Sequence record: NC_049850.1
Reading direction: 5' to 3' (one strand)
Length of the DNA: 64,000 nt
The notes below the pieces were generated by a model. That model saw only the letters and a list, made by a program, of their open reading frames with translations, searched no databases and had not been told where the DNA came from. Below, one piece after another: positions 1-64,000 of this stretch; positions within the stretch are counted from its first letter, which is position 1; each line of letters opens with the position of its first letter. The position numbers and the translations under genes were made by a program.

Positions 1-2
1 TG

Positions 3-1043
3 AAAGTCATCACGCGTCTCGCACCGCCAGTGAGCGGTGCAATCACGCTCGAATCGACGGGCGCGGTTCTCAAGGTCCACAGTCAGGCCGAACTGAGCCG
101 CTGTTCCGTCACGCTTCCGTGTGAAGTGGAAGGCGAAATGCTGATCGCGGTTCCGACCGAAGCGATCAGCGCGGCTGTAAAGGGCCACGATTCCGTGGAA
201 CTGGAATTGAAGCAATCGCTTCTCCGGATCACAGACGGCGCGTACAATACGCGACTCACTACACAAGACGCGCTCGAACTCGAAATCGAAGAAGACAAGA
301 GCGATGCGAAAGTCTGGAAGGTGAGTGCTGAGCAGCTTGCGGAATTGCACTCCATGGTCAAGGCCGTGGCACTGAAGCCCGTGGCCAACATGGCTACGTC
401 CATCATGCCGATCTCGATCCGGCTGACGAAGAAGGGCGCGTTCGTTGCCTGCTACGACGCGAACCGTATGTGTTTCATGCAGAGCAAAGATTTGGTAGGA
501 GACCTTGACATCACGGTCCCGCTCGACCTCATGAGCGCGGTGCTCGACTCGTTCAAGGGTGCGTCCTGTACGATCAAGGTCACGGACTCGTTGGTCTATG
601 TCCAGAACCCCGTGCTCGATGTGGTGCTCGCGCTCCCGGCCTCCGATGAAGACGCGGTGATCGACACGGACATGGTGCAGGAGAAAGCGCGCGAGGTCCG
701 CAAGGTAGACGGCACGGTCATCGAGATCGTGAAGAAGGACATCATGGCGTTCATGGACAACGCACGGGCCGTCGCAACCAAAGAGCGCTCGGAACTCGCG
801 ATCACTACCGACAAGGGCAAGATCGGGCTGCTGGTCAAGACCACGAACGGCGTGTCGAAAACAAGCATCGGTGGCGGAGTCACCGCGAAGCTCTCGATGA
901 AGGCCGACTTCGAATTCTTGGACGAGACGCTGCGCAAGTGCTCCGATCAAGTCCAGATCAAGTTTGTGGACGACGCGCAGTCCTTCATCATGGTCAAGGC
1001 CGCAAACGGCGTGTATTCGCTGGTTGCACTCAATCAGGACTAA
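3..1043 (+). CDS. DNA polymerase sliding clamp, beta-clamp-like (probably 5'-truncated by the window edge)
   Basis: About 340 aa with the alternating strand/helix pattern of a three-domain clamp; heads a replication block; frame is open back to base 3. Confidence 0.6.
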   Translation, partial: KVITRLAPPVSGAITLESTGAVLKVHSQAELSRCSVTLPCEVEGEMLIAVPTEAISAAVKGHDSVELELKQSLLRITDGAYNTRLTTQDALELEIEEDKSDAKVWKVSAEQLAELHSMVKAVALKPVANMATSIMPISIRLTKKGAFVACYDANRMCFMQSKDLVGDLDITVPLDLMSAVLDSFKGASCTIKVTDSLVYVQNPVLDVVLALPASDEDAVIDTDMVQEKAREVRKVDGTVIEIVKKDIMAFMDNARAVATKERSELAITTDKGKIGLLVKTTNGVSKTSIGGGVTAKLSMKADFEFLDETLRKCSDQVQIKFVDDAQSFIMVKAANGVYSLVALNQD

Positions 1044-1045
1044 CG

Positions 1046-1444
1046 ATGGAACAGACACAAGAATGTCGGCTGTACGTGCCGATGGAGCCGTACCTTTTCT
1101 ATGAGTCGGAAGGCGGGTACGCTCTGAACAAGGGGCCGCACACGCTGCCGCAGGATGCAGTCCTCAAAATCGGCGGCCCCATTCCGCTGTCCTGCATGTT
1201 CGATTGCTTCTGGCTACTGCACGAAGGCCAGAAGGTTGGCTACTACTTCCGCACCTCGTTTCAGGTGCAGAACGGTGGTGGCTATATCTGCGCCTACATG
1301 GGTGCTGCACGCGGACAGGCAGACAAGGTAGAAATCCTGCTGAACACCGAAGACCTCGTGGTGTTCCACTATCCGGGCAAGGGCACGATGATCATCAGCC
1401 CGCATGTCGGGCGAGAGGTCAACCAGATTTTTACAGAACAGTGA
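1046..1444 (+). CDS. hypothetical protein
   Basis: ATG 3 nt after the clamp stop; phage-like codon use. Confidence 0.75.
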   Translation: MEQTQECRLYVPMEPYLFYESEGGYALNKGPHTLPQDAVLKIGGPIPLSCMFDCFWLLHEGQKVGYYFRTSFQVQNGGGYICAYMGAARGQADKVEILLNTEDLVVFHYPGKGTMIISPHVGREVNQIFTEQ

Positions 1445-1665
1445 TGAACATATTGATCTACATGGTGGCCGTTGTAGTGACGGCCATACTGGCAGGGGCG
1501 GCCGGCGTGGCGGGTGCGTGGTTCGCGACCCGCAAGCAAACGGAACTGGTATCGGCCGTGGTGCCGGGCCTCATTGGCTTTGGTGTAGGCTTCCTATCTG
1601 TCATGGTCACGATCTCGCTGCTCACTGACTATTTGTTCGCAAAAGGGTACATTCATGGCCACTGA
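1444..1665 (+). CDS. small membrane protein (2 TM)
   Basis: MNILIYMVAVVVTAILAG...; two hydrophobic stretches; coupled to the previous stop. Confidence 0.7.
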   Translation: MNILIYMVAVVVTAILAGAAGVAGAWFATRKQTELVSAVVPGLIGFGVGFLSVMVTISLLTDYLFAKGYIHGH

Positions 1666-2197
1666 ATCCGATCTCGCGTCATTTCTCGACGACTTGAAAG
1701 AGGACGCGAAATTCAAGAAGTTTCGGCTGATCTTGAAGAACACGCGCGAGAAGATGAAGATCGAGCGCGACAGGGCCGAGGCGTTGGGCCTCATGGCAAA
1801 CCGGACCTCGCGCTCGCTGCACGGCCGCAAGCAGTTCAGCCCGAAGTCGTTGCTCGAAGCCACGTCGAACGACCTGAGTGCCCGCGCGCGGCTCGTCGAG
1901 ATTCGTGTGCGTGCCAAGGTCAACATCGATCTGCTGGTAGAAGCCTGCGACGCGCTGCGAAACCACATCTACACCGAGTACGCGGACGAGATTCGACAGT
2001 TCGGATCGTCGGCAGAGCAACGCAAGGCACTGGTGGAGCGAGTGCAGGGCACGGCCCGCACCATGATCGTCGAGGCTAACGCCATGATCGACATGCTCGA
2101 CCAGATCATCAAGGACATCGACAGCGCGAGCCATCACCTGCGTCACATGGTGGACGTGCTCAAGCTGCTGGATGGCAGCAAGGGGAAGATCGTATGA
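1655..2197 (+). CDS. helical coiled-coil protein, possibly UvsY-like recombination mediator
   Basis: 180 aa all-helical heptad pattern; lies upstream of a UvsW-like helicase as uvsY does in T4-like phages; function is inference. Confidence 0.4.
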   Translation: MATESDLASFLDDLKEDAKFKKFRLILKNTREKMKIERDRAEALGLMANRTSRSLHGRKQFSPKSLLEATSNDLSARARLVEIRVRAKVNIDLLVEACDALRNHIYTEYADEIRQFGSSAEQRKALVERVQGTARTMIVEANAMIDMLDQIIKDIDSASHHLRHMVDVLKLLDGSKGKIV

Positions 2198-2424
2198 TCT
2201 GGACAGTGATACACGCTATCCTGAGCGGCATCGGCTGGTACTTCTGGGCGCTGTTCGGCATCTTCGTGATCGCGCTCGGCGGCATCAGTGGGTTCTTCAG
2301 TGGCATGCTGTTCGCATGCTTTGACGCCAAGGATGGCCGCGAAGCCCCGATGATCGTGTTCGGTACGCTGCTCGGGGTGGCAACCTCCCTCATCATCTAC
2401 TGCAACTACGCACCACACCCATGA
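2194..2424 (+). CDS. small membrane protein (2 TM)
   Basis: Hydrophobic segments; ATGA overlap. Confidence 0.7.
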   Translation: MIWTVIHAILSGIGWYFWALFGIFVIALGGISGFFSGMLFACFDAKDGREAPMIVFGTLLGVATSLIIYCNYAPHP

Positions 2425-2819
2425 TCGACAAGTTCTACGAATGGCTGCGCGGTGAAATCCTGCCCGAGCTATGGGAGCACTACAACCTACGCCGTGGGCC
2501 CGGGCCGCGAGAAATCGTTGGCCCCGTGCACTGCTGTGTTTTGGTCGAGCGGCCTTCGGGCCCATTCGAATTGATGGTGCTGCGCCAAGACGACAAGGCC
2601 GTGCGCTACGCCACTTATCTGGCTTCGCTGTACGCTAAGTACTGGATCGAGAAGGCACCGGCTCCGGGCCCGTGCCGACTCCGGCTGCACGGCGTGCTGG
2701 CACGTGCCGCCATCATAAACATGGACACGTCGTTCTCCTACGAATTCGACGACGGCATCACCATCGGGGGCGAGACGCCCTCAACCACTACCGTAACCCT
2801 GACTCGGACCCAACGATGA
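2421..2819 (+). CDS. hypothetical protein
   Basis: ATGA overlaps at both ends. Confidence 0.7.
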   Translation: MIDKFYEWLRGEILPELWEHYNLRRGPGPREIVGPVHCCVLVERPSGPFELMVLRQDDKAVRYATYLASLYAKYWIEKAPAPGPCRLRLHGVLARAAIINMDTSFSYEFDDGITIGGETPSTTTVTLTRTQR

Positions 2820-3295
2820 GCACTATCATCCTTCGAAACAACAACACGGGCATCGACGCATGCGCGTGCCTCGACCGTGACACCAACACGATTCTGGCGT
2901 CGATTACGGCCGATCAGATCATGAGCCCGATTGGTGCGATCCAGTTCACGCCGGGGGTCCTGAGCGATCAGGCGCAGTTCATCAAGACCCTGCAATTCAT
3001 CCGTATGGAGTGCCAACTTTCGTACGGCGGTCGCATGCGACTGAAGCTGGAGGACACGCAGGCCGTGGCATTCGCGCTCGCGATGTCTGGCCTCGTCGAC
3101 TCGACTGACGAGACCGTGGTGCTTGCGTGGACGAACCTGACGTTCGAACTCACGCTCTCCAGCGTGACGGATACTGGAGCCCAGCAGTCGATCCGTTTCG
3201 TCGGTCAGAACTTGGCTGGCATCAAGAACATCGTGCGCGCCCAGAACGTGACGCTGTTCATTTCGGCCAAGAGCGCGTGGCCCATCGGTGGCTGA
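2816..3295 (+). CDS. hypothetical protein
   Basis: MSTIILRNNN...; ATGA overlap. Confidence 0.75.
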   Translation: MSTIILRNNNTGIDACACLDRDTNTILASITADQIMSPIGAIQFTPGVLSDQAQFIKTLQFIRMECQLSYGGRMRLKLEDTQAVAFALAMSGLVDSTDETVVLAWTNLTFELTLSSVTDTGAQQSIRFVGQNLAGIKNIVRAQNVTLFISAKSAWPIGG

Positions 3296-4829
3296 GGTAA
3301 AGCCAATCACGGTGCACGCCCGTGAGGCTTTCTTCATCAAAAAGCAGGACCTCCCATTGGACGTGCGGGAGGAACTGATCGAGAAGTACAAGTTCCGGTT
3401 CTACGAAGACAAGTCGTGCAGGCAGTGCGAATTCTTCGAAGACCGGCACTCGGATGCCTGTGACAACTGCGGCGCGTTCTTGGGCGGTGCCGACCTAGCG
3501 TCTGTCGTCAAGATGGGCGAGAAGGACTTCATCAAGACGCCTCTGGGTGACGCGGGTGGCCTGAAGCAAGTGCTCGAAAAGAGCGACATCCAGTTCAAGT
3601 TCAAGAAGCACTTCCCGGACAAGACGTTCAGTAGGCCGATCAAGTTCACGGGCACGCTGAAGGACTATCAGCCGGGGGCCGTGGAAGCGATCCTGAAGCG
3701 CAAGCGCGGGGTCCTGAAGGCACCACCGCGTTCGGGCAAGACCGTGATGGGCGCGGCGGCCGTATGTCAACTCGGCAAGAAGACGATCATCATGGCGTCT
3801 CAGCGTGAGTGGATCATGGGCTTCCAAGAGACGTTCATCGGGTCCGACACGCAGGCCGCGCTGACCGACTGCCGCAAGGACAAGATCGGTTTGTGCAAGA
3901 CGTACGAAGATTTTCTGAAATACGATATCTGCCTCGTTACGTGCCAGACTTTCTGGAGTGATAAAGGTCGGAAGCTTTTGCGCAAGGTTCGCGACATGTT
4001 CGCGATGTTGCTCGTCGACGAAATCCACACGGGTGCGGCACCGAAGTACGCATCGGTTATCGCGGCCCTGAACTGCGAATACAAGATCGGGCTCAGCGGC
4101 ACGCCGAACCGCAAGGACGGCCGGTACGTGCTGATGCGGAACCTGATGGGTCCGGTGATTGCCGATATCAAGGTCGAGCGCTTGCGTCCGCACGTGCGTC
4201 TCGTCAAGACCGCGTATTCGCAGAACACGAAGGGGCAGGTGCAGTGGACGCGACTGGTATCCGGAATCGAGAACAACCCACAGCGCCTGAAGCTGATTGC
4301 TGAGTGGGCGGTGAAGGACGCGAACAACGGCCACATGATCCTGATCCCGATGGCGCTGACGAAGCCGATTAAGGCGTTGGTGGCCGCCATCAACAAGATC
4401 GCGGGTGCCGAGATCGCAAAGCCGTTCCTTGGGTCCGGCTCGATGAAGAAGACGGATCGAGACCGCATCCTTCAGGAAGCGCGCCAGTACAAGATCAAGG
4501 TGCTGGTGGGGACGACGAAGCTGCTGACGACTGGCACGAACATTCCGCGTGCCTCGGCCCTGTACCTGCTCACCCCGTCCTCCAACATGGAGAACGCGGA
4601 ACAGCGTGGGGCCCGGGTGCTGACGCCGTTCGAGGGCAAGCCAACGCCGATCTGGCGTATCTTCCTCGACAACGTTGGCGTAAGTCGTCGATGCCTAGCG
4701 AATGAGTGGTGGGGTTGCATGAAGCCGAAGTTCAAGCCGGTCATGACCGACAAGGACGAGAAGATGTTGCTCGATTACCTGAAGCAGAAGGGTAACGGTG
4801 GCTCGATGGAAGGTCGCATCGAACTGTAA
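3288..4829 (+). CDS. uvsW: UvsW-like SF2 DNA helicase with N-terminal CxxC...CxxC zinc finger
   Basis: APPRSGKT (motif I), LLVDEIH (II), GLSGTP (III), TGTNIP (V), EQRGARVL (VI); CRQC and CDNC near the N-terminus. Confidence 0.85.
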   Translation: MAEVKPITVHAREAFFIKKQDLPLDVREELIEKYKFRFYEDKSCRQCEFFEDRHSDACDNCGAFLGGADLASVVKMGEKDFIKTPLGDAGGLKQVLEKSDIQFKFKKHFPDKTFSRPIKFTGTLKDYQPGAVEAILKRKRGVLKAPPRSGKTVMGAAAVCQLGKKTIIMASQREWIMGFQETFIGSDTQAALTDCRKDKIGLCKTYEDFLKYDICLVTCQTFWSDKGRKLLRKVRDMFAMLLVDEIHTGAAPKYASVIAALNCEYKIGLSGTPNRKDGRYVLMRNLMGPVIADIKVERLRPHVRLVKTAYSQNTKGQVQWTRLVSGIENNPQRLKLIAEWAVKDANNGHMILIPMALTKPIKALVAAINKIAGAEIAKPFLGSGSMKKTDRDRILQEARQYKIKVLVGTTKLLTTGTNIPRASALYLLTPSSNMENAEQRGARVLTPFEGKPTPIWRIFLDNVGVSRRCLANEWWGCMKPKFKPVMTDKDEKMLLDYLKQKGNGGSMEGRIEL

Positions 4830-4839
4830 GGAGTTGATA

Positions 4840-5202
4840 ATGAGGATTCACAAGCGGATGCCCGCGCGGCTCCGGAAGAAGTTGATGCAGAAGCAGCGGC
4901 CGTTTGGCACATACACCAGCACGCGGGGTGTTGCCATTCTCGATGCCATCATCGGTAAGGAATTGCCCGGCGTTGGTATCGAAAACACCATCCAGAAATG
5001 CCGCGCCATGTTCGACGAGCGTGCTAACATAGACGCAGAGGCACGTGCGCGGGCCGAGCGTGTTGGACTGGCTGATGAGTACAACGAGCAGCAGTACTGG
5101 CCAGAAGTTCCGGCAGGGGACCGCGTGGACCTGAAGCGTGGCCGCCGTGGTGGCACTGTAGTGGAATTCGGCGTGGGTGATATCCACGTCTGGTCCAAGT
5201 GA
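4840..5202 (+). CDS. hypothetical protein with basic N-terminus
   Basis: AAGGAG SD then ATG; MRIHKRMPARLRKK. Confidence 0.75.
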   Translation: MRIHKRMPARLRKKLMQKQRPFGTYTSTRGVAILDAIIGKELPGVGIENTIQKCRAMFDERANIDAEARARAERVGLADEYNEQQYWPEVPAGDRVDLKRGRRGGTVVEFGVGDIHVWSK

Positions 5203-5212
5203 CGCAGTAAAT

Positions 5213-5248
5213 AAGAGGGGCGGACACCCTAGTGTCTTGCCCCTTTTA
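5213..5248 (+). terminator. Rho-independent terminator
   Basis: GGGGCGGACAC-CCTA-GTGTCTTGCCCC followed by TTTTATTTT. Confidence 0.8.
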
Positions 5249-5301
5249 TTTTGTGTACGAATGGTGTATAGTGCGCGCAGCACACTAACAGACGAGGACT
5301 G

Positions 5302-6078
5302 ATGGAAGCAATCAAGGGCGGGGCTCAGGGCCCCCGGCGCGGGCGTGGCCCGTACCGCAAGAAGGAAACGCCGGTCAAATACGACCCGGCCGATGACATC
5401 GCGAACGAGACACCGGCACCTGATATCGACGACGAACCCGCACCGAAGGCCAAGAAAGTAGAGGTCGAGGGTGCCGTATGTTCGGTCCCGATGCCCAAGG
5501 TGATTGAGGTGAAGCGGACGCCCGGTGTGCTGGGCGTCGTACCCGGCTGGGTATGGCGGTGCTCGAAGTTCCGGTGGCAACCGCGTGATTTCGGAACCGA
5601 GAACGAGAGGTTGCGCGAACGCGTGATCGACAGCAGCGTTCAGGACAGTAGCCTGTGCCGATTCCTCGAAGACCCGACAACGCCCATGACGTACTGTGTG
5701 GCCGGTTCTCCGGACGACCGGCAGGCCCTGTACTTTGCGGCCTATCTGGTGTCCGAGTTCCAGCGGCGTAGCCACAACGCAGTCGTCTGGCACAATCTGT
5801 ACGGAGGGTTCGACAATCCCGTGCTCAAGAAGTACGACGATGACTCGAACATCCCGGACCCGGGCTTGCTGGTGCTCACGAACCTGAGCCCGCAAGCCAC
5901 AAACACAAAGCTGGACAAGACGCGCGACCTGCTCACGCGTTTTGCTGGTATCCCGCGTATCCTCGTGGTGGCAGGCGAGGACCCGATTTCTTTCTGCGCA
6001 GCGCGCCTCAACGTCGAGGTCAATGCGATTGCGTATTTCCGTGGCAACACGTTGAAGCAACGAGTAGAGGTGATTTGA
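5302..6078 (+). CDS. DnaC/IstB-like helicase-loader-fold protein with degenerate Walker motifs (tentative)
   Basis: Secondary-structure pattern YCVAGSPDDRQALYFAA ... LLVLTNL ... RILVVAG resembles an AAA+ loader core but has no GKT and no DD; replication context. Confidence 0.4.
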   Translation: MEAIKGGAQGPRRGRGPYRKKETPVKYDPADDIANETPAPDIDDEPAPKAKKVEVEGAVCSVPMPKVIEVKRTPGVLGVVPGWVWRCSKFRWQPRDFGTENERLRERVIDSSVQDSSLCRFLEDPTTPMTYCVAGSPDDRQALYFAAYLVSEFQRRSHNAVVWHNLYGGFDNPVLKKYDDDSNIPDPGLLVLTNLSPQATNTKLDKTRDLLTRFAGIPRILVVAGEDPISFCAARLNVEVNAIAYFRGNTLKQRVEVI

Positions 6079-6419
6079 TGGCAGTAGTCAGAACCGCGCT
6101 GTACATTCAGGACCTGCTGGGTCCGCTGCACGAAGCGTACGTCGACTTTCATTACCAGCACGGCCGCAACCTGAAAAACGATCCGGACCTTACCCGCGTG
6201 TTGCGCGAGACCATTACGAAGGTGTTGGAGACGAACCTAGCGTTAGGCATCATGTGGGGGCTGTACGTGGGCGACTACAGCACGAGCCGAGCCGTGAACG
6301 TGAACGGCAAATGGGAACCCAACTGCGCGGTGCGTGTGTCCATCGACCTGTACGACGTTCGATTCATCATCGACCTGTCGAGCGTAGGTCCCGTCCTCAG
6401 CATGGAGGACGTGGCATGA
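6078..6419 (+). CDS. hypothetical protein
   Basis: TGATG overlap. Confidence 0.75.
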   Translation: MAVVRTALYIQDLLGPLHEAYVDFHYQHGRNLKNDPDLTRVLRETITKVLETNLALGIMWGLYVGDYSTSRAVNVNGKWEPNCAVRVSIDLYDVRFIIDLSSVGPVLSMEDVA

Positions 6420-6697
6420 GGATCACGATCAGCACCGAGTACAAGCTGTCGGTCATCAGCGAATGGAAGTGGCTGAACGGCCAGAAGTCGATCAGCTTCA
6501 TCGACGGGAGCCCGCGTATCCTGCTGGGCGGCCGCGAGTCCGTAGCGTTCCCGGTGGAAGTGGGCAACATCTACATGCGGGACCCGAAGAACCCGGGCCT
6601 CGATTACAAGATCGTGCGGCCCCGCGATCTCAAGAGCTTCGTCTCGGACGAGACTTATGCTAAAATTCTCGAACTTCAACAGGAGGTATGGAAATGA
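6416..6697 (+). CDS. hypothetical protein
   Basis: GGAGG SD; ATGA overlap. Confidence 0.75.
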   Translation: MRITISTEYKLSVISEWKWLNGQKSISFIDGSPRILLGGRESVAFPVEVGNIYMRDPKNPGLDYKIVRPRDLKSFVSDETYAKILELQQEVWK

Positions 6698-8529
6698 CCG
6701 AAACTCAACTGGACCAGATACGCTCGGACGCTCTTGACCTGACCATCAAGAGCGCGACTCTGGTTGTCGAGGGTTACCTACGCAACAACATCAACGAGAC
6801 GGGCCAGAAGCTGCACGGTGGTGTGACGGCACTGATGCTGGAACGATTCTTTCTCTACTGCTCCGTCGTCATCGTTAAGGAATCGGGGCGCGTGCGTGCC
6901 TCGGTGGAGGGCACGCTTCGTGCGTTCCCTACCGATGAACTGTCCTTTCAACGCAAATTCGAAGTGGAAGTCCTGAACGTGGAAAAACCCATCTACATCA
7001 ACGGTGAAAAAGCGGAACGCGCTATCTGCGCGGCATTCGTGATAGCGAGCGCGGCATGCCCAACGTCGCAGGAAGTGGAGGCCACGATGCACCGCGAGAT
7101 TCGGGCGCAGGGCATTCGCAACTACCACCTTGAGTTGGGCGATCAGCCGACGCTCATACTCCGCGCGGACCCGGAGCGCGGGCTCTACGCAACGTGCACC
7201 ATCAATCTATTCAACAGTTCGTCGGTCGCGGAAGCGCCGGTCGCTGTCACACTGGTGGACGAGAAGCGCAAGAGCAACATCATCGAGGACGATGCACGTG
7301 AGGCTGCAACCGTCGTGTCCAAGTACGCGCGCAATATGGCGTACACACTGCGCCGTAGCAGTCCGGCTCAGGTGCGTGCGGGGCTCACGGCGCAGGTCGA
7401 GCAAGCGTTCAGTGAAAAGTTCACGGACATCATGACGAATGTGCGCGTCTACGACGACGTGTCCGGTGCCGAGTTCGAGGTCACGGCCCGTCACCGGCTC
7501 ATGCAGGCCGTGCACCACATCAAGTTCCACGTGGATTTCGTGCACGAATTGAACATCGCGGAACTGCGCTCGGCTCTCGACACGGCCTTCCGCATCAGTG
7601 TCGGTGCCCGCTGTGGCAACGACCACAACGCGCATCACGACAAGATCAAGCAGGACCTGACGGACGCGGCGTACGCATACGATGAGCACATCCAATGTGC
7701 GTTTTCGTTGCTCTCGTCTGCGGCTGGCCTGCAATGCGTTGTCACTGTAGTGGACCCCGAGTATGACCGCGTACCGGATTCATCCGTGGCGTTCGCACTG
7801 TTCGTTCCGGTGGCTGGCATACAGGAGCCGGGAATGGTAGAGCGCGACCCGTACGAGTTGGTCGAGTCGGGTCACGGCGGCATGAAGGTGGCGCTCGCGA
7901 AGCTGGACGATGACGACGTGGAAGACGATCTCGATGAAGGTGATAGTGAGGGATGTCAGTCCGAAGAGCCGCAAGTCGAGTACGACGTGCCGTCGCGTGG
8001 TATGGCAGTCGATATGGCGGCCAATGCATCCCGCCTGCAATCGCAGTTGAGCAAGGACTCGGCCTTCGCGTGGTCGTGGCACGACCAATACGCGCAGTCG
8101 ATCCTGCCGTTCATGACGGGCAACAAGCCGGACAAGTTCCTGACTGCGCACAGCATAGCCCGGCAGATCATGATCAACACGTGGGGCATCGATCCGAAGA
8201 AGTTGCGTGAATGGCGTACCGGCGTCGAGTACAAAGCCGAATGCCTCGAACACGAGCGTCAGGCGCAGTGCGAAGACCGCGACCGCAAATGGAAGCTGGT
8301 GTACGGCACATGCAAGAGCGCGTTCAAGGCTGGTGTCGCTTATGACGACATCAAGACCCTGCTGGAGCATGTGGGCGACTCGCTCGGTGACGAGTGGAGT
8401 GTCGAAGTCTGGTTCTCGGAACCTCGCGTAGGCGAGCGTTCGCGAGGCACCGCCCACATCGAAATCATCAACAGCGCAAACCCGGAACTGACGTTCTCGG
8501 GTGAGTGCACGGACTGGGAGAAGGATTGA
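6688..8529 (+). CDS. large hypothetical protein (613 aa) with an acidic linker
   Basis: Long ORF, AGGAGG SD; no motif recognised. Confidence 0.85.
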   Translation: MEMTETQLDQIRSDALDLTIKSATLVVEGYLRNNINETGQKLHGGVTALMLERFFLYCSVVIVKESGRVRASVEGTLRAFPTDELSFQRKFEVEVLNVEKPIYINGEKAERAICAAFVIASAACPTSQEVEATMHREIRAQGIRNYHLELGDQPTLILRADPERGLYATCTINLFNSSSVAEAPVAVTLVDEKRKSNIIEDDAREAATVVSKYARNMAYTLRRSSPAQVRAGLTAQVEQAFSEKFTDIMTNVRVYDDVSGAEFEVTARHRLMQAVHHIKFHVDFVHELNIAELRSALDTAFRISVGARCGNDHNAHHDKIKQDLTDAAYAYDEHIQCAFSLLSSAAGLQCVVTVVDPEYDRVPDSSVAFALFVPVAGIQEPGMVERDPYELVESGHGGMKVALAKLDDDDVEDDLDEGDSEGCQSEEPQVEYDVPSRGMAVDMAANASRLQSQLSKDSAFAWSWHDQYAQSILPFMTGNKPDKFLTAHSIARQIMINTWGIDPKKLREWRTGVEYKAECLEHERQAQCEDRDRKWKLVYGTCKSAFKAGVAYDDIKTLLEHVGDSLGDEWSVEVWFSEPRVGERSRGTAHIEIINSANPELTFSGECTDWEKD

Positions 8530-8903
8530 TGCTGAAATACATGCGTGGCTTTGACTGTCTGGGTGTTTCCACGGTAGAGGCCACGGGCCCGACCGAGGAA
8601 GATTACGCGCGGCTGAACGAGAAGATGGCGCGCGAGCAACGGGACTTCGATCTGATGGCCGCCGAGATCGGCAGTCTTCAGCTTGCGGGGACCGCCGACC
8701 GCATCAACGAGGTCGTGTACGAGGTGGCCAAGCGCTATTTCAAGGAAGTGGCGCTTGTCTGGAACCTGAACGACATCTGTGTGGCCGTGCTCGACGCTGA
8801 ACTCGAAATGATGGTGTGGATTCCGTTTACGAAGTTCGGCCCGATGTTTGCAATCGGTGCCGAAGTCGATCCGTATTCGAAAATCGCGCTGGGGAAGAAC
8901 TGA
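8529..8903 (+). CDS. hypothetical protein
   Basis: TGATG overlap. Confidence 0.75.
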   Translation: MLKYMRGFDCLGVSTVEATGPTEEDYARLNEKMAREQRDFDLMAAEIGSLQLAGTADRINEVVYEVAKRYFKEVALVWNLNDICVAVLDAELEMMVWIPFTKFGPMFAIGAEVDPYSKIALGKN

Positions 8904-8934
8904 TGCGAGATTGCTACTTCATGGGCACGGGCGG

Positions 8935-9267
8935 ATGAACGCACATCAGAGACGTATTCGACGCCGGGCCGCATTTGGCTATCCGGTGGTTCGTGCACTC
9001 AAGGGCTGCCTGCGCAAGCTCCGGGCCGGGGACATTACGATGGACCCGGTGCCGATTTTCCCGATCCCACCCGTACCCGGGCACGCGATCCCGCTGATGG
9101 TGTTCGACTGGATGGACGCGGACCCGGCGTTTGCGGCCGACGTGCGCATGGCCGTGGCCCCGCGTGAAGCACGAGTCCAGTTCACGGTGCCGCGCATGGA
9201 CCCAGACATGGAGCGCATGGTGCAGGACGAGTACACGGAGCATCTGCGCCGCACCCTGTCCAAGTAA
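8935..9267 (+). CDS. hypothetical protein
   Basis: MNAHQRRIRRR N-terminus of a kind common in phage ORFs. Confidence 0.65.
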   Translation: MNAHQRRIRRRAAFGYPVVRALKGCLRKLRAGDITMDPVPIFPIPPVPGHAIPLMVFDWMDADPAFAADVRMAVAPREARVQFTVPRMDPDMERMVQDEYTEHLRRTLSK

Positions 9268-9303
9268 ATAGGTAGTTCCGATCAACCTGTAAATCAAAAA
9301 CGA

Positions 9304-10677
9304 ATGGCAACAAAAGCAAGCCCACGTGCCGAACTAGCGGCGCTCCGGGCCATGACGCACAAAGACAAGCGGGTGAGCGGAACCCTTCTCTCGCTGGTCG
9401 ACGAATCGTACTTCCATTACACCGAAAGCCAAGAAGTCTATCAGGCGATCTTGCGTCACATGCGGGAAACCGGGACAACCCCGGCCTACCGTATCCTGAT
9501 CGAGGACCCACAGGTCTCGGAGCAGAGCCGGAAGTTCCTGCGGGACAGCCAGCCAACCGTCACCAACATCGACGAGGCGACGAAGACGGCACGCCTGCTC
9601 AACAAGTACAGGCAAATCCGGGGTCTGGAAGAGTTGGCCGTCCAGATCGACCAGACGCTGAACGCGAAGGGCAAACTCGATGTGAGTGCGCTGCTCGAAA
9701 ACGTGGCGACTGGACTGGCAACGACCCGCAGCACCAAGAGCACGAAGGACTCGTTCACGCACTTCGGTGTCGGCAACAACGCGACGGCAATGGTCAAGGA
9801 CTTGCTGTATGGTGAGGACAACGATGAGATCATACCGACCGGCATACCCGAATTCGACCGTCGGTCCGGGGGCATTGCGCGCGGCGCAATGTTCAGCATC
9901 GCCGCGACTTCGGGTGCAGGTAAGTCGACAATGGCAAACGCGCTGGCCATCAACATGGCGACCATGGGCTACAAGGTGCTGATGGTGCCGCTCGAAATGA
10001 GCACCAAGGAAATGACGGCGCGGACGATGGCCAACATCGGTGACTTCGATGTCACGGACATCCTGCGCAAGAAGCTGGCGGCAGGCGAGCGCGATTTGGT
10101 GATGAAGCGGTACAAGCGGTGGGCCAAGAAGGTGAAGGACGCGGGTGGCCGTTACACGATTTTCAAGCCCGACATGGACATGACAATCGAAGAGGTGGTG
10201 GCCGCCACCAACGCGTACGATGTGGATGTCATGATCATCGACTATATCTCGCTGCTGAAGGGCGCTGACGGTGATGATCAGTGGCGTCAACTGGGGAGCA
10301 TCGCCCGATACGCGAAGATCAACGCGGAATCCACGAACCGGGTCAACATCTTGCTCTGTCAGTTGAGCGAAGACGGGAAAATCCGGTATTCGCGAGCCAT
10401 CAACGAGCACAGCAACAACGCGTGGACGTGGGCCCCGACGAAGGAGCAGAAGGAAACGGGGCTCGTGACCATCGAGCAGCCGAAGTCGCGTAACTCGGAG
10501 CCGTTCCCGTTCCCGGTGCGCATCAACTACTCGCGTATGCGGGTCGAGCAGGCACCTCAGTCCGACGATCTGGGTGAACCGGGGGCGCTCGGCGCACCTG
10601 TGTCAACCGATCCAAAGTCTGAGCAGAGACGCAAACGTGCGAAAGAAGTGCCAAACTTGGCGGACATGAGTGATTAA
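9304..10677 (+). CDS. dnaB: DnaB-like replicative DNA helicase (SF4)
   Basis: Walker A AATSGAGKS, PLEMS, Walker B IIDYISLL, LCQLS; DnaB-type N-terminal helical domain. Confidence 0.9.
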   Translation: MATKASPRAELAALRAMTHKDKRVSGTLLSLVDESYFHYTESQEVYQAILRHMRETGTTPAYRILIEDPQVSEQSRKFLRDSQPTVTNIDEATKTARLLNKYRQIRGLEELAVQIDQTLNAKGKLDVSALLENVATGLATTRSTKSTKDSFTHFGVGNNATAMVKDLLYGEDNDEIIPTGIPEFDRRSGGIARGAMFSIAATSGAGKSTMANALAINMATMGYKVLMVPLEMSTKEMTARTMANIGDFDVTDILRKKLAAGERDLVMKRYKRWAKKVKDAGGRYTIFKPDMDMTIEEVVAATNAYDVDVMIIDYISLLKGADGDDQWRQLGSIARYAKINAESTNRVNILLCQLSEDGKIRYSRAINEHSNNAWTWAPTKEQKETGLVTIEQPKSRNSEPFPFPVRINYSRMRVEQAPQSDDLGEPGALGAPVSTDPKSEQRRKRAKEVPNLADMSD

Positions 10678-10689
10678 CCGGAGAAGAGA

Positions 10690-10860
10690 GTGAGTTACCA
10701 CCCGTACTGCGCCGACGAAGGATTCGAGATTCTTGGGTCCTTCAACGAATTGCCGCCCGATCACTGGCTGCGCAAGCCCGCCCCGCACGTGGTGGACGCC
10801 CTATGGCGGTCTGTAGACGCCCAACGTAATGCTGAACACGAGATCAAGGTATATGAGTGA
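10690..10860 (+). CDS. small hypothetical protein (56 aa, not in ORF track)
   Basis: GTG start after GGAGAAGAGA; MSYHPYCADEGFEIL...; read by hand. Confidence 0.6.
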   Translation: MSYHPYCADEGFEILGSFNELPPDHWLRKPAPHVVDALWRSVDAQRNAEHEIKVYE

Positions 10861-11008
10861 TTTTTGGAGCGCTGGCCACGAGGCCGACACGATCAAGAAG
10901 CTGCGCCAACTGGGCATCAGCCCCCGGTTCTGGGAGAGTGAGCCCACGTCGTTTGAGGACGCGCTCGACAGGTTCTGGCGCAGTGCCGATGACTGGAGAG
11001 ACGTATGA
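10853..11008 (+). CDS. small hypothetical protein (51 aa, not in ORF track)
   Basis: MSDFWSAGHEADTIKKLRQLG...; ATGA overlap with the next gene. Confidence 0.6.
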   Translation: MSDFWSAGHEADTIKKLRQLGISPRFWESEPTSFEDALDRFWRSADDWRDV

Positions 11009-11376
11009 GTCAACTAGGAATCCCGCCTACCGCCCTATATCTGGACGAGAAGACGACACGCACGCTCCATGACGTGAAGTCGCATCCGCGTCCGTTTCAG
11101 GATGTGTGGGACGGGAACAAGCGGGCGGAAGTACGCGTCAACGACCGCGATTACGGGCAAGGGGACGCGCTGCTGATCCGTGAATACGATCCGGGGCCCC
11201 GACCGTGGGACCGGCATTCCGCTTTCTATACGGGCCGCGAGATCGTGGCGATCATCACCCACGTGCAGCAGGGTTATGGACTGCCTCCAGACCTCGTGGT
11301 ACTCAGCATCGACGTGGTGGACCGGCAAGAACGTCCTGTCCTTAGCGGGGTTAAGGAAGAACGCAAAATTTTTTGA
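11005..11376 (+). CDS. ASCH/PUA-like (DUF3850-type) domain protein
   Basis: HDVKSHPRPFQDVWDGNKRAEVRVNDRDYGQGDALLIREY is the family signature. Confidence 0.85.
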   Translation: MSQLGIPPTALYLDEKTTRTLHDVKSHPRPFQDVWDGNKRAEVRVNDRDYGQGDALLIREYDPGPRPWDRHSAFYTGREIVAIITHVQQGYGLPPDLVVLSIDVVDRQERPVLSGVKEERKIF

Positions 11377-11412
11377 GCCCCGTATAAACGTTTCACCGTA
11401 GAAATGAAAACG

Positions 11413-11454
11413 AAAAAGCCCCGTGCAACTCAATCGGTTGCACGGGGCTTTTTT
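11413..11454. terminator. bidirectional Rho-independent terminator
   Basis: Perfect 17-bp inverted repeat AAAAAGCCCCGTGCAAC / GTTGCACGGGGCTTTTT with a 7-nt loop. Confidence 0.9.
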
Positions 11455-11466
11455 ATGGGCTATGAT
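11438..11466 (+). promoter_or_regulatory. sigma70-like promoter overlapping the terminator
   Basis: TTGCAC-N17-TATGAT, then 6 nt and ATCGAC. Confidence 0.7.
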
Positions 11467-11497
11467 ACGCATATCGACTACTCACAAGGAGCAGACC

Positions 11498-12001
11498 ATG
11501 AACTTCGAAATCCACTACGCTCCGGCTTCCACCGTCGACGGACTGCGCCGTGGCACGCTCATGAGCTATTCGTACCTGACGGGGAGCCCACGCACCCGGC
11601 CCGTGGTCCCGCACCACGTGTATCTGTTCGTAGATGCGGATAACGAGGACAACCAGCAACTGGTGTTGATCACGGCTGTAGAGGAAGAGGATACGGGATG
11701 GACGAAGGTGAGTGCACGCGCCGTCCACACGCAGGCAGGTGAGGTTACGGAAGAACGACCGGCACGCGGTATGAGTCTGGTGCAGCATGTGCAACTCGTG
11801 CTGGATGGTCCGGGCTCCGATAAACTCGATCCATATGTCCGATTCCACCTCGAACGCGGGATCGCGTGCGCCCGGTCCCAAACCCCGGTTCTCGAAGAGC
11901 AGGAGCGTGCGTCACTGAAGCGTGCGGTCGAGGCGTTGAAGAAAATGGGATGGGCAAAGGATTACGAGGTGGTGAAGAACTTCGTCGACCGCTCTCAGTA
12001 A
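11498..12001 (+). CDS. hypothetical protein
   Basis: AAGGAG SD; MNFEIHYAP... Confidence 0.8.
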   Translation: MNFEIHYAPASTVDGLRRGTLMSYSYLTGSPRTRPVVPHHVYLFVDADNEDNQQLVLITAVEEEDTGWTKVSARAVHTQAGEVTEERPARGMSLVQHVQLVLDGPGSDKLDPYVRFHLERGIACARSQTPVLEEQERASLKRAVEALKKMGWAKDYEVVKNFVDRSQ

Positions 12002-12007
12002 AGCCCA

Positions 12008-13561
12008 CTACACCAGATATGGGGAATCCACGACCCGCACCGGCTTCTTCTTGCCCTTGATCGCAAGCATAGAATTCACGGTTCTGGATTCCCTGCGCTT
12101 TTCATCCGCCTGCTTTACCATCCCCGGGTTCTGTCGACGTGCCTTAGCGATTTTCTGTGCACGCTCGTCGACGATCACCCTAGCCAGTTTCCCGCGCGTC
12201 ACCAGCACACCCGTCTTTCGCTCGATCTCGCGCCCCAGCTTCCGCTGGCTTGTCCGGATTTCACCAGCCTTTGCTGCCTGCTTGAGAGAATCGAGGACAG
12301 ACGCCGCCAACTCTTCTTTCGCCTTCTTCCTGTCCACAGCATCCTGTGTCTTGGCCTTGGCCCGGGCCTTGACCACCTTCTTCTTCACCTTTGGCTTGTG
12401 GAGTTCCTGTACCTCAGCCTCACTGAGTTCCTGCATGTCGGACTCAAGTTCGGGGGCTTTCCGATGCTGGTGACCTACGCCCAACAGTTTGTCCTGCTCG
12501 TGGCGTCGACGTGCCGAATCCCGTTGTTTTGCTGCCGTGCTGCCTGCCTTTTTCGGTCTCCCGCCCTTGTTCTTCTCAAGCACAGGAATCGGTTCTGTGG
12601 ATAGTTGGGATTCCGATCCAGTTCCGTCCGCGTGAACCACGTCAATCCAGTCTGCAAACGGGTCGATTCCCACGCCAATCGTGGTGGAGTTCTGGGATTG
12701 TACAGGATTCCTGTGCTTCTCACCCTCGGCCGTAACGCCCACGCCAGCAGCCCCAATATCACCAAACAAGTCACTGAGTTCCTTGTCGGATTGTGTTGGT
12801 GTGCCCGTGCCCGTCTGGGCCCCGATGGGTGTGCTATAACTGGACACCGATTGCTTTGGGGTCGTGAGTTCCTGTGAATTAGCGTCGATCACCCCGTTTC
12901 GGTTAGAGAGCGTGGATTCGAGCATCAGGACCCTCGATTCAGCTAGTTCTGCCCGCTGTTCGGCATCGAGACGGGCCTGATCCTGTGGATCGATCTCTAG
13001 CCCCTGTTGGGTGGCCTGTAGTGCTCGTAGCGCATAGTTTTCTTCATTAAAAATTGGCGCTACGGGCCTCTTTTTAGGCTTTGTGCGTGGATACACAGGA
13101 TCAGTAGATTGAGCGGGCACCGGTTTAATGAGGTGTTTTACGCCACCCGATTCGGACTCCGAAATATCGAGCATGAAGTCGTCATCGAGTTCACCAGATG
13201 CTTGGGAGTCCTCACGAACTTCGGGGCCCGGGCCCCATTCCCAGTCGTCCGCGTCCTCATCATCGTAGGAGTCCTGAGCAAGTGCGCACACACGCTTAGC
13301 ACCCCCGATTTCCGAGATCGCGAGGTTGAGGTTCAGGGCGTGGAATTCGGCACCAGATTCACAGGGCTCACGCAAGACCGTGGGCTTCACCCCCATGTCG
13401 TGGAGCCGGGCGACCGTGGGATCGTGCATGAGACTCGACATCCGGATCGGCTGGTCTCCGTGCTGGACGAGCGCGAGAATCGGTTTGTTGGTGAAAGTGT
13501 AGCCCTGCACCGTGAACGAGCCGGGATGGGTGGGATCGAGTAAAATAATCAGATGTTGCAT
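12008..13561 (-). CDS. hypothetical protein (517 aa): acidic N-terminal half, disordered linker, basic C-terminus with possible HTH
   Basis: Only long ORF in this stretch; atypical A/T-ending codons; only minus-strand gene in the first 34.8 kb. Confidence 0.75.
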   Translation of the reverse strand: MQHLIILLDPTHPGSFTVQGYTFTNKPILALVQHGDQPIRMSSLMHDPTVARLHDMGVKPTVLREPCESGAEFHALNLNLAISEIGGAKRVCALAQDSYDDEDADDWEWGPGPEVREDSQASGELDDDFMLDISESESGGVKHLIKPVPAQSTDPVYPRTKPKKRPVAPIFNEENYALRALQATQQGLEIDPQDQARLDAEQRAELAESRVLMLESTLSNRNGVIDANSQELTTPKQSVSSYSTPIGAQTGTGTPTQSDKELSDLFGDIGAAGVGVTAEGEKHRNPVQSQNSTTIGVGIDPFADWIDVVHADGTGSESQLSTEPIPVLEKNKGGRPKKAGSTAAKQRDSARRRHEQDKLLGVGHQHRKAPELESDMQELSEAEVQELHKPKVKKKVVKARAKAKTQDAVDRKKAKEELAASVLDSLKQAAKAGEIRTSQRKLGREIERKTGVLVTRGKLARVIVDERAQKIAKARRQNPGMVKQADEKRRESRTVNSMLAIKGKKKPVRVVDSPYLV

Positions 13562-13618
13562 TTTTGTACCTATCTGTGTTATTGTTGGTCTACATGAAAT
13601 TAGTGGAAGTGAGGAACT

Positions 13619-13861
13619 ATGAGCGTACAGATGATGCGGGTCAGACAGGAACTGGAGGCCACTGTTGTTGCGGAATACGGGCCCGGGGCCGAGGACGAAG
13701 AAATTACGATGACGCGGTATGAATTGCTGCTGCTGATGCAGGTGGGGGTTCGTCGTGTGGCGGCCCGGGACCCCGATTTGTCGTTTTTGGTGCGTGAGGG
13801 GCTGGGGCTTGGGGCCCGGGTCGAGCGTTCTAGGGTTCGGGATAAGTGGAGTAGGATTTGA
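13619..13861 (+). CDS. hypothetical protein
   Basis: GAGG SD; divergent from the 12008-13561 gene. Confidence 0.55.
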   Translation: MSVQMMRVRQELEATVVAEYGPGAEDEEITMTRYELLLLMQVGVRRVAARDPDLSFLVREGLGLGARVERSRVRDKWSRI

Positions 13862-13886
13862 CAGGCGTGGAAAAGTTGGGTAAGAT
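13858..13886 (+). promoter_or_regulatory. sigma70-like promoter
   Basis: TTGACA-N17-TAAGAT. Confidence 0.75.
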
Positions 13887-13948
13887 CGGCCAATGTTGAA
13901 TTAACTGGATTGGCGTGTTGAGCGCCAGCGAAACTACTGGGAGGTGTT

Positions 13949-14764
13949 ATGTCGGATCAGGTGAATGGTGAGTTGGGGGTTGGTGAGTTGGGTGATGAAC
14001 GCAGTGAATCACTCAAGGGCGAGTTGGGGGCTGGTTGTGGTCTTTATGACTTTTTCGTCGCATTCAGCAACTGGCTGGAGCGCGGCGAGTCCCAGCAATC
14101 TCTCGAACACGGCCTCGGATTCTCGCGCTATTATGGCCTGTGTTCCAATCTCAACAAGTGGCTGCTTGATCGGGACCATCGACTTTTCGGGACCGACCAA
14201 CACGGTCAACCGAGGGGCTGCTTATGGTACGCACGCGTCGACGAGTTTCAACGGGCACTCCAAGCGCTGTTTGCTGATCGCGGGCTGGATCGTGCGACAC
14301 CGTTTGATGCTGACGAACTGGCGTACGAGCGCGCGGCGCAAGACCATACTCTATACGTCAATCAGGGACGCCTCTCGTTCATCCGCGAAGCATGTGCCGG
14401 ACGCACGCTGACCACCAGCCAGATCGAGCGTGCTGTCGACGCGTTCTACATCGATATCGACAAGGCGGCTCCCCGGATCACGCGGCACACCAAGCGTGAG
14501 TTGTTCGAGCCCGTGTACGGCCTGTGCCAGAATTTCGTGTTCTGGCAGCGTGCGCAAGGCGTTGAGCGATCACGCGTGCGCACGTTCCTGAACCGGGAGC
14601 TTACTCGTGAGTTCACGGCCGCTGGTATGGATTCTCTGTACCCGTTCAACGCGGGCCGCGCAGAAAAGTACAACGCGGAAGAAAACACGTTCCTGAACCC
14701 GCGACGCCGCAAGTGGATTCGTGATCGCGCGGCCGTCGCCCTCGTACGTATGGGGGTCAAGTGA
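13949..14764 (+). CDS. protein with two internal repeats (GLCxN...PF...N..R family)
   Basis: GGGAGG SD; repeats YGLCSNL...TPFDA...NQGRLSFIR and YGLCQNF...YPFNA...NPRRRKWIR. Confidence 0.8.
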   Translation: MSDQVNGELGVGELGDERSESLKGELGAGCGLYDFFVAFSNWLERGESQQSLEHGLGFSRYYGLCSNLNKWLLDRDHRLFGTDQHGQPRGCLWYARVDEFQRALQALFADRGLDRATPFDADELAYERAAQDHTLYVNQGRLSFIREACAGRTLTTSQIERAVDAFYIDIDKAAPRITRHTKRELFEPVYGLCQNFVFWQRAQGVERSRVRTFLNRELTREFTAAGMDSLYPFNAGRAEKYNAEENTFLNPRRRKWIRDRAAVALVRMGVK

Positions 14765-15174
14765 GTTACCAGCTTTCGATGGATGATGTTCTGGGGCTGG
14801 GCCACGGCATGCACCACATGGAAACGCGTCGGGGCATGATGACGAAAGCAGAGCCTGAACCGACCCCGGCCACGCGTCCGAAGCGCGTGAACAAGGTGTT
14901 CAGGGATCGGACGATTCGTATCAGCGCCGTGGACATGGATAAGCTGGCATGGACCTATGCCGAGTATCTGGAGTCCGACTGCCCCGATGCCGAGAAGGAT
15001 GCGGCACTCGATATCGCGCACCTGATGCTCAAAGTGCTCGACCAGATTACGGACATCCGTAAGCATCCGAAATACGTAGAAACCAGCGACGATTACGCGG
15101 AGGCCGAGGCCCAAGCCGAGCGCGAACGCAGAGCCCGGCGCGCTAAGCGTGGACAAAACACACAGGAGAAATGA
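14761..15174 (+). CDS. hypothetical protein
   Basis: GTGA overlap. Confidence 0.7.
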   Translation: MSYQLSMDDVLGLGHGMHHMETRRGMMTKAEPEPTPATRPKRVNKVFRDRTIRISAVDMDKLAWTYAEYLESDCPDAEKDAALDIAHLMLKVLDQITDIRKHPKYVETSDDYAEAEAQAERERRARRAKRGQNTQEK

Positions 15175-15551
15175 GTATGGCAGAATGGAACAAGCACCAC
15201 GGCCGCCCTCTCGACCGTAGCGCGTGGACGCCGGAAGAGCATTCGATCATGGATGCCCACGAAATGAGCACGGCCCTCGAATATCTGGTTCGCTCAGCCT
15301 ACAAGCTGGGCAAAATCGCGGAATCTGGCGTCGAGGTCCTGCCCATCGAGTTCCCGTTCGAGTACTCGGGCTACCGACTGGCCGCCGCGCTGGTAATGAA
15401 CCACGACGTGGACGCGTACTACCTCGAAACCGGGATAATTGACCCGCTGGTCGAGGCGCTTCAGCGCTACGAGGAAAGTGGTGGTGCAGCCCATATCGGG
15501 TACAAGACTGGGATCATGGGCAACGAGCTTGCACCCGCACCGTATCACTGA
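15171..15551 (+). CDS. hypothetical protein
   Basis: AGGAG SD; ATGA overlap. Confidence 0.75.
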   Translation: MSMAEWNKHHGRPLDRSAWTPEEHSIMDAHEMSTALEYLVRSAYKLGKIAESGVEVLPIEFPFEYSGYRLAAALVMNHDVDAYYLETGIIDPLVEALQRYEESGGAAHIGYKTGIMGNELAPAPYH

Positions 15552-15557
15552 TATAGT
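15529..15557 (+). promoter_or_regulatory. sigma70-like promoter
   Basis: TTGCAC-N17-TATAGT. Confidence 0.6.
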
Positions 15558-15590
15558 CGCATTAGCTCAACATGTAAATGGGAGGTAAAA

Positions 15591-15953
15591 GTGGAAGAAC
15601 CGAAAGCAAAGTTTGTGGAATACCCGGAACTCGTGGGCACGGAGCGATTCGAGGCGTTTGTGGACCAGACACTGGAAAAACACCTCGTCGAGTGGTTCGG
15701 TGAAACGGCGCTCAAAGAAGCCGAGGGCATGATCAATCAAACGCGCATCGCTAGTATGGCGCGTTCGCTGCTCAACAAGTTCCTGTCGTACGCGCGTGTT
15801 GAACAGGGTCCGCTCCTGAAGCCGGACACCGCCATCGACGCGGCACGCGCGTTCGCCAACGTCGAGTTGCGCGCCGACCGCAAGGAACTGACGGACTGGG
15901 AAACCGTGTTCGCGTCCCAACTCGCGCGCCTTCTGGTTCGGGGGCCGCAGTGA
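15591..15953 (+). CDS. hypothetical protein
   Basis: GGGAGG SD, GTG start. Confidence 0.75.
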   Translation: MEEPKAKFVEYPELVGTERFEAFVDQTLEKHLVEWFGETALKEAEGMINQTRIASMARSLLNKFLSYARVEQGPLLKPDTAIDAARAFANVELRADRKELTDWETVFASQLARLLVRGPQ

Positions 15954-16720
15954 TCATGGCATTCATCAACTGGTACAAGAAACTGTCGGGCGGCCGTGCG
16001 AGCCCTATCGCGACCGTCGCAGAGGCAATCAAGCAGGCGGCCCCGGGCCCGGACTCCAAGTACCCGACCGATGTATTCAAGGGTGACCATAAGAAACTGG
16101 TGGAGGAAGCCTCCGCGTTTCTGCGCACCAACAAACCGGGTGCCGAGTTCTACATCAGGACGAGTTCTTGGGCCGAGGATGTGGTGAAGTACGTGCTGGT
16201 GGCCCTGAATCAGGCTGGTCTGTACCCGCTTTATGAGTGGCGGATGGTGGATGTGCTAAAGCGGGAACACCCGATGATCGGCGGCCGATCCAACGACTAC
16301 ATCCACGTGCTGACGGTGCGTGAGCCCGTACCCGCACTTACCGCGACTGACGCACGCGAGGGTGCGGACGACGCTCGCAAGGAACTGCATGCGCGGGCCG
16401 CACGCACGGCCGCCTCGGTGCTGACCGGGATCGATATCGCAGTCGACGCCGCACGTCGACGTGCAGACCTGCGTGCCAAGATCGAGCTTGCGTACGATTA
16501 TCTGGACAACAAAGAGTACGAGAGTGAGCTTCTGCGGCTGCTTCGTAACGAATTGACGGCGCGCGGGTTCCAGTACGAAATCGATATCCAGCGTGTCAGG
16601 ACCGGCATGTACGACCACTCGTGGCGCGTCTGCGGCACCCTCCACTGGGGCAGCGACGCACAGCCGGATTTGTTTGACGAGGTTCCGCAAAAGGTCGTGA
16701 AGGAAGGCCGTGATGGCTAA
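15950..16720 (+). CDS. hypothetical protein
   Basis: 256-aa ORF; GTGA overlap (alternative ATG at 15956). Confidence 0.8.
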   Translation: MIMAFINWYKKLSGGRASPIATVAEAIKQAAPGPDSKYPTDVFKGDHKKLVEEASAFLRTNKPGAEFYIRTSSWAEDVVKYVLVALNQAGLYPLYEWRMVDVLKREHPMIGGRSNDYIHVLTVREPVPALTATDAREGADDARKELHARAARTAASVLTGIDIAVDAARRRADLRAKIELAYDYLDNKEYESELLRLLRNELTARGFQYEIDIQRVRTGMYDHSWRVCGTLHWGSDAQPDLFDEVPQKVVKEGRDG

Positions 16721-17162
16721 GCCGTATTACCGGGTCAGCGCGGAAATCGCTGAGGTGCAGGTCCTGTCGATTCTGTCGAACGAGGTGCAAGTCGAGTACG
16801 ACCGGCTCGTGGCCGAGGCCAACACCAAGTTCTACAAGGGCTGTACCACGGTCATTCGCTCGCACATGGTCCACCACATGCAGAACCTGCTGGACCGGTT
16901 CTATCACTCGGACACGATTGCGGGCTACGTGATCACGTGTGATGACGACACGAATCCGGGCGACGAGTTGCACGGGCTCAACATGCTGATCCAGATTCCG
17001 CCCGGAGGGCAGCGTGGCGACGGTATGGTGGAGCACGTGTTTCGAGGCCGTCGTTCGAATCCGGAAGCGTCCAAGGCGCTTACTAACGCAGTGGCCTACG
17101 CATCGACGGTTCCGTACGAAGGGCCGGTTTCGGATGCTGATCTTTACATGGAGGGTTTTTGA
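16713..17162 (+). CDS. hypothetical protein
   Basis: Coupled ORF with phage codon use. Confidence 0.75.
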   Translation: MAKPYYRVSAEIAEVQVLSILSNEVQVEYDRLVAEANTKFYKGCTTVIRSHMVHHMQNLLDRFYHSDTIAGYVITCDDDTNPGDELHGLNMLIQIPPGGQRGDGMVEHVFRGRRSNPEASKALTNAVAYASTVPYEGPVSDADLYMEGF

Positions 17163-17371
17163 TGAAAGACAAACGTTACGATGCGCGGCTCAAGGAGTAC
17201 GTGGAGAGCCCGGCCCACGTCGAGGCTTTCCTCGACGAGTACGAGGCACTGTGCCAGAAATTTGGCCTGAGTCTCAGCCACGAGGATGCGCACGGTGGTT
17301 TCATCATCGAGGAATTTCACGAATACAACATGAAGTGGGTGCGCGAGGCGTCCATGCAGGTGGCTGAATAA
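17162..17371 (+). CDS. hypothetical protein
   Basis: GGAGG SD; TGATG overlap. Confidence 0.75.
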   Translation: MKDKRYDARLKEYVESPAHVEAFLDEYEALCQKFGLSLSHEDAHGGFIIEEFHEYNMKWVREASMQVAE

Positions 17372-17550
17372 TGGATCGAAGTGACGAGTACTACGAGGGC
17401 TACGAAGCGTTCGCCTTGGGCATGACGGATGCAGATAATCCGTACGCCGCTGGCACCGACGAGGGCATGGACTGGTTCGACGGTCTGGCGGATGCCGAGA
17501 ACGACCACTACAACCCGCCCGAAGAAGGTTCGGCAAAGGAGCGAGCATGA
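17371..17550 (+). CDS. RMF/CrpP-fold-like small protein (59 aa, not in ORF track)
   Basis: MDRSDEYYEGYEAFALGMTDADNPYAAGTDEGMDWFDGLADA...; TAATG and ATGA overlaps. Confidence 0.7.
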   Translation: MDRSDEYYEGYEAFALGMTDADNPYAAGTDEGMDWFDGLADAENDHYNPPEEGSAKERA

Positions 17551-17756
17551 CCCTGATCGAACTGGCAAACAAAGTGAACCAGATGCTGGCAGACGGTGCG
17601 GACCCCAATCTCGTGGTCGGAGGCCCTGATCCGTGTGGTGATCTGCTGTGCGAGTTGCTGGATATCGGACTCGCGCATGGTGCCAATGCCGTACGCCGTG
17701 GCAAACAGCAGTACGTCGAATTACTGGGAATCTGGTCGTTACCGGACCCGAACTAA
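17547..17756 (+). CDS. hypothetical protein
   Basis: AAGGAG SD. Confidence 0.75.
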   Translation: MTLIELANKVNQMLADGADPNLVVGGPDPCGDLLCELLDIGLAHGANAVRRGKQQYVELLGIWSLPDPN

Positions 17757-17766
17757 CGGAGGAAGG

Positions 17767-18618
17767 ATGTCGAAGAAGATGAAGAAAGACGCGCTGGGTG
17801 ACCTGATGAAGGCGTACGAGGCGTTGGAGACGGAACGCAAGTTCATGCCCGGTGCCTATACGATGGCCCGGCTCGACGGCCGTGCGTTCCACACGTTCAC
17901 GCGTGGTCTGGAGCGCCCGTACTCGACGCGGTTCTCGCGATGCATGGCCGAGACGGCTGCGGCGCTCGTGCAAGATTTCCACGCTGATCTCGCGTACACC
18001 CAGAGCGATGAAATCACTCTCGTGTGGGTGCCGCGTGCGCAGGAAGAAATGATCTTCGGTGGCCGCATTTTCAAACTGAAGTCGCTTCTGGCGTCGCGTG
18101 CTTCCATCGCGTTTCTGCGTGCCGTGGCTCGCGAGATTCCGGAGAAGGCACACCTGAACCCGATCTTCGATTGCCGTGCGTTTGCGATGCCCAACGAAGC
18201 AGCGGCGTTCCAAGCATTCCAATGGCGTGAAATCGATGCGACCCGCAACTCGCTGATCATGCTGACGCAGGCGCACTACTCGCAAAAGGAAATGCACAAG
18301 AAGGGCGTGGCCGACCAGCACAACATGCTGCACGCCAAGGGCATCAACTGGAACGACGAGCCTGCGTTCTTCAAGCGCGGGACGTACCTGCGCCGCACCA
18401 GTTACCTGAAGGAATTGACGGGTGCCGAGTTGACGCGGATTCCGCTGCACAAGCGTCCGGAAGGCCCTGTGGTCCGAAGCGCTGTATTCCCGCTGGCTGT
18501 GCCACCGATCTACCAAATCGATGCGCTTGACTGGATCATCAACGCACCGGACCCGGACCTTACGCACCCGTGGTTCCCGAACGAGGCGCTGCGCGAGTCA
18601 TTGCGCGCGTGTGCATAA
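17767..18618 (+). CDS. thg1: tRNA-His guanylyltransferase / Thg1-like 3'-5' polymerase
   Basis: ARLDGRAFHTFT, AYTQSDEIT, FDCRAF, WREIDATRNS and FFKRGT are Thg1 motifs. Confidence 0.92.
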   Translation: MSKKMKKDALGDLMKAYEALETERKFMPGAYTMARLDGRAFHTFTRGLERPYSTRFSRCMAETAAALVQDFHADLAYTQSDEITLVWVPRAQEEMIFGGRIFKLKSLLASRASIAFLRAVAREIPEKAHLNPIFDCRAFAMPNEAAAFQAFQWREIDATRNSLIMLTQAHYSQKEMHKKGVADQHNMLHAKGINWNDEPAFFKRGTYLRRTSYLKELTGAELTRIPLHKRPEGPVVRSAVFPLAVPPIYQIDALDWIINAPDPDLTHPWFPNEALRESLRACA

Positions 18619-18629
18619 TCGTGTAAAGT
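18601..18629 (+). promoter_or_regulatory. sigma70-like promoter
   Basis: TTGCGC-N17-TAAAGT. Confidence 0.55.
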
Positions 18630-18652
18630 TTGGCCTCTTTTACGGAGGTTGA

Positions 18653-18796
18653 ATGAAAAGCGACGAGTTTTACGCCGGTCGACTTGCAGGTCTGTGTCAC
18701 CGCCTGCGAGTCAACCCGCATCAAACGAAGTTCAAACGCGCTGACTGGTTCGCCGGTTACGACGAGGCAAAGCGCATTCTCAAGGAGAAGCAATGA
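18653..18796 (+). CDS. RMF/CrpP-fold-like small protein (47 aa, not in ORF track)
   Basis: GGAGG SD; MKSDEFYAGRLAGLCHRLRVNPHQTKFKRADWFAGYDEAKRILKEKQ. Confidence 0.7.
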   Translation: MKSDEFYAGRLAGLCHRLRVNPHQTKFKRADWFAGYDEAKRILKEKQ

Positions 18797-19059
18797 AGGT
18801 TCGCAAGATCGCGAAGCGGCCCCCGACGTACCTGCGTGTGGGCACCGTGAACATACCGACCGGATTCTACGGTGTGACGCAGCGGAAAACTAAGAACGGG
18901 GTGAACATCCACCTGATCACGGAGCGGAAGGAATTCATCGACCTGTACGGTCAGCCGGATTTCGATACCACGGTCACGGTCACGGATCGTGGAGTCGCGC
19001 TGCTGGCCAGCCTCGATTTCCCGAGAGTGGTGCCTTACGCACAGCGGGTGCGCACATGA
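18793..19059 (+). CDS. hypothetical protein beginning MKVRKIAKR
   Basis: AAGGAG SD; ATGA overlap. Confidence 0.75.
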   Translation: MKVRKIAKRPPTYLRVGTVNIPTGFYGVTQRKTKNGVNIHLITERKEFIDLYGQPDFDTTVTVTDRGVALLASLDFPRVVPYAQRVRT

Positions 19060-19265
19060 AGCACAAAATCCGACACTTTGTGGGGACCGTGGAGCAGCCA
19101 CCGATTGAGGTGGACACCTCGATCCTCAACGATTCCACATACCAGTGGGCCAAGACGCTGGTGCGCTGGTACGACGAGATCGGTCACTGGAACAACGATT
19201 CTGAAAACTCCAGCCTCTTCAACCTGCTGAAGCAGGAGATCAAGGAATACGAGGCTCGGCAATGA
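19056..19265 (+). CDS. hypothetical protein
   Basis: ATGA overlap. Confidence 0.7.
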   Translation: MKHKIRHFVGTVEQPPIEVDTSILNDSTYQWAKTLVRWYDEIGHWNNDSENSSLFNLLKQEIKEYEARQ

Positions 19266-19474
19266 ACAGATACGACAGTTTCCCCGAAATCCACCACCAC
19301 GACGCGGCGGACCTAGCACGCGATCTCGTGAAGTGGATCGAGGCATCGGGTCCCGAATTGGGCTCTCCCCTTCTGGACTTCTGCTACCGTCTGGAAGACG
19401 AGATCACGGCATTCCAAGACCGTATCATTGCGGCAGACCGCGAAGCGTATTATCAGCACTATACGCAGAAGTAG
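19262..19474 (+). CDS. hypothetical protein
   Basis: ATGA overlap. Confidence 0.7.
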   Translation: MNRYDSFPEIHHHDAADLARDLVKWIEASGPELGSPLLDFCYRLEDEITAFQDRIIAADREAYYQHYTQK

Positions 19475-19511
19475 TTGACAAGTCCCGTTCAGTTGAATAA
19501 ACTGGCGGGAC
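19475..19511 (+). promoter_or_regulatory. sigma70-like promoter inside an imperfect inverted repeat
   Basis: TTGACA-N17-TAAACT; GTCCCG..CAGTT-GAATA-AACTG..CGGGAC. Confidence 0.8.
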
Positions 19512-19533
19512 TTTATCTTTTCTGGGGCGCAAA

Positions 19534-20163
19534 ATGCAGACCAAACAGATCAACAAGCTGGAAGTCCTGAAGAACGTCATCAAATGCGACTCGAACGCCG
19601 AGGGCTGGGTCGATGTCTACAAGATGGCGGAAAAGCTGGAACTCTACAGCTTCCACGGGGGCCCGGACGACGCGCAAACCCGTCTCCGTGTGTATGCGGT
19701 CACCGAATGGCGTTGCACCGACACGCACGTGGGTCTCAGCGCCATCTACTTCGACGGCAAGCTCGTTGGCTGTATCGAACAGTGGTCGCGTAAGGGTGAC
19801 GTGAACTACTCGTGGGTGAGTACCGAGGCCGCGATGGCGGTCCGCAACTTTCTGGCCGAGGGCATGGAATTCCAGTTCCCGACCATCGGAGCCGACGACA
19901 CTGTGGATTCGCGCTATCGCGTGAACTACCGTGATCAGATTCTGTGCGTCAACGGTTGGTACGCCGATAAACCGGTCACCTACGTCAAGGAGCCGCGCGC
20001 TCGGGCAGACGGGAAGTATCTGGCGTTCGACGCCGATTACGACTGCGTTATCCTGATCGCGCACGAGGACGGCACCACCGAACGGATTCCGGTGTCCGAG
20101 TTCTACATGGACCTGCACGTTCCGAAGCACGTGGTCGACGATCTGTTGACAGACGCCGAATAA
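19534..20163 (+). CDS. hypothetical protein
   Basis: 209-aa ORF downstream of the promoter. Confidence 0.8.
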   Translation: MQTKQINKLEVLKNVIKCDSNAEGWVDVYKMAEKLELYSFHGGPDDAQTRLRVYAVTEWRCTDTHVGLSAIYFDGKLVGCIEQWSRKGDVNYSWVSTEAAMAVRNFLAEGMEFQFPTIGADDTVDSRYRVNYRDQILCVNGWYADKPVTYVKEPRARADGKYLAFDADYDCVILIAHEDGTTERIPVSEFYMDLHVPKHVVDDLLTDAE

Positions 20164-20202
20164 GCGCGTACGATACGCCCATCTGATCACGGGAGGCCCA
20201 TC

Positions 20203-20376
20203 ATGAAGTACTTCTGGATTGCGGTTGTCGCGTTTCTAGTCTGCGACGCCTACCTGTACACCGAGAACGGTGAGTCGTATTTCTGGGGCAACCAACACCG
20301 TATCGAACGCCTTTTCAAACACGTGGCTCTCAGCCTCGGCACCTACCACGCTCAGGAGGATCAAGAAGATGAATAA
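20203..20376 (+). CDS. small secreted/membrane protein (57 aa, not in ORF track)
   Basis: GGGAGG SD; MKYFWIAVVAFLVCDAYLY... Confidence 0.65.
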   Translation: MKYFWIAVVAFLVCDAYLYTENGESYFWGNQHRIERLFKHVALSLGTYHAQEDQEDE

Positions 20377-21403
20377 ATACGCAGCGGAGTTCTTCGGCAA
20401 GTTTCACTACGCGGTCACGGTCGGCTACGACAGGGCCGATGGTGGCCCGTTCCAGTTCAACGATGGCATTTGCGAGAACTTCAGCGTGTACCTGCGTCGC
20501 GTTGGCGTCCCGGGCATCATCAAGGATGCGTATATGCGCGCCCTCAAGGACGCCTTCCAGTTCAACGGACAGGACCGCGTGTTCCCGTTCAATCCGGGAC
20601 GCATGGCCGAGTACAGTGAGGAAGTGCTCACGAACAAGGTCTACAAGAACGAGGAACGTCTTGCGTTCCTGCGCAACATGGTCAACGACTACGATCTGGT
20701 CGAACATCGCGTGGTTCCCAACCTGCTTGATCATTACTTCCGCGAACTGGACACGTGGCTGGACGTTAGCGCCGAAGGGCAGCGTCGGTTCCGAAACTAC
20801 ACCGGCATCTGCACGAACGTCGAGCACTGGCTCCAGTCCCATGGCGTGGACGATTTCGCACTCACCTGTAACATGCGAAACCAGTTGACCCAAGAGTTCC
20901 AGATCGCGCTGAGCGCTCGTGACGAAGGTGTGTACGATGGCTACCCGTTCAACGCCAACGTCGGCCACTACCTGAAGGAAGCTCAGGCGTGCACGATCTA
21001 CGACAACGCAGAGCGCGTAGCCTACATCCGTCGCCGGGCTGCACGTGCCTATCTGAACACGAGCACCATCGACGCGTTCCTGACGGAATTCCGTCAGTGG
21101 TTCACGAACGGGCGCGCTGCCGACAACACGTTCTCGTCTGCGGCTGCTGTCTGTTCGAACCTGACGCGGTGGATGCGGAGCACCGGAGCCGACGACTTCG
21201 CGTGCACGTGGGCACAGAAGAACCTCATGGAAAAATTCGTGCGCATGGGGCTTCACGCGCGATTCCCGTTCAACGAGCGCGCGATGGAATACGCAGACGA
21301 GCGTGACGCCGGAACGTTTTACAAAAACCCCAAGCGCTGTGCTTGGATCGAAAAGATGGGAATCATTTCACATGCAGAACTCTGCAAGCAGTTCGGGGAA
21401 TAA
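20369..21403 (+). CDS. protein with three internal repeats, paralog of 13949-14764
   Basis: AGGAGG SD; repeats GICENF...FPFNP...NEERLAFLR, GICTNV...YPFNA...NAERVAYIR, AVCSNL...FPFNE...NPKRCAWIE. Confidence 0.85.
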   Translation: MNKYAAEFFGKFHYAVTVGYDRADGGPFQFNDGICENFSVYLRRVGVPGIIKDAYMRALKDAFQFNGQDRVFPFNPGRMAEYSEEVLTNKVYKNEERLAFLRNMVNDYDLVEHRVVPNLLDHYFRELDTWLDVSAEGQRRFRNYTGICTNVEHWLQSHGVDDFALTCNMRNQLTQEFQIALSARDEGVYDGYPFNANVGHYLKEAQACTIYDNAERVAYIRRRAARAYLNTSTIDAFLTEFRQWFTNGRAADNTFSSAAAVCSNLTRWMRSTGADDFACTWAQKNLMEKFVRMGLHARFPFNERAMEYADERDAGTFYKNPKRCAWIEKMGIISHAELCKQFGE

Positions 21404-21535
21404 GCTTGACGACCCGAAGATCGAGATCGTACGCCAATGCATCGAGCGTGCGGTCGTCGAAGCCGCTGATGGCGGCGATCTGTGGCTCACGACTTTCTTG
21501 GCCGCCGAGAAAATCGTGGACATGGTAAAGAGTAG

Positions 21536-21569
21536 TTGACGTAACGTCGGGGGCACTATACAGTGCCCC
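21536..21569 (+). promoter_or_regulatory. sigma70-like promoter with -10 region in a hairpin
   Basis: TTGACG-N17-TACAGT; GGGGCAC-TATACA-GTGCCCC. Confidence 0.8.
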
Positions 21570-21594
21570 TTCCAACAAGTGACTGGAGGTGTTA

Positions 21595-21801
21595 ATGAAC
21601 AACGTAGCGTCCCGCATTCTCGGCATCCTGAGCACCGAACTCGATCTCGAACCCGAGCACCTGAGCGTCGACCATTCGTTCCATTTTTCGGAATTCGAAA
21701 CCGCATTGGACGACGAGTTCGATCTTCTGTCTGGTGCCGTCGTCTACGAATTCATGTCCGTGCGTGACATGGCATCGCGCATCGAGCGAGTTCTGGCGTG
21801 A
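21595..21801 (+). CDS. ACP-like small protein lacking the phosphopantetheine Ser loop
   Basis: VASRILGILSTELDLEPEHLSVDHSF...FETALDDEFD...SVRDMASRIER aligns by eye with AcpP helices; no DSL motif. Confidence 0.6.
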   Translation: MNNVASRILGILSTELDLEPEHLSVDHSFHFSEFETALDDEFDLLSGAVVYEFMSVRDMASRIERVLA

Positions 21802-22166
21802 CGCATTTCACCCTTCACCAACGCGAAATCGTTGAGCGTGTATTGTCCCGACTGGAACAGGCGGCAGAGGACCCGGTGGACGGTGCTCATCAGTACCTGT
21901 GCTTGCACATAGGCAGCATCGGGCGCATGCTCAGCCACTCCAAAACACGCTATTTCTTCCACAACCTGTTCGGGCGCGACACCCCGTACACGAAGGCGGC
22001 GCAAGCCCTGATCGAGCAGATCGCACAAGCACTCGATGGCAAGCGCGGCAACACGCTTCAGGGCTGGGTCAGCGTGCGTACCGGCTACATTCCGAACGCC
22101 GATGTCATGAACGCGGCTCGTGATGCGTGGCTTCATCGCGCACTCGAAATCGGGTATTTCGGATGA
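21798..22166 (+). CDS. member of the C...W...RxxW paralog family (family F1)
   Basis: YLCLHI, TLQGWV, ARDAWL. Confidence 0.8.
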   Translation: MTHFTLHQREIVERVLSRLEQAAEDPVDGAHQYLCLHIGSIGRMLSHSKTRYFFHNLFGRDTPYTKAAQALIEQIAQALDGKRGNTLQGWVSVRTGYIPNADVMNAARDAWLHRALEIGYFG

Positions 22167-22567
22167 ATTCGTTGCTCAAAATGCTAAAGCGCGTATTTAC
22201 GCGCGGTGCCGCTGTCAATGGGGTTGACACGCGGCTGAGTCCGAAACAGATGGAGATCATGGTGCTGGTATGCGCCGAGATCAATTATCGCAACCCCGAG
22301 CACCAGCAGTTTATCTGTAGCGCGGTAACGCGCGCTGCCGAAGACCTAGATGCCTGTACGTGGTTCGGGCTGTCTCGTAGCTACCGACGCGCCGCAATCG
22401 GCATCCAGTTCCTGATAGACAGGGCCCTCAACAGCGGTGCACTCGGTCGTTGGATTTTCTATGACATGGGCGCACGTGCTATCGACTCCAAGAACGTGAC
22501 CGCCGCCGTCAACCAGTGTCGGGCCGGTTGGCTCGAAACCATAATCGCGCGAGGACGCATCGAATGA
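22163..22567 (+). CDS. family F1 member
   Basis: FICSAV, ALGRWI, CRAGWLETIIARGRI. Confidence 0.8.
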   Translation: MNSLLKMLKRVFTRGAAVNGVDTRLSPKQMEIMVLVCAEINYRNPEHQQFICSAVTRAAEDLDACTWFGLSRSYRRAAIGIQFLIDRALNSGALGRWIFYDMGARAIDSKNVTAAVNQCRAGWLETIIARGRIE

Positions 22568-22779
22568 AGAAATATGTGGGAATTGCACTGATCTTGGGAC
22601 TGATGCTTGCCGCGCTTGCGGCTGTCGCAAACCCGACCTCAGTAGTGATCGAAACGCGGTTCGGCTACATCCGCATCTACGACGTGTTGACCCCGGCAGG
22701 TCACCAGTGTACGATTGCGTCCTCTGAAGCTGACTCCAACAGTGCGGGTCGCGCATTGGCCATGCAGTGCTACAAATAA
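22564..22779 (+). CDS. small secreted protein
   Basis: Signal-peptide-like MKKYVGIALILGLMLAALAA. Confidence 0.7.
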   Translation: MKKYVGIALILGLMLAALAAVANPTSVVIETRFGYIRIYDVLTPAGHQCTIASSEADSNSAGRALAMQCYK

Positions 22780-22787
22780 GGAGAATC

Positions 22788-23039
22788 ATGAAGAAGCTCG
22801 TTCTGGCGGTGGCGCTCGTCGCTGCCCTCACTGGGTGCACGCGCCCGGATCAAGCACGTCGGCTGCTGACCCAACAGGGCTACACGCAGATCGAAATCAC
22901 GGGCTACGCACCGTTCGCGTGCTCGAAAGACGACACGTTCCACACGGAGTTCCGTGCTGTATCGGCAGCAGGCCATCAGGTACAAGGCGTTGTCTGTTCA
23001 GCCTTGCTCAAAGGCGCAACTATTCGGCTGGAGGATTAA
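22788..23039 (+). CDS. lipoprotein
   Basis: AAGGAG SD; MKKLVLAVALVAALTGC lipobox. Confidence 0.8.
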   Translation: MKKLVLAVALVAALTGCTRPDQARRLLTQQGYTQIEITGYAPFACSKDDTFHTEFRAVSAAGHQVQGVVCSALLKGATIRLED

Positions 23040-23423
23040 ATGCGTGCAACTCATGCAAAGCTTGAAGTCACGGGAGACCGCAGCGCCCTTATCACGGCCG
23101 ACATCCTAGCGCGCTTTATCGGCAGCGAAATTACGTATCTCGCGGACTTGGTGGACGACACGCAACCCCTGCGAGTCGTAAACCTGCGCTTCCGTGGTGA
23201 TCTCGCAGACCTGCACGGTGAAAAGATCATGCTGCCGTTCGCGGATGCAGTTCGCGGCGGCAAGGCTCTCGGGCTGCTCATCAAGCGCATCAACTGCGCG
23301 ACGGCGCAAGTGGGCTATGCAGCACACAGTTTGGTTGATCAGTATGATGGTGCAACCGTGGACACCGATGCGGAAACCGGGAAGATCGTGGTGACCGTAC
23401 GACTTCAAAGGAGCCGAGCATGA
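23040..23423 (+). CDS. hypothetical protein
   Basis: GGAGG SD. Confidence 0.75.
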   Translation: MRATHAKLEVTGDRSALITADILARFIGSEITYLADLVDDTQPLRVVNLRFRGDLADLHGEKIMLPFADAVRGGKALGLLIKRINCATAQVGYAAHSLVDQYDGATVDTDAETGKIVVTVRLQRSRA

Positions 23424-23953
23424 CGCCACGACAACGCGAAAACGCGCGGCTCGCAATCGATCAGGGCAATCGCTACCCGCCCGACAGCCTGCAAACCGCT
23501 CACTGGACGCTGGACGCGGCTCGCGGTATCATCCACGATCTGAGCGACCGTGGCTCGTTCGATGACGCGCTGGACAAGTGCGATCAGGCGGTTCTCGACG
23601 AAATCACGGTCGCGATCCAGAACATCATCCGGGTCGCGCACGCCTCTGTTAGCGAGCACGCGGATCAGCCGCCCTCAGCCACCGATGCGGCCATCGCGCT
23701 GGCGCATGAAGCCCAGTCGGCCGTCACCTCGATCTACGCTACGCATTTCGGTATCGGTGACGTGCAGTGGCATGAGGACATCGAGCGCGAAACTGGGCTG
23801 GACGAGCACGACCGTCAGGAATTGCAGGAGGCACTGGAACAGCGTTTCAGCGCCGTGTTCGACGAGCGCGAATTCGAGGCGTGCCGCACGGCCAGCGCTC
23901 TCGTCGCCTTTATCGTCAAGAACCTGTTGCCGTTCGAGGTCGACCGTGGATGA
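23420..23953 (+). CDS. two-domain protein with C-terminal ACP-like domain (no Ser)
   Basis: ...IERETGLDEHDRQELQEALEQRFSAVFDEREFEACRTASALVAFI; Glu where AcpP has GADSLD. Confidence 0.65.
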   Translation: MTPRQRENARLAIDQGNRYPPDSLQTAHWTLDAARGIIHDLSDRGSFDDALDKCDQAVLDEITVAIQNIIRVAHASVSEHADQPPSATDAAIALAHEAQSAVTSIYATHFGIGDVQWHEDIERETGLDEHDRQELQEALEQRFSAVFDEREFEACRTASALVAFIVKNLLPFEVDRG

Positions 23954-24146
23954 TGTGGACGATTTCATGGACGACGGAGAACCCGTGGATCGCGATCAGG
24001 CACTCGACATCCTGAACACGGCTAGTGTGTACCTCAGCCGCTACGAGAGTGAGGCTCGGGGTTCGCACGCGGACGACGTTTGGATCGCAAACGGAAATCT
24101 GAAGCGGCTTATTTCGCAGTTGACAGCAGAGTGGTCGGCAGAGTAA
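23946..24146 (+). CDS. hypothetical protein
   Basis: GTG start; MDDVDDFMDDGEPVDRDQAL... Confidence 0.6.
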   Translation: MDDVDDFMDDGEPVDRDQALDILNTASVYLSRYESEARGSHADDVWIANGNLKRLISQLTAEWSAE

Positions 24147-24149
24147 ACT
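24120..24149 (+). promoter_or_regulatory. sigma70-like promoter
   Basis: TTGACA-N18-TAAACT. Confidence 0.6.
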
Positions 24150-24177
24150 GTCTTCTCTACAGTAAAGGAGGGGTCGC

Positions 24178-24465
24178 ATGAAGTGGTATCACCCGAATCA
24201 TGTAACACCGGATCGTGACCATTGCCCGTATTATGAGGACGACTACTCGGTCCCCGTGATCGTGACGATGCGTCTCGAAGACGGTGATCTGGTGGTTGCG
24301 TCCACGCAGTGGATGTACTCGTACCGCGAACAGGGCTGGGTCGAGTGTGGGCTGGAGGACGGCCCGTCGCCTGCCGACTATTCGGATTACGGTGTGGTAG
24401 TGGCTTGGGCATACCCTCCTGAGCCGTGTGGGCCCAATGACTATGCGGAGGTAACGGATGTTTAA
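24178..24465 (+). CDS. hypothetical protein (DUF551-like pattern)
   Basis: AAGGAGG SD; MKW...P N-terminus and VVAWAYPPEP C-terminus. Confidence 0.7.
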   Translation: MKWYHPNHVTPDRDHCPYYEDDYSVPVIVTMRLEDGDLVVASTQWMYSYREQGWVECGLEDGPSPADYSDYGVVVAWAYPPEPCGPNDYAEVTDV

Positions 24466-24844
24466 CGAAGACGAATACGGTGAGATCACCGACGATCTGT
24501 ACGCACAGCGCACGATCTACGTGGCAAAGTATCACGACGGCCAATACCCGGAAGACGACGAGATTTTCGGGGCGTTCGGCACGCGCGAGGAAGCGGAGGC
24601 CGCCAACGAGGAAGAGCGTTCGAATTACACGGGCCGCTACTCACAGGGCTACCATCGCGCCAACGAACGGTATTACGGAGTAGACGCCGTGACGATGGAA
24701 ACCCGTATCTCGGTCGACGACCTGCACCTGCTGCGTGCGCTGGAGGCCGGTGAATGCGACGAGGACGAGCAGAATGCAGTGTTCCGCAGGGTAGCGCGCC
24801 TGCTGGGCCTGAGTGACGAAGACACCGACGCGGAGGACAAATGA
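24458..24844 (+). CDS. hypothetical acidic protein
   Basis: GGAGG SD. Confidence 0.75.
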   Translation: MFNEDEYGEITDDLYAQRTIYVAKYHDGQYPEDDEIFGAFGTREEAEAANEEERSNYTGRYSQGYHRANERYYGVDAVTMETRISVDDLHLLRALEAGECDEDEQNAVFRRVARLLGLSDEDTDAEDK

Positions 24845-24981
24845 TCAACCTGACGCAACACGAGAAAAACCTGATCGCGCGTCTGCGTGACTGCCGTCAG
24901 GAACTGAGCCCGGCTGACCGTCACGGCCTGCTGGACCTGATCGACGAACTTCTGGAGGCAGACGAACATGGCCCGGAGTAA
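24841..24981 (+). CDS. small hypothetical protein (46 aa, not in ORF track)
   Basis: GGAGG SD; MINLTQHEKNLIARLRD... Confidence 0.6.
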   Translation: MINLTQHEKNLIARLRDCRQELSPADRHGLLDLIDELLEADEHGPE

Positions 24982-25297
24982 GAATTTGGTGGAAGCGTAC
25001 GAGAAGCTGACTCGCGAAGACGTGTACGACATGATCAACGGGTCGAAGGAAGGCCCGCAAGCCAGCCTCACCAACGCTGAGGTCCAGAGTTTTCTGGAAC
25101 AGGTTCGCGACCTCGCGTCCAAGCAGTTCGGGATCACGCTCGTCACCGACTACAACGGCCAGTACGGTGATGCAGGTGCCACGTACATGACGCTGCGCAC
25201 CAACGACGCTGAAGCCACGTTCAAACTGATGAACGTCACGGACAACAGGGCCGAACAGAACCTGCGCGATATCGAGAACTGCTGGCGCGGCAAGTAA
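24968..25297 (+). CDS. hypothetical protein
   Basis: GGAGG SD. Confidence 0.75.
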   Translation: MARSKNLVEAYEKLTREDVYDMINGSKEGPQASLTNAEVQSFLEQVRDLASKQFGITLVTDYNGQYGDAGATYMTLRTNDAEATFKLMNVTDNRAEQNLRDIENCWRGK

Positions 25298-25304
25298 AAA
25301 GCAG

Positions 25305-25340
25305 TTGACGCGACACAAAACGGACCCTATACTGGGTCCG
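25305..25340 (+). promoter_or_regulatory. sigma70-like promoter with -10 box exactly in a hairpin loop
   Basis: TTGACG-N17-TATACT; CGGACCC-TATACT-GGGTCCG. Confidence 0.85.
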
Positions 25341-25372
25341 TTGTCATTTCTAGACCCAGAAAGGAGATTTCG

Positions 25373-25828
25373 ATGGATATTCAGGTTGTCGCTGCCGCAA
25401 TTTTCGGGTTTTTGGCCGGTGCCCTGCTCATGTTCCTGATTTTCGAGAACGTGCTGCTCAAGAAAGCGGTTGCGCAGACCGAAAAGCCGAAGTATGATGG
25501 CGGTCAGTACACAAACAGCGCGAAACCGAACAAGAATCGGGCCGATCCGGAGTGGCAATTCAGTGAATCGAAGTACATGAAGGCCAATTTTGGCCCCGAC
25601 ATCGATCCTGACCTGCATCCGTTCGGTGAACCTGAGCAAAATTCGGGTGAAACGACGACGGTCACGAGTTCCGGGTACACGGTGAACGGAAAACCCGCGA
25701 CTCCGGAGCAGGAAAAGGTGATCAAGGAGGCCATGGGGCTGGCGGACACCGCATTCGAGACCGCGAGCACGAGTTTCAGCCAGATGAGCGACGCGTTCAA
25801 GGCGCTTAGCAAGATCAAACCTCAGTAA
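25373..25828 (+). CDS. membrane-anchored hypothetical protein
   Basis: AAGGAG SD; single N-terminal TM segment. Confidence 0.8.
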   Translation: MDIQVVAAAIFGFLAGALLMFLIFENVLLKKAVAQTEKPKYDGGQYTNSAKPNKNRADPEWQFSESKYMKANFGPDIDPDLHPFGEPEQNSGETTTVTSSGYTVNGKPATPEQEKVIKEAMGLADTAFETASTSFSQMSDAFKALSKIKPQ

Positions 25829-25841
25829 AAGGGAGAAAACG

Positions 25842-26357
25842 ATGCTTAACCACAATGACGCCAACGTGGCATGGGCCGAATACATGGCAATCCGGGCTGA
25901 CGGGAGCCGTGATCTGAGCGAGCGCGATGCGTTTGTCGTATTCCTCGAAGGTTTTGCGAAGCGCGTGGCCCATGCCGCCCGTGCCGAGTCCTATACGGAC
26001 CGCCAGCACATGGAATACGTGGCGCACGCACTCGGGTTCGATGCCGAAGACGTACTGGATGACAACGACGGTGATGGCCCGTACATCCATACGCGCAGCC
26101 GCACTCTCGAACCCCTCGTTCGCACCGAACACGCGATGCTCGTGGCGCTCCAACTGGTGCTCAAGGTCGAGCAGTGCGAGATCGCTGGTGCCAGACGCGA
26201 AATCAAGGTCACGGAAGTGGACGGCCCGACCACGGGAGCCGCAACGTACACGGCAATCGTCGAGCATCCGGCATCGGAGCACGATATGCAGATCGCACTG
26301 AATCGTGCAATCGTCATGTGCGCCTCGATCATGGGCCAGCGCGAGGACCTGTTCTGA
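25842..26357 (+). CDS. hypothetical protein
   Basis: GGGAG SD. Confidence 0.75.
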   Translation: MLNHNDANVAWAEYMAIRADGSRDLSERDAFVVFLEGFAKRVAHAARAESYTDRQHMEYVAHALGFDAEDVLDDNDGDGPYIHTRSRTLEPLVRTEHAMLVALQLVLKVEQCEIAGARREIKVTEVDGPTTGAATYTAIVEHPASEHDMQIALNRAIVMCASIMGQREDLF

Positions 26358-26521
26358 TGGCCCCGATTACCATAGAAACATTCGGTCTGCTCTGGTTCGT
26401 GGCCGGTATCTGTGCCACGCTAATCATTCAGGGCATATGGCGTGTTCTGAATCCGCCTGAAGACAAGGTGCAGGACGTGGACAAACGCCGACGCCAACAA
26501 CGGGAGTACGACCATGAGTGA
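26357..26521 (+). CDS. small membrane protein
   Basis: TGATG overlap; one TM segment. Confidence 0.65.
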   Translation: MAPITIETFGLLWFVAGICATLIIQGIWRVLNPPEDKVQDVDKRRRQQREYDHE

Positions 26522-26741
26522 ACTCTGGGAAAATCCCTTGTTCTCGCTCGAAGAACGTCTGGAGATCGCGGCCGGTGCCGTGCAATTCCACAAGCGCATC
26601 ATTGCCCAGTTGCGTGCGAAGTGTGCGGAGGCCGCTGTGAAACTGGACGAGGTTTCGCGCAACGCCGACTCGTGGCACTGCGACTGCAACGCCATCGACG
26701 ACGTGGCTGACCGGCTGCGCGAACTGGGTGACGCACGATGA
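26514..26741 (+). CDS. hypothetical coiled-coil protein
   Basis: GGGAG SD. Confidence 0.7.
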   Translation: MSELWENPLFSLEERLEIAAGAVQFHKRIIAQLRAKCAEAAVKLDEVSRNADSWHCDCNAIDDVADRLRELGDAR

Positions 26742-26959
26742 CGTTGCCCGACTCGTTTTACAGGAAGCAGCACGACTCGATCCAGCGCTCGTTGGCCCGG
26801 CTATCCGAAAAGCTGAAGTTGTTGCGCGACGCGTGCCCGCACCTGAACGTGCAGAAGAAGGCGCGCTCGGACACCGGTAACTGGAGCCGTAGCGACGACC
26901 GCTACTGGTATGACTGCACGTGCCCCGCGTGTGGCAAGCACTGGACGGAGGACCAATGA
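26738..26959 (+). CDS. small protein with possible zinc ribbon
   Basis: CPH...CTCPACG; ATGA overlap. Confidence 0.7.
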   Translation: MTLPDSFYRKQHDSIQRSLARLSEKLKLLRDACPHLNVQKKARSDTGNWSRSDDRYWYDCTCPACGKHWTEDQ

Positions 26960-27360
26960 ACGTGAACGACGCGTTGAAAGAAGTGATGCACGAGATACAG
27001 CACATGCCGGTCGAAGAGTTGCGTGCTCTCCACGAAGCCTCCAAGAACGGCCCGTGGGCCGAGGTGTTCCGTGCACTCTATCGTGATGCTGTCGACATCG
27101 AAGCCCCGGAAGAAAGTGCGGTTCCGAGCATGGCGTGCGTTGGTCGCAAAATCAAGGGTGAAGTTGTTTGGTACACGCGACCGAAACGTGGCTACCTGTA
27201 TCAAGTGGCCGATCCGTGCTTCAAGATCGAGGGCCCGACGTTCGAGGACTGGGCACGTGATCATGGCTACGAACTCAGCACAGATGTTGAAGGTGACTAC
27301 GAAAGTCAGAGGACGCGCGCCGCATTCGAAGGTTGGAAAGCTGCTAAAGCTGGAGGCTAA
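26956..27360 (+). CDS. hypothetical protein with C-terminal FExW...A(F/W)xxW module
   Basis: GGAGG SD; FEDWARDHGY...RAAFEGWKAAK. Confidence 0.75.
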   Translation: MNVNDALKEVMHEIQHMPVEELRALHEASKNGPWAEVFRALYRDAVDIEAPEESAVPSMACVGRKIKGEVVWYTRPKRGYLYQVADPCFKIEGPTFEDWARDHGYELSTDVEGDYESQRTRAAFEGWKAAKAGG

Positions 27361-27588
27361 ATGACAAAAGATACGCTGAATATGCTCATCATGGACCTGC
27401 AAGAAGAAGGTTCGGAGTTGAGCGAACGCGCAGCCGTCTCCATCCACAAACTCCGACGCGATCTCGGGTTCGCGCGGGGCCGGTTGCGTGCGATCACTGC
27501 GCAGAACGAACGGCTGGAAGAAAGCGCAAGCCTGCACACGTGGCGAGAGTCCGAAGAACAGCGGGCACAACGTGGAGCAATGATGTGA
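27361..27588 (+). CDS. hypothetical coiled-coil protein
   Basis: GGAGG SD. Confidence 0.7.
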   Translation: MTKDTLNMLIMDLQEEGSELSERAAVSIHKLRRDLGFARGRLRAITAQNERLEESASLHTWRESEEQRAQRGAMM

Positions 27589-27956
27589 TGGATCGTGAAG
27601 AATTAAAGGTACTGGCGCTCGAAATGGGTGTCGGTGAAATGGTCACCCGCAAAAAGACTGGTAAGGACTGGTTCTTTGCCTCGGAAATGACGGGCAACGA
27701 ATTGCTGGCCTACGGTGAAGCCGTCCTAGCGCGGGCGGGTAAGCCTCCGCGCCTCGATCTGCATGCGTCGTTCGAGCAGTGGTGGACGCACGGCATGAAG
27801 GATGGAGAGGAACGTGCCGATGTAATGCGACAGATGCGTGTAACTTGGGACAAGTTTGGCACGTACGAACCGTATCGGAAAGACTGCCAAGATTCGTTCA
27901 CGTCGTTTGCGGCTTGCTACGCACTTATCTACACAGGAGAATTTGGTTATGCCTGA
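27588..27956 (+). CDS. hypothetical protein with FEQWW module
   Basis: TGATG overlap. Confidence 0.7.
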   Translation: MDREELKVLALEMGVGEMVTRKKTGKDWFFASEMTGNELLAYGEAVLARAGKPPRLDLHASFEQWWTHGMKDGEERADVMRQMRVTWDKFGTYEPYRKDCQDSFTSFAACYALIYTGEFGYA

Positions 27957-28173
27957 AATCATCAGCGCCGGTCAACTGCCGGGAAACAAACGCTACGAAG
28001 CCACGTGCTCGAACTGCCGTACGCGTTTCTCGTTCCTGCAAAAGGAAGCACAGCACGGCTACGACCGCAACGACAGCTACCTGTCGATTAGGTGCCCGCT
28101 CGCTGGGTGTGGACACATGGTGAACGTGTCGACCAGCACCAGCGCGGGTAGCTCTTGGTATGCGGATCGCTAA
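27949..28173 (+). CDS. small zinc-ribbon protein
   Basis: AGGAG SD; CSNC...CPLAGC. Confidence 0.75.
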   Translation: MPEIISAGQLPGNKRYEATCSNCRTRFSFLQKEAQHGYDRNDSYLSIRCPLAGCGHMVNVSTSTSAGSSWYADR

Positions 28174-28463
28174 TGGCCATCATCGACACGATGCCTGCGA
28201 CCCATCTGGAGTTCGCGAAGGACCCGAACGAGACGCGGCCCGAAGTCCTGTGGGCCGAGATCGAGCGTCTGCACGCTATGGCCTACCACTCGAACGGCAC
28301 CCTGTGGCAGGAACTCGCAATCGAGGAAAAGATGAAGCGCATCAAGATGGAGGCCGGTGTCATGGCCAACATCCGGGACTTGCTTTGTTCGGTGACCGGG
28401 GTTAAACTGGATACCCTTACGATTCAACGTATCCTCAAAACCGCACAGGGAGAGCAAGCATGA
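28173..28463 (+). CDS. hypothetical protein
   Basis: TAATG overlap. Confidence 0.7.
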   Translation: MAIIDTMPATHLEFAKDPNETRPEVLWAEIERLHAMAYHSNGTLWQELAIEEKMKRIKMEAGVMANIRDLLCSVTGVKLDTLTIQRILKTAQGEQA

Positions 28464-28864
28464 AGACGAAAGAGATTCTGAATCTACTGCTGGAGATCAA
28501 TCGGGCTGTGGCACGGGCCCCCGACAAACCTCTGGGCTTGGGCACCGTCGAAACTTTGGGTCGTGCCATCGAGGCGCTGAGCAAGAAGCAGAAGCGTAAG
28601 TTCGAGCGGCATGTCAACGACTGGTTCACGCGTGAGGTTGCCCGCATGTCGGCTACCAAAGCGCATCGCATCGACGGCTGGGAGACGCTGGAAGAGTACG
28701 GTTTCGAGGTGCATGGTGGGACGGACGATGCCCCCGTCAACGACTACCAAGAACTGCAACACGCAATCGAGCGTGAGACCGGCGTAAAGATTCCGCTGTT
28801 CGTGCTCTACCACACGACCATCGAGGGCATCATCCAGTACATCATTCACGGAGGCGCACAATGA
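28460..28864 (+). CDS. protein with C-terminal ACP-like domain (no Ser)
   Basis: ...ETLEEYGFE...DYQELQHAIERETGVKIPLFVLYHTTIEGIIQYII resembles AcpP helices II-IV. Confidence 0.55.
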   Translation: MKTKEILNLLLEINRAVARAPDKPLGLGTVETLGRAIEALSKKQKRKFERHVNDWFTREVARMSATKAHRIDGWETLEEYGFEVHGGTDDAPVNDYQELQHAIERETGVKIPLFVLYHTTIEGIIQYIIHGGAQ

Positions 28865-29064
28865 AGCGAGTTGCAATCGACTATCTGGTTCTGGGCGAGC
28901 ACGGGCAATCCTTGTCGGAGTTCGAACGCGTGGTGCTCAAGCACCTGCTGCGTGGCTACGAACTCGTCGGCGGCCCGTGGCACGATCCACAGCGCGGGTG
29001 CATGCGACAGGCCGTGGTGGAGTATCAGGACAGCGAACCCGCAACCCAACACGTACAGGACTGA
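28861..29064 (+). CDS. DUF1737-like small protein
   Basis: LLRGYELVGGP...MRQAVV pattern. Confidence 0.6.
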   Translation: MKRVAIDYLVLGEHGQSLSEFERVVLKHLLRGYELVGGPWHDPQRGCMRQAVVEYQDSEPATQHVQD

Positions 29065-29069
29065 CGAAC

Positions 29070-29303
29070 ATGGCAGAATTTTGCGATCTGTGTGCCGAAG
29101 ACATGGGATTCCCCCATTCGGATTTCGAGGGCATCGGTGAAGTGACCGACGCTGACGGTAGCCCGTGGTACTACACGGTGCTGTGTGAAGGCTGCGGCCC
29201 GATTCAGGTGACGGGCGACGGCCGCAACGTGAGCCGCGAGTTCGACCGTCAGGAGGCGCTGCGTAACAGCGCGGGAGCCGGTGATGCCCCGCAAGCACGA
29301 TAG
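29070..29303 (+). CDS. small zinc-binding protein
   Basis: FCDLC...LCEGCG. Confidence 0.7.
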   Translation: MAEFCDLCAEDMGFPHSDFEGIGEVTDADGSPWYYTVLCEGCGPIQVTGDGRNVSREFDRQEALRNSAGAGDAPQAR

Positions 29304-29562
29304 CGACTGGACTGCGATCTACTGGGGCTCGGACCCTGCGCGGCCGGGCCGTCTGTACCCGACAGTCAGAATCGTGCTCGGCTACTGCGATGGTGAAGAG
29401 TACGGATTCAGCCACGGGCTCCCCACCAACGTATTCTTCGACGACGAGGATGCGGCAATTCGGTGGGCACAGCGTGTGGACGCATACATCGAAGAGGCGA
29501 TGCGCGGCTTCATGGAAGAGGCTGCGGATCGTATGTTCAGGAAGGAGAAAGACAGTGATTGA
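29281..29562 (+). CDS. hypothetical protein
   Basis: GGGAG SD. Confidence 0.65.
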   Translation: MMPRKHDSDWTAIYWGSDPARPGRLYPTVRIVLGYCDGEEYGFSHGLPTNVFFDDEDAAIRWAQRVDAYIEEAMRGFMEEAADRMFRKEKDSD

Positions 29563-29842
29563 CCATATGGCAAACGCGTTCTTCGTGTACACGGCGCTCG
29601 CGTTCACGGGAATCGGGGCAGCGGTCGGGGTGCTGGCGCACGCCCACCATCGACGCAAGCGCGATCTCCGAACCACCTACGAGTTCAGCCAGTTCTGCGA
29701 GTGGGCGGCCAAGAGGGGCTACGATCTGACGCTCACCTCCCATGTGTGGGATGTGGATAGCGCCGGAGACTCGCGGTACGTGTTCCAGTCGTTCACGACG
29801 AAAGCAGCATGGGATGCGTGGCTCGGGAGCGTCTTTCGATGA
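29555..29842 (+). CDS. membrane-anchored protein with FCEW...AAWDAW module
   Basis: AAGGAG SD, GTG start; N-terminal TM segment. Confidence 0.7.
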   Translation: MIDHMANAFFVYTALAFTGIGAAVGVLAHAHHRRKRDLRTTYEFSQFCEWAAKRGYDLTLTSHVWDVDSAGDSRYVFQSFTTKAAWDAWLGSVFR

Positions 29843-30066
29843 AAGCCATCGATTATCTGAAAAGCCTGCACGAAGTGTGCGCTTTCCAATCCACGGAACG
29901 CCGTGGCACCGGCCCAGCCTCCAACTCGGAACTGGGCCGTTGGCTTAAAAGCGGTGCGCTCCACGTGAACGGAAAAGCCTACGGTCCCATGGACAAGATC
30001 GAATTCCCGATCACGTCAGTCGTCCTGTTCCCAAAATCGAAGCGCAGTCGTTCGACCCTGCTGTAG
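29839..30066 (+). CDS. S4-like RNA-binding domain protein
   Basis: SNSELGRWLKSGALHVNGK matches the S4 alpha-L motif (SRSxARxLIxxGxVxVNG). Confidence 0.65.
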   Translation: MKAIDYLKSLHEVCAFQSTERRGTGPASNSELGRWLKSGALHVNGKAYGPMDKIEFPITSVVLFPKSKRSRSTLL

Positions 30067-30074
30067 GAGATTCA

Positions 30075-30335
30075 ATGTTTGGCATTCTGAAGAAGATTTT
30101 CGGGGACCCCGAAGACCCGACCGTGTGCGCTATGGCCTACGCGCGTGGCCGAAGCTATGCACTAGGCGAGTTCCTTAAAGTGGACTACAACGATGATGCC
30201 GAGCTTGGTCCCGTGGTAGACCGCCTGCAAGCTGAGTGCTGTGGCAGTTTCAACACAACGGGCAAAGAGCACGCGTTCGACCGTGGCATTCAGGCTGTGC
30301 TCGACGAGTACTACACCGAGCAGGGTATGCCTTGA
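30075..30335 (+). CDS. hypothetical protein
   Basis: AGGAG SD. Confidence 0.75.
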   Translation: MFGILKKIFGDPEDPTVCAMAYARGRSYALGEFLKVDYNDDAELGPVVDRLQAECCGSFNTTGKEHAFDRGIQAVLDEYYTEQGMP

Positions 30336-30360
30336 CAGCGTAGGCAGAACTATTTAAACT
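30332..30360 (+). promoter_or_regulatory. sigma70-like promoter
   Basis: TTGACA-N17-TAAACT. Confidence 0.8.
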
Positions 30361-30386
30361 TGCGCCATTCCATTCAAGGAGAGCAA

Positions 30387-31538
30387 ATGTTTCCGACAAT
30401 CAAACATATCAACGATCTGCAACCGTTCGTTGAAGGCATCGAAGAGATCAAGTTCCTGAAGCAGCCGGGTCAACGCACGGTCGTCTGCTACACGTTCATG
30501 GACAGCCACACGTTCGACACGCCGAAGGCCCGTGAGTGCCGTGGTATCTCGTTCGACATCAACGGCAACGTCGAGAGCCGCCCGCTCCACAAGTTCTTCA
30601 ACATGGGCGAAAAGCCGTGGCTCATGGAGGACAACATCCGACGCGCGGGGCGCGCGGGTGCCATCGTCGGCATCTACAACAAGATCGACGGTTCGATGGT
30701 GAACACGTCGTACTCGATGGCCAGCGGCTTTGCCTACAAGTCGAAGAAGTCGTATTCGAGCGATACCGTCCTCATGTTCGAGAAGCATGTGCCGGTGCGC
30801 ATCGACGAGTTCTCGCGCCGTGTCGCGGGCATGGGCTACACCGCGACTTACGAGTTCACGCACCCGGAAGCCCAGATCGTGGTTCCGCACGCGGTGCCCG
30901 ACATCAAGCTCCTGCACATCCGGGACAACACGACGGGCGAATACGTGATGCTGAACAAACAGCACATGATCTGGGACCTGATCCACGCGCACGCGGTGCC
31001 GTATTCGGTGAATCTGCTGCCGGAACTCTCGGTCGACGCCGCTATCGACAGTCTCGAATCCATGATCGACAACGAGGGCTTCGTCTTCCAGTTCGCGGAC
31101 GGTGACATGGTGAAAGCCAAGTGCCCATGGTATTCGTCGAACCATCGTGCGGTCTCGTACATGCGCGAACGCGATATCGCGGTGCTCGTGCTGAACGAGC
31201 AACTGGACGATCTGAAGGGCACGCTCGTGAAGCTGGGTCACGATCTGGGCCCCGTCGAAGAGGTGGAGCACCGGGTCAAGGAGCGCATGCTCCAGATCGA
31301 CCGTGACATCGAATTTCTGGCGGACATCGGTCGCGTGCTCCGCGCCTCGAACCCGGCAGGCTGGAAAAAGGCGTTTGCGGCGTCCCACTCGAAGCTCGAA
31401 GTGTTCGGCCTCGCGGTCAAGCGACTGGAAGGCCGCGACGAGCAGATCGTGAAGTGGTATACGCGCTCGAAGCTGAAGGACGAATTCGGGCTACGCTCGC
31501 TCCTGAACGCAAGCCAGCAAGAGGCAATGGAGGGTTAA
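30387..31538 (+). CDS. rnlA: RNA ligase 1 (T4 RnlA-like)
   Basis: ARECRG, PLHKFFN, motif I KIDGS, YEFTHPEAQIVV, EGFV, VKAK. Confidence 0.9.
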   Translation: MFPTIKHINDLQPFVEGIEEIKFLKQPGQRTVVCYTFMDSHTFDTPKARECRGISFDINGNVESRPLHKFFNMGEKPWLMEDNIRRAGRAGAIVGIYNKIDGSMVNTSYSMASGFAYKSKKSYSSDTVLMFEKHVPVRIDEFSRRVAGMGYTATYEFTHPEAQIVVPHAVPDIKLLHIRDNTTGEYVMLNKQHMIWDLIHAHAVPYSVNLLPELSVDAAIDSLESMIDNEGFVFQFADGDMVKAKCPWYSSNHRAVSYMRERDIAVLVLNEQLDDLKGTLVKLGHDLGPVEEVEHRVKERMLQIDRDIEFLADIGRVLRASNPAGWKKAFAASHSKLEVFGLAVKRLEGRDEQIVKWYTRSKLKDEFGLRSLLNASQQEAMEG

Positions 31539-31901
31539 ATGATCAGCGCAACAGAACTTCGTGCGCTTTACTGTGATCCTGTGGCCGCTACACTGGGTCG
31601 CGTAGAACGAGCCCTAGTCCAAAACTTGGATAAGGCACTCGACCGCAACAAGGGCGCGACACCGCCGCGTACCAGCGTGTTCGTGGACGCATCGCTTTCC
31701 GATGACGAGCTAGAGCGCGTGCGCACCGTTATCGTCGCCAACGGCTTCGGGTTTGCAGTCGACCTCAGCTACGGTAACGCGCTGCTGCGAAGGATCATCG
31801 TCACGTGGCAAGCACGGGCCAGACGCCGGGTCCCGGACCAGCAAACCGTCACGATCTCGGAAACGATCGTGCACGACCGATCAGGAGCGCGCCAAGCATG
31901 A
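31539..31901 (+). CDS. hypothetical protein
   Basis: GGAGG SD. Confidence 0.7.
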   Translation: MISATELRALYCDPVAATLGRVERALVQNLDKALDRNKGATPPRTSVFVDASLSDDELERVRTVIVANGFGFAVDLSYGNALLRRIIVTWQARARRRVPDQQTVTISETIVHDRSGARQA

Positions 31902-31990
31902 AAGACAAAGACGTTGTGTTGTGGATTTGGGCCGTGGTAGCCGCAATCATCGTGTGCTCGGCTCTGGATCACTTAGGGGTCGCGTTGTGA
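31898..31990 (+). CDS. very small membrane peptide (30 aa)
   Basis: AGGAG SD; MKDKDVVLWIWAVVAAIIVCS... Confidence 0.55.
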   Translation: MKDKDVVLWIWAVVAAIIVCSALDHLGVAL

Positions 31991-32226
31991 AGTACTTGAT
32001 CTACGACTGGTGCATCGACATCGGTGTCTGGAACAAGCACGACGACATAAACCGTGTGATCGACGCGCTTGCGCAGCAGGGTTACGTGACGGACGATGTG
32101 GTGATCACCTCGATCTGGATCAGTCACTCGCGCAAAGCCGACAGCAACTGGTTGCCGATGGACAATCTGACCGACGAAGAGTTGGCGGCTGTCTTCATCG
32201 GCTACTGCGAACGACAGGAGTGTTGA
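31987..32226 (+). CDS. hypothetical protein
   Basis: GTGA overlap; MKYLIYDWC... Confidence 0.65.
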   Translation: MKYLIYDWCIDIGVWNKHDDINRVIDALAQQGYVTDDVVITSIWISHSRKADSNWLPMDNLTDEELAAVFIGYCERQEC

Positions 32227-32228
32227 AA

Positions 32229-33065
32229 ATGTACGAAACGATGGATGCCCGGATCAAGGACGCGCTGGATCACGTGGAACGCACGCAGGGCGTGAAAATC
32301 CTGATGGCTGTGGAATCGGGCTCGCGCGCATGGGGCTTCGAGAGCCCGGACTCGGATTACGACGTGCGGTTCATCTACGTGCGTGCGTTCAACGAGTACC
32401 TGACGGTGCGCGAGCGCCGTGACGTACTGGATTGCCACACGCAGGGCTTCAAGGACTGCCTGAAGGGCACGCCCATGGATCACCCGGACCTCGATCTCGT
32501 GGGCTGGGACGTGAAGAAGGTGCTGGCTTTGATGCAAAAGTCGAATCCGCAACTTCTGGAATGGATCAACTCGCCTGTCGTGTATCGCGGCAACCACGCG
32601 GCCGTGGATGACCTGTATGTTCTGGCCCACAAGATGCTGCGTGCGCGGCCCGTGATCCAGCACTACCTGCACATGGCCAAGGGCAACTATCGCGAGTATC
32701 TGAGGACGCCGATGGTGCGCTACAAGAAGTACCTGTACGTGATCCGTCCTCTGCTGGCCGCGCGCTGGATGCTGGAACGCCTCGATCCGCCGCCCGTGCG
32801 ATTCGATGTGCTGAACGCGGCGGTCGGAGACGAGGGCTTGGGGGAACCGCTGGCTCGTCTGCTGGAAGTCAAACGCCGTTCTGGTGAGGCTGAATTGCAT
32901 CCGGCCGACCCGGCACTGAACCTGTGGATCGAGGACGCGATTCGCGATATCGAAGACGCGCTGGCCTACGTTATGGAGGGTCCGGATCACGGGCTCGATC
33001 TGGACGCCGAATTCCGGGACCTGCTATACGCGTGGGCCCCGGGTGCCGTGGGGACCAGACAATGA
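32229..33065 (+). CDS. RlaP/YcgL-type DNA polymerase beta superfamily nucleotidyltransferase
   Basis: AVESGSRAWGFESPDSDYDVRFIY (GS...DxD), GWDVKK, SNPQLLEWINSP, KKYLYVIRPLLA. Confidence 0.9.
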   Translation: MYETMDARIKDALDHVERTQGVKILMAVESGSRAWGFESPDSDYDVRFIYVRAFNEYLTVRERRDVLDCHTQGFKDCLKGTPMDHPDLDLVGWDVKKVLALMQKSNPQLLEWINSPVVYRGNHAAVDDLYVLAHKMLRARPVIQHYLHMAKGNYREYLRTPMVRYKKYLYVIRPLLAARWMLERLDPPPVRFDVLNAAVGDEGLGEPLARLLEVKRRSGEAELHPADPALNLWIEDAIRDIEDALAYVMEGPDHGLDLDAEFRDLLYAWAPGAVGTRQ

Positions 33066-33262
33066 AGCTGCTGTCAACAGGGAAGTTGTATAACTCGTCG
33101 TACTCGGGCTGTGAGGGCTGGTCCTCGTGTCTGGTTGGCACGATTTCGCTTGTGGCCGACACGCAGCGGGAACTGGACGCGCTGAAGGTGATGCACGAGC
33201 AGGATCAGCGCCAATACTCCGACAAGTACACGCGTCGCGAGGTTGTGTGGGAGGACGCATGA
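33062..33262 (+). CDS. hypothetical protein
   Basis: ATGA overlap. Confidence 0.65.
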   Translation: MKLLSTGKLYNSSYSGCEGWSSCLVGTISLVADTQRELDALKVMHEQDQRQYSDKYTRREVVWEDA

Positions 33263-33540
33263 AGGTCAGAAAGATCGCGAAGCGCGCTCCCAAGTTCCTG
33301 ACGCGGCACTGGAACGAAGAGGTGGTGCGCATAGCGGATGCGCTGGAACGGGACGGAGAAGAGGCGTTGCGCGCCATTCAAGTGAGTCACGTGCGCTTAC
33401 CGGGCTACGAAGACGTGTATACGCAAGGCCCGTTCACCATCGAGTTCAAGCCGCAGCACCAGCCGAAGATCATCGAGTGGATCAACGTGAGCACGCTCGG
33501 TGAGCAGGTCCAAAAACGTGTCGTAGGAGGTGTCAAATGA
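33259..33540 (+). CDS. hypothetical protein beginning MKVRKIAKR
   Basis: GGGAGG SD; ATGA overlap. Confidence 0.75.
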   Translation: MKVRKIAKRAPKFLTRHWNEEVVRIADALERDGEEALRAIQVSHVRLPGYEDVYTQGPFTIEFKPQHQPKIIEWINVSTLGEQVQKRVVGGVK

Positions 33541-33896
33541 GTAACGCAGCAGTAGAAGCAATCAAGTTCGCGCTCGATCAAGGGCTAGACGGCCTGTCGT
33601 TCCTGAACGCGTGGCTGCACGGTGATTTCGATGTCCTGCGGCGCGAGTGGCCGGAGGCCCCGGAAGACGTGTACCCGGTGATCGGTGAAGTCCTCGATCA
33701 GAAAGTGCCGCTTCCGAACGGTGAGTACGTGCTGATGTACCCGACCTCGACTTCCGAGATCGAAGGAGATAGCAACGTGCAGGAGGTGACATTCAAGGTG
33801 ACGTTCGATCAGGACAACAAGGTGTCGCCGGAAACCCTGCTGGGCGGCGCGCAGTCGAGCCAGCTTGGGCACCGGTTCGGTGCACCTCAGTCGTAA
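33537..33896 (+). CDS. hypothetical protein
   Basis: AGGAGG SD; N-terminal FLNAWLHGDF...EWPEAP. Confidence 0.75.
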   Translation: MSNAAVEAIKFALDQGLDGLSFLNAWLHGDFDVLRREWPEAPEDVYPVIGEVLDQKVPLPNGEYVLMYPTSTSEIEGDSNVQEVTFKVTFDQDNKVSPETLLGGAQSSQLGHRFGAPQS

Positions 33897-33900
33897 ATGG

Positions 33901-33929
33901 TTGACGTGTGATGCAACTATCGGTATAAT
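33901..33929 (+). promoter_or_regulatory. near-consensus sigma70-like promoter
   Basis: TTGACG-N17-TATAAT. Confidence 0.88.
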
Positions 33930-33971
33930 TCGTTTCATCAGTTAGGCAATCGGCGTAGCGAAAGGAGGTTC

Positions 33972-34292
33972 ATGACGTACAATCAGTGGAAAGACAAGCT
34001 GTTCGAGATTTACCGTATGTATCGTGATACGGGGCGTGGTGCCGATGCACAACTGGCGATGGCCGCTGAATGCCATCGAGCCCTCCACTTGGAGAGCGTG
34101 ACTTACGAGTTAGTGGTGACTCCGCATGACATGACCAGCTTTACCATTGACATGTACATCAAGGACCCCGACGAGCCCGAGTTCTTGGTCCATGAGCAGT
34201 TCTCGGATACGACGATGGGCGAATGGGCGATGCTGAATTCTCTGATGACCGATTTCGATGTACAACACGAAGGAGCAATGTATGGCAACTAA
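33972..34292 (+). CDS. hypothetical protein
   Basis: AAGGAGG SD. Confidence 0.8.
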   Translation: MTYNQWKDKLFEIYRMYRDTGRGADAQLAMAAECHRALHLESVTYELVVTPHDMTSFTIDMYIKDPDEPEFLVHEQFSDTTMGEWAMLNSLMTDFDVQHEGAMYGN

Positions 34293-34596
34293 GAATCACG
34301 CACCCGAATTTCTCGTCACCGTCGACGCGCAGAGCAAGGCAACAGCCGTACTCGAAGTGCAGATCACGTCGAAGCTGGATCGTAGTCTGGTGAATCGTGC
34401 GGCTGGCCTGTATGGCTTCTTTCAGGTAAGCGGTGAAGAGGCCGCTGACATCGTATCGAGCGGCGTGGCGCTCACCAAGTTGCCGTCCGTCCTGTCGCTC
34501 GTGGGCTTCGGTGCCGCGAACCTGAAACCGAAGCGGCTGTTCCCGGACACTGGGGCGTTTCCGTTCGGCAAACCCGAGGGCGCGTATGTCGTCTGA
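34282..34596 (+). CDS. hypothetical protein
   Basis: AAGGAG SD; MATKNHAP... Confidence 0.75.
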   Translation: MATKNHAPEFLVTVDAQSKATAVLEVQITSKLDRSLVNRAAGLYGFFQVSGEEAADIVSSGVALTKLPSVLSLVGFGAANLKPKRLFPDTGAFPFGKPEGAYVV

Positions 34597-34750
34597 CTCA
34601 CGGATCAAGCTTCCGCGCGAACTGGAGGCCGCGATCCACAAGCGTCTGGTTCCGCTGTTGTACAAGCGCGATCAGGGCCGGGTGATGGGCGTGATCCGCG
34701 AAGAGTTCAGCCGGTATTTCGCGCAGCAACAGAAACCCACGCATCAATGA
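34586..34750 (+). CDS. small protein, possible ribbon-helix-helix (54 aa, not in ORF track)
   Basis: MSSDSRIKLPRELEAAIHKRLVPLLYKRDQGRVMGVIREEFSRYFAQQQKPTHQ. Confidence 0.6.
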   Translation: MSSDSRIKLPRELEAAIHKRLVPLLYKRDQGRVMGVIREEFSRYFAQQQKPTHQ

Positions 34751-34774
34751 AAAAGGGCCCAAATGGGCCCTTTT
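34751..34774. terminator. bidirectional terminator at the strand-convergence point
   Basis: AAAAGGGCCC-AAAT-GGGCCCTTTT. Confidence 0.9.
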
Positions 34775-34811
34775 CTGTATCTGATGTATGCTGAGTCACT
34801 TTGGCTCTTTT

Positions 34812-34862
34812 AGGCCCTGTACGGTGCGTTTTTAATGAAGAAAACAGCATCCTACAGGGCCT
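34812..34862. repeat. 10-bp perfect inverted repeat enclosing an AT-rich motif that recurs at 37297
   Basis: AGGCCCTGTA ... TACAGGGCCT around GTTTTTAATGAAGAAAAC. Confidence 0.75.
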
Positions 34863-34870
34863 TGTTACGT

Positions 34871-36751
34871 CTAGCTCTTGAGCGCGGCACGCCGGTTCTT
34901 CAGCAGCGCAATTTCCGCCTCGATCTCGTGGTTGCCGGGATCGCGTTCCAGCTTCTTGTTGAGACGCACGATCTTGGCGCTGAGGCTTCGGTACAGCTTG
35001 ATATTGTCGCCCATGGATTCAGCGAACCTGCTGCTGCGTGCCGCCTGATTGACGACGCGTGCTTCGTGCTTCTCCTGAGCCGTTGCCCCGTTGTACGACC
35101 AGCGGTGCATTGAGCCCAGCGCCTCAGTCGTGTCGACCGCGATCTTCGGGTAGTTGTGCATGCGGGCCCGGACTTTTTCCGCAAGCCCCATAGTCGACAC
35201 AATGGCCAACATACGCTTCTTCGTGTTGTGGTTCCGAATGTTCCCGCGACCAAGAGACTGGATCGCCTTGTCGACCACATAGTCCTCTGCCACGTCATAG
35301 TCAGGCAGCAGCGCGGTCAGCAGTTGATCGAGCAGCGGTGGCGGATTGATGGCGGCCAAGAAGGCAACGACGTTCGAGTGCATGAACTCGTTACGTCCCT
35401 CGACGGCACCCACGCTCAGGTGATGGTAATACTTGCGGTTGAACGCGTGGCTCAGATACTCCTTGTTGACGACGACCACGCCCTGCTGCACCACGTTGTC
35501 ACGTTTGACCGGAGCATTGTCTTTCCACCACGACTTGATCAATCGGTTGCTGGATTTCACCATCCACGCAAACACGTCGACCTCGCACCCGATTTCGCGC
35601 ATGTACGATTCGAGTTCGATTTGCTCGGGTTGCAGAATCCCCTTCTGCACGTCGGGATCGCGTTTGGCCCGCACCAAGTCCTGCAAGTGCTCGGTCGTCA
35701 CACCCAACTCTTCCATCTTCAGCTTGAACGGCATCAGCTTTTCCACCGGCATGATGACGCCGCGATCCAACTGGTTCTTGCTCGGCATCGCCTTGTCCAT
35801 GAGAAGTGGGACAATCGTCAGCTTCTCGTATCGGGCACTGACCTCCGAATGGGCCTTACCAAAACCGCCCGGCAGATGCTTGTTCAGGAATCGGTCGGTC
35901 TCGTTCTGGACTTGACAGCCCTCCATCTTCAGCAGGTGGTACATCTGACTGTTCTCGAAGTCGGCACTCATGATCATGACGCTCTTGAAGCCCACGAACG
36001 GCTGGCTGGGCAACGTGATCCCGATGAACGAGCGCTTGGAGCCGTGGCCACGGAACGATCCGAACATCTGCATGCGCACCGGCCCATCATCACCAGTACG
36101 CAGCGCGTCGTATATGTTGACGAGCGTGCCAAACGACCGCGCGTCGCCCTTCATCTTCACGAGACTGGCCAACCGGTTTGCGGGCAGCGAACGCGCGCGC
36201 AGCGTCATCAGGCCCTGCGCCTTCTTCCCGGTAACGCTGACGAGTTCTTCGGTATCGAACAGTTGGTGGAACAGGCGCTCGGTGGGCTCGTCGAACGTCA
36301 TGTTCATGTTCTCGGTCACCCACTTGCGCGACTCGTCGAATATGACAGTCGTTTCCTTGAACTTCGGGTGTCGGCGCAACTTGATGAAGGCCGCGTGTGT
36401 CAGGAACAGAATCGAGCCCGGCAGAAATGGGAGCGGGGCCTTGGTGTCAGTCGAGCGCCCGTCGAGCGCGGCCCGGATTCTCTCGTCGACGGTGGCCGTG
36501 GTCGACGTGTGTTTGTCGGCCGAGCGCGCGTACTCAGCACGTATCATTCGCTGCTCGTTCTCGTCGAGCAGGGCCCGGAGATTACCCAGCGTCTGACGCA
36601 ACAGGGCTTGGGTCGGAGCCACGTAGAAAATGTAGCCCGTGCCCTTGACGCCCCTCATGCCACGACGGATGTGCTTGGCCATGAAGTTGACGGCGGCCCG
36701 AGTCTTGCCAAGTCCGGGAACGCCGGACACGTATTGAACGGTAATGGTCAT
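34871..36751 (-). CDS. SF2 helicase-domain protein, possibly origin-binding/replication initiator
   Basis: VSGVPGLGKT (I), YVAPTQAL (Ia), LTHAAF (Ib), IFDES (II), MSADF (III), EGRN (V), QSLGRGNIR (VI); start taken at MTITVQ; origin-binding role is inference. Confidence 0.8.
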   Translation of the reverse strand: MTITVQYVSGVPGLGKTRAAVNFMAKHIRRGMRGVKGTGYIFYVAPTQALLRQTLGNLRALLDENEQRMIRAEYARSADKHTSTTATVDERIRAALDGRSTDTKAPLPFLPGSILFLTHAAFIKLRRHPKFKETTVIFDESRKWVTENMNMTFDEPTERLFHQLFDTEELVSVTGKKAQGLMTLRARSLPANRLASLVKMKGDARSFGTLVNIYDALRTGDDGPVRMQMFGSFRGHGSKRSFIGITLPSQPFVGFKSVMIMSADFENSQMYHLLKMEGCQVQNETDRFLNKHLPGGFGKAHSEVSARYEKLTIVPLLMDKAMPSKNQLDRGVIMPVEKLMPFKLKMEELGVTTEHLQDLVRAKRDPDVQKGILQPEQIELESYMREIGCEVDVFAWMVKSSNRLIKSWWKDNAPVKRDNVVQQGVVVVNKEYLSHAFNRKYYHHLSVGAVEGRNEFMHSNVVAFLAAINPPPLLDQLLTALLPDYDVAEDYVVDKAIQSLGRGNIRNHNTKKRMLAIVSTMGLAEKVRARMHNYPKIAVDTTEALGSMHRWSYNGATAQEKHEARVVNQAARSSRFAESMGDNIKLYRSLSAKIVRLNKKLERDPGNHEIEAEIALLKNRRAALKS

Positions 36752-37320
36752 TTGTAGAAACGTACAAACGGTTGAGGTACTGTAAAATTGGGGATCGGGG
36801 GTCAGGTCATGGCTCGGGTCCTCTAGGACGCGGAAATAAGGTGAAAAAGTGCAATAATTGAGGTAGGTGTAGAAACGCCTCGCTCCTAAATACATTAAGG
36901 AGTGACCCATTTACACGCAGGGTGGGTTCGGGAGGGGCGCAGCCCCTTCCGGTGGGGTGAGCGCAGCGAACCCCTCACCGATCAATTCACGCAGCAACGT
37001 GTTCAACAAGGGGTCTCGTGTCTGCTCTGGGAATGCGTGTCGCTTCGCTCCACGCTGCCCACTCGCTTCGCTCGTGATTGCTGTCGCTCAGCCGGGGCTG
37101 CGCCCCGTCAACCTAGGTGCCCGGCCCGAACGTGGTTTTGACGCATTCTATTAGGAGTGGGTCGTTTATACTCACGCTCCTGAAATGCTAGTTTTTATGC
37201 TTATTTTGAAAAACAACGAAAAACCCCAAAAACGAGGGTTCTTGGGGTCTTGATGTGTGTTCCCTTACTTTGCGGTTTTAAGCATCGATTCCGCGTGTTT
37301 TTAATGAGAAAAACTACACG
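36752..37320. other. 570-bp structured non-coding region, candidate replication origin
   Basis: Several hairpins, inverted copies of GGGGCGCAGCCCC, three GAGCG(A/C)AGCGA copies, direct repeats TGTAGAAACG, AT-rich tract at about 37185-37320. Confidence 0.5.
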
Positions 37321-37518
37321 CTATTCGGGCTTAATCTGGGCTCCACATGACGGGCAGAAGTTGAGGTGTACGACCTTCCTCACGTTCCAGTCCCCGTACT
37401 CGATGGTGTGCTCCCACAGTTCGACGAACGGGTCGTAGGTCCGCAACTGATCCGTGACCCCGAGCCCGGCCCTTACGTCTTGCAGGTATTGTGCACGCTC
37501 CGTGCAGCACGCCGTCAT
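37321..37518 (-). CDS. small zinc-ribbon protein
   Basis: ACC...FCPSCG. Confidence 0.7.
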   Translation of the reverse strand: MTACCTERAQYLQDVRAGLGVTDQLRTYDPFVELWEHTIEYGDWNVRKVVHLNFCPSCGAQIKPE

Positions 37519-37955
37519 CAGTCTAGGTCCGCACGCAGTTGCGTGTACAGGTCGACCGCCTTCTTGGTCGGCGCGTACGCCTGCTCGAACGAGCGGCCGC
37601 CATCCGCAAGCGTCGCCTGCATGATCGGGACCGCGAACCCGTTCTCGACCAGAAAGTCGACGGACGCCGGGTTGATCGTGGACTGGGCGACGGGCCCGTG
37701 GTCGATCATGACGTTGAGCGTGTTGATCACGGCCTGCAACCGATCCTGAGACAGGTCGATGAATTCGTACGTCAGATCGTCGTACTCGTGAACATGCGTC
37801 ATCACGTCACGCAGATCGCGGTAGATTTCGTTGACCGTGCTGCTCGCCACCTGCGCGAGACGCGGCAGGATGCTCGTGTGCACGACGTGGGCCAGATGGG
37901 AGAGCCGGGCCATGCGCTGACCCACGATCAGTTCTGCTGCTGTTTGCGTTGTCAT
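37518..37955 (-). CDS. hypothetical protein
   Basis: AAGGAG SD; MTTQTAAE... Confidence 0.75.
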   Translation of the reverse strand: MTTQTAAELIVGQRMARLSHLAHVVHTSILPRLAQVASSTVNEIYRDLRDVMTHVHEYDDLTYEFIDLSQDRLQAVINTLNVMIDHGPVAQSTINPASVDFLVENGFAVPIMQATLADGGRSFEQAYAPTKKAVDLYTQLRADLD

Positions 37956-37965
37956 GCTTTTCTCC

Positions 37966-38193
37966 TTAGAACATTTCCAGTTCGGCGTTGGCGGACACGA
38001 AATACGTCTCACCACACTCGTCGCATTTCTGCTCGACGCCGCGCGGATCGCCGTACCAGCCGTCCTGCTCTTCGCCGCAGTACGGGCAGTTGATGTGCAT
38101 GGCCTTGACCGTGACCGTCTGCACGATACGATGGTCATCGGCCGTGGTCGGCGGTTTCTTACCGGCCAACAGCCCGGTTTCCTTGTCGCTCAT
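37966..38193 (-). CDS. small zinc-ribbon protein
   Basis: CPYCG...CDECG; AAGGAG SD. Confidence 0.75.
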   Translation of the reverse strand: MSDKETGLLAGKKPPTTADDHRIVQTVTVKAMHINCPYCGEEQDGWYGDPRGVEQKCDECGETYFVSANAELEMF

Positions 38194-38587
38194 TTTCTCT
38201 CCTTGCGTTGTAAGTTTCGATCTGCATCAGATGACGACGCACTTCCACCAACGTCGAGTGAAAGTTGCGGCGCACGCGACTCTGGTTCCCAAGCAGGTAG
38301 AAAATCTCATATCCGGTTTCCCATTCGTAGCTGCCATCCAGTTGCTGAACGCGACCGGCCCACGGACGAAAGTGCGGCTTTTCACGAATCTGGGCGGCAG
38401 TACGCGGGCACCCGGTCCCCGGATGGCGCACCATCCTGTTGGCCGAGAGCATGGCGTGCACCCGCCCGATTGCGCCGTCGAGCGTGCGGTGTACGGTGGT
38501 GCGCGGACGCTGCTGCATCCCACACGTGCCTCGCACGGTCCATCGACCCTGCTGAAACTTCATATGCGGCTTCGGGTGGTATCGCAT
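38159..38587 (-). CDS. basic hypothetical protein
   Basis: GGAGG SD downstream of a promoter. Confidence 0.7.
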   Translation of the reverse strand: MRYHPKPHMKFQQGRWTVRGTCGMQQRPRTTVHRTLDGAIGRVHAMLSANRMVRHPGTGCPRTAAQIREKPHFRPWAGRVQQLDGSYEWETGYEIFYLLGNQSRVRRNFHSTLVEVRRHLMQIETYNARRENERQGNRAVGR

Positions 38588-38613
38588 GTTACCTCCGTTG
38601 AATAGATGCCGCC

Positions 38614-38642
38614 ATTCTAGCGATAGCCGATCACGTGGTCAA
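38614..38642 (-). promoter_or_regulatory. sigma70-like promoter
   Basis: TTGACC-N17-TAGAAT, then 6 nt and ATCTATTCAA. Confidence 0.75.
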
Positions 38643-39005
38643 GAACTTCTTACGCTTGTAATCCCAGCCGAGCGCCGTGTAGAAGTTCCAGATGTTGCCG
38701 TGCGTGTTCTTCTCGATCTGGCGCAGAGGGTTGTTCTCGATTCCGTGTGTACTGTCGTAGAACTCAAGCTGGAACTTCCAATCGTCCTCGAACTGCATGT
38801 TCCAGAAACCACGGTCGAGTCGCTTCTTCGCGTAGAACGCGCTACCGGCTACCCTCTGCCAATGATGGACCCATGCGCCAAGCGTCTGGTTCGAGCGTCG
38901 GTAATCCGGGTCGCCGTACCCCGGGATCAGCACTACGTGCACGTTGGTTAGGACACGCGTCGCGTATTCCGGCTCGTGATACTCAACGAAGTGCACGCGT
39001 CTCAT
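38631..39005 (-). CDS. hypothetical protein, paralog of 39002-39346
   Basis: C-terminal NPLRQIEKNTHGNIWNFYTALGWDY. Confidence 0.75.
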   Translation of the reverse strand: MRRVHFVEYHEPEYATRVLTNVHVVLIPGYGDPDYRRSNQTLGAWVHHWQRVAGSAFYAKKRLDRGFWNMQFEDDWKFQLEFYDSTHGIENNPLRQIEKNTHGNIWNFYTALGWDYKRKKFLTT

Positions 39006-39346
39006 GCTCGAAATTCCAATGTTGTCCAGTTCCACCCGATACTGGTGAAAAAGTCGTAGATCGACCGATGGCTCTTGCTCTCGACATGCCGCAACGGATT
39101 GTCCGGCACGTAGTCCCAGCCGTCTGCGTACGCGTTCCAGTCACCGATGTCCATGTAGGTCGTGAACTTCCGGAATCCGGGCACCCGGTTCTTCATGTTC
39201 TGGCGCACGCGTTCCACCTGCGCGCGACGCCAGCCGCTGAGTGCGGTAGCCGCGTGGTAGCGTCCGACTTCCCCGAGCCCGGGGATGCCAATGTCGTGCA
39301 ACACGTGCGGCTGCGTACGCCACTCAAGCACGTAGATTCGATCCAT
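39002..39346 (-). CDS. hypothetical protein, paralog of 38631-39005
   Basis: C-terminal NPLRHVESKSHRSIYDFFTSIGWNW; AAGGAG SD. Confidence 0.75.
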   Translation of the reverse strand: MDRIYVLEWRTQPHVLHDIGIPGLGEVGRYHAATALSGWRRAQVERVRQNMKNRVPGFRKFTTYMDIGDWNAYADGWDYVPDNPLRHVESKSHRSIYDFFTSIGWNWTTLEFRA

Positions 39347-39354
39347 GTCTCTCC

Positions 39355-39699
39355 TTACCAGTTTTCGATCATCCAGTACACCCACGCCATCCGCGTCTTT
39401 CTGAGCAGCGGGTCGGCGTCGGTGGTCCGGATACGGTGCTGCCACCACAGCCACTCGTCCAGTCCGGAACAGCGGTCGAGTAACCGGGCGACACGGACGA
39501 TCAGATTGTCGACCGCGTTGTTGATTTCTCGATCCGTGAACTCTTGGCGTAGGCCACCGGACGCCCGGTAGATGGCGCTGCACACACGGTCAGCCTGCCT
39601 GTCTTCGAGCCACATGTAGGCACGGCACAGGATACGGCGTTGCAAGTCCGTGATGCCAAGCTTTTCCGCGAACTCGATCTTTTGCTGTTCACCCCGCAT
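39355..39699 (-). CDS. family F1 member (array gene 13)
   Basis: RVCSAI, GLDEWL, TRMAWVYWMIENW. Confidence 0.85.
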   Translation of the reverse strand: MRGEQQKIEFAEKLGITDLQRRILCRAYMWLEDRQADRVCSAIYRASGGLRQEFTDREINNAVDNLIVRVARLLDRCSGLDEWLWWQHRIRTTDADPLLRKTRMAWVYWMIENW

Positions 39700-40013
39700 C
39701 ACCAGTTCTCCAACATGAACTGAGTCCACGCGATCCGCGACTCCTGAACCCACTTGTGATTCTGCGAATAGGCTGGGTAGCCGCGCCGTGCCAGCCAGTC
39801 CGTGTATGAGATACAGCAGTCGATTTCGTTGTGGATGCGCCGCGACAAATCGCGCTCGGCCGCAAACATGGCACGACGCTCGGACGCTTTCGGCATCCGT
39901 TCCGCAACGATGTCGTTGACTCCATGTCCGATAGCGCCGCAGATGTACGTGTTGTTCCCGGCGCGCAGATGCTGGAGAGCACGAACCAACAGTTCTCGAT
40001 GTAACTCGTTCAT
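39699..40013 (-). CDS. family F1 member (array gene 12)
   Basis: YICGAI, SYTDWL, SRIAWTQFMLENW. Confidence 0.85.
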   Translation of the reverse strand: MNELHRELLVRALQHLRAGNNTYICGAIGHGVNDIVAERMPKASERRAMFAAERDLSRRIHNEIDCCISYTDWLARRGYPAYSQNHKWVQESRIAWTQFMLENW

Positions 40014-40390
40014 AACCAGTTCTCCAGCATGAAATCCATCCACGCGATCCGCGACTCACGCAGTTTCGCCGTGTCCTGATCATCGATGTGAACCTGACCA
40101 GTGTGATACAGCCACGCCGAATAGCTGCCAACCGGACTCAGGGCCGCGTGGATACGCGCGGTCAGCCGGTCTGTGGCCTCAGTCAGATACCGGAACTGAT
40201 CGCGGCGTTCGCGCTCCGTGATCATGCCCGTCCGCTGCATTTGGTGGACACTGCGCATACATTCCTCACGTGCCTCGAACAGTGCAAAGCAGATCATGGA
40301 GTTACGGCCGTCGACCATGCGATCACGTGCGACGCGTAGCACACAGCGTGCCGTATATCGGATTTTTGCGTTGTTGAATTCTTCGGTCAT
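40010..40390 (-). CDS. family F1 member (array gene 11)
   Basis: MICFAL, SYSAWL, SRIAWMDFMLENWL. Confidence 0.85.
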   Translation of the reverse strand: MTEEFNNAKIRYTARCVLRVARDRMVDGRNSMICFALFEAREECMRSVHQMQRTGMITERERRDQFRYLTEATDRLTARIHAALSPVGSYSAWLYHTGQVHIDDQDTAKLRESRIAWMDFMLENWL

Positions 40391-40791
40391 ACCCAGTTCT
40401 CCAGCATGAAATCCATCCACGCGATGCGGGTGGCGCGACGGGCCTCTACGCTACTGTGGCCCGTCCCGTACGGAATGCCGTGCCGCATTTGCAGCCACGA
40501 GTCTAAGGAACTTGCGCCCCCAAGCTCCTGACGAATGCGAGTCGCCAGTTTCTTGTGTGCGAGCCCGATGTATTCGAGCGCCGCAGCCCCATCTTCCACC
40601 GTGATCGTGCCCGCGTTCACCTTCTGCTCGACGATAGTGCTGTGTTCCTCAGCCACGTTTGCGAGGGCAAAACAAATCATGCTGCTCTGCTTTCGCACGA
40701 TGCGGAGCCGCGCGCACACCAAGAGCAAACGTGCGTAGTTCTTAACGGCGTGAGCCTCTACAATATCGTCGACTTCTTGTGTTTCGCTCAT
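40387..40791 (-). CDS. family F1 member (array gene 10)
   Basis: MICFAL, SLDSWL, TRIAWMDFMLENWV. Confidence 0.85.
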   Translation of the reverse strand: MSETQEVDDIVEAHAVKNYARLLLVCARLRIVRKQSSMICFALANVAEEHSTIVEQKVNAGTITVEDGAAALEYIGLAHKKLATRIRQELGGASSLDSWLQMRHGIPYGTGHSSVEARRATRIAWMDFMLENWV

Positions 40792-41171
40792 ACCCAGTTC
40801 TCCAGCATAAAGTTGATCCACGCTAAACGCGTGGCCCGCATCGGGTCCATGAGTTCTCGGGCCCGGAGTCCACGCGGCAGATGCCCATTATTCAGAACCC
40901 ACGACGTGAGCGACGTGTACCCCTGCAATTCGAGCAGGATGCGGTTATGCAGCGCGTCACGGGCCGCGTTCATCACGTCGATCACGTGGTTGCACTCGGT
41001 GGCCGACAGGCATCCGCGCAACAACGCGCTCCGGGCCGCAGCTACATGGTTGTCCTTTACGACCGAGATCGCGGCACAAATGTACTGCGACCGGCCTTCC
41101 TCGAATCGTTCGCGCGCCCCTTGCAACAGTGTCCGCGCCGCTGACCGAATTTCGTCATGCGTGGGCGTCAT
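40788..41171 (-). CDS. family F1 member (array gene 9)
   Basis: YICAAI, SLTSWV, TRLAWINFMLENWV. Confidence 0.85.
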   Translation of the reverse strand: MTPTHDEIRSAARTLLQGARERFEEGRSQYICAAISVVKDNHVAAARSALLRGCLSATECNHVIDVMNAARDALHNRILLELQGYTSLTSWVLNNGHLPRGLRARELMDPMRATRLAWINFMLENWV

Positions 41172-41503
41172 GCGGCCTCCACCTGCTCGATCATCCACTG
41201 GACCCATACGATGCGGGTCTCGCGGATTCCCTTCAGGTCGTAGTACGGATCGTTGCTGTTACGCAGTTGCCGGGACGACCAGCCGTTGAGCGTAGTGTAC
41301 GGGTAGATCAGGATATTGATCCACGCACCCAGATCACGCCGGGCACACACGAGATCGTTCAGCGTGTAGTTCTGGTTCGGGAGCAGGAGATTCAGGTACT
41401 TGTAGGCGCGATCCAGTGCGTTGCACAGGAACTCTTCATCCTTGTTGCGGATATAGCCCTTCGCCAATTGCAGCAGCCGGATTTTCAGCGCTTTGTGTTG
41501 CAT
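41168..41503 (-). CDS. family F1 member (array gene 8)
   Basis: FLCNAL, TLNGWS, TRIVWVQWMIEQ. Confidence 0.85.
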   Translation of the reverse strand: MQHKALKIRLLQLAKGYIRNKDEEFLCNALDRAYKYLNLLLPNQNYTLNDLVCARRDLGAWINILIYPYTTLNGWSSRQLRNSNDPYYDLKGIRETRIVWVQWMIEQVEAA

Positions 41504-41519
41504 GGTCACCTCCAAAAGA

Positions 41520-41567
41520 AAACGAGTTGCAAGAATACAGCGCGGGCCGTACCTTGTCAACTCGTTT
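41520..41567 (-). promoter_or_regulatory. sigma70-like promoter enclosed by a 14/15-bp inverted repeat
   Basis: TTGACA-N17-TATTCT (41560-41532); arms AAACGAGTTGCAAG / CTTGTCAACTCGTTT. Confidence 0.8.
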
Positions 41568-41570
41568 TCA

Positions 41571-41885
41571 TCACTTCCAGTTATCCAGCATCCACTGAAT
41601 CCACGCGATCCGCGTTTCTTGTGTGAGCGCTGCCGGAAGGTAGCGCTGGTTGTAGCCGGTTTCCTTCTCGATGTACGATTCCAGTGTCCACCGGAAACCC
41701 ATCTGATCGCGCTCGGCACCCATGGCCGCAGCCAGAATTCCATACACGTGCTCGCGCAGGTCCTCGGCGGTATCGACCATGTTGCGCTCACGCCCGATCT
41801 TGGAGATCAGGCAGCACACGAAGTCGTCACCACGCAGCAGCCGTCGCTGTGCCTCTTCCAGAATCTGGCGGTATTCAGCCTTCAT
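41571..41885 (-). CDS. family F1 member (array gene 7)
   Basis: FVCCLI, TLESYI, TRIAWIQWMLDNWK. Confidence 0.85.
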   Translation of the reverse strand: MKAEYRQILEEAQRRLLRGDDFVCCLISKIGRERNMVDTAEDLREHVYGILAAAMGAERDQMGFRWTLESYIEKETGYNQRYLPAALTQETRIAWIQWMLDNWK

Positions 41886-42111
41886 GCGACTGCTCCGGAT
41901 GCTTGAGGCGGCCACGTGGTTCCTCGTCGTTTTCCGCGCGCTCGACACCGACCGTGTAATTCGCAGTCGAGGCCGTTACGGTGGCCAGCACCGCAGTAAG
42001 TTCGACCGGCGTCAGCCCGTGCTTGGAGCCGAGGCCCTGCATGAACGTGTACAGTTCTGAGGTTGCGAGTGCGACACCCCAATGTCGCTCGTGAATCGGC
42101 ATCAGTCCCAT
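41875..42111 (-). CDS. unrelated small protein inserted in the array
   Basis: MGLMPIHERHW...; TAATG overlap; no F1 motifs. Confidence 0.65.
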   Translation of the reverse strand: MGLMPIHERHWGVALATSELYTFMQGLGSKHGLTPVELTAVLATVTASTANYTVGVERAENDEEPRGRLKHPEQSHEG

Positions 42112-42419
42112 TATGCCCAGTTCTCCATCATGTAGGTGAGCCACTGGACACGCGTTTCCTTCATGTCGCGCTTGTCCAGACGTTGGTGACCCGTGCACAG
42201 GCGCACGAAGTCGTCGAGGACAACCGGCTGATCTTCCGGGGTCCGTGTGCAGTTACGCAGAATCTGCGTCACGTGCGTGCGCAGCACCTCAGCCGCGTCC
42301 GGCGCGTTCAGGTGGTTGCCAGCGATACGGATGGCCGTACACACGAGCATCACACTGTCCGTCTCGATCAGATCGCGCGCCTTTTCCAGAATGCGGTAGT
42401 AGGTGTCACGCATCTGCAT
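42111..42419 (-). CDS. family F1 member (array gene 6)
   Basis: LVCTAI, VLDDFV, TRVQWLTYMMENWA. Confidence 0.85.
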   Translation of the reverse strand: MQMRDTYYRILEKARDLIETDSVMLVCTAIRIAGNHLNAPDAAEVLRTHVTQILRNCTRTPEDQPVVLDDFVRLCTGHQRLDKRDMKETRVQWLTYMMENWA

Positions 42420-42870
42420 CTTCCCCTTCCTGCTCTTGTTCCTCGGCCGCGATGCGCGGCAATTCGCGGGTGAAATCGATATCCTGCTCCACCATCCACC
42501 GGGCCCAAATGGCACGCGTCTGCTGGAGGTCTTCGAACACAAGTCCCGCTGCCTCGTACCCGTGGACGCGGTGAAGCCATGCTTCGAGCGTGCCCCCATC
42601 ACCCAGCACCTTACTGATGTACCACACAATCTCGCTGGCTTCTGCGCTGATGGTGGTGCCCTCGATTTCCAGCGCGTTGAAGAACGAACCGGGGCCCTCG
42701 ACCTCGGCGCGGGCACGCTGCTCGCGATTAATCTGGACAGCCGCCCCCTCGATTGCGTGGCACAGGAACGAGTGGACGTTACCGCAATGCGAATTCTGGC
42801 CCGGGCCATTTTCGAGCACCAGTTCTGCGGCACGCAGCAGAAGTTGCTTTTGGATTTCTTTCATCGTCAT
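42406..42870 (-). CDS. family F1 member (array gene 5) with acidic tail
   Basis: FLCHAI, TLEAWL, TRAIWARWMVEQ; start may be 42864. Confidence 0.85.
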   Translation of the reverse strand: MTMKEIQKQLLLRAAELVLENGPGQNSHCGNVHSFLCHAIEGAAVQINREQRARAEVEGPGSFFNALEIEGTTISAEASEIVWYISKVLGDGGTLEAWLHRVHGYEAAGLVFEDLQQTRAIWARWMVEQDIDFTRELPRIAAEEQEQEGEDADA

Positions 42871-43220
42871 TCTCCCATCATGTGACGGAGCCACGCGAGG
42901 CGGCCAAGCTTAGCGCGTTCGTTGCACGTGCTGCCGCGCGGTACTCCCAAGGTGTACGCCACCCAGCTTTCGTAGGTATTGAAACCCTTGATCTGGGACT
43001 GAACGAACCGCACCAGTTCTGCACCGGCCTGAACGTACTCACGCTGCTCATCCGTAGTCAGTCGGGCCGCCGGATTGTCGATGAATCCGGCGCTGCGCCC
43101 CGTCAGAATGTTGGCGGCACCCTCGATTGCGTGGCACAGGAAGTGGTGCTGATCGTACTGCGCGGACGCGATCACCAGTTGGTGGGCGAGCGCCAGAATC
43201 TCGTATTTCTTGCTCTTCAT
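42867..43220 (-). CDS. family F1 member (array gene 4)
   Basis: FLCHAI, TYESWV, GRLAWLRHMMGE. Confidence 0.85.
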   Translation of the reverse strand: MKSKKYEILALAHQLVIASAQYDQHHFLCHAIEGAANILTGRSAGFIDNPAARLTTDEQREYVQAGAELVRFVQSQIKGFNTYESWVAYTLGVPRGSTCNERAKLGRLAWLRHMMGE

Positions 43221-43570
43221 TGCCAGTTGTTCTCCATCATCCACGTGATCCACGCAAGGCGCGTTGCCCGCATCTTCACTTGTTGTTCGGGGCCCGCCAT
43301 GCTGGCCAGCGTCAGTTCCGGATGCCCGTTTTCGCGCAGCCACACTTCGAGCGTGTGGGCGCGTGAGCCGTCCTTCAACTCCAGCAGGTTACCGATGTGG
43401 TAGTCGATATCCAACTCTGCGATATGATACGCTTCTTGCTCCTGCGCCGTCAAATCAGCCGTGAGTTGGGTGACTGCCCACTGAACGGCGCTGCACACGA
43501 ATTCCTCGTTGCGCGCCTGAATCAGGTCCCATGCGGCCCGCAGGATTTCCCGGTGAATGTTCTTCTGCAT
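43217..43570 (-). CDS. family F1 member (array gene 3)
   Basis: FVCSAV, TLEVWL, TRLAWITWMMENNWQ. Confidence 0.85.
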   Translation of the reverse strand: MQKNIHREILRAAWDLIQARNEEFVCSAVQWAVTQLTADLTAQEQEAYHIAELDIDYHIGNLLELKDGSRAHTLEVWLRENGHPELTLASMAGPEQQVKMRATRLAWITWMMENNWQ

Positions 43571-43947
43571 CACCAGTTCTCCAGCATGTGCCGTACCCAC
43601 GCGATGCGAACTTCACGCGTTCGCACGATGTGCTCGACTTTCGTCACCAGATCGTAAAGCGGAATGCCCAGCTTCTTTTCCAGATAACTGTCGATGGTGC
43701 AGGAACCCGGGACCTCGCGGTCGAGAGCCGCGTTGATCGAGTTGTAGAGGGAGCGCGAGGCCACGCGCATTTCCTGCGAGCGCGCTGTCGGCCAACGCCA
43801 CACGGCACGGTGGTCGACAGAATCGCCGCCCAGCGCGCTACCCGCGCTGGCCACATGGCCGCAGATCAGGGTTCGCTGGTCGACCGGTGTTGCGATAAGC
43901 CTTTCGAGTACCACTTCGAGGATTTCACGTTCTTGCGATGTCAGCAT
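43570..43947 (-). CDS. family F1 member (array gene 2)
   Basis: LICGHV, TIDSYL, VRIAWVRHMLENW. Confidence 0.85.
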   Translation of the reverse strand: MLTSQEREILEVVLERLIATPVDQRTLICGHVASAGSALGGDSVDHRAVWRWPTARSQEMRVASRSLYNSINAALDREVPGSCTIDSYLEKKLGIPLYDLVTKVEHIVRTREVRIAWVRHMLENW

Positions 43948-43950
43948 CCA

Positions 43951-44277
43951 TTAACTCCAGTTGTCGAGCATCCACGTGATCCACGCGATGCGGGTTTCTC
44001 TTAGTGCCTGCTCCTGCGCACGCTGCTCCGTGTACGACAGATTCCACGGATCGTTCCGGATATGGCCGTGCTTCACGAGCCACGTGTTGAGCGAATGGGA
44101 GCCCTCCAGCAGCGTCGCGATCCGGGCCTTGATGGATTCTGCGGCATGTTTAGCGACTGCCGTACCATCGGCCTTCGCGTACCGGTCGACGGCGACGCAG
44201 ATGTACGTGTACCGCTTGCACGCGATGTCGGCTCGCGCCCATAGCAGCAGGTCGATTTCCTTGCTAGTCAGCTTCAT
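43951..44277 (-). CDS. family F1 member (array gene 1)
   Basis: YICVAV, SLNTWL, TRIAWITWMLDNWS. Confidence 0.85.
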   Translation of the reverse strand: MKLTSKEIDLLLWARADIACKRYTYICVAVDRYAKADGTAVAKHAAESIKARIATLLEGSHSLNTWLVKHGHIRNDPWNLSYTEQRAQEQALRETRIAWITWMLDNWS

Positions 44278-44425
44278 GGCCAGCCACCTCCACGTGAGCC
44301 ACGCATTTCAGGCCCGTAGTGTATTCGATGAATGCCGCGCACTCCCAGTGCTTTTCGGCCGCACGGTCTGCGGCACCTGCGAGCGCCGCGAGAAGCAGAA
44401 TCGCACCCAGAATCATCTGTTTCAT
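44264..44425 (-). CDS. small secreted protein (53 aa, not in ORF track)
   Basis: GGGGAGG SD; MKQMILGAILLLAALAGAA... Confidence 0.7.
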   Translation of the reverse strand: MKQMILGAILLLAALAGAADRAAEKHWECAAFIEYTTGLKCVAHVEVAGHEAD

Positions 44426-44452
44426 GGAAACCTCCCCGATGTCTAAAGCGCT

Positions 44453-44481
44453 ACTTTACACGCCCGGCGACTGCCGCGCAA
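44453..44481 (-). promoter_or_regulatory. sigma70-like promoter driving the first half of the F1 array
   Basis: TTGCGC-N17-TAAAGT followed by AGCGC. Confidence 0.65.
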
Positions 44482-44929
44482 CAGAAATATCATGCTTTTT
44501 GTACGCGGCCTCGCAAACCACGTCCGCGCTCAGCCAGTTGGCAGCGGCCACACGCTTCATCGCCTTCACCCACTCGCGACGGAACGCCACGGAATCGGCA
44601 CCGAACGAGGCCAGCGCGTCGTGCTCGAATTGCATGGAACTGAGCATTTGACGGTGCGGCCGAAGTTGGGCCTGCCATTCGGAGAACGCAGGGTTCTGGC
44701 ATTCGGTCAGGAGAATCGCGTCGATGTGATTGCCCTCCAGTGATCGATCGTACAGGTCGTCCGGGATCGCGTGTCCAACCACGCACTTACAGCCGTTGTC
44801 GCCCCTGTACATGCAACCCCAGCCTCCGTCCATCTTCGTGATGGTGGAAGGGCGGCCCTGCTCCAGAATAGCGAGTGCGAGGTGGTCGAACAGGATTTGT
44901 CGTGCGTCTCGAATGTCGTCGTAGCTCAT
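44456..44929 (-). CDS. conserved phage hypothetical protein
   Basis: CMYRGDNGCKCVVGHAIPDDLY...LEG...QFEHD, a pattern common in phage ORFs. Confidence 0.8.
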   Translation of the reverse strand: MSYDDIRDARQILFDHLALAILEQGRPSTITKMDGGWGCMYRGDNGCKCVVGHAIPDDLYDRSLEGNHIDAILLTECQNPAFSEWQAQLRPHRQMLSSMQFEHDALASFGADSVAFRREWVKAMKRVAAANWLSADVVCEAAYKKHDISVARQSPGV

Positions 44930-45750
44930 CAGAATTCCTCGTCGTCGTTGGGGGTGGGTTTCACACGCGAGAAGAACATCAGTTCCTTCAGGCAGTCCAT
45001 GCGTGTCGCGCACACCCGCGTCGCATGCAGAGGATCACCGTCGTCGCCATCGGGCCATAGCATAGCCACGAATTTGTTGTCGCCTTCAGTGCTGATCGTG
45101 ATCGTTTTGTGGTTCACCGTAAACCACGCGATGATCTGTTCCGGTCCGTACTGGGGAATCTTGCCCTCTTTCTTCACCCGGTTTGCCAGTGCCTCGATGG
45201 CGCGAACGTACGTCGGGCCCATTGCTTCGAGGCCAATAACACCGTCCCAGCGTACGACCACCGCGTCCGGTGCCGAGGTCACGACACGGATACGCTGGCC
45301 CTGAGTATTCAGGAACTGGAGCAGCGTCGCGATGGACATGCTTTCGGTGAAACCCGTAGGCTCCTTGGCAACCTTCATGCCCTTGGCCTTGCGTTGCGAC
45401 ACGCCCTCGTCGGCACTCACGTACACGTTGACGACGCCGTTGCCGACGTAGGTCGCAGTATCACCGAAAACCTTTTGATCGTGGCTCGTGGCCTTGGTCC
45501 GGAGTTCGGGAATCGATTGGAAAGTGCAGTGTTCGAAAGCGCGGCGGCCGTCCGAGAACAGCGCGTGCACCCGCACCACGTGTGGGGTCAGGTATACCGT
45601 CTTGTACTTCTTGTTGCTGAACGTGTGATTCATCGTGGGCCAACGACGGCGCGCGTCCGCCAGAGCATCTGCTTCCGTTTCGTAGTTCAACGCCATATCG
45701 TTCAGCGTATCGTGGTTCATGATCTTCCATTGTTTGGGCAACGCCGCCAT
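44929..45750 (-). CDS. hypothetical protein
   Basis: AAGGAGG SD downstream of a promoter. Confidence 0.8.
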   Translation of the reverse strand: MAALPKQWKIMNHDTLNDMALNYETEADALADARRRWPTMNHTFSNKKYKTVYLTPHVVRVHALFSDGRRAFEHCTFQSIPELRTKATSHDQKVFGDTATYVGNGVVNVYVSADEGVSQRKAKGMKVAKEPTGFTESMSIATLLQFLNTQGQRIRVVTSAPDAVVVRWDGVIGLEAMGPTYVRAIEALANRVKKEGKIPQYGPEQIIAWFTVNHKTITISTEGDNKFVAMLWPDGDDGDPLHATRVCATRMDCLKELMFFSRVKPTPNDDEEF

Positions 45751-45767
45751 GCTCTGCTTCCTCCTTG

Positions 45768-45812
45768 TTAATCGATGGGCCGGATTCTACTGCGCGTTCA
45801 ACGCCGTGTCAA
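45768..45812 (-). promoter_or_regulatory. sigma70-like promoter with ATCGATTAA at the predicted +1
   Basis: TTGACA-N17-TAGAAT-N7-ATCGATTAA. Confidence 0.85.
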
Positions 45813-46135
45813 CGCCGTTCGATGATCATGTACTGGGTGCCGCGCACGTCCGGGTTGGTGCGCAGACGACGCGTCAGCCCCGGCCACCGGTTATCCGCAT
45901 CGTCTTCCGATTCCGTGTGGTACAGGTAGAACCGACGCCACTGATGCTCCGAGGTCTCCATGTCGATCTCCAGCACGTCCACGTAGTCTTCGCCCCGGCT
46001 GGTCTCCGCCAGATCGAGACGCTTCAGAATTTGGTCTTCCGACAGCGGCTGTCCCGACAGCACTTCATCCACGTAATCGTTGTGGGCACCGCTCGGATAA
46101 TACTGATGGTGTGCAAAAATCATGGTCTTCAGCAT
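45809..46135 (-). CDS. hypothetical protein
   Basis: GGAG SD downstream of a promoter. Confidence 0.75.
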   Translation of the reverse strand: MLKTMIFAHHQYYPSGAHNDYVDEVLSGQPLSEDQILKRLDLAETSRGEDYVDVLEIDMETSEHQWRRFYLYHTESEDDADNRWPGLTRRLRTNPDVRGTQYMIIERR

Positions 46136-46154
46136 TTTCTCTCCATAAACAAAA

Positions 46155-46196
46155 ACAGGGGAACCACATTGTATGGTTCCCCTGTCTGGGTGTCAA
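46155..46196 (-). promoter_or_regulatory. sigma70-like promoter with -10 box in the loop of a perfect 12-bp stem
   Basis: TTGACA-N17-TACAAT; ACAGGGGAACCA-loop-TGGTTCCCCTGT. Confidence 0.88.
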
Positions 46197-46516
46197 TAAT
46201 TTAGCCGTTCGTCTTCTTTGGCCCAGCCCGCGAGTACCGCGTCTGCCGCCTCGTCGCAATCTGCTCCGTGCAGTGCGCGCGTCACCGGGACCGCGCCTTC
46301 TTCCGACAGGTACAGGCACGCGAACACCGAACCGCTCTTGATCGGCAGCGGATGGCTGATGGCATCGTAACGTGCGGCGGCCAGTGCATTGTTCTCGATC
46401 TCGGTGCGCAGGTCACGAAAGCGCTGCCGCAACGCGTCGTCTGCGCCCGTATCACGCTTGAGCACGATTTCGATGTAGTTCAACAGTGCCACGTCTTGCT
46501 TGCTCAGCACGGTCAT
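46193..46516 (-). CDS. hypothetical protein
   Basis: AAGGAG SD; MTVLSKQD... Confidence 0.75.
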   Translation of the reverse strand: MTVLSKQDVALLNYIEIVLKRDTGADDALRQRFRDLRTEIENNALAAARYDAISHPLPIKSGSVFACLYLSEEGAVPVTRALHGADCDEAADAVLAGWAKEDERLNY

Positions 46517-46728
46517 GTGTTCTCCTTCATGGGTTGTGGAAGTTCGTCGTAATACTGATGGGCACACAGCCAGTCGTAGATGAGAGGTGCCGCTTTGAGG
46601 TCGTCTGCGTAGAACAGTTCGAGCCATGACCCCTTGATGTAGAGGTTGCAGAACCGCTGTCCCATGCGCAGGCCGTCGTTGAGCCGCTTGTGCTCACTCA
46701 CAAACTGCATGTGTGCCGCGTTGATCAC
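46513..46728 (-). CDS. hypothetical protein
   Basis: AGGAG SD, GTG start; RMGQRFCN...ELFY pattern. Confidence 0.7.
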   Translation of the reverse strand: MINAAHMQFVSEHKRLNDGLRMGQRFCNLYIKGSWLELFYADDLKAAPLIYDWLCAHQYYDELPQPMKENT

Positions 46729-46737
46729 GATGATCTC

Positions 46738-46926
46738 CTATTTGATGACCAGATGGAAGAGGAAGTACAGGACACACGGAATCCCGATACCGACAATGAT
46801 ACCGGTGGCCGTCGCATTGTCCTCTGCATCATGGAACACGCCACGCACCTTCATGAACGTGAGCATCAGGATCATGACGGCGCAGCACGCTGCTACCAAG
46901 AACAGAATGGTATCGTCTGCGCTCAT
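46738..46926 (-). CDS. small membrane protein (2 TM)
   Basis: MSADDTILFLVAACC... Confidence 0.7.
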   Translation of the reverse strand: MSADDTILFLVAACCAVMILMLTFMKVRGVFHDAEDNATATGIIVGIGIPCVLYFLFHLVIK

Positions 46927-46928
46927 GA

Positions 46929-47264
46929 TCAGCCTCGCGCCCGGATGTAGGCCATAGCCTTGTCGAACGCCTCTTCGAACTCGCGCTCCGTACTCGCGTA
47001 CTCGCCGCTGCCCCAGAAGTAGTCGAGGCCGCCCTCGTGCTCGATGCTCAGGCACGTGGGTTTGACCGATACCGAATACTGTGCGTAGTCGCCCACGCCG
47101 TAGGTGAAACGCACCTCGACTGTGCGGTCTGCGTCGACGCGCTGGTAGATGCGATGGACAACGGCACCGTCACCTTCGTCCTCGTCGTCGCGCCGGAAGA
47201 TCGGGACCTCGATGTTGACGTGGGCCGTGCGTCGCTGGGTGTAGTGCAGAACGTGTTCCATCAT
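46929..47264 (-). CDS. hypothetical protein
   Basis: AAGGAGG SD. Confidence 0.75.
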   Translation of the reverse strand: MMEHVLHYTQRRTAHVNIEVPIFRRDDEDEGDGAVVHRIYQRVDADRTVEVRFTYGVGDYAQYSVSVKPTCLSIEHEGGLDYFWGSGEYASTEREFEEAFDKAMAYIRARG

Positions 47265-47506
47265 TCCTCCTTGAACGTTACATCGTCTCCGCGATCATAG
47301 GCTTCCGCCAGATCAGCGGCCTGCTCGCGCATTTGCTGAGCCAGATTCGAATGATACGCGGATGAACTCGGCATGTCAAATGCATCTGCCTCGACGGCCC
47401 ACGAATCGTGCAGGTCAGCCAGCGCCCGCAGCGCCTGCGGTGACTGCGAGAGCATGCGCGACTCCTGCTCCCCGATCTTGAACGTTCGGAATACGCGATC
47501 AGCCAT
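47261..47506 (-). CDS. hypothetical protein
   Basis: MADRVFRTF... Confidence 0.7.
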   Translation of the reverse strand: MADRVFRTFKIGEQESRMLSQSPQALRALADLHDSWAVEADAFDMPSSSAYHSNLAQQMREQAADLAEAYDRGDDVTFKEE

Positions 47507-47516
47507 TTTGAAGTCC

Positions 47517-47744
47517 TTAAGAATGAGGAATCGGGCCGCGATCCGACTCCATCGCGTAGATGTAGGTGGCACCCCAGCCGAGCGCAGACCATCCGGTCAG
47601 CAGGTTGAGCACGGCGATGCCAAACACACGGTGGTGTTCACGGCTGATCGCAACGTACGTGGGCACGAAGTACATGAATATGAGGATCGCGCCCCCGATG
47701 ATCGACCACGCGTCGCCCCAGTTGAGGGTCAGGGTAATCAGCAT
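47517..47744 (-). CDS. imm: superinfection immunity protein (T4 Imm family)
   Basis: YFVPTYVAISREH...IAVLNLLTGWSALGW. Confidence 0.8.
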   Translation of the reverse strand: MLITLTLNWGDAWSIIGGAILIFMYFVPTYVAISREHHRVFGIAVLNLLTGWSALGWGATYIYAMESDRGPIPHS

Positions 47745-47938
47745 CACGCCTTCCGTTGGTTCGTGAACGCCCACACGAGAGCGCCGCCCCAGCCGATCAG
47801 CGACCAGCCGAATACGATGTTCAGGGCCGCGATAGCCGTTACCTGCGGGTGTGCGCGGCGGACTGCCACGATGGTCGGGGCCATGTACAGAACCACGGCC
47901 ATGACCACGACGCAGATTGTTACGATGAAGCCAAACAT
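47744..47938 (-). CDS. imm: superinfection immunity protein (T4 Imm family)
   Basis: YMAPTIVAVRRAHPQVTAIAALNIVFGWSLIGWGGALVWA. Confidence 0.88.
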   Translation of the reverse strand: MFGFIVTICVVVMAVVLYMAPTIVAVRRAHPQVTAIAALNIVFGWSLIGWGGALVWAFTNQRKA

Positions 47939-47947
47939 TTTCTCTCC

Positions 47948-48265
47948 TTACGCGGTTTTGAGAAGTTTTTCACGGATACGTTGAGCGAACGCGTGTTGGA
48001 TCACCTGTGCCTTGCTCATTTCGAGGCTGGTATCCCCGATTTCCGCGTCCATCAGACGAAGGATACGGAGAATGACACGGTGCTCCAGTTCACGTGTGGT
48101 CGCGATGTCGGGCTGGACCTCGGCCACGCTTAGCAGCCACTGGGCGAACGCGTACACCTCGTCATCGTCGGCCACGATCTTGAACTGGGAATACGCCATG
48201 TTCGAAAGCAGGTTAGCCGTATCGTAGCTGTCGACGCCCCGGATTTTCACCTCATTCGTCAGCAT
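47948..48265 (-). CDS. hypothetical protein
   Basis: MLTNEVKIRG... Confidence 0.7.
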   Translation of the reverse strand: MLTNEVKIRGVDSYDTANLLSNMAYSQFKIVADDDEVYAFAQWLLSVAEVQPDIATTRELEHRVILRILRLMDAEIGDTSLEMSKAQVIQHAFAQRIREKLLKTA

Positions 48266-48563
48266 CGGCAATCCTGAAAACGAATTCGGTCTTGACACTG
48301 GGACGCAGGATCACGTCCGCTGCGTACACGATGTCGCCTACATGTCCTTCACGCAGGTACTGCACGCTGTCAATCAGCTTGATCGCGGCCACGATTTCGC
48401 GGTCTCCGGATTCGCCCTCCGAAAACAGGGCCGCCGAGCCCAAATATGTAGTCCAGTACGGACTGCCGTGATCGGTGGCGTACGCGAAATACAAGAGGCG
48501 GCCGTTTTGCTGCTGACACACGAGCATGCGTTTCAGCGGCGGTTGCTTGAATTCAATTGGCAC
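48252..48563 (-). CDS. hypothetical protein
   Basis: Coupled ORF. Confidence 0.7.
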   Translation of the reverse strand: MPIEFKQPPLKRMLVCQQQNGRLLYFAYATDHGSPYWTTYLGSAALFSEGESGDREIVAAIKLIDSVQYLREGHVGDIVYAADVILRPSVKTEFVFRIADADE

Positions 48564-49092
48564 CGGAGCCCCCGCACACTTTGTTGATGAGGTCCCAGTA
48601 CAGATCGATCATGAGTTCCGCGATCTCGTAGACCCGGTGGAAGCCCATGAAATCCTCCAGATCGACTGCGAACAGGGATTCGAGGTGCTTCTTCACCATC
48701 TGGTACGCTTCGTCCGTGTAGCCGAGATCGGTGTACAGATCGTCGGAAAGGCCGATGTAGAACGTCTCGGCCCGCTTGTTCGGACAGTTGTAGCACAGGA
48801 CACCGCGAACCACGGTCTTCACGAATTCCGCGACTTCCACACGGTTGGCCACATTCGGATACTCCACGTCATAGAACGGGAACACGGTCATGTAGTACTT
48901 GCCGTTTTCCAGAACCGTGAACTTGGGGTTGGGCGTCACGATAACGCCTTGATCCTTGACCGGCTCCTTGTTGGGGCCGACGCCTAGCGCCGCACCCCAC
49001 GCAGCCTGAAGGTCGGCAGGCAGGATGTAGCCACGCACTTGCAGCACTTCTCGGTGGTAGCGTTCCCACCACTGTTCGAAATTTTCAGCCAC
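48553..49092 (-). CDS. hypothetical protein with N-terminal FEQWW...AAW module
   Basis: GGGAG SD, GTG start. Confidence 0.75.
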   Translation of the reverse strand: MAENFEQWWERYHREVLQVRGYILPADLQAAWGAALGVGPNKEPVKDQGVIVTPNPKFTVLENGKYYMTVFPFYDVEYPNVANRVEVAEFVKTVVRGVLCYNCPNKRAETFYIGLSDDLYTDLGYTDEAYQMVKKHLESLFAVDLEDFMGFHRVYEIAELMIDLYWDLINKVCGGSGAN

Positions 49093-49258
49093 CGTTCGTT
49101 CTCCCGAAAAGCTTGTCCATAGATTTGTCGAAACTGATGTCGACGAGCAGGAAACAGGCGGCCATTGCCATAAAGTAGGCCCCCTTATCGAACCTCTCGA
49201 ACGCTACCGCGTCGACAGCGCCCACGAGCATAACAATGCCCGCCACCAATTTAAACAT
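49085..49258 (-). CDS. small membrane protein (57 aa, not in ORF track)
   Basis: GGAGG SD; MFKLVAGIVMLVGAVDA... Confidence 0.6.
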   Translation of the reverse strand: MFKLVAGIVMLVGAVDAVAFERFDKGAYFMAMAACFLLVDISFDKSMDKLFGRTNGG

Positions 49259-49988
49259 TCCCACCCTCCAGTTCGCCCTGAGCCAGAACCCGGATCATGG
49301 GGTTCGTGAAAGCCACGTTGAAACTGTCGATGCGTTCGGCACTCACGTCGGCAAGCAGCGTGAATGCTTGCGTTCCGAACTCACGCTGAAAATGCCACAC
49401 GGGAACGCGCACGTCGGTCTGCCCCAAGCAGTACGCTACATACGGCGCAATCTGGTTCAGCGTTGCTTGATCGGGAACCACGATCACGACAGCCGGATTG
49501 TCGGCGTTAAGTGCATCGTACATCACGTTGTCGATCCACTCGAACAGACGCCCCGGGATGATGTGGTCCCGGTCGTGCGTGCCCACGAACGCGGTTTCGT
49601 GATACACGTCGCAGTCGCTGTAAATCAGCGTATGCTTCTCGTCGCTGGGTGCGTCGAACGCCACCGGCTGCTGGATCGACCATCCGTTGCGCTCCGCATC
49701 GAACGAGACGCGGATGCCTCGCGACATGCGCACGCTTTCCTGATCGATCTCGACGACGCGGACACGCTGACCCTGATCTGGTGGCTGAACGTCCGGATAC
49801 GTGAGCGTGACGTACAGAGTGCCCCGCTCGTTGTCGTGCACGTCGTAGTTTCGCTCACAGTAGTCCGAACGGAAGGCCAGCGGCGCGTCCATGAGCGTAC
49901 GGATACGACGACGCACGGTCGCGGCGCTACTACAGTCCAGCATGCGGGAGATTTCCTCCAGTTCGCTACGCAAATCCCTGTGGCTCAT
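49251..49988 (-). CDS. hypothetical protein
   Basis: 245-aa ORF with phage codon use. Confidence 0.8.
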   Translation of the reverse strand: MSHRDLRSELEEISRMLDCSSAATVRRRIRTLMDAPLAFRSDYCERNYDVHDNERGTLYVTLTYPDVQPPDQGQRVRVVEIDQESVRMSRGIRVSFDAERNGWSIQQPVAFDAPSDEKHTLIYSDCDVYHETAFVGTHDRDHIIPGRLFEWIDNVMYDALNADNPAVVIVVPDQATLNQIAPYVAYCLGQTDVRVPVWHFQREFGTQAFTLLADVSAERIDSFNVAFTNPMIRVLAQGELEGGNV

Positions 49989-49989
49989 C

Positions 49990-50547
49990 TTATACCCCCG
50001 TCATACGAACGACAGCGTACGGATTGGGTTTGACGTGGAAATCACCGAACGATTCAGCCACGTTCCAGTCGCGTCGACCAGTCGGGCTGATAACCGTGGT
50101 CACGGCCACCAGATCGCGCGTGTTCAGCTTGCCCGTCGCCCGGTCACGCCCGTAGTGAAGGCGGTACTCGTGGTCGTACAGGATTCCGGCGTCGATACGT
50201 TTGATGTAGGCTTCACGTGCAGCCGCAGTCTGGAACGTTCGGTGCATGTTGTACTGGTCCTCGCGCAGATCGCGATTCGGACGCACGATGTTGCGGTCGT
50301 CGACGTACAGGCGGTTCGCGTGTCCGAGCATGTGATCCCAGCGCTTGACGTACTTGTACGTACCATCGAACGCGGTCTTGAATTCCACGGCGCCCACGAC
50401 CCAGAACCCTGTATCACGGTCTTGGTACGGGCGGCTCGTCAGCAGCGCCTCGAACTTGCTGAACTGCGTGCCACGCTGTGCCGAACGAAACACGTCGACG
50501 CAGAACAGCGTGTGACCGGCGCGCAAATCTTTGAACTTTTTCATCAC
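49990..50547 (-). CDS. hypothetical protein
   Basis: AAGGAG SD downstream of a promoter. Confidence 0.8.
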   Translation of the reverse strand: MMKKFKDLRAGHTLFCVDVFRSAQRGTQFSKFEALLTSRPYQDRDTGFWVVGAVEFKTAFDGTYKYVKRWDHMLGHANRLYVDDRNIVRPNRDLREDQYNMHRTFQTAAAREAYIKRIDAGILYDHEYRLHYGRDRATGKLNTRDLVAVTTVISPTGRRDWNVAESFGDFHVKPNPYAVVRMTGV

Positions 50548-50572
50548 TTTTCTCCTTTAGTCTAGACGCGCT

Positions 50573-50601
50573 ACTTTATCCTGAACCTATGTCCGCGTCA
50601 A
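50573..50601 (-). promoter_or_regulatory. sigma70-like promoter
   Basis: TTGACG-N17-TAAAGT followed by AGCGC, as at 44453. Confidence 0.8.
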
Positions 50602-51428
50602 CGAAGTTCGTTGGTGCCCACGATTGCCTTGAACCAGTCCGGCATTTTCTCGAACCGCTCACGGTTGATACGCCAGATGTAATCGTGATCCCCTGCGGCC
50701 TCGGCCTTGGCGTAGGCCACGCCGTTCCAGTCGTAACTGGAAACGCAGATCGGGAGCCACGGGCGGCGCATCTTCGGCCACACCGCGTAGAACTTGCCGC
50801 CTTCGCTCAGGACCTTGACGGTGGACAAGACGCCTTCACGGCCGTCCCAGTGACCGGACCAGAAGAGGTCGGGCACCACCTCGTCGAATTCGCGATCCTT
50901 ACTGCGCCAGTCCGGGTCCTGTTCCGATTCCCAGCCACCGGATGACAGGGCGCGACGCGTGGCCCACCCGCTGTCGGCGCGCACGTCGTCAGTCGACTTC
51001 CAGCACGCGTACCATTGAGCCGAGTTCACGTGCTCGACGAATTCGGGGAACCCTTTCTCGGTGCTCGTGTACGAATACGAATCGCAATGCAGGATGATCC
51101 CCAGTTCCGGGTGCGCGAGGATCGCAAACTTCTCGCTGCGCGGGTTGTTCGGCTCATACTTCGAGGTGTAGACGAACGTTTCATGGTGCGCGATGCGGAA
51201 GCCCGCGTCTTGCAGCGTCGCCAAATACATCGTGAACGACATGCGGCCGTGCACGTCGCCCATGCGCTCCAGTGCTGCGGTCACGCGCTGTCCGTGGAGC
51301 GCGGAGTTGGCCAGCACCATCACGCTTTGGTCGTCGGTGAAGCCGCTCCAGTGACTGTCAAACACCGTTTCCGCGTGCGCGATAACGTCGTGATCCTTCA
51401 GCTTCAGGTATTGCTGTTCCGGCGTCAT
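50598..51428 (-). CDS. hypothetical protein
   Basis: AAGGAG SD; MTPEQQYLKL... Confidence 0.8.
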   Translation of the reverse strand: MTPEQQYLKLKDHDVIAHAETVFDSHWSGFTDDQSVMVLANSALHGQRVTAALERMGDVHGRMSFTMYLATLQDAGFRIAHHETFVYTSKYEPNNPRSEKFAILAHPELGIILHCDSYSYTSTEKGFPEFVEHVNSAQWYACWKSTDDVRADSGWATRRALSSGGWESEQDPDWRSKDREFDEVVPDLFWSGHWDGREGVLSTVKVLSEGGKFYAVWPKMRRPWLPICVSSYDWNGVAYAKAEAAGDHDYIWRINRERFEKMPDWFKAIVGTNELR

Positions 51429-51495
51429 TTGCTTCTCCTTCAAAAGTGGAATAGCTGCATTCTACATTGCACCGACCTGCCAAAGCAACTACTTT

Positions 51496-51672
51496 TTATT
51501 CAAAGTCGTCTACATCAATGTCGTGGCCGAATCGGTCGCGCTCGCGAGCCTCTTGATAGCCGTTCTTCCACTCGTACCAGTTTTGCGTTTCCTTCTCATA
51601 TCTGTTGAGGCGGCGTCCAGCGTCACCGTACTTCAAATACGCGTTAAAACCTTCCTGCTCAACCGTGTTCAT
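51496..51672 (-). CDS. RMF/CrpP-fold-like small protein
   Basis: EQEGFNAYLKYG...LNRY...WYEWKNGYQEA. Confidence 0.65.
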   Translation of the reverse strand: MNTVEQEGFNAYLKYGDAGRRLNRYEKETQNWYEWKNGYQEARERDRFGHDIDVDDFE

Positions 51673-52001
51673 CAATCTCCCTTCCCGAATTCCTTGTTTA
51701 CCATATGGGCCCACAGGTCAGCCTCTATCTTGGACCTGAATGTCAGCATCCCATTTTCACCGCTGGGCCACCAGTCGCGTGTATACGCGTCGTTCTTGAA
51801 CACGGTCAGGCGCTCTACACACCACACCTTCGCGTTCAGTGGATGCGGTGCCGGGCACCACGGCCCGCGCATCAGCACCTCGTGCTCCACATCCTGCGTG
51901 GACCCGAAATCTACCAGCCCATTTTTCCACACGCAAGTACCGCACCCACCGTTCTTGGCACGATACTCACATGTTTTATCCTCTATGCAAAACTGAGCCA
52001 T
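51672..52001 (-). CDS. Cys-rich hypothetical protein
   Basis: FC...CEY...GCGTC...WCP; TAATG overlap. Confidence 0.7.
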   Translation of the reverse strand: MAQFCIEDKTCEYRAKNGGCGTCVWKNGLVDFGSTQDVEHEVLMRGPWCPAPHPLNAKVWCVERLTVFKNDAYTRDWWPSGENGMLTFRSKIEADLWAHMVNKEFGKGD

Positions 52002-53854
52002 TACGTGGCCTGTTGTGCATCCAGCACGCTATTTACCATGTCCTGCGGCGTTACCCAGTTGGCGACTGCCGCCAGCGGAATGTCGATGCCGAACTCGGAA
52101 TTCAGTTCATCCCACGCCATTTCCATGTCCATGCTGTCCCAGCCGTAATTATCACACAGGCATGAATCGAGTCCGACGCCAGCAGCAGCCGAATCCACGG
52201 TGGCTACGGCCTTCAGCACGCGCTGAGTCAGCAGCTTCGCGGTATCGACCTTCGCGGCAGTCGCCTGCGCCTGCTCCTTGGCACGCAGCAGCTTCACCAC
52301 CGTCTTCACCACGTCCGCCACCGTAGTCCAATCCTCTGCGTCCTTCAGCGGGATGTTGAGGCCGAACCGACGATCCAACGAGTACGCGAGGTTCATGCGC
52401 GAGTGGTGGTAGAAATTGCAATCGCACTGGAGGTGATCCGTGTACGACAGGCTTTCACCGCCGCTCTCGTTACGCATGATGTAGCCACGAATGTGATCGA
52501 ACGCCTGTTGCGCATCCGAAACTGCCACCTTATCAGCGTACTGCGATGCGACTTCAGAAGCGACCTGTACGGCAAAGCGATTCAGCGCGATCTGTCGCAG
52601 CACGTCGGCCACCACATCCGACACCAGTTCCCAGTCCTGCGTCGTGTGATCGAGCTTGATCGAGAACGCGTCGTTCAGGCGTTGCACCAGTTGCTCGTCG
52701 TACTGACCCGGGTACAGGTGATCCAGATTCGAGAGGATACCGATGGAGGGCGCGCGTTCCAGCATTACCTTCGACGCGTACTCTTCAGCCACGGCTTTGA
52801 TGTGCTCCGCGACCTTCCAGAAAACGGCTTCCGACAATTCGGCCGGGCTCAGTCCGTCAAACGGCATGCAGGTGCGTGCAATCTCGATCAGATCGCGGTC
52901 GATATTCAGCGCCCGTTGCACGTTCTGTTCCGCTGCGTCCAAGACAAAGCCGTCCTCTTCATCATCCTCGTCTTCGTCTACAACGTCATCTGCGTCACGC
53001 GGCAGATCGTCGTCACCGTCCGGGTCACCCTTGTCGTCGATGCTGTCGTTCTCGCGCAGACGGCCTTCGCACGCGTCAATGATGTAGGCCACGATGTCGT
53101 GGATCGTGCACCAACTCGTGTACTCGACTTCCGGAGCCAGAGCCGCGTAATGGTCGGCAATCGAATGGCTCATCGTCTGCATGTTCACGTCCGTGAATCC
53201 GAATTTGCTGCGGATGTGCGTGCTGCTCGACAATTCATCGTTGCGATCCACACAATCGAACGTGGAAACCATGCCAATCACGAACCACAGGGTCGGCAGG
53301 TAGTTGGCGTCGCGGGCCGTATGCGTATTGTTGAGTGCACCCTCGTACACGCCATTGCAGCCTTCGAGGATACCGAGCACCGCGTCGTTCACCGTGACCC
53401 AGCGATCCGGGTGCGCGCCGAGATCAGCGTAGCTGCTACGCAGGCTGTTGCGCAGGCGGCAGCGGTCTTCCTCGCCCATTTCGAGATCGAACGCGAGGTA
53501 GTCGGTCGGCATCACTTCCGGGTCCGTCATGTCGTGCTCCATGATCGAGCGGATGATGACTTTCACGACCTCCAGCACGTTGTGGTGGTTCGGATGCGTG
53601 ATCTGCGGAGGCGCTTTCGAGGGCGACGGGCGCACAGGCGTCGGCTTGGCCGGAGTGTCCAGCATGATCGTGAACTTCTCTTGGTAGCCACCCACGGTTT
53701 CGAGAACGCCCAGCTTCCGGCCCATGAATTCGAGGCCGCTGACCGTGGGCTTTTCCTTGATCTCGTTGAAGAACGATTCTTCGCACTTGCCCCAGTCCGT
53801 CCAGTTGCCGTTGTTGAGGCCACGAACGCGGTATTGGTAAACGATGTCAGCCAT
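52001..53854 (-). CDS. 617-aa protein with five tandem ACP-like domains; only the last has the GxDS motif
   Basis: Last domain GWDSMDMEMAWDELNSEFGIDIPLAAVANWVTPQDMV matches AcpP (GADSLD...[23 protein letters not shown]); four upstream repeats end in W-x-(T/L)-(V/I)-x-D-(A/V/I)-V. Confidence 0.85.
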   Translation of the reverse strand: MADIVYQYRVRGLNNGNWTDWGKCEESFFNEIKEKPTVSGLEFMGRKLGVLETVGGYQEKFTIMLDTPAKPTPVRPSPSKAPPQITHPNHHNVLEVVKVIIRSIMEHDMTDPEVMPTDYLAFDLEMGEEDRCRLRNSLRSSYADLGAHPDRWVTVNDAVLGILEGCNGVYEGALNNTHTARDANYLPTLWFVIGMVSTFDCVDRNDELSSSTHIRSKFGFTDVNMQTMSHSIADHYAALAPEVEYTSWCTIHDIVAYIIDACEGRLRENDSIDDKGDPDGDDDLPRDADDVVDEDEDDEEDGFVLDAAEQNVQRALNIDRDLIEIARTCMPFDGLSPAELSEAVFWKVAEHIKAVAEEYASKVMLERAPSIGILSNLDHLYPGQYDEQLVQRLNDAFSIKLDHTTQDWELVSDVVADVLRQIALNRFAVQVASEVASQYADKVAVSDAQQAFDHIRGYIMRNESGGESLSYTDHLQCDCNFYHHSRMNLAYSLDRRFGLNIPLKDAEDWTTVADVVKTVVKLLRAKEQAQATAAKVDTAKLLTQRVLKAVATVDSAAAGVGLDSCLCDNYGWDSMDMEMAWDELNSEFGIDIPLAAVANWVTPQDMVNSVLDAQQAT

Positions 53855-53887
53855 GTGTTGTGCTCCTGAGAAGTTGTCGATCCGTGA

Positions 53888-53916
53888 ATAATACGGAAAA
53901 AGGGCCTTGGAGTCAA
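53888..53916 (-). promoter_or_regulatory. sigma70-like promoter of the multi-ACP gene; -35 box lies in the terminator loop
   Basis: TTGACT-N17-TATTAT, then 6 nt and ATCGAC. Confidence 0.75.
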
Positions 53917-53932
53917 CCCCCAAGGCCCTTTT
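53898..53932. terminator. bidirectional Rho-independent terminator
   Basis: AAAAGGGCCTTGG-N9-CCAAGGCCCTTTT. Confidence 0.85.
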
Positions 53933-53945
53933 CATTTACTGCTGG

Positions 53946-54566
53946 TTACGCGCGACGAAGCGGCAGGTCCTTCTTCACCAGACCTTCCGGAACCGGCAAC
54001 CGGTTCGCGTACGTGCGGATCAGGATGAAGGTCAGCACACCACCCGACAGGATCGAGGCGATCACCAGACCGATCACGAGCAGCGCAATCGCGGCCTTGG
54101 GATCGTCGCTGTCGAACAGGTCGACATCACCGAAGAAGTCTTTCACTCCGGAGAACGCACCGCCCACGTTCTGGAACGCGTTGTACATGTTGTAGGCTTG
54201 TGCGAACGAGTTGTACGCCGCGCCGCCCATGCTCAGCAGACTTCGTTCACGATACGCCACGATCCACGAATGGATGGTGATGATGAGACCGGAGCCCAGT
54301 GCCGGGAAGATGATCAGCAGATACCACAGATTCATTGCTGCCTGTGCGGCCGTGGCAGGCAGGTAGCCGAACTTGTAGAGCACGGCACCCATGATGAAGC
54401 CGAACACACTGGAAAACCCGACCACCGACTGGATGGCCGCCGACCACGCGAGGACGCGGGAGAAACCGCCCACGCCCTTCGACTCGTTCCAGATGCCACC
54501 AACCGCGTAGCAGTTCCACCACGAGATACCGAAGTTCAGGACGAGAAGCAACACGAGCATGAACAT
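53946..54566 (-). CDS. multi-pass membrane protein
   Basis: About five hydrophobic segments; AAGGAGG SD. Confidence 0.8.
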   Translation of the reverse strand: MFMLVLLLVLNFGISWWNCYAVGGIWNESKGVGGFSRVLAWSAAIQSVVGFSSVFGFIMGAVLYKFGYLPATAAQAAMNLWYLLIIFPALGSGLIITIHSWIVAYRERSLLSMGGAAYNSFAQAYNMYNAFQNVGGAFSGVKDFFGDVDLFDSDDPKAAIALLVIGLVIASILSGGVLTFILIRTYANRLPVPEGLVKKDLPLRRA

Positions 54567-54578
54567 ATACCACCTCCT

Positions 54579-54689
54579 TTAATCGTTGTACCACGGAGAA
54601 TGCGGGCCACTGTTTGCACAGTTCCAGCAGAAGAGACCGAATGCTAACACGGCCACGACGACGAGTGCAACAAATTCGAGGTCGCTCAC
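54579..54689 (-). CDS. very small membrane peptide (36 aa, not in ORF track)
   Basis: MSDLEFVALVVVAVLAFGLFCWNCANSGPHSPWYND; GTGA overlap. Confidence 0.5.
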   Translation of the reverse strand: MSDLEFVALVVVAVLAFGLFCWNCANSGPHSPWYND

Positions 54690-54994
54690 AGGTCCCAGCC
54701 CACGAGCACACGCACTTGAACGTATCCAGCATCCGGAAGCTTGTGCACGCGCAGCGGCCCCATCGTGAATGCCTGCTCACCGTGTACCACGTTGTCTCCG
54801 TGCATGTAGCCGTAGAAAACAGCACGGTTCAGATCGTAGCCACCGGTCTCGGACTCCTCCTTGCACTTGGTGCGCCCTTCGAGTTGTCGCAGGTGCAGAT
54901 CGCGAAGGGCCGAGGCCACGCCGTCGTAGCCCATGGTCTTGGCGATGTCGGTCGCCATGTCGAATGCCTCGACTTTGATTTGCTGGTCCGTCAC
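54686..54994 (-). CDS. hypothetical protein
   Basis: GGAGG SD, GTG start. Confidence 0.7.
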   Translation of the reverse strand: MTDQQIKVEAFDMATDIAKTMGYDGVASALRDLHLRQLEGRTKCKEESETGGYDLNRAVFYGYMHGDNVVHGEQAFTMGPLRVHKLPDAGYVQVRVLVGWDL

Positions 54995-55515
54995 GGATGA
55001 CCCTCCGGTACGAGGTCCGAGACCTCAAGATCGAACGTGCCGTCGACGAGCCAACGGATTGCCACCTGCTGGGCCTGCTTGGCCGTCCAGTTGGCGGTGT
55101 TGCCCAGCGACACGGGAATGCTCCAGCGATTGCCCGCATTGTACGCGTGCTCTTGAACGTCGACGGCATAGCGATCACCCAACTTGAAGGTGCGTGCTCG
55201 ACGCGACGGGAGTCCGCGATAGCCCGGGTCCGGAATCGTCGACACCCAGTAACCACTGGTTCGCAATTCGCTCGTCTTGTCGTTGAGGGGCACGTCTTCG
55301 ACCACGGCGATGATACGCTCGGCATCGTTCTCACGGGTCACGAGTTCCGAGCGCTTCTTCTCCAGCGCCGCGATCTGCTTGTCGATGTCGCGGATTTGGG
55401 CGCGCAGGCCCTTCAGGTCCTTGCGATCTTCCAGCGTCTCTTTCAGGTAACGCGTGGGCTTGCCGATTTTGCCAACATACAGCGAAACGTTCGGTTTTTG
55501 CTTTTTTGTCGCCAC
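54991..55515 (-). CDS. hypothetical protein with coiled coil
   Basis: GGAGG SD downstream of a promoter. Confidence 0.8.
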   Translation of the reverse strand: MATKKQKPNVSLYVGKIGKPTRYLKETLEDRKDLKGLRAQIRDIDKQIAALEKKRSELVTRENDAERIIAVVEDVPLNDKTSELRTSGYWVSTIPDPGYRGLPSRRARTFKLGDRYAVDVQEHAYNAGNRWSIPVSLGNTANWTAKQAQQVAIRWLVDGTFDLEVSDLVPEGHP

Positions 55516-55531
55516 TTTTGAACCTCCGTTA

Positions 55532-55576
55532 TTAATCGATGAGCCGTATTCTACCGGGACCTGTTGCGCTTGTCAA
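55532..55576 (-). promoter_or_regulatory. sigma70-like promoter with ATCGATTAA at the predicted +1
   Basis: TTGACA-N17-TAGAAT-N7-ATCGATTAA. Confidence 0.85.
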
Positions 55577-55980
55577 TCCCAATCTGGGTCAGGATACGCA
55601 TGGCGCAGCAGGAACGCGGCTTCTCCCTCCGGTTCCATCGTGTATTCGGTGCGCCCCCGCGTCAGCAACGAGGCTTTTCCGGGCCTCAGCCAGTACTCCA
55701 TTTGCTTGGCTGGTTCCCCTACATAGTACTTCTGGGTGCCGCGCATTTCGGAATAGAGCACACCATAGCGCACCAGCCTGCGTACGACTTTCGTAAGCTT
55801 CCGCACAAACGCATTATCGTACCTCACGCTCAGGCGGTCCGCTAAATCGTTCATGAAGTCGCTGTCGTCATCGTAAAAGCCCATAAGCGCAAAACGCGGT
55901 AGCCCCGATTCCGCAAACTCCAGAACCAGCGCCATCGCGATTTCGCGCTCGGCCACGGACCTAATCGGCCGCTTATCCAT
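55573..55980 (-). CDS. hypothetical protein, possible winged helix
   Basis: LTKVVRRLVRYGVLYSEMRG helix-wing pattern; TGATG overlap. Confidence 0.6.
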   Translation of the reverse strand: MDKRPIRSVAEREIAMALVLEFAESGLPRFALMGFYDDDSDFMNDLADRLSVRYDNAFVRKLTKVVRRLVRYGVLYSEMRGTQKYYVGEPAKQMEYWLRPGKASLLTRGRTEYTMEPEGEAAFLLRHAYPDPDWD

Positions 55981-56435
55981 CAGATACGCACCGATACACC
56001 CAGCAACTCGTAGGCGACATCCGACATGAACTCGCCCGGGTAGAGCAGGTAGATGTCTTCGGCGTCGCGATCCGAAAAGCAGGACGCGAGAAACCCGTCG
56101 AACATGCGATCCATCAGGTCGATGAAGGCAGGCGGCGACCCACGGTGCCGGTAGCGCGCGATGTACTCGGCCTTCTGCGCATGCGATGACGGGCACACGA
56201 TGGTGTAGGGAACGCACGCGTCAGCCAGTGCCTGACGAACTTCCGCGTGCGTCGACGCCAGAATCGATTTGCCCGCCTGCAAAGATTCGCGAATGTGTTC
56301 GACGTAGTTCTCGGGGAATCGAGATTTGTCGAATGTCGACGAATCCGAATCCAGCACCGGAACACCAGCAGCGGCACGGCTCACAAACGCGGACTTCCCG
56401 ATACCCGGGAAACCACAGATTACTTTCGGTTCCAT
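55980..56435 (-). CDS. P-loop nucleotide kinase-like protein
   Basis: VICGFPGIGKS Walker A; DSDSSTF; FPENYVEHI. Confidence 0.8.
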   Translation of the reverse strand: MEPKVICGFPGIGKSAFVSRAAAGVPVLDSDSSTFDKSRFPENYVEHIRESLQAGKSILASTHAEVRQALADACVPYTIVCPSSHAQKAEYIARYRHRGSPPAFIDLMDRMFDGFLASCFSDRDAEDIYLLYPGEFMSDVAYELLGVSVRI

Positions 56436-56436
56436 A

Positions 56437-56631
56437 TCACTCCAGTTGACTTCTGTCGTTGATGACTCCGAGTCGCATACCGACCGTGGTCAGCGCATCC
56501 ATCTGACCTTCGTAGTACTCCGACTCTTCTACGCTGCCCTCGTGTGCCGCTGCCCGCAGCGACGCTTTCATTGCCAGACGATACTGCGCACGAAGGCAGG
56601 CCCGCAGTATAGCGTTCGGGATCGTATTCAC
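56437..56631 (-). CDS. hypothetical protein
   Basis: GTGA overlap. Confidence 0.65.
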   Translation of the reverse strand: MNTIPNAILRACLRAQYRLAMKASLRAAAHEGSVEESEYYEGQMDALTTVGMRLGVINDRSQLE

Positions 56632-57119
56632 AGACGCTCCAGTCGTGGGTCGGGGCGATATGCCCCGCTAATTGCTTCGAGAATGCGTTGGTCCTCACGC
56701 GCCTGCCTCGGGTACTCCATTCCGAAATCGACGCGTCGACGAATCTGTTCCGGCGTAATCGCGTTCCACGCCAGCGTCCAGTACTCGATAGCACGTTCGA
56801 TGAAGCCGCTGCGCTCGTGCGCGTAGCCGAGATCGCGAAACTTCATGAAGTTGTTGTCGCTGGCGTAGGCGTATCCACCGATCACGAACTGGCCTTCCTC
56901 GTTCGGTGTGTAGAAGTCGGCACGATTTCCGTTCATGAACACGACGTTGCCGTTGACGCGCGTCATCTGCGCCGGGAACTTCGTGATCTTGCCCAGCAGG
57001 CTCACCTGCACGAACCAGTAATAGCCGTCGTCCAGAAGGTGGAGCGGGATGACGCGATCACTGCTCAACACGGAACGGATTTCCTTCAACTGCATTTCAT
57101 GCGGCGTCGGATCGATCAT
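56628..57119 (-). CDS. hypothetical protein
   Basis: TGATG overlap. Confidence 0.75.
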   Translation of the reverse strand: MIDPTPHEMQLKEIRSVLSSDRVIPLHLLDDGYYWFVQVSLLGKITKFPAQMTRVNGNVVFMNGNRADFYTPNEEGQFVIGGYAYASDNNFMKFRDLGYAHERSGFIERAIEYWTLAWNAITPEQIRRRVDFGMEYPRQAREDQRILEAISGAYRPDPRLERL

Positions 57120-57292
57120 CAGAGGCTCCGGATAACGAGGATGAGCGGTAGAACCACGCCGTAGCCCGCTAGGCAGCCCAGCAGGAATGACACGGGCACC
57201 GTCATTTCGATCTTACGCTTGGTGATAGCGAGTGCGAGACCAGCCACAGCCAGCAGCGCAAACAGCGCGGTGATTTGAAGCATGTCGTTCAT
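57119..57292 (-). CDS. small membrane protein (2 TM)
   Basis: GGGAGG SD; MNDMLQITALFALLA... Confidence 0.7.
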   Translation of the reverse strand: MNDMLQITALFALLAVAGLALAITKRKIEMTVPVSFLLGCLAGYGVVLPLILVIRSL

Positions 57293-57321
57293 TGAACCTC
57301 CCAATCAGTTAAGAGCCGCAA

Positions 57322-57350
57322 ACTATAACGCGATCAGTCTCCGGCGTCAA
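57322..57350 (-). promoter_or_regulatory. sigma70-like promoter
   Basis: TTGACG-N17-TATAGT. Confidence 0.8.
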
Positions 57351-57657
57351 GCGCGGCCATCAGACGCGCCGGTATTGCCATGGTGGGGCAGTCGCGGACC
57401 GCACCATTTTCGTGGGTACGCACCTTCTGCGTCGTATAGTCGATGTCGACAACGAATCGACGCTCGCCCGTGACACGGCCCTGACTGTCCGTACCGATCC
57501 ACGACAGGGAGATCAATTCGTGACCGTCCCGAACCAGCGTCCGCATCTGCGATTTGCAGACTCGGCGCGAACGCCACACCATCTTGACTAACTCGTTTCC
57601 AAGTTTCACCGTTTCTTCACGAGCTACCGGCTTTTTGCTCACTTGTTGCGCTCCCAC
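57334..57657 (-). CDS. hypothetical protein
   Basis: 107-aa ORF; start uncertain. Confidence 0.65.
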   Translation of the reverse strand: MGAQQVSKKPVAREETVKLGNELVKMVWRSRRVCKSQMRTLVRDGHELISLSWIGTDSQGRVTGERRFVVDIDYTTQKVRTHENGAVRDCPTMAIPARLMAALDAGD

Positions 57658-57740
57658 TGAGTTTTGGACTTTTGAATCGAGTCACGCAGAATCTGCATAG
57701 CTTGATTCGTGTCGGTGATACGGGTAGTGCCGTGATTCCT

Positions 57741-58097
57741 CTACGAAATTCGATATTTGCGATACTCTGTTTCGTAGAACGTTGTGGCCTCTGCAACAGC
57801 CGCCACCCACTCGTCTACGGTCTCGCACTTGCGCGCGTTCCCGTTGAACCACACCCACACAACTCGCGTGTCGTAGTGAATGTAGACGTTGAATTCGTTG
57901 TCCGAGTGTACGAATGATTTCACACGCCGTTGGCCCCAGCGAACAGTTGCTGTCTCCAGCGTGGCGCTCTCACGAGTTGTGCGCGGGACGATGCTGCGCC
58001 CACCCCACTGACGGCCGAATGCGTAGACGAAGTTCGCCATGGTCTGGGTATCGGGTCGGCGTTGCGCGGCCGATTGAAACCACTGGTTTTCAAGCAC
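57741..58097 (-). CDS. hypothetical protein
   Basis: GGAGG SD, GTG start. Confidence 0.7.
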   Translation of the reverse strand: MLENQWFQSAAQRRPDTQTMANFVYAFGRQWGGRSIVPRTTRESATLETATVRWGQRRVKSFVHSDNEFNVYIHYDTRVVWVWFNGNARKCETVDEWVAAVAEATTFYETEYRKYRIS

Positions 58098-58443
58098 GGT
58101 TGTCCTCCAAAATGAGATTGAACACATTTTGGTACTTTTCCGGCCACTCGCTCTCCGTGCTCAAGAAGCGATCCTTGTCTGGCCCGCGACTGAACACAAC
58201 CAACACTTCTCGACGCGTATGGTCGAGTTCGAGTTCGAGGCAGCGCACGCAGTTCAGATCAGTCCCCTCGGGCGGGCTCAGGTCCCAGTAGAGCGAAATC
58301 GCGTCCTTGTCCGCGTCCATACGCCGCTGGTACATGCGCACGCTCTCGTCTACTGAAGGCATGAGAATGGCGTGGAGAACCCCCAGCCATTGGAACCCAA
58401 ACATCACGGCATCGTCACGCACATCGTGCTTCACTTCAATCAT
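58090..58443 (-). CDS. hypothetical protein
   Basis: MIEVKHDV...; ATGA overlap. Confidence 0.7.
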   Translation of the reverse strand: MIEVKHDVRDDAVMFGFQWLGVLHAILMPSVDESVRMYQRRMDADKDAISLYWDLSPPEGTDLNCVRCLELELDHTRREVLVVFSRGPDKDRFLSTESEWPEKYQNVFNLILEDNRA

Positions 58444-58802
58444 ACTCGTGTCCTGTAGATAGTGTCCAACACACGATCCATTACCCACTTCCAATCCTGC
58501 TCGTGGTAGATAGTGGTCGAATCCGGGTACGGCCCGTTACGCAGTGCAATCCTCACGTTCTGCACCGCGTAGTTGATCAGTATGGTGAGATCACGCGACA
58601 GGTCACTGCCGTCGATACACCAATGGAACGAGATCGTATCCTCGTCACGCTTCTCGTCCACACAGCGCACCCGGGATTCGAAGCTTTTCAGGTGCGCGTA
58701 TTCCGGGGCGCAGAATTGGGCCAGCAGCACCCGGTGGATCGTGACTGATGCCGCGCGGGGTCGACGCGTCAACAGTCTATCCCAGCCGTAGGCTTCAGAC
58801 AT
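58440..58802 (-). CDS. hypothetical protein
   Basis: MSEAYGWD... Confidence 0.7.
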   Translation of the reverse strand: MSEAYGWDRLLTRRPRAASVTIHRVLLAQFCAPEYAHLKSFESRVRCVDEKRDEDTISFHWCIDGSDLSRDLTILINYAVQNVRIALRNGPYPDSTTIYHEQDWKWVMDRVLDTIYRTRV

Positions 58803-59976
58803 TGGCCAGCCCGGCGCAGTACATGTGGAACGAGGCGCGGACGATTGCACGCACGTACATGCCGTTCTCGTCCTTCGCGAATGCAGCCGAGCCATCCGGC
58901 GCATCCGGGAATTCACGCTCCCACGCACGCTCGAACGAGCGTTGGAGAATGCCCTCGTAGCGAGCCGCGACCTTGGCCGGTTTCCGACGCTTCATGCGCG
59001 CCAGTTGTTCGCGTTCTTCCATTTCGCTCCGGTAGTCTTCCTCGTCTTCGTCGTAACGCGATGCTTTGGCCGGAGTACGGTCGTCATCGAGGTCGAATTC
59101 GGAGGCACGTTCCGCTTCATCCGAATCCGTGCTCTCACGGCTACTCAGAAATACACCGATGGGCCGGTCTTCCTGCTCGATCTTGCCGACTGCCGAGGTC
59201 GCGCTCTTGACCGCGAGGTCCGTGTACGGCACGGACAGGCCGTCGAACTTCGGGTCCGGGCTGCTGATCAGGCACTCGCCCGACGGGTACATGGCGATGA
59301 TCTTGCCAACTTCGACGGACGGTACGACTGCCGTGTGCAGCACGCGGTCACCGAGACGGAAGCCCGCGCTATATGCGGGAGTCGTCTTGTAGTCCCACGT
59401 GCCAAGCACCTCCTTGGCGTTCGAATCGGTGTAGATCACGAGGTCCTTGAAACGCCATTTCGTCTGGTCGTAGGCCGGGTCCGTGCTGCTGATGATGACG
59501 GTGCCAGCTTCCTTGTCCACGAGGCTGACGGAGCCGATGCGGAACTGCGGTCGGTGGGCAAACGCCACGTTGTCGCGGAAACGGAGCGGCAGCTTCGGTG
59601 CATCGCACAGTTTCAATTCGTAGAACTGGTACTCGATGGAGTCGGATTCGCCCGTCTCGTCATCGACTTCGGTGACCGTCACCGTGTACGCGACGCCGGT
59701 TTCGTCGCCTTCGGTACTCGTGCGCTCGACGACGCCGAGGTATTCACCGGATTCGCGGAACGCCACGTGGTCACCCTTGGTGTAGGCGCGCGGACCCGCG
59801 ATGCTAATCACGTCTTCTGCTTGCAGCAGTTGCGGGCTGAGCGTAAGATTCGGCGGCTGCACACGAACCGAAACGACGCAATCGCCGTTGGTGGTGACGG
59901 CCGTGACCCGACCGAGATACAGGTGCGTGCGTGCCGCCGAAACCACGTGATCGTTGATGCTAATGTCGTGACCCAT
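58795..59976 (-). CDS. protein with four KOW/SH3-like beta-barrel repeats, acidic linker and C-terminal FExxW module
   Basis: Repeats of xxD-x-V...(L/I/V)G-x-(V/I) (INDHV..LGRV, KGDHV..LGVV, RDNV..IGSV, LGDRV..VGKI). Confidence 0.75.
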   Translation of the reverse strand: MGHDISINDHVVSAARTHLYLGRVTAVTTNGDCVVSVRVQPPNLTLSPQLLQAEDVISIAGPRAYTKGDHVAFRESGEYLGVVERTSTEGDETGVAYTVTVTEVDDETGESDSIEYQFYELKLCDAPKLPLRFRDNVAFAHRPQFRIGSVSLVDKEAGTVIISSTDPAYDQTKWRFKDLVIYTDSNAKEVLGTWDYKTTPAYSAGFRLGDRVLHTAVVPSVEVGKIIAMYPSGECLISSPDPKFDGLSVPYTDLAVKSATSAVGKIEQEDRPIGVFLSSRESTDSDEAERASEFDLDDDRTPAKASRYDEDEEDYRSEMEEREQLARMKRRKPAKVAARYEGILQRSFERAWEREFPDAPDGSAAFAKDENGMYVRAIVRASFHMYCAGLANV

Positions 59977-59995
59977 GTTCTTGCTCCTTGTCCAG

Positions 59996-60039
59996 TTAAT
60001 CGATTCGTGAATTCTACGCAGCTACCGTAACCGTGTCAA
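59996..60039 (-). promoter_or_regulatory. sigma70-like promoter with ATCGATTAA at the predicted +1
   Basis: TTGACA-N17-TAGAAT-N6-ATCGATTAA. Confidence 0.85.
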
Positions 60040-60572
60040 GCGTTCGACACAAGGCCACAAATCTTGTCTTTCTGTTCTTGGCACGTCTTCAGGATCGCGG
60101 CCACCAGCGCCTTGTGGGTCTTGCTCAGTTTGCGCGAGCGCACGAGCGACAGCATCAGGTCTTCCGTGTCCGAGATCATCTTGAGGGTCGGCTGATCCGA
60201 CACGTTGTGTAGTCGGTCCGCGAGCTTGACGACCAACCCGTAGCTCGACAACCCACGCACCTTGTTCTTCTGGTACGCGAGCTTGCCCAGAATCTTGATC
60301 TGCACTTCGTCGTTCGAGAGTTCGAGAACGATGCTGGCCACCAGCGGGCCGAATCGGGCAACCAGTTCTTCGAACGTGGTGACCGTATCCTCCAGAATGT
60401 CGTGGAGAATAGCGGCGGCCAGCAATTCGGGCAGCTTTTTCGATTTCTTGTACGCCGCGACAATGTACGAAACGGCCAGCGGGTGCGTGATGTACGGGTC
60501 ACCGGAACCACGGCGCACTTGGCCCGCGTGTTTTTCGTTGGCGAACGCGATTGCGTCGAGAATGATCTTCAT
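60036..60572 (-). CDS. stand-alone HD-domain (p)ppGpp-hydrolase-like protein (Mesh1/SpoT-HD family)
   Basis: AIAFANEKHAGQVRR..GDPYITHP, AAAILHDILEDT, VKLADRLHN. Confidence 0.88.
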   Translation of the reverse strand: MKIILDAIAFANEKHAGQVRRGSGDPYITHPLAVSYIVAAYKKSKKLPELLAAAILHDILEDTVTTFEELVARFGPLVASIVLELSNDEVQIKILGKLAYQKNKVRGLSSYGLVVKLADRLHNVSDQPTLKMISDTEDLMLSLVRSRKLSKTHKALVAAILKTCQEQKDKICGLVSNA

Positions 60573-61165
60573 GCAGCCTCCTTGAGTTTGGGTAGCCAGT
60601 AACCGATGCCCGGCAGATGATCGAGAATAATAGCACTCTTGTCCCGGGGACGCAACGTCCCGATCATCAGGCGATGGCGCACGACCATGAGCAAACGACC
60701 CAAGTGATTGGCACCTACGCCACCGCAGCGGCCCCAATGCTCGTCACCGTGACGATTCGTTTCCTCAAGGTGCGCGGGCCACGTGTCGACAAGGCGCTGG
60801 GCCAGACGCGGGTCCACGAACTTGGCGCAGAGCACCGTGTACATCACCTGATAGCGTCGCTTCTCGTTCCAGTCAGCGGGCAGGCGTGCGGTGTACCCCA
60901 CGCGCTTCGCGTTACCCGGAGTCCGCGCTTCCTTGATCTTTTTCTTGTAGGTAGGCCGCGAATCCTTGTGCCACATGTACCAGTGCTCGGAACTGGGTAG
61001 CAGCATACCGAACAACGAGACGGGCACGCCATCGTAGAAGTTCGACAGGAATTCGTACTCGTCGTAGAACCCGTGGACGGGTGGAAAGTCTGGATCGTAC
61101 GAATACGGAAGCGGGGTAGTCACGTCAATTCCACGTGCCACCCCAGAATAGCCTTTGATCTTCAT
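60569..61165 (-). CDS. NADAR family hydrolase
   Basis: FLSNFY, SSEHWY, AKRVG, W...RYQVM...AKF, LEETN..DEHWG, NHLGRLLMVVR. Confidence 0.9.
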   Translation of the reverse strand: MKIKGYSGVARGIDVTTPLPYSYDPDFPPVHGFYDEYEFLSNFYDGVPVSLFGMLLPSSEHWYMWHKDSRPTYKKKIKEARTPGNAKRVGYTARLPADWNEKRRYQVMYTVLCAKFVDPRLAQRLVDTWPAHLEETNRHGDEHWGRCGGVGANHLGRLLMVVRHRLMIGTLRPRDKSAIILDHLPGIGYWLPKLKEAA

Positions 61166-61470
61166 CGGCCCGTCGTGTAGTGCATGAGCCAGACGCTTGC
61201 CTTCGAATCCGCGAACACACGACGGATACGGTCCTCGGTAGCCGGGTCCAGTTCGACGATGTACAGCGCGCTTTCGTCTTTCAGGTAGCCTGTTGCGTAC
61301 ACAGTAGTCCACGACATGCAGGTGTGCGGAATCAACATTTCGGCCGCCCACTCTTCGGCCAGCGGGTGGCGCGTGATCACCACGACCTGTTTGCCAGCAC
61401 GTGCCACACACTCGGCCACAAACTTGCGCAGGTGGGTGCCAGTCGGGCCCGCGATTTCACGTTCAATCAT
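61162..61470 (-). CDS. hypothetical protein, possibly truncated P-loop-like
   Basis: EIAGPTGTHL; ATGA overlap. Confidence 0.65.
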   Translation of the reverse strand: MIEREIAGPTGTHLRKFVAECVARAGKQVVVITRHPLAEEWAAEMLIPHTCMSWTTVYATGYLKDESALYIVELDPATEDRIRRVFADSKASVWLMHYTTGR

Positions 61471-61612
61471 CTTCTTCGTCTTCTCCCATCAATTCGATTT
61501 CGTCTTCCCGCTCTTGGTTGCACGAGACGCACAGGATGTAGCCTACGGGGCCATCCGCGCTGCCGATCCGGGTTTCGCATTCCGCGCAGTAGATGTTCGA
61601 GAGGTAGATCAT
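61463..61612 (-). CDS. small zinc-finger protein with acidic tail (49 aa, not in ORF track)
   Basis: MIYLSNIYCAECETRIGSADGPVGYILCVSCNQEREDEIELMGEDEEDD. Confidence 0.65.
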   Translation of the reverse strand: MIYLSNIYCAECETRIGSADGPVGYILCVSCNQEREDEIELMGEDEEDD

Positions 61613-61875
61613 TAGCCTCGTCCCCGCGCACGTTGTTGTCGGATTGCACGTGCCTCTTTCTTGTTGGGCACATGCTCTCGGGTCGCCAACTCGGCCTTCA
61701 ACTGGGCCAGCGTGATGTAGCGCAGGCCGCCGTCAAACGGGTCGTAATACAGTTCCTCGTCCGGAATGTCGTAGCGGTTGTGGCCGGTACAGCGATAGAC
61801 GCCGACGCGCATCTTCATCAGAACACGCGTATGCTGCGTCTTCAGCCAAGCCACCGGGTCCCAGTTAGGCCACAT
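61612..61875 (-). CDS. conserved phage hypothetical protein
   Basis: GGGAGG SD; C-terminal REHVPNKKEARAIRQQRA. Confidence 0.75.
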   Translation of the reverse strand: MWPNWDPVAWLKTQHTRVLMKMRVGVYRCTGHNRYDIPDEELYYDPFDGGLRYITLAQLKAELATREHVPNKKEARAIRQQRARGRG

Positions 61876-62287
61876 GGTGATCCTCCCATTCGATGTAGCC
61901 GCGCTGGATCATGGTATGCACCCACCCCAGACGGCATTGGTTGGAGTGCCGGTCGAGGCGTCGGCACAATTCTCGGTGCGCCTCGCGGTCAACGATGCAC
62001 CCGTTCTCGTTACGCCCTGCCGTGGGCTTTCCGAACTGGTGATAGACCCACGAGCACATGGTATGGCCTCTACCATGAGCGTCGACGAGAGAGCCCTCGA
62101 TCATGTCCACCAACTCGATAGCCGCCTGATTCCGATACTCGCAGTCGGAGCGGCGCGCGATGTCCTCGACCGTGAGGCACAGATATTCGTCGCCATGATC
62201 AACGACACCGGATTCCTCCAGTTTGTGAGCCACGAGTTCCAGAATCTGCATCTGGTCTTCGTTCAAGTAGCGTCGCTGCATCACCAT
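61865..62287 (-). CDS. family F1 member
   Basis: YLCLTV, TMCSWV, CRLGWVHTMIQRGYI. Confidence 0.82.
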   Translation of the reverse strand: MVMQRRYLNEDQMQILELVAHKLEESGVVDHGDEYLCLTVEDIARRSDCEYRNQAAIELVDMIEGSLVDAHGRGHTMCSWVYHQFGKPTAGRNENGCIVDREAHRELCRRLDRHSNQCRLGWVHTMIQRGYIEWEDHHVA

Positions 62288-62303
62288 CCTGACCTCCTAA
62301 TGT

Positions 62304-62347
62304 TTAATCGATGGGCGCATGTTACTGGCCCACACAGCGTCCGTCAA
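62304..62347 (-). promoter_or_regulatory. sigma70-like promoter with ATCGATTAA at the predicted +1
   Basis: TTGACG-N17-TAACAT-N6-ATCGATTAA. Confidence 0.82.
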
Positions 62348-62817
62348 GCAGTTTTGTACGTGATCGGGAACTGGTGGCTCGGGGCCCACATCTTGCTCGC
62401 GTCTTCGGCCCAGAACTGGGAGTAGAGCATGAACGCGGCATCTAGCACCGCATCCACCGTCTCACCCATCACCAGATACCGGTCGGTGCTCAACACCATA
62501 GCCTCGTGATGGTCGTAATTGCGTCGCACACGCATACGCGCACAGAACGTGCGCCCCACATTGTGGATCGTGAGCGTCACCCCATGCCCGTGCCAGTTGG
62601 GTGCGTGGTAGGTGAGGACCGCACACGGTTCGGAACGCGCCTTACCCGTGTCCAGCACATTCACGGTCACAGACGCCGGGTTCCACATCACGGTCTTCGC
62701 GTATTTTTCGTGAAGCTGGTTACGTGCATCCTCAGCCGAGGCCGGGAGGCGCAGGTGCTGGGAACGTGCCCAGAAATACCCGGCCGCCGCATCGAACCAA
62801 CCATCACGAGCGGCCAC
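62344..62817 (-). CDS. hypothetical protein
   Basis: GGAGG SD, GTG start. Confidence 0.7.
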   Translation of the reverse strand: MAARDGWFDAAAGYFWARSQHLRLPASAEDARNQLHEKYAKTVMWNPASVTVNVLDTGKARSEPCAVLTYHAPNWHGHGVTLTIHNVGRTFCARMRVRRNYDHHEAMVLSTDRYLVMGETVDAVLDAAFMLYSQFWAEDASKMWAPSHQFPITYKTA

Positions 62818-63016
62818 GGCTCACCTCCATGCTCCGGTCGCGGGTTGCAGCATCCGCGTACGAAAACACGTGATCGGGTGGTGATACGTACGCGCCTTCA
62901 CTGATACCGGTCTTCGGATCGTAGAACACAGCGATACCCAGCGGATGCAGCACCTTTTCGTTGATCTCGCGCACGAGCCCGGCAGCGGCCAACGCCCTCC
63001 AATCGATACTTTCCAT
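62804..63016 (-). CDS. conserved phage hypothetical protein
   Basis: AAGGAGG SD; IDWRALAAAGLVREINEKVLHPLG. Confidence 0.75.
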   Translation of the reverse strand: MESIDWRALAAAGLVREINEKVLHPLGIAVFYDPKTGISEGAYVSPPDHVFSYADAATRDRSMEVSRGRS

Positions 63017-63026
63017 GATTCCTCCT

Positions 63027-63539
63027 TTACCCGTGATTACATTCTTCGGGGATATCGTCCCCGTCCTCTACGTCAGTCATGAACGTCTCGACAGGTGCGT
63101 AGCCCTCCGGCTCGTCACACAGGAACAATTCGTCCTCGACTATGAGAATCGAGCCACCGACCGCCATCGAGACCTCGACTACGGGTTCCTGCGTACCTTC
63201 TACCGTGTGGTACTTGACAACACGGCCGAAGAACGTACGGGGCTCACATCGAACGGCAACCGGATCGCCCGTCGCAAACACGCAACCCGAAGCGGGCTCA
63301 GGGCGTGGGCCTACCGCAAATCGAGCGTGCGTCACGATCATACACGGGGCATTGGGCCCGACGCGCAGACTCGGAAAGTAGCCAGCGTCCTGCGGGAACA
63401 CGAGAAGCACGTTGTGGCTCTCAGCACCAAACGGATTCACCTTCATCCATACGGCACCGTGCAACGTGAACAATTGACCCACGTCCACGGTCGAGAACTT
63501 CACGCGCTTTCCGCTGTTGTAGCAGATACTGCCCTTCAT
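63027..63539 (-). CDS. hypothetical protein with SH3/KOW-like C-terminal half
   Basis: GGGAGG SD; FATGDPVAV...FFGRVVKY. Confidence 0.7.
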   Translation of the reverse strand: MKGSICYNSGKRVKFSTVDVGQLFTLHGAVWMKVNPFGAESHNVLLVFPQDAGYFPSLRVGPNAPCMIVTHARFAVGPRPEPASGCVFATGDPVAVRCEPRTFFGRVVKYHTVEGTQEPVVEVSMAVGGSILIVEDELFLCDEPEGYAPVETFMTDVEDGDDIPEECNHG

Positions 63540-64000
63540 ACGGCCTCCCGCTCCCAATCGCCCGCTGCGTCGACCACATCGATCTCGATGTGGCCGCGAA
63601 CCAGCATCGTTTCCACCCAACCAAGACGCGCCTGATTCGAATGCTTCATCCACAGGTCGTGGGCCCGCACCCGCTCTTCGCGAGTCCCGAACGACACTAC
63701 GTCGGGGCTGAGCGGTCGCGGAATGTAGTTGGCGTACGCCATCTGCGGATTCAGCCAGTTCGAGAACGTCGTGTTGTGGCCGTAGGACACGAGACTGCGC
63801 TCGATTGCTTCGATCAGCCGGTATCCCGCATCCTCGTATGCGTTACCGAGCGCACGCAACGCGTCCTGAATCAGGTTGCATAGGTACTCGGAATACACCT
63901 CGTTTTCACCTGTCTCGATCAGGATGCCGCGCACCCACAACAGGATTTTGATCTGCTTTCCGTCAAGCACCACGCGTTCGGACGCGGGCGCGGTTTTTCT
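63536..64000 (-). CDS. family F1 member (probably 5'-truncated by the window edge)
   Basis: YLCNLI, TFSNWL, ARLGWVETMLVRGHI; frame open to the window end. Confidence 0.8.
   Translation of the reverse strand, partial: RKTAPASERVVLDGKQIKILLWVRGILIETGENEVYSEYLCNLIQDALRALGNAYEDAGYRLIEAIERSLVSYGHNTTFSNWLNPQMAYANYIPRPLSPDVVSFGTREERVRAHDLWMKHSNQARLGWVETMLVRGHIEIDVVDAAGDWEREAV

Follow-up and report, generated by a model that had tools for sequence, protein, structure and literature searches.

We find support for an unusual number of carrier-protein-like domains in one lineage of giant phage, namely those of gp119, gp347, gp363, gp422 and perhaps gp341. Alignment further supports the absence of the attachment serine from at least three of these proteins, with Glu in its place in gp347, Val in gp363 and Asp in gp119. 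The window analysed here is the last 64 kb of the 263.7-kb genome of the giant Burkholderia phage BcepSaruman (Saruman), and the sister phage BcepSauron (Sauron) was used for comparisons of selection and domain content. The preliminary description placed three serine-less genes resembling acyl carrier protein (ACP) at 21595-21801, 23420-23953 and 28460-28864. These coordinates are exact and coincide with the annotated CDSs BcepSaruman_341, BcepSaruman_347 and BcepSaruman_363 (gp341, gp347 and gp363; Table 1), each recorded as a 'hypothetical protein' and each an orphan of the genus Sarumanvirus. The characterization as serine-less ACP-like genes stands for gp347 and probably for gp363, but not for gp341, whose likeness to ACP is weak and which has a serine in register.

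Table 1. Positions in the window of the features described in the text.
Feature	Position	Strand	Basis or remark
Sigma70-like promoter, TTGACG, 17-nt spacer, TACAGT	21536..21564	+	Sole intergenic gap upstream of gp341
Hairpin GGGGCAC/GTGCCCC	21550..21569		Upstream of gp341; -10 element lies in its loop
gp341 (BcepSaruman_341), 68 aa, pI 4.3	21595..21801	+	Annotated CDS; GGAGG ribosome-binding site
gp341 Ser28	21676..21678	+	Motif D-H-S-F
gp347 N-terminal region, residues 1-95, fold unassigned	23420..23704	+	Fast evolution in first 53 codons
gp347 C-terminal ACP/PP-binding-like domain, approximately residues 96-173	23705..23953	+	Pfam, PHROG, PDB
gp347 Glu129	23804..23806	+	Alignment register
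gp363 N-terminal basic helical region, residues 1-54, pI 10.1	28460..28621	+	AlphaFold2 model, charge
gp363 C-terminal probable ACP-like domain	28622..28864	+	Helices II-IV supported (residues 93-130, 28736-28849)
gp363 Val93	28736..28738	+	Alignment register
gp422, the 'five-domain protein' of the preliminary description	52001..53854	-	Domains 4 and 5 with profile support

By sequence comparison, the C-terminal half of gp347 is a genuine ACP/PP-binding-like domain. Residues 107-165 match the Pfam PP-binding family (PF00550) with E=1.4e-3 and 19.3 bits, slightly below the curated cut-off of 20.8 bits, and the Sauron orthologue (Sauron_350; P0002) scores 30.4 bits over two stretches, above the cut-off. 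Residues 98-169 match PHROG 5934 (phrog_5934, 'acyl carrier protein') with E=1.2e-4, and the mitochondrial ACP 9iho_T in the PDB is matched with E=5.8e-4, the D-S-L of the ACP lying opposite D-E-H; in this register Glu129 occupies the position of the phosphopantetheine-attachment serine. The serine-less domain is under strong purifying selection. Compared with Sauron, codons 54-173 show nine synonymous changes and one non-synonymous change (omega ~0.07), whereas codons 1-53 show four synonymous and 14 non-synonymous changes (omega ~1), and the amino-acid changes are clustered between the two ranges (Fisher p=2e-7). The N-terminal region has no paralogue in the phage genome and no family match. 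Domains have also been gained or lost as modules in this lineage: Sauron_350 possesses a second ACP-like domain, which bears a serine (Ser221) and is missing from Saruman through a clean in-frame 288-nt indel that leaves the serine-less module in place. Saruman can dispense with the serine-bearing module, while the serine-less one is conserved.

The C-terminus of gp363 is probably ACP-like as well. Its top Pfam match is PP-binding, covering only model positions 36-67 (helices II-IV), and the scores for this half of the model (E=0.017 with the whole protein and 0.0075 with the C-terminal fragment; 15.8-16.9 bits) are under the cut-off. With a custom mixed profile built without gp363, no ORF of the genome outside the training set scored higher than gp363 (8.5 bits); the top score among 3,759 reversed decoys was 4.2 bits. 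The AlphaFold2 (AF2) model, a single-sequence model of low confidence (pLDDT 47.7), places helices at residues 93-107, 113-118 and 121-130, which match helices II-IV of AcpP at a constant offset. The preliminary description had proposed an ACP fold for all of these proteins; Foldseek with the low-confidence models of gp363 and gp341 (pLDDT 63.9) gave no significant ACP match, although ACP or PCP chains make up most of the best 50 PDB matches of gp363. In the alignment register, Val93 stands at the serine position. No Pfam or PHROG family matches the N-terminal region.

gp341 is possibly a degenerate carrier-protein fold, and its ACP-likeness is weak. Aligned by hhalign with 71 AcpP sequences, it is collinear from end to end over 63 of its 68 residues (P ~0.0068-0.01). 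Against AcpP profiles it ranks first among 930 ORFs of the window and fourth among 3,758 of the genome, next to the confirmed domains in score, and the AF2 helix at residues 4-15 coincides with AcpP helix I. Ser28 is exactly in register with the attachment serine of AcpP, and 14 residues separate it from the Phe equivalent to that of EEEF, the same spacing as Ser36-Phe50 in AcpP; thus, the label 'serine-less' is not established for gp341. It differs from its Sauron counterpart by five synonymous and no non-synonymous changes. There is only a little less than an even chance that gp341 is instead a small acidic helical protein unrelated to ACP, in which the likeness to helix II (…ALDDEF…) would have arisen by chance or composition. 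Pfam, NCBIfam and PHROG (including phrog_5934, which also fails to match gp363) return no ACP/PP-binding match, PADLOC and the PDB return no match of any kind, Foldseek is empty, and the sole library matches are weak and unrelated (Pfam GRIP, E=0.19; phrog_30298, E=0.34). Furthermore, the AcpP-HMM score of 3.9-4.7 bits is hardly above noise and the best decoy (4.2), the hhalign score is reached by three of 280 shuffles (shuffle p 0.01-0.02), and loop I is approximately nine residues shorter than in AcpP, such that any alignment requires a nine-residue deletion there. Against this stand the collinearity, the ranking and the helix I agreement described above, together with a prior raised by at least four other ACP-like proteins in the same phage.

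The five-domain protein gp422 remains an orphan when compared with 1.84 billion representative proteins, and it matches phrog_5934 with E=4e-5. Its domain 5 (residues 536-617) is a PP-binding domain of canonical type, with Ser574 in the sequence G-W-D-S-M-D; this serine is retained in Sauron, where the motif is G-W-G-S-V-D. Domain 4, also ACP-like, has His where the serine would be, and domains 1-3 have no profile support as ACPs. The earlier count of eight ACP-like domains, seven of them unmodifiable, was overstated: only two of the five gp422 domains are verifiable, and gp341 is a weak case with an in-register serine. In gp422 the domain with the serine has a mosaic structure produced by recombination. 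Outside the window, gp119 is ACP-like with Asp37 replacing the serine, and aligns over the whole domain.

As previously described, gp341 is the first gene behind its own promoter, which we identify as a sigma70-like site. The same promoter motif occurs at every intergenic gap and at the start of each operon, with eight copies on the plus and ten on the minus strand, and the copies are strand-consistent, all plus copies lying in the plus gene block and all minus copies in the minus block. These promoter-like motifs alone suggest that the ACP-like genes may be expressed early. The genes had been called unlinked; gp341 and gp347 lie in one putative operon, which also contains the lipoprotein and signal-peptide genes gp344 and gp345. 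The two genes following gp341, gp342 and gp343, had been taken for paralogues; they show no mutual BLASTP similarity (E=3.2), and each matches gp441 weakly. The neighbours of gp341, gp347 and gp363 are small orphan genes.

Carrier proteins have a conserved serine in a (D/H)-S-(L/I) motif where helix II begins. It is missing from gp347 and gp363, gp341 Ser28 being the exception; with Glu or Val in its place, these domains would be unable to carry acyl groups. The 263.7-kb genome yielded no phosphopantetheinyl transferase (PPTase) and no lipid or polyketide enzyme: no FAS, PKS or PPTase gene is annotated, AcpS and EntD queries gave no match, and no acyl- or peptidyl-processing enzyme is annotated beside the ACP-like genes or anywhere else in the genome. 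Taken together, the loss of the serine, the purifying selection on gp347, the dispensable serine-bearing module and the lack of a PPTase or lipid enzyme favour a non-carrier role, and 'mimicry rather than metabolism' is a reasonable reading. Tentatively, and at somewhat less than even probability, we propose that a strongly diverged set of carrier-protein folds, specific to Sarumanvirus, comprises gp119, gp422, gp347, gp363 and, with less certainty, gp341, and that its serine-less members serve as binding decoys or adaptors. The gp347 and gp363 domains would be kept as small acidic protein-binding modules, expressed from host-type promoters, that use helix II, the conserved acidic 'recognition' helix, to dock on the host's normal binding partners of AcpP, and so act as decoys or adaptors, while the variable N-terminal parts could contribute specificity or effector function. 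The ACP-like domain may in this way be a 'targeting module' mimicking host ACP, as earlier suggested. A possible model, by analogy, is unmodified apo-ACP, which inhibits growth of E. coli by blocking glycerol-3-phosphate acyltransferase, in the account of Keating et al. (1995) given in PMC3896788.

The acidic helix-II surface, which the preliminary description had proposed to check for conservation, is conserved in part. Equivalents of AcpP D38, E41 and E47 are largely kept in the phage domains, as are the hydrophobic core equivalents A45/L46 and F50, and the proteins have an AcpP-like pI of 4.0-5.0. However, E48 and E49 are replaced by Gln and Arg in gp347, and D35 and D38 by His in gp341, so that one cannot be sure of docking on AcpP clients. 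Nothing was found to tie these genes to a partner, to toxicity or to defence, and no homologue points to a host target. Since all are orphans, they offer no co-variation or context signal. A binding or decoy role is plausible; that role, any host target and early expression are inferences. It is quite unlikely that the set goes further and forms a private Sarumanvirus family of unloadable ACP mimics, docking on host AcpP clients to shut down or redirect physiology. In some of these mimics an acidic residue resembling phosphate would take the place of the serine, as Asp does in gp119 and Glu in gp347. The targets could be enzymes of lipid or lipid-A synthesis, SpoT or acyl-homoserine-lactone synthases, and specificity would be tuned by exchangeable modules with a serine and by N-terminal parts that evolve fast. 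If true, the ACP mimics would form a class of host-takeover decoy as yet undescribed in phages.

The domains that bear a serine, namely domain 5 of gp422 and the additional one of Sauron_350, hint at some genuine carrier chemistry. The whole set could be a real carrier system, in which a host PPTase would attach phosphopantetheine to these domains, and possibly to gp341 Ser28, for them to carry an acyl or aminoacyl group used in a phage-specific modification. The serine-less domains would then be structural or scaffolding pseudo-carriers, like the inactive ACPs of tandem arrays. The in-register serines of gp341 (Ser28, PCP-like), gp422 (Ser574) and Sauron_350 (Ser221) are consistent with this reading, as are the tandem occurrence of domains with and without serine in gp422 and Sauron_350, the operon shared by gp344 and gp345 with gp341 and gp347, and reports of jumbo phages with duplicated ACPs adjoining lipoprotein genes (PMC13573597, PMC7760394). 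We nevertheless regard it as rather improbable, as the phage yielded no gene for acyl transfer, a ligase, a synthase or a PPTase, the module that Saruman gp347 lacks is the serine-bearing one while the serine-less one is conserved, and gp347, gp363 and gp119 contain no serine-bearing domain in Saruman.

Re-use of the fold for an unrelated inhibition is also unlikely, if less so. Here the proteins would be nucleic-acid mimics or inhibitors of enzymes, for example anti-restriction or other anti-defence proteins or nuclease blockers resembling immunity proteins, with an incidental ACP ancestry and no host ACP clients. Colicin immunity proteins belong to an ACP-like four-helix fold class, the phage proteins are very acidic, the fast change of the gp347 N-terminus resembles an arms race, the Saruman/Sauron differences around these genes are mosaic and cassette-like, and the genes lie amid many small orphans behind host-type promoters. 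However, Pfam and PHROG gave no meaningful match to anti-defence or immunity families, and neither did PADLOC-DB for gp341, gp347, gp363, gp422, gp119 or their neighbours, the single weak match being that of gp347 to PDC-S14 (E=0.015, 12.6 bits). Moreover, helix II of gp119 and gp347 has kept the pattern specific to AcpP, not just any acidic surface, and the fast-evolving part of gp347 is not its ACP-like domain. Decoys or adaptors with a carrier-protein fold remain our preferred, tentative reading.

Among known systems, ACPs have been noted in Erwinia Eneladusvirus and Flavobacterium jumbo phages (PMC13573597, PMC7760394). Like the Sarumanvirus proteins, of which gp347 and gp422 match phrog_5934, they are jumbo-phage genes of unassigned role, sometimes duplicated and sometimes beside lipoprotein genes. 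Compared by annotation alone, they are ordinary ACPs, whereas several of the Sarumanvirus copies have no attachment serine and are joined to other domains, and nothing related to them is detectable beyond the genus. The tandem ACP arrays of PUFA and polyketide synthases likewise hold several modules per polypeptide, as do gp422 and Sauron_350; the phage proteins, however, have no catalytic domains, most of their modules lack the serine, and gp422 domains 1-3 are without statistical support as ACPs. The ACPs of mitochondrial complex I are structural or binding subunits rather than free carriers, and they provide the best solved-structure sequence matches of gp347 (9iho_T and 7tgh_AB), a likeness at the domain level alone. 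In contrast to gp347, they keep the serine and bind through the acyl-phosphopantetheine arm. From AcpP the phage domains differ in the replacement of the serine by Glu, Val or Asp, in the shortened loop I of gp341, in the fusion of gp347 and gp363 to unrelated N-terminal regions, in having no FAS gene context and in their restriction to one phage genus, and gp347 and gp363 taken alone score below the PF00550 cut-off. As with apo-ACP, nothing could be loaded onto the versions that lack the serine. They nonetheless share with AcpP and PF00550 the domain length, the pattern of helices II-III-IV, the acidic pI and the conserved helix-II core A-L-E-x-x-F, and the alignments of gp347 and gp119 span the full domain.

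The window is identical in sequence to bases 199736-263735 of MK552140.1, the 263.7-kb genome of Burkholderia phage BcepSaruman (Saruman), a jumbo myovirus that infects B. cenocepacia and belongs to the genus Sarumanvirus. The three genes that the preliminary description had singled out as acyl carrier protein (ACP)-like, gp341, gp347 and gp363, coincide exactly with annotated coding sequences, and the observation could be confirmed in part; its interpretation is partly supported. The ACP likeness is solid for gp347 and probable for gp363 but weak for gp341, and the phosphopantetheine-attachment serine, said to be missing from all three, is absent from the first two, while its absence from gp341 is doubtful.

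Candidate ACP-like genes and sigma70-like promoters, in window positions unless stated
Feature	Position	Strand	Length	Annotation or remark
gp341 (BcepSaruman_341)	21595-21801		68 aa	hypothetical protein
gp347 (BcepSaruman_347)	23420-23953		177 aa	hypothetical protein
gp363 (BcepSaruman_363)	28460-28864		134 aa	hypothetical protein
gp422 (BcepSaruman_422)	52001-53854	-	617 aa	
gp119 (BcepSaruman_119)	MK552140.1 69003-69254 (L005:19003-19254), outside the window	-	83 aa	acyl carrier protein-like protein
Promoters	13858, 19475, 20146, 21536, 24120, 25305, 30332, 33901	+		strand-consistent, at intergenic gaps
Promoters, 10 sites	41560-62347	-		strand-consistent, at intergenic gaps

In gp347, an ACP-like domain spans residues about 96-173, as shown by concordant matches in three independent profile libraries and in the PDB. 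The protein matched the Pfam carrier-protein family PP-binding (E=1.4e-3; 19.3 bits, the cut-off being 20.8), PHROG 5934 'acyl carrier protein' (E=1.2e-4) and mitochondrial ACPs in the PDB (E=5.8e-4), and its orthologue in the sister phage BcepSauron (Sauron; P0002, 273 aa) scored 30.4 bits over two stretches, above the cut-off of Pfam. In all cases gp347 aligned with D-E-H where the attachment motif reads D-S-L, and Glu129 thus takes the place of the serine. Compared with Sauron, codons 54-173, which include the serine-less domain, carry 9 synonymous changes and 1 non-synonymous change (omega about 0.03), and codons 1-53 carry 4 and 14 (omega about 1.07), a clustering of amino-acid changes with p=2e-7 in Fisher's test. 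These substitution patterns indicate that gp347, at least, is maintained by selection. The Sauron orthologue has an extra in-frame segment of 288 nt (96 codons; BcepSauron L003:5210-5506), which adds another ACP-like domain (E=0.0042 for Pfam PP-binding) with the serine kept in N-S-A-D. Saruman cleanly lacks this segment (window position ~23940) and keeps the start of the following, overlapping gene intact.

For gp363, PP-binding was the top Pfam match and the sole relevant one (E=0.017 for the whole protein, 0.0075 for residues 55-134), restricted to model positions 36-67, i.e. helices II-IV. We also built a mixed profile from 71 distinct proteobacterial sequences of the bacterial ACP, AcpP, and five confirmed phage domains, leaving out gp341 and gp363, and scanned it against the full set of 3,758 six-frame ORFs in the phage genome and their reversed decoys; gp363 came first among the non-training ORFs at 8.5 bits, where no decoy scored above 4.2. 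Helices II, III and IV of AcpP span residues 36-50, 56-61 and 65-75, and the low-confidence AlphaFold2 (AF2) model of gp363 (pLDDT 47.7) places helices at 93-107, 113-118 and 121-130, which correspond to them at a constant offset of ~57. In sequence alignments, the residue equivalent to the serine is Val93. Foldseek found no significant match for this model in the PDB (best E=0.63), and ACP or PCP chains made up most of the best 50. The C-terminal domain of gp363 is probably ACP-like. Its matches to NDUFS3 and CheY in the PDB and NCBIfam (E=0.03-1) were rejected as chance. Because gp363 lies in a block (26514-30335) where Saruman and Sauron are 100% identical, it is uninformative on selection.

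All of these ACP-like genes have relatives in BcepSauron only. Searches with gp341, gp347 and gp363 against a 5.8-billion-protein index, 50,697 phage genomes (tblastn) and IMG/VR returned Saruman and Sauron only, as did a full HMMER scan of 1.84 billion representatives with gp422. There is therefore no alignment depth, and so only single-sequence AF2 models could be made, for gp341 and gp363, both of low confidence. NCBIfam gave no ACP matches for the three flagged genes, and PADLOC no meaningful match, the sole one being gp347 to PDC-S14 (E=0.015).

The last domain of gp422, the protein described as having five ACP-like domains, is a canonical PP-binding domain (Pfam E=2.7e-7, motif G-W-D-S-M-D), and statistical support extends to domains 4 and 5 only. 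Domains 1-3 gave hhalign P=0.26-0.68 and no Pfam match, so the proposed tally of 8 ACP-like domains, 7 of them unmodifiable, is not verifiable. Codons 1-528 are nearly identical in Saruman and Sauron, with 5 nucleotide differences (3 synonymous, 2 non-synonymous), and codons 529-590 (52085-52270, minus strand) are saturated, with pS=0.67 and pN=0.34 against a pS of 0.008 in the rest of the gene. This stretch, a short mosaic recombination patch, covers both helix I and loop I in the one canonical, serine-bearing domain; the attachment serine is present in both phages (GWDSMD in Saruman, GWGSVD in Sauron). The most AcpP-like member of the phage set is gp119 (AcpP-HMM p=1.6e-7; hhalign P=1e-5), which has Asp37 at the attachment position (D-D-L instead of D-S-L) and, judged by these alignments, is a fifth ACP-like gene and the third that clearly lacks the serine. 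An iterative HMM search from domain 5 of gp422 recovered domain 4 alone, and pairwise phmmer among the phage ACP-like domains found nothing; they are mutually too diverged to be linked by sequence alone. Separately, gp413 (47948-48265, minus strand) has an N-terminal G-V-D-S-Y-D-T motif, close to the ACP attachment motif G-A-D-S-L-D-T, and scored 6.7 bits with the mixed profile, above all decoys. The space upstream is too small for helix I and Pfam gave no support; the motif may have arisen by chance or be what is left of a truncated domain.

Motifs of the form TTGAC[AG]-N16-18-TAnnnT occur at every intergenic gap, all 8 on the plus strand lying inside the plus gene block and all 10 on the minus strand inside the minus gene block; at several (19475, 21536, 25305) the -10 hexamer sits within the loop of a perfect 7-9-bp hairpin. 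One such motif at 21536-21564 bears out the claim that gp341 follows its own promoter. From this layout, gp341 to gp348 form one putative operon, and gp341 and gp347 are therefore linked, contrary to the view that the genes are unlinked; gp363 lies in a putative operon starting at 25373. The proposed F1 paralogues gp342 and gp343 (21798-22567) have no mutual similarity by BLASTP (E=3.2), but each weakly matches gp441 (~61865-62287, minus strand) and other minus-arm genes (E=0.001-0.04, genome-sized search). gp343 (22163-22567) has no counterpart in Sauron, where its slot (L003:3117-3835) holds two different genes; this variable cassette comes immediately after gp341 and gp342. The putative operon of gp341 and gp347 also contains small genes for a signal-peptide protein, gp344, and a lipoprotein, gp345 (…LTGC…; 22564-23039, plus strand). 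Elsewhere in the window, phmmer clearly identifies gp339 (20369-21403) and gp323 (13949-14764) as paralogues of each other (E=3.5e-16). Some neighbouring or orthologous genes are named 'aminotransferase', 'carbamoyltransferase' and 'peptidase (M16)?' in Sauron, but these names were not adopted: two of the three notes carry question marks, and the orthologues scanned, gp337 and gp422, had no Pfam support for the assigned names.

Of the three flagged genes, gp341 may have no ACP relationship whatever. Pfam, NCBIfam and PHROG yielded no ACP or PP-binding match for it, and PADLOC and the PDB no match of any kind; its library matches were all weak and unrelated (Pfam GRIP, E=0.19; phrog_30298, E=0.34), and Foldseek returned nothing for its AF2 model (pLDDT 63.9). 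The positive evidence, from sequence alignment, is modest. With hhalign (P=0.0068), 63 of its 68 residues are collinear with AcpP, loop I having lost 9 residues; only 3 of 280 composition-preserving shuffles reached this score. It ranked first of 930 window ORFs in this test, just above gp347. Against the AcpP HMM it came fourth among the 3,758 ORFs of the genome, after gp422, gp119 and gp347, at a score barely above noise. Ser28 (in D-H-S-F) precedes the D-D-E-F phenylalanine by 14 residues, which is the Ser36-Phe50 spacing of AcpP, and the mixed profile places Ser28 opposite the attachment serine; an H-S motif is typical in peptidyl carrier proteins. It is thus doubtful that gp341 lacks the serine. 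The gene itself is real: it has a GGAGG ribosome-binding site, and its 5 changes relative to Sauron are all synonymous.

Taken together, the best fit to these results is that degenerate carrier-protein domains have expanded within this phage lineage, of which domains at least those of gp347, gp363 and gp119, judged by the residue at the attachment position, cannot be loaded. The serine-less domains could instead serve as scaffolds in a genuine carrier system based on serine-bearing domains, such as those of gp422 and the Sauron orthologue of gp347; across the entire genome no PPTase, FAS, PKS or acyltransferase genes are annotated, and E. coli AcpS and EntD as queries found nothing in the phage. 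It could also be that the carrier-protein fold was co-opted to inhibit something unrelated. For the degenerate domains, we infer that the most economical mechanism would be protein binding through the acidic helix II, the domain acting as a decoy or adaptor.

As a hub protein, ACP makes contact with dozens of essential enzymes in bacteria, and its unmodified form is toxic in its own right. If the decoy reading is true, unloadable ACP look-alikes would be a simple, previously uncharacterised viral means to jam host lipid and envelope synthesis or ACP-linked signalling, and natural probes or inhibitors for ACP-client interfaces in Burkholderia. Even without such a role, this is a virus that has multiplied the carrier-protein fold, stripped its active site and kept it under selection. 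In the searchable literature, ACPs of jumbo phages are described only as rare, uncharacterised genes (PMC7760394, PMC13573597), and we found no report of a characterised serine-less phage ACP or ACP mimic. As a precedent for a decoy or adaptor we draw on Keating et al. 1995 (cited in PMC3896788), in which bacterial apo-ACP inhibits growth by way of glycerol-3-phosphate acyltransferase.

Follow-up and report, generated by a model that had tools for sequence, protein, structure and literature searches.

The window analysed here is the last 64 kb of the genome (263.7 kb) of the giant (jumbo) Burkholderia phage BcepSaruman. It contains the SF2 helicase gene 381, which is adjoined on its start-codon side by 569 bp without an annotated gene, and both lie between two copies of an AT-rich 18-mer (Table 1). 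An earlier note on this DNA had described the two 18-mers, a 51-nt hairpin, the helicase gene and its non-coding neighbour, and all of them were found where it had placed them. As it had claimed, the 18-mers are near-identical direct repeats, both on the plus strand, which enclose exactly the CDS and the 569 bp; shuffled windows gave 0 matches to the 18-mer at up to three mismatches. Its proposal of a stem-loop at each copy also held. Copy 1 sits within an inverted repeat whose outer 10 bp are perfect and whose 22-nt arms are 82% complementary (−16.5 kcal/mol when folded as DNA, z = −6.1), and the hairpin of copy 2 is weaker (z = −1.9). The copy-1 hairpin is 98–100% conserved in X1 and X2, two partial metagenomic relatives; BcepSauron is the only sequenced close relative of Saruman, and a genome-contig search yielded a single 469-nt fragment. 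Among sequencing runs, the search turned up partial metagenomic relatives only, with neither a run of Saruman nor an RNA run.

Table 1 Features of the gene 381 locus. Coordinates are positions in the 64-kb window.
Feature	Coordinates	Strand	Remarks
GC-rich hairpin GGGCCC-AAAT-GGGCCC	34752-34776		A- and T-runs either side; read directly from the sequence
Long imperfect hairpin	34812-34862		51 nt; 18-mer copy 1 at its tip; 9 nt beyond the stop codon of helicase gene 381
18-mer copy 1, GTTTTTAATGAAGAAAAC	34828-34845	+	
Helicase CDS (BcepSaruman_381)	34871-36751	−	
AT-richer spacer	36752-36868		Next to the start codon; no SD
Two inverted copies of a ~21-nt repeat, TTAGGAG..G..C.TTT..AC	36869-36919		Gene-proximal side of the core; from repeat search
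GC-rich dyad core	36925-37110		
GGGGCGCAGCCCC	36934-36946		Within the core; complement at 37094-37106
GA-capped mini-hairpin motif GAGCGCAGCGA	36959-36969	+	
GA-capped motif GAGCGAAGCGA	37040-37050 and 37063-37073	−	
Third copy of the ~21-nt repeat	37153-37174		Within AT-rich DNA distal to the core; from repeat search
Intrinsic terminator of gene 382	37220-37251	−	From terminator scan; ends the upstream minus-strand operon (382 and beyond)
Short hairpin GCGTG...CACGC	37293-37320		Contains 18-mer copy 2; directly after the stop codon of gene 382
18-mer copy 2, GTTTTTAATGAGAAAAAC	37297-37314	+	

The unit is bordered by transcription signals. Judged from its sequence, the GC-rich hairpin between gene 380 (plus strand) and helicase gene 381 looks like a bidirectional intrinsic terminator; the rule-based terminator scan did not list it, and its loop differs in BcepSauron at 34762/34763. 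On the other side the upstream operon is closed by the terminator of gene 382, so gene 381 requires a promoter of its own. The absence of an SD and of a sigma-70 promoter, both asserted previously, was confirmed: no purine-rich SD precedes the ATG at 36751, and a consensus scan of 34600-37600 found no sigma-70-like promoter. A weak TTTACA-N16-TACGTT in the spacer ends 7 nt ahead of this ATG and, on inference only, could give a leaderless helicase mRNA. We take the ATG at 36751 as the start codon; the longer 679-aa frame annotated in BcepSauron is unsupported because homologues begin 3–10 residues before Walker A. Across the whole 64-kb window, no match was obtained with Rfam 15 at the gathering score, nor was a tRNA or tmRNA found by the corresponding scan.

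The product, gp381 (phrog_2467), is a 626-aa SF2 ATPase/helicase with Walker A (GLGKT, residues 12-17), motif II (FDES) and motif VI (QSLGRGNIR), an inserted beta-domain and a C-terminal coiled coil. Residues K16, D139, E140, Q498, R502 and R506 are invariant across 34 homologues; in some homologues the second glycine of Walker A is an Arg. The Pfam DEAD family matched with E = 1.4e-6 (28.6 bits against a cut-off of 26). An AF2 model (pLDDT 91) matched XPD, DinG, DdmD and NS3 with Z 12–13 over residues 1–546; gp381 is a member of the SF2 superfamily, with motifs I, II and VI and two predicted tandem RecA-like domains. The modelled fold is XPD/DinG-like, with the ATPase motifs intact and no Fe-S cluster: gp381 has only two cysteines and hence no 4Fe-4S domain, for which the XPD/DinG Rad3 family uses four. 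Like XPD, DinG, DdmD and Hna, the protein has two RecA-like domains with insertions in the first (best long alignments 380–428 residues, Z 12–13), but it has neither a 4Fe-4S nor a nuclease domain, and identity is 10–14%. Because flavivirus NS3 scores equally on the core alone, only the superfamily can be assigned. A PDB sequence search with gp381 gave nothing relevant, PADLOC-DB 2.0 at E ≤ 0.01 returned 0 defence families for the helicase protein, and no sequence-specific DNA-binding domain was identified in it; a YonV_C lead from a protein atlas led to nothing in the literature.

Saruman and Sauron show no substitution within 36864-37189, and 36997-37108 is ~97% identical in X1, against only about 75–80% for the helicase CDS. 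The segment 36995-37065 is 81% identical to the region upstream of a paralogous helicase gene, with no other match in the 263.7-kb genome. The alignment of the core to the paralogue has gaps of 5, 1, 1 and 1 nt, showing that the core is non-coding, and a small gene was therefore rejected. A single 170-nt hairpin or cruciform was also rejected: aligning the Saruman DNA as an inverted repeat gives nothing better than shuffled sequence does, and in the metagenome locus L056 the forward and reverse motif copies agree at motif level only, without extended arms, so that the core is an array of local hairpins in a dyad and not one palindrome. RNA folds of the core reach z of about −3 on either strand. 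The DNA around it is AT-richer. In X1 the stretch 36869-36919 is swapped for other sequence, in a relative whose helicase also diverges, and 18 different letters stand in for 37109-37203. Saruman itself has only weak direct repeats (three diverged 21-nt copies; 22 nt at 73% identity); clear 20–52-nt repeats occur in L012, L016, L017, L018, PhiXhv-12/16 and L034.

What the helicase-adjoining non-coding regions have in common is the 11-nt motif GAGCGNAGCGA, in which a GCGNAGC mini-hairpin stacks on tandem G/A pairs. In a discovery set of 21 loci, which includes phiRSL1, Motura, BCSR5, PhiXhv-12, PhiXhv-16, metagenomic phages and Burkholderia islands, it makes up 17 of the 83 GCGNAGC matches beside the gene and 1 of 293 in about ten times more flanking DNA. 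Eighteen further metagenome loci, independent of the first set, confirmed this ~170-fold enrichment, with 8 matches per 15.8 kb upstream; the 8 flank matches in this second set all come from the near-identical loci L056 and L057, in which the gene has the dyad on its downstream side, with two forward and two reverse copies about an AT-rich ~110-nt spacer. Genome-wide, four of the five matches in Saruman fall in its two helicase-adjoining non-coding regions, and the single match in phiRSL1 lies upstream of the homologous gene ORF295. The hairpin stems are variable (4–8 bp), with outer stems of at least 4 bp in 18 of 28 distinct instances, and they co-vary: their mean length is 4.18 bp against 1.8 bp with permuted partners, and 0 of 2000 permutations reached the observed value. 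One copy has a GNRA tetraloop (GTGA) instead of the triloop. The copies occur on both strands as a dyad, in most loci with forward copies distal and reverse copies proximal; at the gene 381 locus the orientation of the core with respect to the gene is reversed. Since copies lie on both strands and the core can be inverted or placed downstream of the gene, the element is not a 5' leader. Both the motif and the co-variation of its stems are solid, previously unreported observations; the literature searched mentions neither.

The paralogue, gene 194 (record 110623-112530), encodes a second helicase 38% identical to gp381 and is adjoined by a 567-bp non-coding region. All 21 discovery loci likewise have 0.3–1 kb of non-coding DNA next to the helicase gene. 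In jumbo phages the module occupies a divergent junction with recombination and replication genes next to it, and the Burkholderia island homologues sit beside integrase or resolvase genes. The suggestion of a self-contained unit was thus upheld, as helicase gene and structured neighbour are duplicated within Saruman and recur in relatives and islands with the same motif and structure. The interval is one copy of a portable, conserved two-part module, an SF2 helicase plus a non-coding cis-element of ~0.5 kb. We read gene 194 and its element, at the divergent junction, as the ancestral copy. A quick tree groups gene 381 with island-borne homologues (SH-aLRT 97). That its closest relatives come from islands agrees with its having been acquired as a module, and together with its element it is read as a second copy, probably gained by horizontal transfer and placed at the convergence of the gene arms. 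A simple inversion between the two Saruman loci was rejected: the core and the 18-mer block are each inverted yet their order is kept, so no single rearrangement accounts for both loci.

Most homologues also carry a C-N-GTAAATA-Y box 6–75 nt ahead of the start codon (16–18 of the 21 discovery loci and 9 of the 18 independent ones), which is missing ahead of gene 381 in the orientation of the gene. The window holds only four copies of the GTAAATA box, two of which precede gene 310 and the gene for the DnaB-like helicase (316). A role as general phage promoter is suggestive, but four copies in 64 kb are too few to decide.

As for function, the best single reading, which we favour tentatively and rate just short of even, is that the module is an origin-like or single-strand-initiation site served by its linked SF2 helicase. 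The element would act as DNA. Its hairpin copies lie on one strand on one side of a spacer and on the other strand on the other side, flanked by AT-rich DNA and locus-specific repeats; the spacer would open, and each strand would extrude SSB-resistant hairpins, which may signal loading or priming to the linked helicase and the phage primosome. With the commonest arrangement, primed synthesis would run outward in both directions. The result would be an origin or ssi site with its own helicase, comparable to RSF1010 oriV (ssiA/ssiB) or to an origin-binding SF2 helicase. Origins of the ssi type are marked by hairpin signals on the two opposite strands, and the GA-capped hairpins here lie on both strands, with co-varying stems.

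Known systems lend this reading some weight. GCGNAGC mini-hairpins are exceptionally stable and SSB-resistant, and they occur at the G4/St-1 primase sites, in RSF1010 ssiA and in the N4 hairpin promoters (PMC13037366). The oriV of RSF1010 (IncQ) shares with the Saruman module the opposite-strand hairpin signals at one locus, the GNA-type mini-hairpin tips, a dedicated linked helicase and portability between hosts and, less clearly in Saruman itself, the nearby AT-rich DNA and short repeats (PMC13037366). It differs in that its helicase RepA is a hexameric RecA-type ring and not an SF2 enzyme, in its separate iteron-binding initiator RepC and primase RepB', and in motif sequence; moreover, oriV is a replication origin, whereas the replication role of the Saruman module is predicted. 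The primase and primosome sites of G4, St-1 and phiX174 and the N4 hairpin promoters similarly use short stable ssDNA hairpins (GCGNAGC or GCGNNAGC) that SSB leaves unmelted and that a priming or transcribing enzyme reads. Those are single sites on single-stranded phage genomes or injected DNA, whereas the Saruman module is a dyad array in a dsDNA jumbo phage and in islands, with an extra G/A cap (GA...GA). PriA, the reader of the phiX174 site, is also an SF2 helicase. The herpesvirus protein UL9 with oriS/oriL, which the earlier note had invoked, likewise pairs an SF2 helicase with inverted elements around a spacer, but by analogy only: there is no sequence similarity, Pfam at E ≤ 0.1 lists only DEAD, ResIII and AAA_16 and no Herpes_ori_bp, and gp381 is without a recognisable UL9-like C-terminal DNA-binding domain, its fold being nearest to XPD/DinG.

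Several observations count against the origin reading. The check by cumulative GC skew that had been proposed for it turned out unfavourably: the gene 381 locus lies at the global maximum with the arms converging, as at a terminus, which counts against it as the main origin. In favour of the reading, the paralogue lies in the GC-skew trough; GC skew here also tracks gene orientation, which limits the reading of both maximum and trough, and a strand map from long ORFs is uninformative at 58% GC. To our knowledge XPD/DinG-like SF2 helicases do not act as initiators, the phage has a DnaB-like replicative helicase (gene 316), and the bacterial copies stand in defence-island-like surroundings. Furthermore, gp381 and gp194 are only 38% identical yet share a near-identical core segment, so the core, if read by protein, would be read only through their conserved parts. 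The weak direct repeats of Saruman itself, the Arg in Walker A of some homologues and the lack of an identified sequence-specific DNA-binding domain also tell against the reading. The origin reading nevertheless stays best on account of the dyad, the motifs that form on single strands, the free placement relative to the gene and the likeness to priming sites.

We think it unlikely, although worth stating, that the module is in full a self-sufficient portable replication-start cassette, common to phiRSL1-like jumbo phages and to integrative islands or satellites in the bacteria they infect, in which the SF2 helicase would recognise extruded DNA mini-hairpins. Islands could then replicate by it or capture the phage replication machinery during infection, with the GTAAATA box as a phage-dependent switch. 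The genome architecture of jumbo phages in the phiRSL1/Saruman group is only now emerging, the related phage phiMatilda having invertible, herpesvirus-like terminal segments between inverted repeats (bioRxiv 10.64898/2026.10.21.760668). For the start of DNA replication in this group the module offers a concrete candidate: one protein family and one 11-nt structural DNA motif, both well defined, which accompany each other in phages and bacterial islands alike. Should the hairpins act as signals for loading or priming, an SF2 helicase paired with mini-hairpin DNA signals in double-stranded genomes would be new, and the motif would serve as a marker for origins or satellite replicons in uncultivated phages.

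It is doubtful, but deserves weighing, that the element instead acts through RNA, either by encoding a structured non-coding one or by being read as RNA from both strands, and that this RNA and the helicase are partners in a conflict between elements (defence, anti-defence or satellite interference), passed between jumbo phages and islands as a cassette. The bacterial homologues are lone island genes beside integrases, resolvases, an ImmA/HTH pair, AlpA, a D5-type primase and two reverse transcriptases, and the defence helicases DdmD and Hna are among the nearest structural matches of gp381. Between close relatives, divergence is much faster in the helicase CDS than in its flanks, and co-varying stems, like the one copy with a GNRA tetraloop, would also fit an RNA. 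However, neither PADLOC nor Rfam gave a match, hairpin-forming copies on both strands would require two transcripts, forward and reverse copies are alike at motif level only and not over extended arms, and in every phiRSL1-like phage examined the helicase family keeps a syntenic place with replication and recombination genes alongside. Were the element to prove an RNA-guided or hairpin-sensing conflict system, that would be equally new.

Rather improbable is an ordinary if elaborate promoter/operator, with the hairpins as autoregulatory sites for a helicase that works elsewhere in recombination, repair or fork processing. The C-N-GTAAATA-Y box resembles a minus-10-only promoter of the T4 late type, the paralogue's region also bears the promoter of the divergent gene 195, and the neighbouring genes encode recombination nucleases and RecD-like helicases, all of which such a region would explain. 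It would not explain a dyad downstream of the gene in L056/L057, nor a core that at gene 381 is inverted and without the box. An operator has no need of co-varying hairpin stems, and in X1 it is the core that is kept and the promoter-side stretch that is replaced.

The 18-mer, which the earlier note had read as the boundary of the unit, did not prove to be one. At least five copies occur in the genome. Besides the two flanking gene 381, they lie, with one mismatch, at window 13037 (within gene 321) and at record 112985 (on the upstream side of helicase gene 194, the paralogue, whose unit has this single copy) and, with three mismatches, at window 3327 and record 9868. Among homologous helicase loci only those of Saruman and Sauron have it. 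That the 2.5-kb unit is a mobile insertion with the 18-mers as its ends (att-like or target-duplication repeats) is highly improbable: direct repeats do bracket gene and non-coding DNA exactly, gene 381 does group with island-borne homologues and the unit does lie between two terminators where two gene arms meet, but the 18-mer recurs in at least three other places, one inside a CDS, the unit contains no recombinase gene, and all four relatives seen (Sauron, X1, X2 and X3) carry it, with no empty site among them. Four of the five best 18-mer copies form hairpin tips on lower stems unrelated to each other, which points to a function of the motif itself. The 18-mer is a separate, Sarumanvirus-specific hairpin signal, two copies of which happen to flank the helicase unit. 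The 23 nt to the left of copy 2 also resemble the flank of the paralogue's copy, giving a 40-nt alignment with 83% identity.

The window corresponds to bases 199736-263735 of the 263,735-bp genome of Burkholderia phage BcepSaruman (MK552140.1), to which the close relative BcepSauron is 98.9% identical across the interval studied. Checking the sequence confirmed the coordinates that an earlier note had assigned to a pair of AT-rich 18-mers (34828-34845 and 37297-37314), the helicase gene and its non-coding neighbour. The 18-mers, described there as near-identical direct repeats, differ from each other at two positions and form a pair far beyond chance, with no match at three or fewer mismatches in any shuffle. 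Both can form hairpins as proposed: copy 1 is the tip of a 51-nt hairpin with 22-nt arms (82% complementary, DNA fold z = -6.1), and the hairpin of copy 2 is weaker. Between them lie helicase gene 381 and 569 bp without a gene. Gene 381 indeed lacks an SD before its ATG and a sigma-70 promoter in a consensus scan, and two gene arms converge at this interval, since plus-strand genes reach 34750 and minus-strand genes begin at 37321.

The helicase gene and its non-coding DNA are, on comparison of sequences, a conserved module rather than a lone gene. The paralogous helicase gene 194 of BcepSaruman (record 110623-112530, 38% identical to the gene 381 protein) sits next to 567 bp of non-coding DNA at a divergent junction; this neighbour matches 40 nt around the second 18-mer and contains the only other match in the genome (81% identity to window 36995-37065) to the GC-rich dyad, or core, beside gene 381. 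The orientation of the core relative to the helicase gene is inverted between the two loci. Each homologue in phiRSL1, Motura, BCSR5, PhiXhv-12/16 and several metagenomic phages is preceded by 320-840 bp of non-coding DNA, usually where genes diverge and next to a RecD-like gene or one for a gp46/47-like recombination nuclease. The homologues in bacterial islands are lone genes, all with 0.6-1 kb of upstream non-coding DNA; they adjoin a resolvase, an ImmA/HTH pair and an integrase in B. cepacia, a resolvase and two reverse transcriptases in B. ubonensis, and AlpA, or a D5-type primase and an integrase, in metagenomic islands. The two B. ubonensis RVT_1 reverse-transcriptase genes are adjacent to each other (contig L016:6219-9875) and look like a defence-type RT pair. 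A quick maximum-likelihood tree placed gene 381 among the island-borne proteins (SH-aLRT 97) and clustered the gene-194 type with other jumbo-phage proteins.

Recurring features of the non-coding DNA were drawn from 21 discovery loci, in which GCGNAGC mini-hairpins are four times as dense in the non-coding neighbours as in the flanks (4.0 vs 0.99 per kb). The 11-nt form GAGCGNAGCGA makes up 17 of the 83 GCGNAGC matches beside the gene vs 1 of 293 in about tenfold more flanking DNA. Four of its five copies in the BcepSaruman genome lie within the two helicase neighbours, and the 231-kb phiRSL1 genome has a single copy, upstream of the homologue ORF295. The fifth BcepSaruman copy, GAGCGCAGCGA, lies inside gene 060 at record 23767, away from helicase homologues. 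The enrichment was reproduced in 18 further metagenome loci, chosen as an independent, non-redundant set, with 8 matches per 15.8 kb upstream; all eight non-upstream matches came from two near-identical loci (L056 and L057), where the same dyad lies downstream of the gene, its forward and reverse copies (two each) set around ~110 nt of AT-rich spacer. Outer stems of at least 4 bp, all different in sequence, flank 18 of 28 distinct instances, and flank pairing averaged 4.18 bp vs 1.8 bp for permuted partners, a value reached in 0 of 2000 permutations. Since flanks of differing sequence pair so far above chance, the unit under selection is a variable-stem hairpin whose tip combines tandem G/A pairs with a GC stem of two pairs and a GNA loop. 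In most loci, the copies able to form hairpins switch strands between the far and the near side. Many relatives also have locus-specific direct repeats of 20-52 nt; around the BcepSaruman core there are just three diverged 21-nt copies. In 16-18 of the 21 loci a C-N-GTAAATA-Y box lies 6-75 nt ahead of the start codon; at gene 381 the box is missing in the gene's orientation. GTAAATA occurs only four times in the 64-kb window; two copies (window 5207 and 9264) precede gene 310 and the DnaB-like replicative helicase gene 316 by ~90 nt, a placement that may point to a promoter class for replication genes.

Features of the gene 381 locus, its counterpart in the metagenomic run X1 and further 18-mer copies (window positions unless marked)
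Feature	Position	Strand	Remark
Helicase gene BcepSaruman_381	34871-36751	minus	626 aa
GGGGCGCAGCCCC self-complementary pair	36934 and 37094		brackets the gene 381 hairpin copies
GAGCGNAGCGA copy	36959-36969	+	
GAGCGNAGCGA copies	37040-37050 and 37063-37073	-	
Terminator of the upstream operon itself	37220-37251		ends the operon preceding gene 381
X1 flank	34700-34885		97-98% identity
X1 helicase CDS, alignable parts			75-83% identity
X1 at the segments that carry the 21-nt repeats in BcepSaruman	36752-36996 and 37109-37203		other sequence instead
X1 right half of core	36997-37108		~97% identity
X1 flank	37204-37400		97-98% identity
Further 18-mer copy	96 bp before gene 195		456 bp upstream of paralogous helicase gene 194
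Further 18-mer copy	within gene 321		in frame
Further 18-mer copy	record 9868		744-bp intergenic region
Weaker 18-mer copy	before helicase gene 308		

Contigs from four metagenomic or isolate runs, none of them of BcepSaruman itself, covered parts of the interval. The 9.6-kb X1 contig is a clear mosaic relative to BcepSaruman, and BcepSaruman and BcepSauron differ at 21 positions in the CDS and at none in 36864-37189; on these comparisons the core is held much more tightly than the helicase protein. Close to the helicase gene's 3' end (window 34885-35202), X1 contig 1 has 1057 nt in place of 316 nt, either an extra protein segment of ~250 aa or an inserted gene.

Because the element can lie upstream, inverted or downstream of the gene, bears structured motifs on both strands and keeps its core while promoter-proximal DNA is swapped, we argue that it acts in cis as DNA and is tied to the helicase, rather than being a simple operator or a 5' leader. 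Mini-hairpins of the GCGNAGC type have exceptional stability and bind SSB poorly; they are found at phage primase sites (G4 and St-1), within the RSF1010 oriV (at ssiA) and in N4 hairpin promoters (review PMC13037366). Forward copies occupy the top strand to the left of the spacer and the bottom strand to its right, a geometry that suggests that primed synthesis would proceed outward from the spacer in both directions. These properties at known priming sites, together with the outward geometry, lead us to favour tentatively, at a little under even chances, a site of single-strand initiation or of origin-like character, at which the hairpins would load or guide both the linked helicase and the primosome. 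The island contexts of the homologues and the fast evolution of the protein would also suit a conflict system based on an RNA or on hairpin sensing, which we consider unlikely. That the non-coding DNA is an elaborate autoregulated promoter region is quite improbable, given the free placement, two-stranded motifs and promoter-proximal replacement.

The origin-like reading can be set against the cumulative GC skew, which is V-shaped over the whole genome with a minimum at 101.5 kb. The earlier note had offered this skew as a check for an origin at gene 381; the locus lies exactly at the maximum (234.5 kb), which argues against the 381 copy as the main origin, with the caveat that the skew also mirrors gene orientation. 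The minimum is a flat trough that extends to the gene-194 locus, and the gene 194 element would therefore fit an ancestral origin-side copy. According to a recent preprint, the related phage phiMatilda and, by report, the Sarumanviruses have terminal segments that can invert between long inverted repeats, which assemblies may collapse (bioRxiv 10.64898/2026.10.21.760668). Since the window spans the right-hand terminal region, a segment junction might fall where the arms meet (34.8-37.3 kb).

The gene 381 protein gave only a weak N-terminal DEAD match in Pfam, and matched phrog_2467, a family of unknown function; searches with PADLOC and for solved structures related by sequence found nothing. 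The Walker A lysine, the DE of motif II and the Q/R/R of motif VI are invariant in an alignment of 34 homologues, and a confident AlphaFold model (pLDDT 91) shows an SF2 core that bears insertions. In structure, the protein aligned over the greatest length with XPD, DinG and DdmD (Z 12-13, 380-428 residues), with which flavivirus NS3 ties in score over the core alone. Unlike XPD and DinG, the protein cannot hold an iron-sulfur cluster because it has two cysteines. A viral structure library matched the model to its own family only (BCSR5-like proteins, phiRSL1 ORF295 and Motura). Several homologues (P0004, P0028 and P0006; L012:4001, L016:4001 and L017:487) have Arg at the second Walker A glycine (PPGTRKT, PPGARKT), which is unusual for a P-loop that is active and may mark members whose ATPase is altered.

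The 18-mers did not hold up as end-marks of the helicase unit: there are further genomic copies, none was found in any homologous locus outside BcepSaruman and BcepSauron, and four of the five best copies are hairpin tips, with a different lower stem sequence at each. Being absent elsewhere and set on differing stems, the 18-mer is a Sarumanvirus-specific structural signal. A self-contained mobile insertion with the 18-mers as its ends, also raised in the note, is very improbable because there is no recombinase, no known empty site and only one 18-mer copy beside paralogue gene 194.

Gene 321 (window 12008-13561, minus), the sole minus-strand gene within a long plus-strand arm, encodes a highly charged 517-aa product without a match in Pfam or PHROG; its 18-mer copy reads IFNEEN and sits within a hairpin with a 7-bp stem, and both GC and AT skew reverse strongly here. 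Near the genome's left end, the 744-bp intergenic region (record 9710-10453; L036:1211-1954) has repeat sets of its own (two copies each of CACGCGAATTAGACCCC.TGTTT and AAAACCGGATGGGG.G.GGGG), and its diverged 18-mer lies ~100 nt before a TTGACG promoter-like site. Record 28203-29497 (L038) is a further 1.3 kb without annotated features; it lies where genes diverge, next to one for a GIY-YIG homing endonuclease. Gene 380 (window 34586-34750) is the 54-aa remnant left by truncation of a 214-aa gene (L002:3987-4631) annotated as a ribonuclease in BcepSauron, and ~480 bp of BcepSauron are absent from BcepSaruman just before a terminator common to both.

Follow-up and report, generated by a model that had tools for sequence, protein, structure and literature searches.

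Five diverged carrier-protein-like repeats and a single predicted attachment serine in a protein of BcepSaruman, a Burkholderia jumbo phage

The 64,000-nt window analysed here is the right end of the genome of the Burkholderia jumbo phage BcepSaruman (genus Sarumanvirus), and one of its genes, gp422, encodes a protein that is, as judged by sequence and profile comparison, of unusual architecture: five diverged copies of the four-helix carrier-protein fold, with the attachment serine kept in the last copy alone. Translation of positions 52004-53854 on the minus strand gives 617 aa with a pI of 4.5 and a net charge of -55. The start at 53854 is the same as that in GenBank and has AGGAG 8 nt upstream, and the start of a longer ORF of 644 aa falls within a terminator hairpin (Table 1). 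The initial annotation had proposed five units resembling carrier proteins (ACPs) behind an N-terminal domain and a Pro-rich linker; this layout was borne out by profile, shuffle and leave-one-out tests, the N-terminal part being a segment of about 66 aa that is followed by the linker at aa 67-91. The explanation that we favour, tentatively and with rather less than even confidence, is that gp422 is an early host-takeover adaptor, the terminal domain of which would be loaded by a host PPTase and would engage host ACP-dependent enzymes.

Table 1. Position of gp422, its predicted parts and adjoining elements in the 64,000-nt window
Feature	Position	Strand	Remarks
gp422 CDS (BcepSaruman_422, QBX06835.1)	52001..53854	-	617 aa + stop; annotated hypothetical; 100% identity to MK552140 251736-253589
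N-terminal segment, aa 1-66	53657..53854	-	no recognisable family, no matches
Pro-rich linker, aa 67-91 (TPAKPTPVRPSPSKAPPQITHP...)	53582..53656	-	read from translation
Unit 1, aa 92-171, degenerate, carrier-protein-like	53342..53581	-	Glu129 at serine position; leave-one-out hhalign
Unit 2, aa 184-267, degenerate, carrier-protein-like	53054..53305	-	Asp222 at serine position; blastp, hhalign
Acidic linker, aa 269-303	52946..53050	-	20 of 35 residues D/E
Extra helical segment, aa 304-340, outside repeats	52835..52945	-	
Unit 3, aa 341-427, most diverged repeat	52574..52834	-	Gln384 at serine position; hhalign, AF2, Foldseek
Unit 4, aa 444-526, clear ACP homologue without serine	52277..52525	-	His484 at site; helix II basic
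Mosaic patch, aa 529-588	52091..52270	-	33 of 35 amino-acid differences from BcepSauron; pS 0.70, dN/dS 0.24
Unit 5, aa 538-617, carrier domain with GWDSMD and acidic helix II	52004..52243	-	Pfam, NCBIfam, hhalign
Ser574 codon, predicted 4'-phosphopantetheine attachment site	52133..52135	-	conserved in BcepSauron
Shine-Dalgarno AGGAG	53863..53867	-	8 nt ahead of ATG at 53854-53852; read from sequence
Sigma-70-like promoter element TTGACT-17-TATTAT, directly upstream of gp422	53888..53916	-	consensus match alone
16-bp hairpin then T-run, intrinsic-terminator-like, ending upstream gene gp423	53897..53933	-	overlaps -35 element
gp421, 109 aa, Cys-rich orphan	51672..52001	-	ATG overlaps gp422 stop codon by 1 nt

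Comparison of the units with each other and with known ACPs confirmed a repeat structure that exceeds chance. An HMM built from units 4 and 5 only found units 1, 2 and 3 in register, with a sequence score on gp422 of 13.1, while none of 1000 shuffles scored over 6.0, and when an HMM from five PDB ACPs was run on 2899 six-frame phage ORFs, the gp422 ORF came out on top (E 5e-13), with five envelopes that coincide with the five proposed units. Leave-one-out hhalign recovered unit 1 at 90.8% (E 1.2e-6), unit 2 at 94.7% (E 5.9e-8) and unit 3 at 42% (E 2.6e-4), each scoring above 60 of 60 shuffles. The profile of units 4 and 5 had 65 ACP matches in PDB and a best score of 26.8 bits; once units 1-3 were added to it, there were 110 such matches and the best score was 31.8 bits. 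The profile of units 1-3 alone had a single PDB match, which is an ACP. The C-terminal motifs of the units lie at aa 151, 247, 407, 508 and 599; because the W, D and V of the pattern W-x-T-x-x-D-x-V are invariant across all five, a common origin of the units can be proposed. The motif Trp is missing from the five PDB ACPs and from two other proteins of the phage, gp119 and gp347. It might be argued that there is no real repeat and that a chance helical resemblance lies ahead of a single C-terminal ACP domain, as units 1 and 3, each taken alone, are not significant in hhalign against genuine ACPs, and tandem repeats are absent at the DNA level. However, scores far over the shuffled background, matches that are all in register, units of equal length with three invariant residues, and the response of the PDB searches to units 1-3 leave this argument close to refuted. 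A recent duplication at the DNA level was also rejected, since TRF was empty and the sole repeat was a weak pair of 21 nt, separated by 285 nt, at LSxxDHL of units 3 and 4. The full-length AF2 model of gp422, from a 2-sequence alignment, was unusable (pLDDT 37, pTM 0.25).

Unit 5 is, by all sequence measures applied, a true carrier domain, because it exceeds the Pfam threshold, has ACP matches in NCBIfam and carries an acidic helix II. With Pfam PP-binding (PF00550, GA 20.8), the whole of gp422 scored 31.2 bits and the isolated unit 5 scored 21.4 bits; NCBIfam gave ACP models only, plus one weak chance match; and hhalign against the five-ACP profile gave 94.8% (E 5e-8). The motif GWDSMD begins at aa 571, and Ser574 is aligned with the ACP serine at the N-terminus of helix II. 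The translation verified that this is the only canonical attachment serine, as the initial annotation had it, and placed the corresponding motifs MGEED, FTDVN and FYHHS at aa 126, 220 and 481. The GenBank note of the orthologue in phage BcepSauron, 'Peptidase M16', was rejected, because Pfam searched to E=10 gives PP-binding only and NCBIfam gives no M16.

The other four units lack the attachment serine, with E129, D222, Q384 and H484 in the aligned position, and are related to carrier proteins by profile-profile or transitive comparison only. Unit 5 is the only one to match PP-binding above the curated threshold: unit 4 reached 13.8 bits, below GA, and units 1-3 had no Pfam match when run as units. 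Unit 4 nevertheless aligned with the five-ACP profile at 94.5% (E 8e-8); its Ser485 is one residue past the aligned serine site and not in a DSL context. For unit 2, blastp gave 8e-5 against unit 4 and 3e-4 against unit 5, and hhalign gave a full-length, weak match to a pure ACP profile (E 1.7e-4). The assignment of unit 1 as an ACP would follow by transitivity, and that of unit 3 by transitivity together with the one per-repeat structural model made, which has a pLDDT of 70 and a pTM of 0.55 and came from an input MSA that included units 4 and 5. The top Foldseek matches of this model were almost exclusively carrier proteins, several single-domain phage ACP structures among them, at TM 0.5-0.67, with weak E values of at least 0.2 against PDB and at least 0.018 against BFVD.

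Recognition by ACP partners depends on the acidic helix II, and only unit 5 retains both this helix and the serine. Between Ser-3 and Ser+15, the net charge of unit 5 (-6) falls within the range of the five PDB ACPs (-4 to -8), as opposed to 0, -2, -2 and +2 in units 1-4, which have lost the acidic recognition helix. Because the partners recognise this helix, at most one gp422 domain would be AcpP-like. The proposal of the initial annotation that gp422 is a multivalent decoy, in which each of the five domains would imitate AcpP and sequester defence factors or host proteins that bind ACP, is not supported by this comparison, and we consider it decidedly improbable. Taken singly, units 1 and 3 cannot be recognised as ACPs, and Burkholderia is not known to use MukB, one of the partners that had been named. 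In addition, the serine-less units would not capture SpoT, because SpoT reportedly does not bind apo-ACP, according to PMC3896788 (citing Battesti and Bouveret). In favour of a decoy are the presence of five ACP-fold units within one acidic polypeptide, the growth inhibition by apo-ACP described in the same paper, and the existence of other serine-less ACP-like proteins in the phage, including gp119, which retains a strongly acidic helix II despite its serine-less site.

A word-indexed search of about 5.8 billion proteins found the BcepSauron orthologue as the sole relative of gp422. Nothing else was added by an exhaustive phmmer search of 1.84 billion representatives, by tblastn with full-length gp422 and with unit 5 against 50,697 phage records, or by scanning IMG/VR, JGI metagenomes and GTDB genomes for patterns; a profile search that used the gp422 unit alignment, the sensitivity of which is limited by the word index, gave no matches, and no collection searched held a multi-repeat relative. 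Because gp422 is known from two near-identical phages only, conservation is uninformative outside the mosaic patch. Within it, the segment around Ser574 has been swapped for a deeply diverged allele, with purifying selection on the serine: BcepSauron has GWGSVD instead of GWDSMD and a helix II net charge of -3 in unit 5, and G571, W572, S574 and D576-W581 are kept in both phages. As comparable divergent patches occur elsewhere in the gp422 locus, the patch is a recombination mosaic; diversifying selection or a DGR was rejected as its source, given the saturated synonymous sites and the low dN/dS. As Ser574 has survived within a recombinant stretch whose synonymous sites are saturated and whose dN/dS is about 0.24, it is probably functional.

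The locus, as far as its sequence tells, is part of an accessory-gene block with sigma-70-like promoters, distant from the structural modules. As had been claimed, gp422 appears to have a promoter of its own, a sigma-70-like element immediately upstream with a chance expectation of 0.04 in the window; between 44 and 64 kb, 12 of 14 such elements lie on the coding strand, where 7.5 +/- 2.8 would be expected on both strands. Downstream, the overlap of the gp421 ATG with the gp422 stop codon suggests translational coupling. Family, structure and homologue searches with gp421 found no family, no PDB or structural relative and no homologue, and it was rejected as a partner enzyme or PPTase on the ground that it is an orphan without family or PDB relative.

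The absence of a nearby PPTase or synthase gene, noted in the initial annotation, was confirmed, and a motif scan and the GenBank annotation extended it to the whole genome. No synthase domain was found by Pfam inside gp422 or among 37 neighbouring proteins, which have only Imm_superinfect, Phage_g100, NADAR, HD/HD_4, DUF3302 and Osmo_CC families, nor is any KS, AT, ligase or PPTase named in the whole-genome annotation. A regex scan of 2899 six-frame ORFs of at least 50 aa, a weak test, found none with both of the paired PPTase motifs, (V/I)G(V/I)D ... (F/W)(S/C/T)xKE(A/S)xxK; a lone motif match, in gp037, is without a PPTase Pfam match. These results bear on the idea that gp422 is a dedicated carrier, with unit 5 supplying phage enzymes with an acyl group, an aminoacyl group or the like (for example, for the envelope, a virion component or DNA modification). 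Such a carrier would be consistent with the purifying selection on the serine, the suggested coupling of gp421 and the presence of ACP modules in other jumbo phages (PMC13573597), and carrier-using enzymes could hide among the approximately 85% of phage genes that are hypothetical. However, neither the 37 neighbours, the annotation nor the motif scan offers an adenylating enzyme, KS, AT, acyltransferase or PPTase, and gp421 has no family or structural relative; we regard this idea as improbable.

According to the host-takeover reading that we prefer, gp422 would be an accessory protein of Sarumanvirus, probably early-expressed, that arose via intragenic duplication of one carrier-protein (ACP) domain. 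As no PPTase is recognisable in the phage, the host PPTase would put 4'-phosphopantetheine on repeat 5, and the loaded repeat may then dock on host fatty-acid, phospholipid or lipid A enzymes in competition with AcpP. Repeats 1-4 and the N-terminal segment would form a spacer or adaptor scaffold with new partners of their own, rather than AcpP mimics, and the net result would be a takeover of host lipid metabolism, not a phage biosynthetic pathway. A precedent for ACP forms poisoning growth is apo-ACP, which inhibits glycerol-3-phosphate acyltransferase according to PMC3896788 (citing Keating et al. 1995). The possible carrier-using enzymes among the hypothetical genes, and a possible role of gp422 in the virion (see below), count against this reading.

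Comparison with known systems sets gp422 apart. Bacterial and mitochondrial ACPs (PF00550; AcpP, NDUFAB1) align over the full length with unit 5 and, minus the serine, with unit 4, and unit 5 also resembles them in having an acidic helix II that opens with G-x-D-S-(L/M)-D. However, canonical ACPs are single proteins of about 80 aa, whereas gp422 has five units fused after an unrelated N-terminal segment, four of them without serine and acidic helix, and a family-specific Trp in the last helix of all five. Head-to-tail carrier domains are also found in the tandem ACPs of PUFA synthases and some PKSs and in the PigH doublet (5y08), which is among the PDB matches and covers units 4-5. In the PUFA and PKS arrays, the serine is present in all ACPs, and KS/AT enzymes surround or adjoin them; in contrast, gp422 has one serine in five units and no synthase was found. 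Carrier domains borne by other phages (PHROG 5934; phiCbK, Achromobacter phage Motura, Ralstonia phage RP13, Eneladusvirus) are of the auxiliary or host-takeover class, but are single domains of about 80-100 aa as against the five repeats of gp422; PHROG 5934 was matched by unit 4, unit 5, gp347 and gp119. Phage-encoded ACPs are widespread, and we know of none with a demonstrated function.

The carrier fold has likewise outlived its attachment site in protist mitochondria, where serine-less ACP paralogues (8iuf NDUEG11/12, among the PDB matches of the gp422 unit profile) serve as structural subunits of the complexes; the relationship of their sequences to gp422 is limited to the fold. By this analogy, and with four of five repeats degenerate, gp422 might be an exapted helical-repeat scaffold without ACP biochemistry, in which Ser574 is incidental. 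Because virions of Erwinia jumbo phages (Eneladusvirus; PMC7760394) contained an ACP as shown by MS, a virion role would also be possible. Against such a scaffold are the score of unit 5, which still exceeds the Pfam PP-binding threshold, the intact motif and acidic helix II of this unit, purifying selection on this unit over saturated divergence, and the location of gp422 in a block rich in sigma-70-like promoters, remote from the structural modules. We consider such a scaffold unlikely.

Three more serine-less ACP-like domains are found in BcepSaruman, in gp119, gp347 and gp415, giving eight ACP-fold domains in four proteins, of which seven are serine-less. An Asp or Glu is at the serine position in five of these seven; as D and E abound in the surrounding motif and the alignments may be off by one residue either way, we do not claim a 'phosphomimetic' pattern. 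BcepSaruman offers a natural dissection of the ACP, with one copy predicted to be loadable, four degenerate in the same chain and three serine-less elsewhere. If any copy inhibits host lipid or cofactor metabolism, ACP mimicry would be established as a phage takeover strategy and a source of small proteins that inhibit type II fatty-acid synthesis of bacteria would be at hand; if none does, the locus would simply show how rapidly accessory genes of jumbo phages can duplicate internally and decay. A rather improbable extension is that Sarumanvirus has a family of obligate-apo ACP mimics that shuts down or re-routes host ACP-dependent lipid synthesis, with gp422 as a polyvalent member, in part re-specialised and anchored to host FAS by its one loadable domain. 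Examples of targets for such mimics would be AcpS or glycerol-3-phosphate acyltransferase, blocked in the manner of over-produced apo-ACP in E. coli.

Burkholderia phage BcepSaruman (MK552140, 263,735 bp; Sarumanvirus, infecting B. cenocepacia) encodes the protein gp422, in which five repeats derived from a carrier protein stand in tandem. They are numbered units 1-5 from the N terminus; four are degenerate and the terminal one is a bona fide carrier domain. The window supplies the final 64 kb of this genome, and its coordinates are those of the record minus 199,735. AGGAG stands 8 nt ahead of the GenBank start at 53854; a longer, 644-aa version of the ORF would begin within a terminator hairpin. 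The five W-x-T/L-V-x-D-x-V motifs, GWDSMD at aa 571-576 with Ser574 (codon 52133-52135), the sequences MGEED, FTDVN and FYHHS and the Pro-rich linker are all as described in the initial annotation, and an acidic linker lies at aa 269-303.

When the PP-binding profile was searched, as that annotation had proposed, Pfam bore out the last unit only: the match at aa 544-608 scored 31.2 bits when the whole protein was searched and 21.4 bits when only unit 5 was (gathering threshold 20.8 bits), whereas unit 4 stayed below the threshold at 13.8 bits and units 1-3 and the N-terminal segment gave no Pfam match. NCBIfam ACP models match aa 470-521 and 544-609, and the phmmer matches in the PDB are ACPs and the PigH doublet ACP. 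The automatic UniProt name, 'Carrier domain-containing protein' (seen among BFVD matches), indicates that machine annotation had already picked out the C-terminal carrier domain, though not the repeat architecture.

In register, blastp aligned units 4 and 5 (E 3e-7), 2 and 4 (8e-5) and 2 and 5 (3e-4), and more weakly 3 and 4 (0.015) and 1 and 4 (0.027). An HMM of units 4 and 5 only recovered the other three units in register within aa 1-439, with a sequence score of 13.1 bits against at most 6.0 bits over 1000 shuffles. The profile of units 1-3 found a single PDB match up to E = 10, the full-length ACP 8gsa_A (E 0.16), and hhalign aligned it with five PDB ACPs over 66 columns (71% probability, E 3.7e-5). 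With units 1-3 added to the profile of units 4 and 5, 110 PDB matches instead of 65 reached E<=1 and the best score, 26.8 bits before, climbed to 31.8 bits, so that the ACP signal is strengthened, not diluted, by these units. Built from the five PDB ACPs only, an HMM ranked gp422 first of 2899 six-frame phage ORFs (E 5e-13), and its five envelopes coincide with the five proposed units. Against this pure ACP profile, hhalign scored unit 5 at 94.8% (E 5e-8), unit 4 at 94.5% (8e-8) and unit 2, over its full length, at 49.6% (1.7e-4), and units 1 and 3 singly were not significant. In leave-one-out comparisons with a profile of the remaining units and the five ACPs, unit 1 reached 90.8% (E 1.2e-6, 76 columns), unit 2 94.7% (5.9e-8) and unit 3 42% (2.6e-4, 68 columns), each exceeding all 60 of its shuffles.

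AlphaFold2 gave an unusable model of full-length gp422 (pLDDT 37) from the only possible alignment, of two sequences. Unit 3 (aa 336-430), the most doubtful unit, was modelled singly from eight rows comprising the gp422 units and two other ACP-like segments of BcepSaruman. The model (pLDDT 70.1, pTM 0.55) has helices at 7-29, 52-62 and 76-93 with a long loop after the first, a predicted topology that is that of a carrier protein. Nearly all of the top ~26 Foldseek matches in the PDB are carrier proteins, including T. maritima ACP 1vku, AntF, PigG, DltC and PltL, with TM of 0.5-0.67 and probability up to 0.90 but E-values of at least 0.2; in BFVD, gp422 itself came first, followed by phage ACPs (Siphoviridae ACP, E 0.018; phiCbK carrier protein, TM 0.60/0.66). 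Because the alignment included units 4 and 5, the model, with its weak PDB E-values, is supportive of a carrier fold for unit 3 rather than independent proof.

In the last helix, Trp, Asp and Val are invariant across the five units. The Trp is missing in the PDB ACPs compared, which points to intragenic duplication later than the split of the unit from ordinary ACPs. The sole DNA-level trace of the repeat is a pair of 21-nt segments (52431-52451 and 52716-52736, 76% identity, spaced by exactly 285 nt or 95 codons), which encode LSxxDHL, a loop motif, in units 4 and 3.

By alignment, the position of the attachment serine is occupied by Glu129, Asp222, Gln384 and His484 in units 1-4 (Ser485 follows one residue on in unit 4) and by Ser574 in unit 5. 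The docking surface for ACP partners is the acidic helix II. Over Ser-3 to Ser+15, its net charge is 0, -2, -2 and +2 in units 1-4, as against -6 in unit 5, -3 in unit 5 of the orthologue from the phage BcepSauron and -4 to -8 in the five PDB ACPs; only unit 5 is thus predicted to resemble AcpP at the interaction surface.

The two orthologues share 94% identity and their differences are strikingly local, with only 2 across residues 1-528 and 33 of 35 replacements at aa 530-587, in a 180-bp patch that takes in helix I, the loop and the beginning of helix II in unit 5. Synonymous sites in the patch are saturated (pS 0.70; dN/dS 0.24) and similar divergent patches occur in the 20-kb locus at about 43.0-43.2, 45.0-45.2 and 59.0-60.2 kb. 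These features argue against diversification in situ, which we rejected, and imply that recombination exchanged the segment for a deeply diverged allele from an unsampled third lineage; a pattern scan of IMG/VR, JGI metagenomes and GTDB genomes did not find this lineage. G571, W572, Ser574 and D576-W581 are unchanged within the patch, and no other observation speaks as strongly for a functional serine. The BcepSauron name 'peptidase (M16)?' was unsupported by Pfam or NCBIfam profile searches, and several other product names nearby, given to small ORFs (translation elongation factor, transposase and DNA polymerase III alpha), look doubtful.

Features of BcepSaruman and BcepSauron considered here (window coordinates unless stated)
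Feature	Coordinates	Strand	Description
gp422 (BcepSaruman_422, QBX06835.1)	52001-53854	minus	617 aa, 'hypothetical protein'
gp422 orthologue, BcepSauron	MK552141 250639-252492		annotated 'peptidase (M16)?'
Mosaic patch	52091-52270		180 bp, aa 529-588 of gp422; 33/35 replacements vs BcepSauron
gp423	53946-54566	minus	206 aa, PHROG 37671 (unknown function), E 1e-76
Sigma-70-like TTGACA-17-TAnnAT, examples	60039-60011, 55576-55548, 47379-47351, 46196-46168, 45812-45784	minus	
gp436 and gp437	about 60036-61165	minus	adjacent genes
gp381	34871-36751	minus	626 aa, annotated hypothetical
gp119	record 69003-69254 (outside window)	minus	83 aa, annotated 'acyl carrier protein-like protein'
gp347	23420-23953; ACP-like part about 23738-23929	plus	177 aa, annotated hypothetical
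gp415	48553-49092	minus	179 aa, similarity at aa 87-145

A genome scan and the annotation yielded further ACP-like domains in gp119, gp347 and gp415, all lacking the serine and all orphans with relatives confined to Sarumanvirus. For gp119, 61 PDB matches were obtained at E<=1 and all 60 listed are ACPs; its motif FDDLDLTDFLMALEDEF (FDDLDL) places Asp at the serine position ahead of a very acidic helix II, making it a candidate stand-alone, obligate apo-ACP mimic. NAPRT, cytidyltransferase and NAD-ligase genes lie near it. The C-terminal domain of gp347 (PP-binding 19.3 bits, just under the gathering threshold; PDB ACP E 5.8e-4; PHROG 5934 E 1.2e-4) has Glu at this position (GLDEHD). The case for gp415 (GYTDEA) is weaker: it matched the gp422 repeat profile in hhalign (E 3.5e-4, score 27, shuffle maximum 14.6) and was not significant against pure ACP profiles. 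BcepSaruman would thus encode about eight ACP-fold domains, only one of them predicted to be loadable.

The initial annotation proposed for gp422 a multivalent ACP decoy or scaffold that could titrate host ACP partners or defence factors. We consider the multivalent decoy improbable, as units 1-4 no longer carry the acidic helix and apo-ACP reportedly does not bind SpoT (PMC3896788). Three points still speak for it: the same source describes apo-ACP as a potent growth inhibitor acting through glycerol-3-phosphate acyltransferase, gp119 looks like an obligate apo-ACP, and contact between a phage ACP and FabZ has been predicted computationally (bioRxiv 10.64898/2026.03.01.708874). Single-domain phage ACPs are already known, as are the tandem ACPs of megasynthases; gp422 differs from the former in its five fused repeats and from the latter in being a stand-alone protein with one intact site. 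Searches of databases and literature turned up no precedent for such a protein in a phage with further serine-less ACP-like proteins. The architecture is real and curious, and confined to two nearly identical phages.

The gp422 gene lies in a leftward block of ~29 kb at the genome end, with about 65 mostly small hypothetical genes. Among 37 neighbours, Pfam matched only two Imm_superinfect, Phage_g100, NADAR, HD/HD_4, DUF3302 and a coiled coil, a content of probable accessory, host-interaction flavour. As the initial annotation had it, no PPTase or synthase is nearby: Pfam matched none of these neighbours to a PPTase, KS, AT or adenylating enzyme, the whole-genome annotation names no such enzyme, and a motif scan found no paired PPTase signatures in any phage ORF. 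The lone match to a PPTase motif is not a PPTase. Purifying selection has kept Ser574, and neither a PPTase nor partner enzymes can be recognised in the phage. Host loading is the most economical reading, which we hold tentatively: a host PPTase would load unit 5 at Ser574, the loaded unit would engage host ACP-dependent enzymes, and the degenerate repeats, with newly gained specificities, would form a scaffold or adaptor. A dedicated phage pathway would have to use unrecognised enzymes and seems quite improbable. A purely structural or virion role is also unlikely, although ACP has been detected in Eneladusvirus virions (PMC7760394).

Expression of gp422 from its own promoter, also proposed initially, agrees at the consensus level with a sigma-70-like TTGACT-17-TATTAT directly upstream. 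The TTGACT lies in the loop of the 16-bp hairpin, followed by a T-run, in which the gp423 gene ends. A second 16-bp hairpin with an overlapping promoter is found at 46187-46153. Between 44 and 64 kb, sigma-70-like elements are enriched, 14 in number (7.5 +/- 2.8 expected), and strongly biased to the minus strand, which is the coding strand and has 12 of them; several stand at gene starts. The pattern fits, at the level of consensus, transcription of the block by host RNA polymerase.

Upstream, gp423 is conserved among phages, unlike gp422, and its sequence makes it a candidate multi-pass membrane protein. Downstream, the Cys-rich gp421 (109 aa), an orphan with no family found, shares one base with the stop codon of gp422. 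Between them, the adjacent genes gp436 and gp437 would account for one HD_4/HD match (SpoT-type hydrolase; guanosine pyrophosphohydrolase in GenBank) and one NADAR match, both of which suggest possible anti-defence or alarmone control. The second gene of the pair is named 'GTP cyclohydrolase II' in the BcepSauron annotation, and the N-terminal region of gp381 carries DEAD/ResIII-type helicase motifs (Pfam DEAD 28.6 bits, gathering threshold 26).
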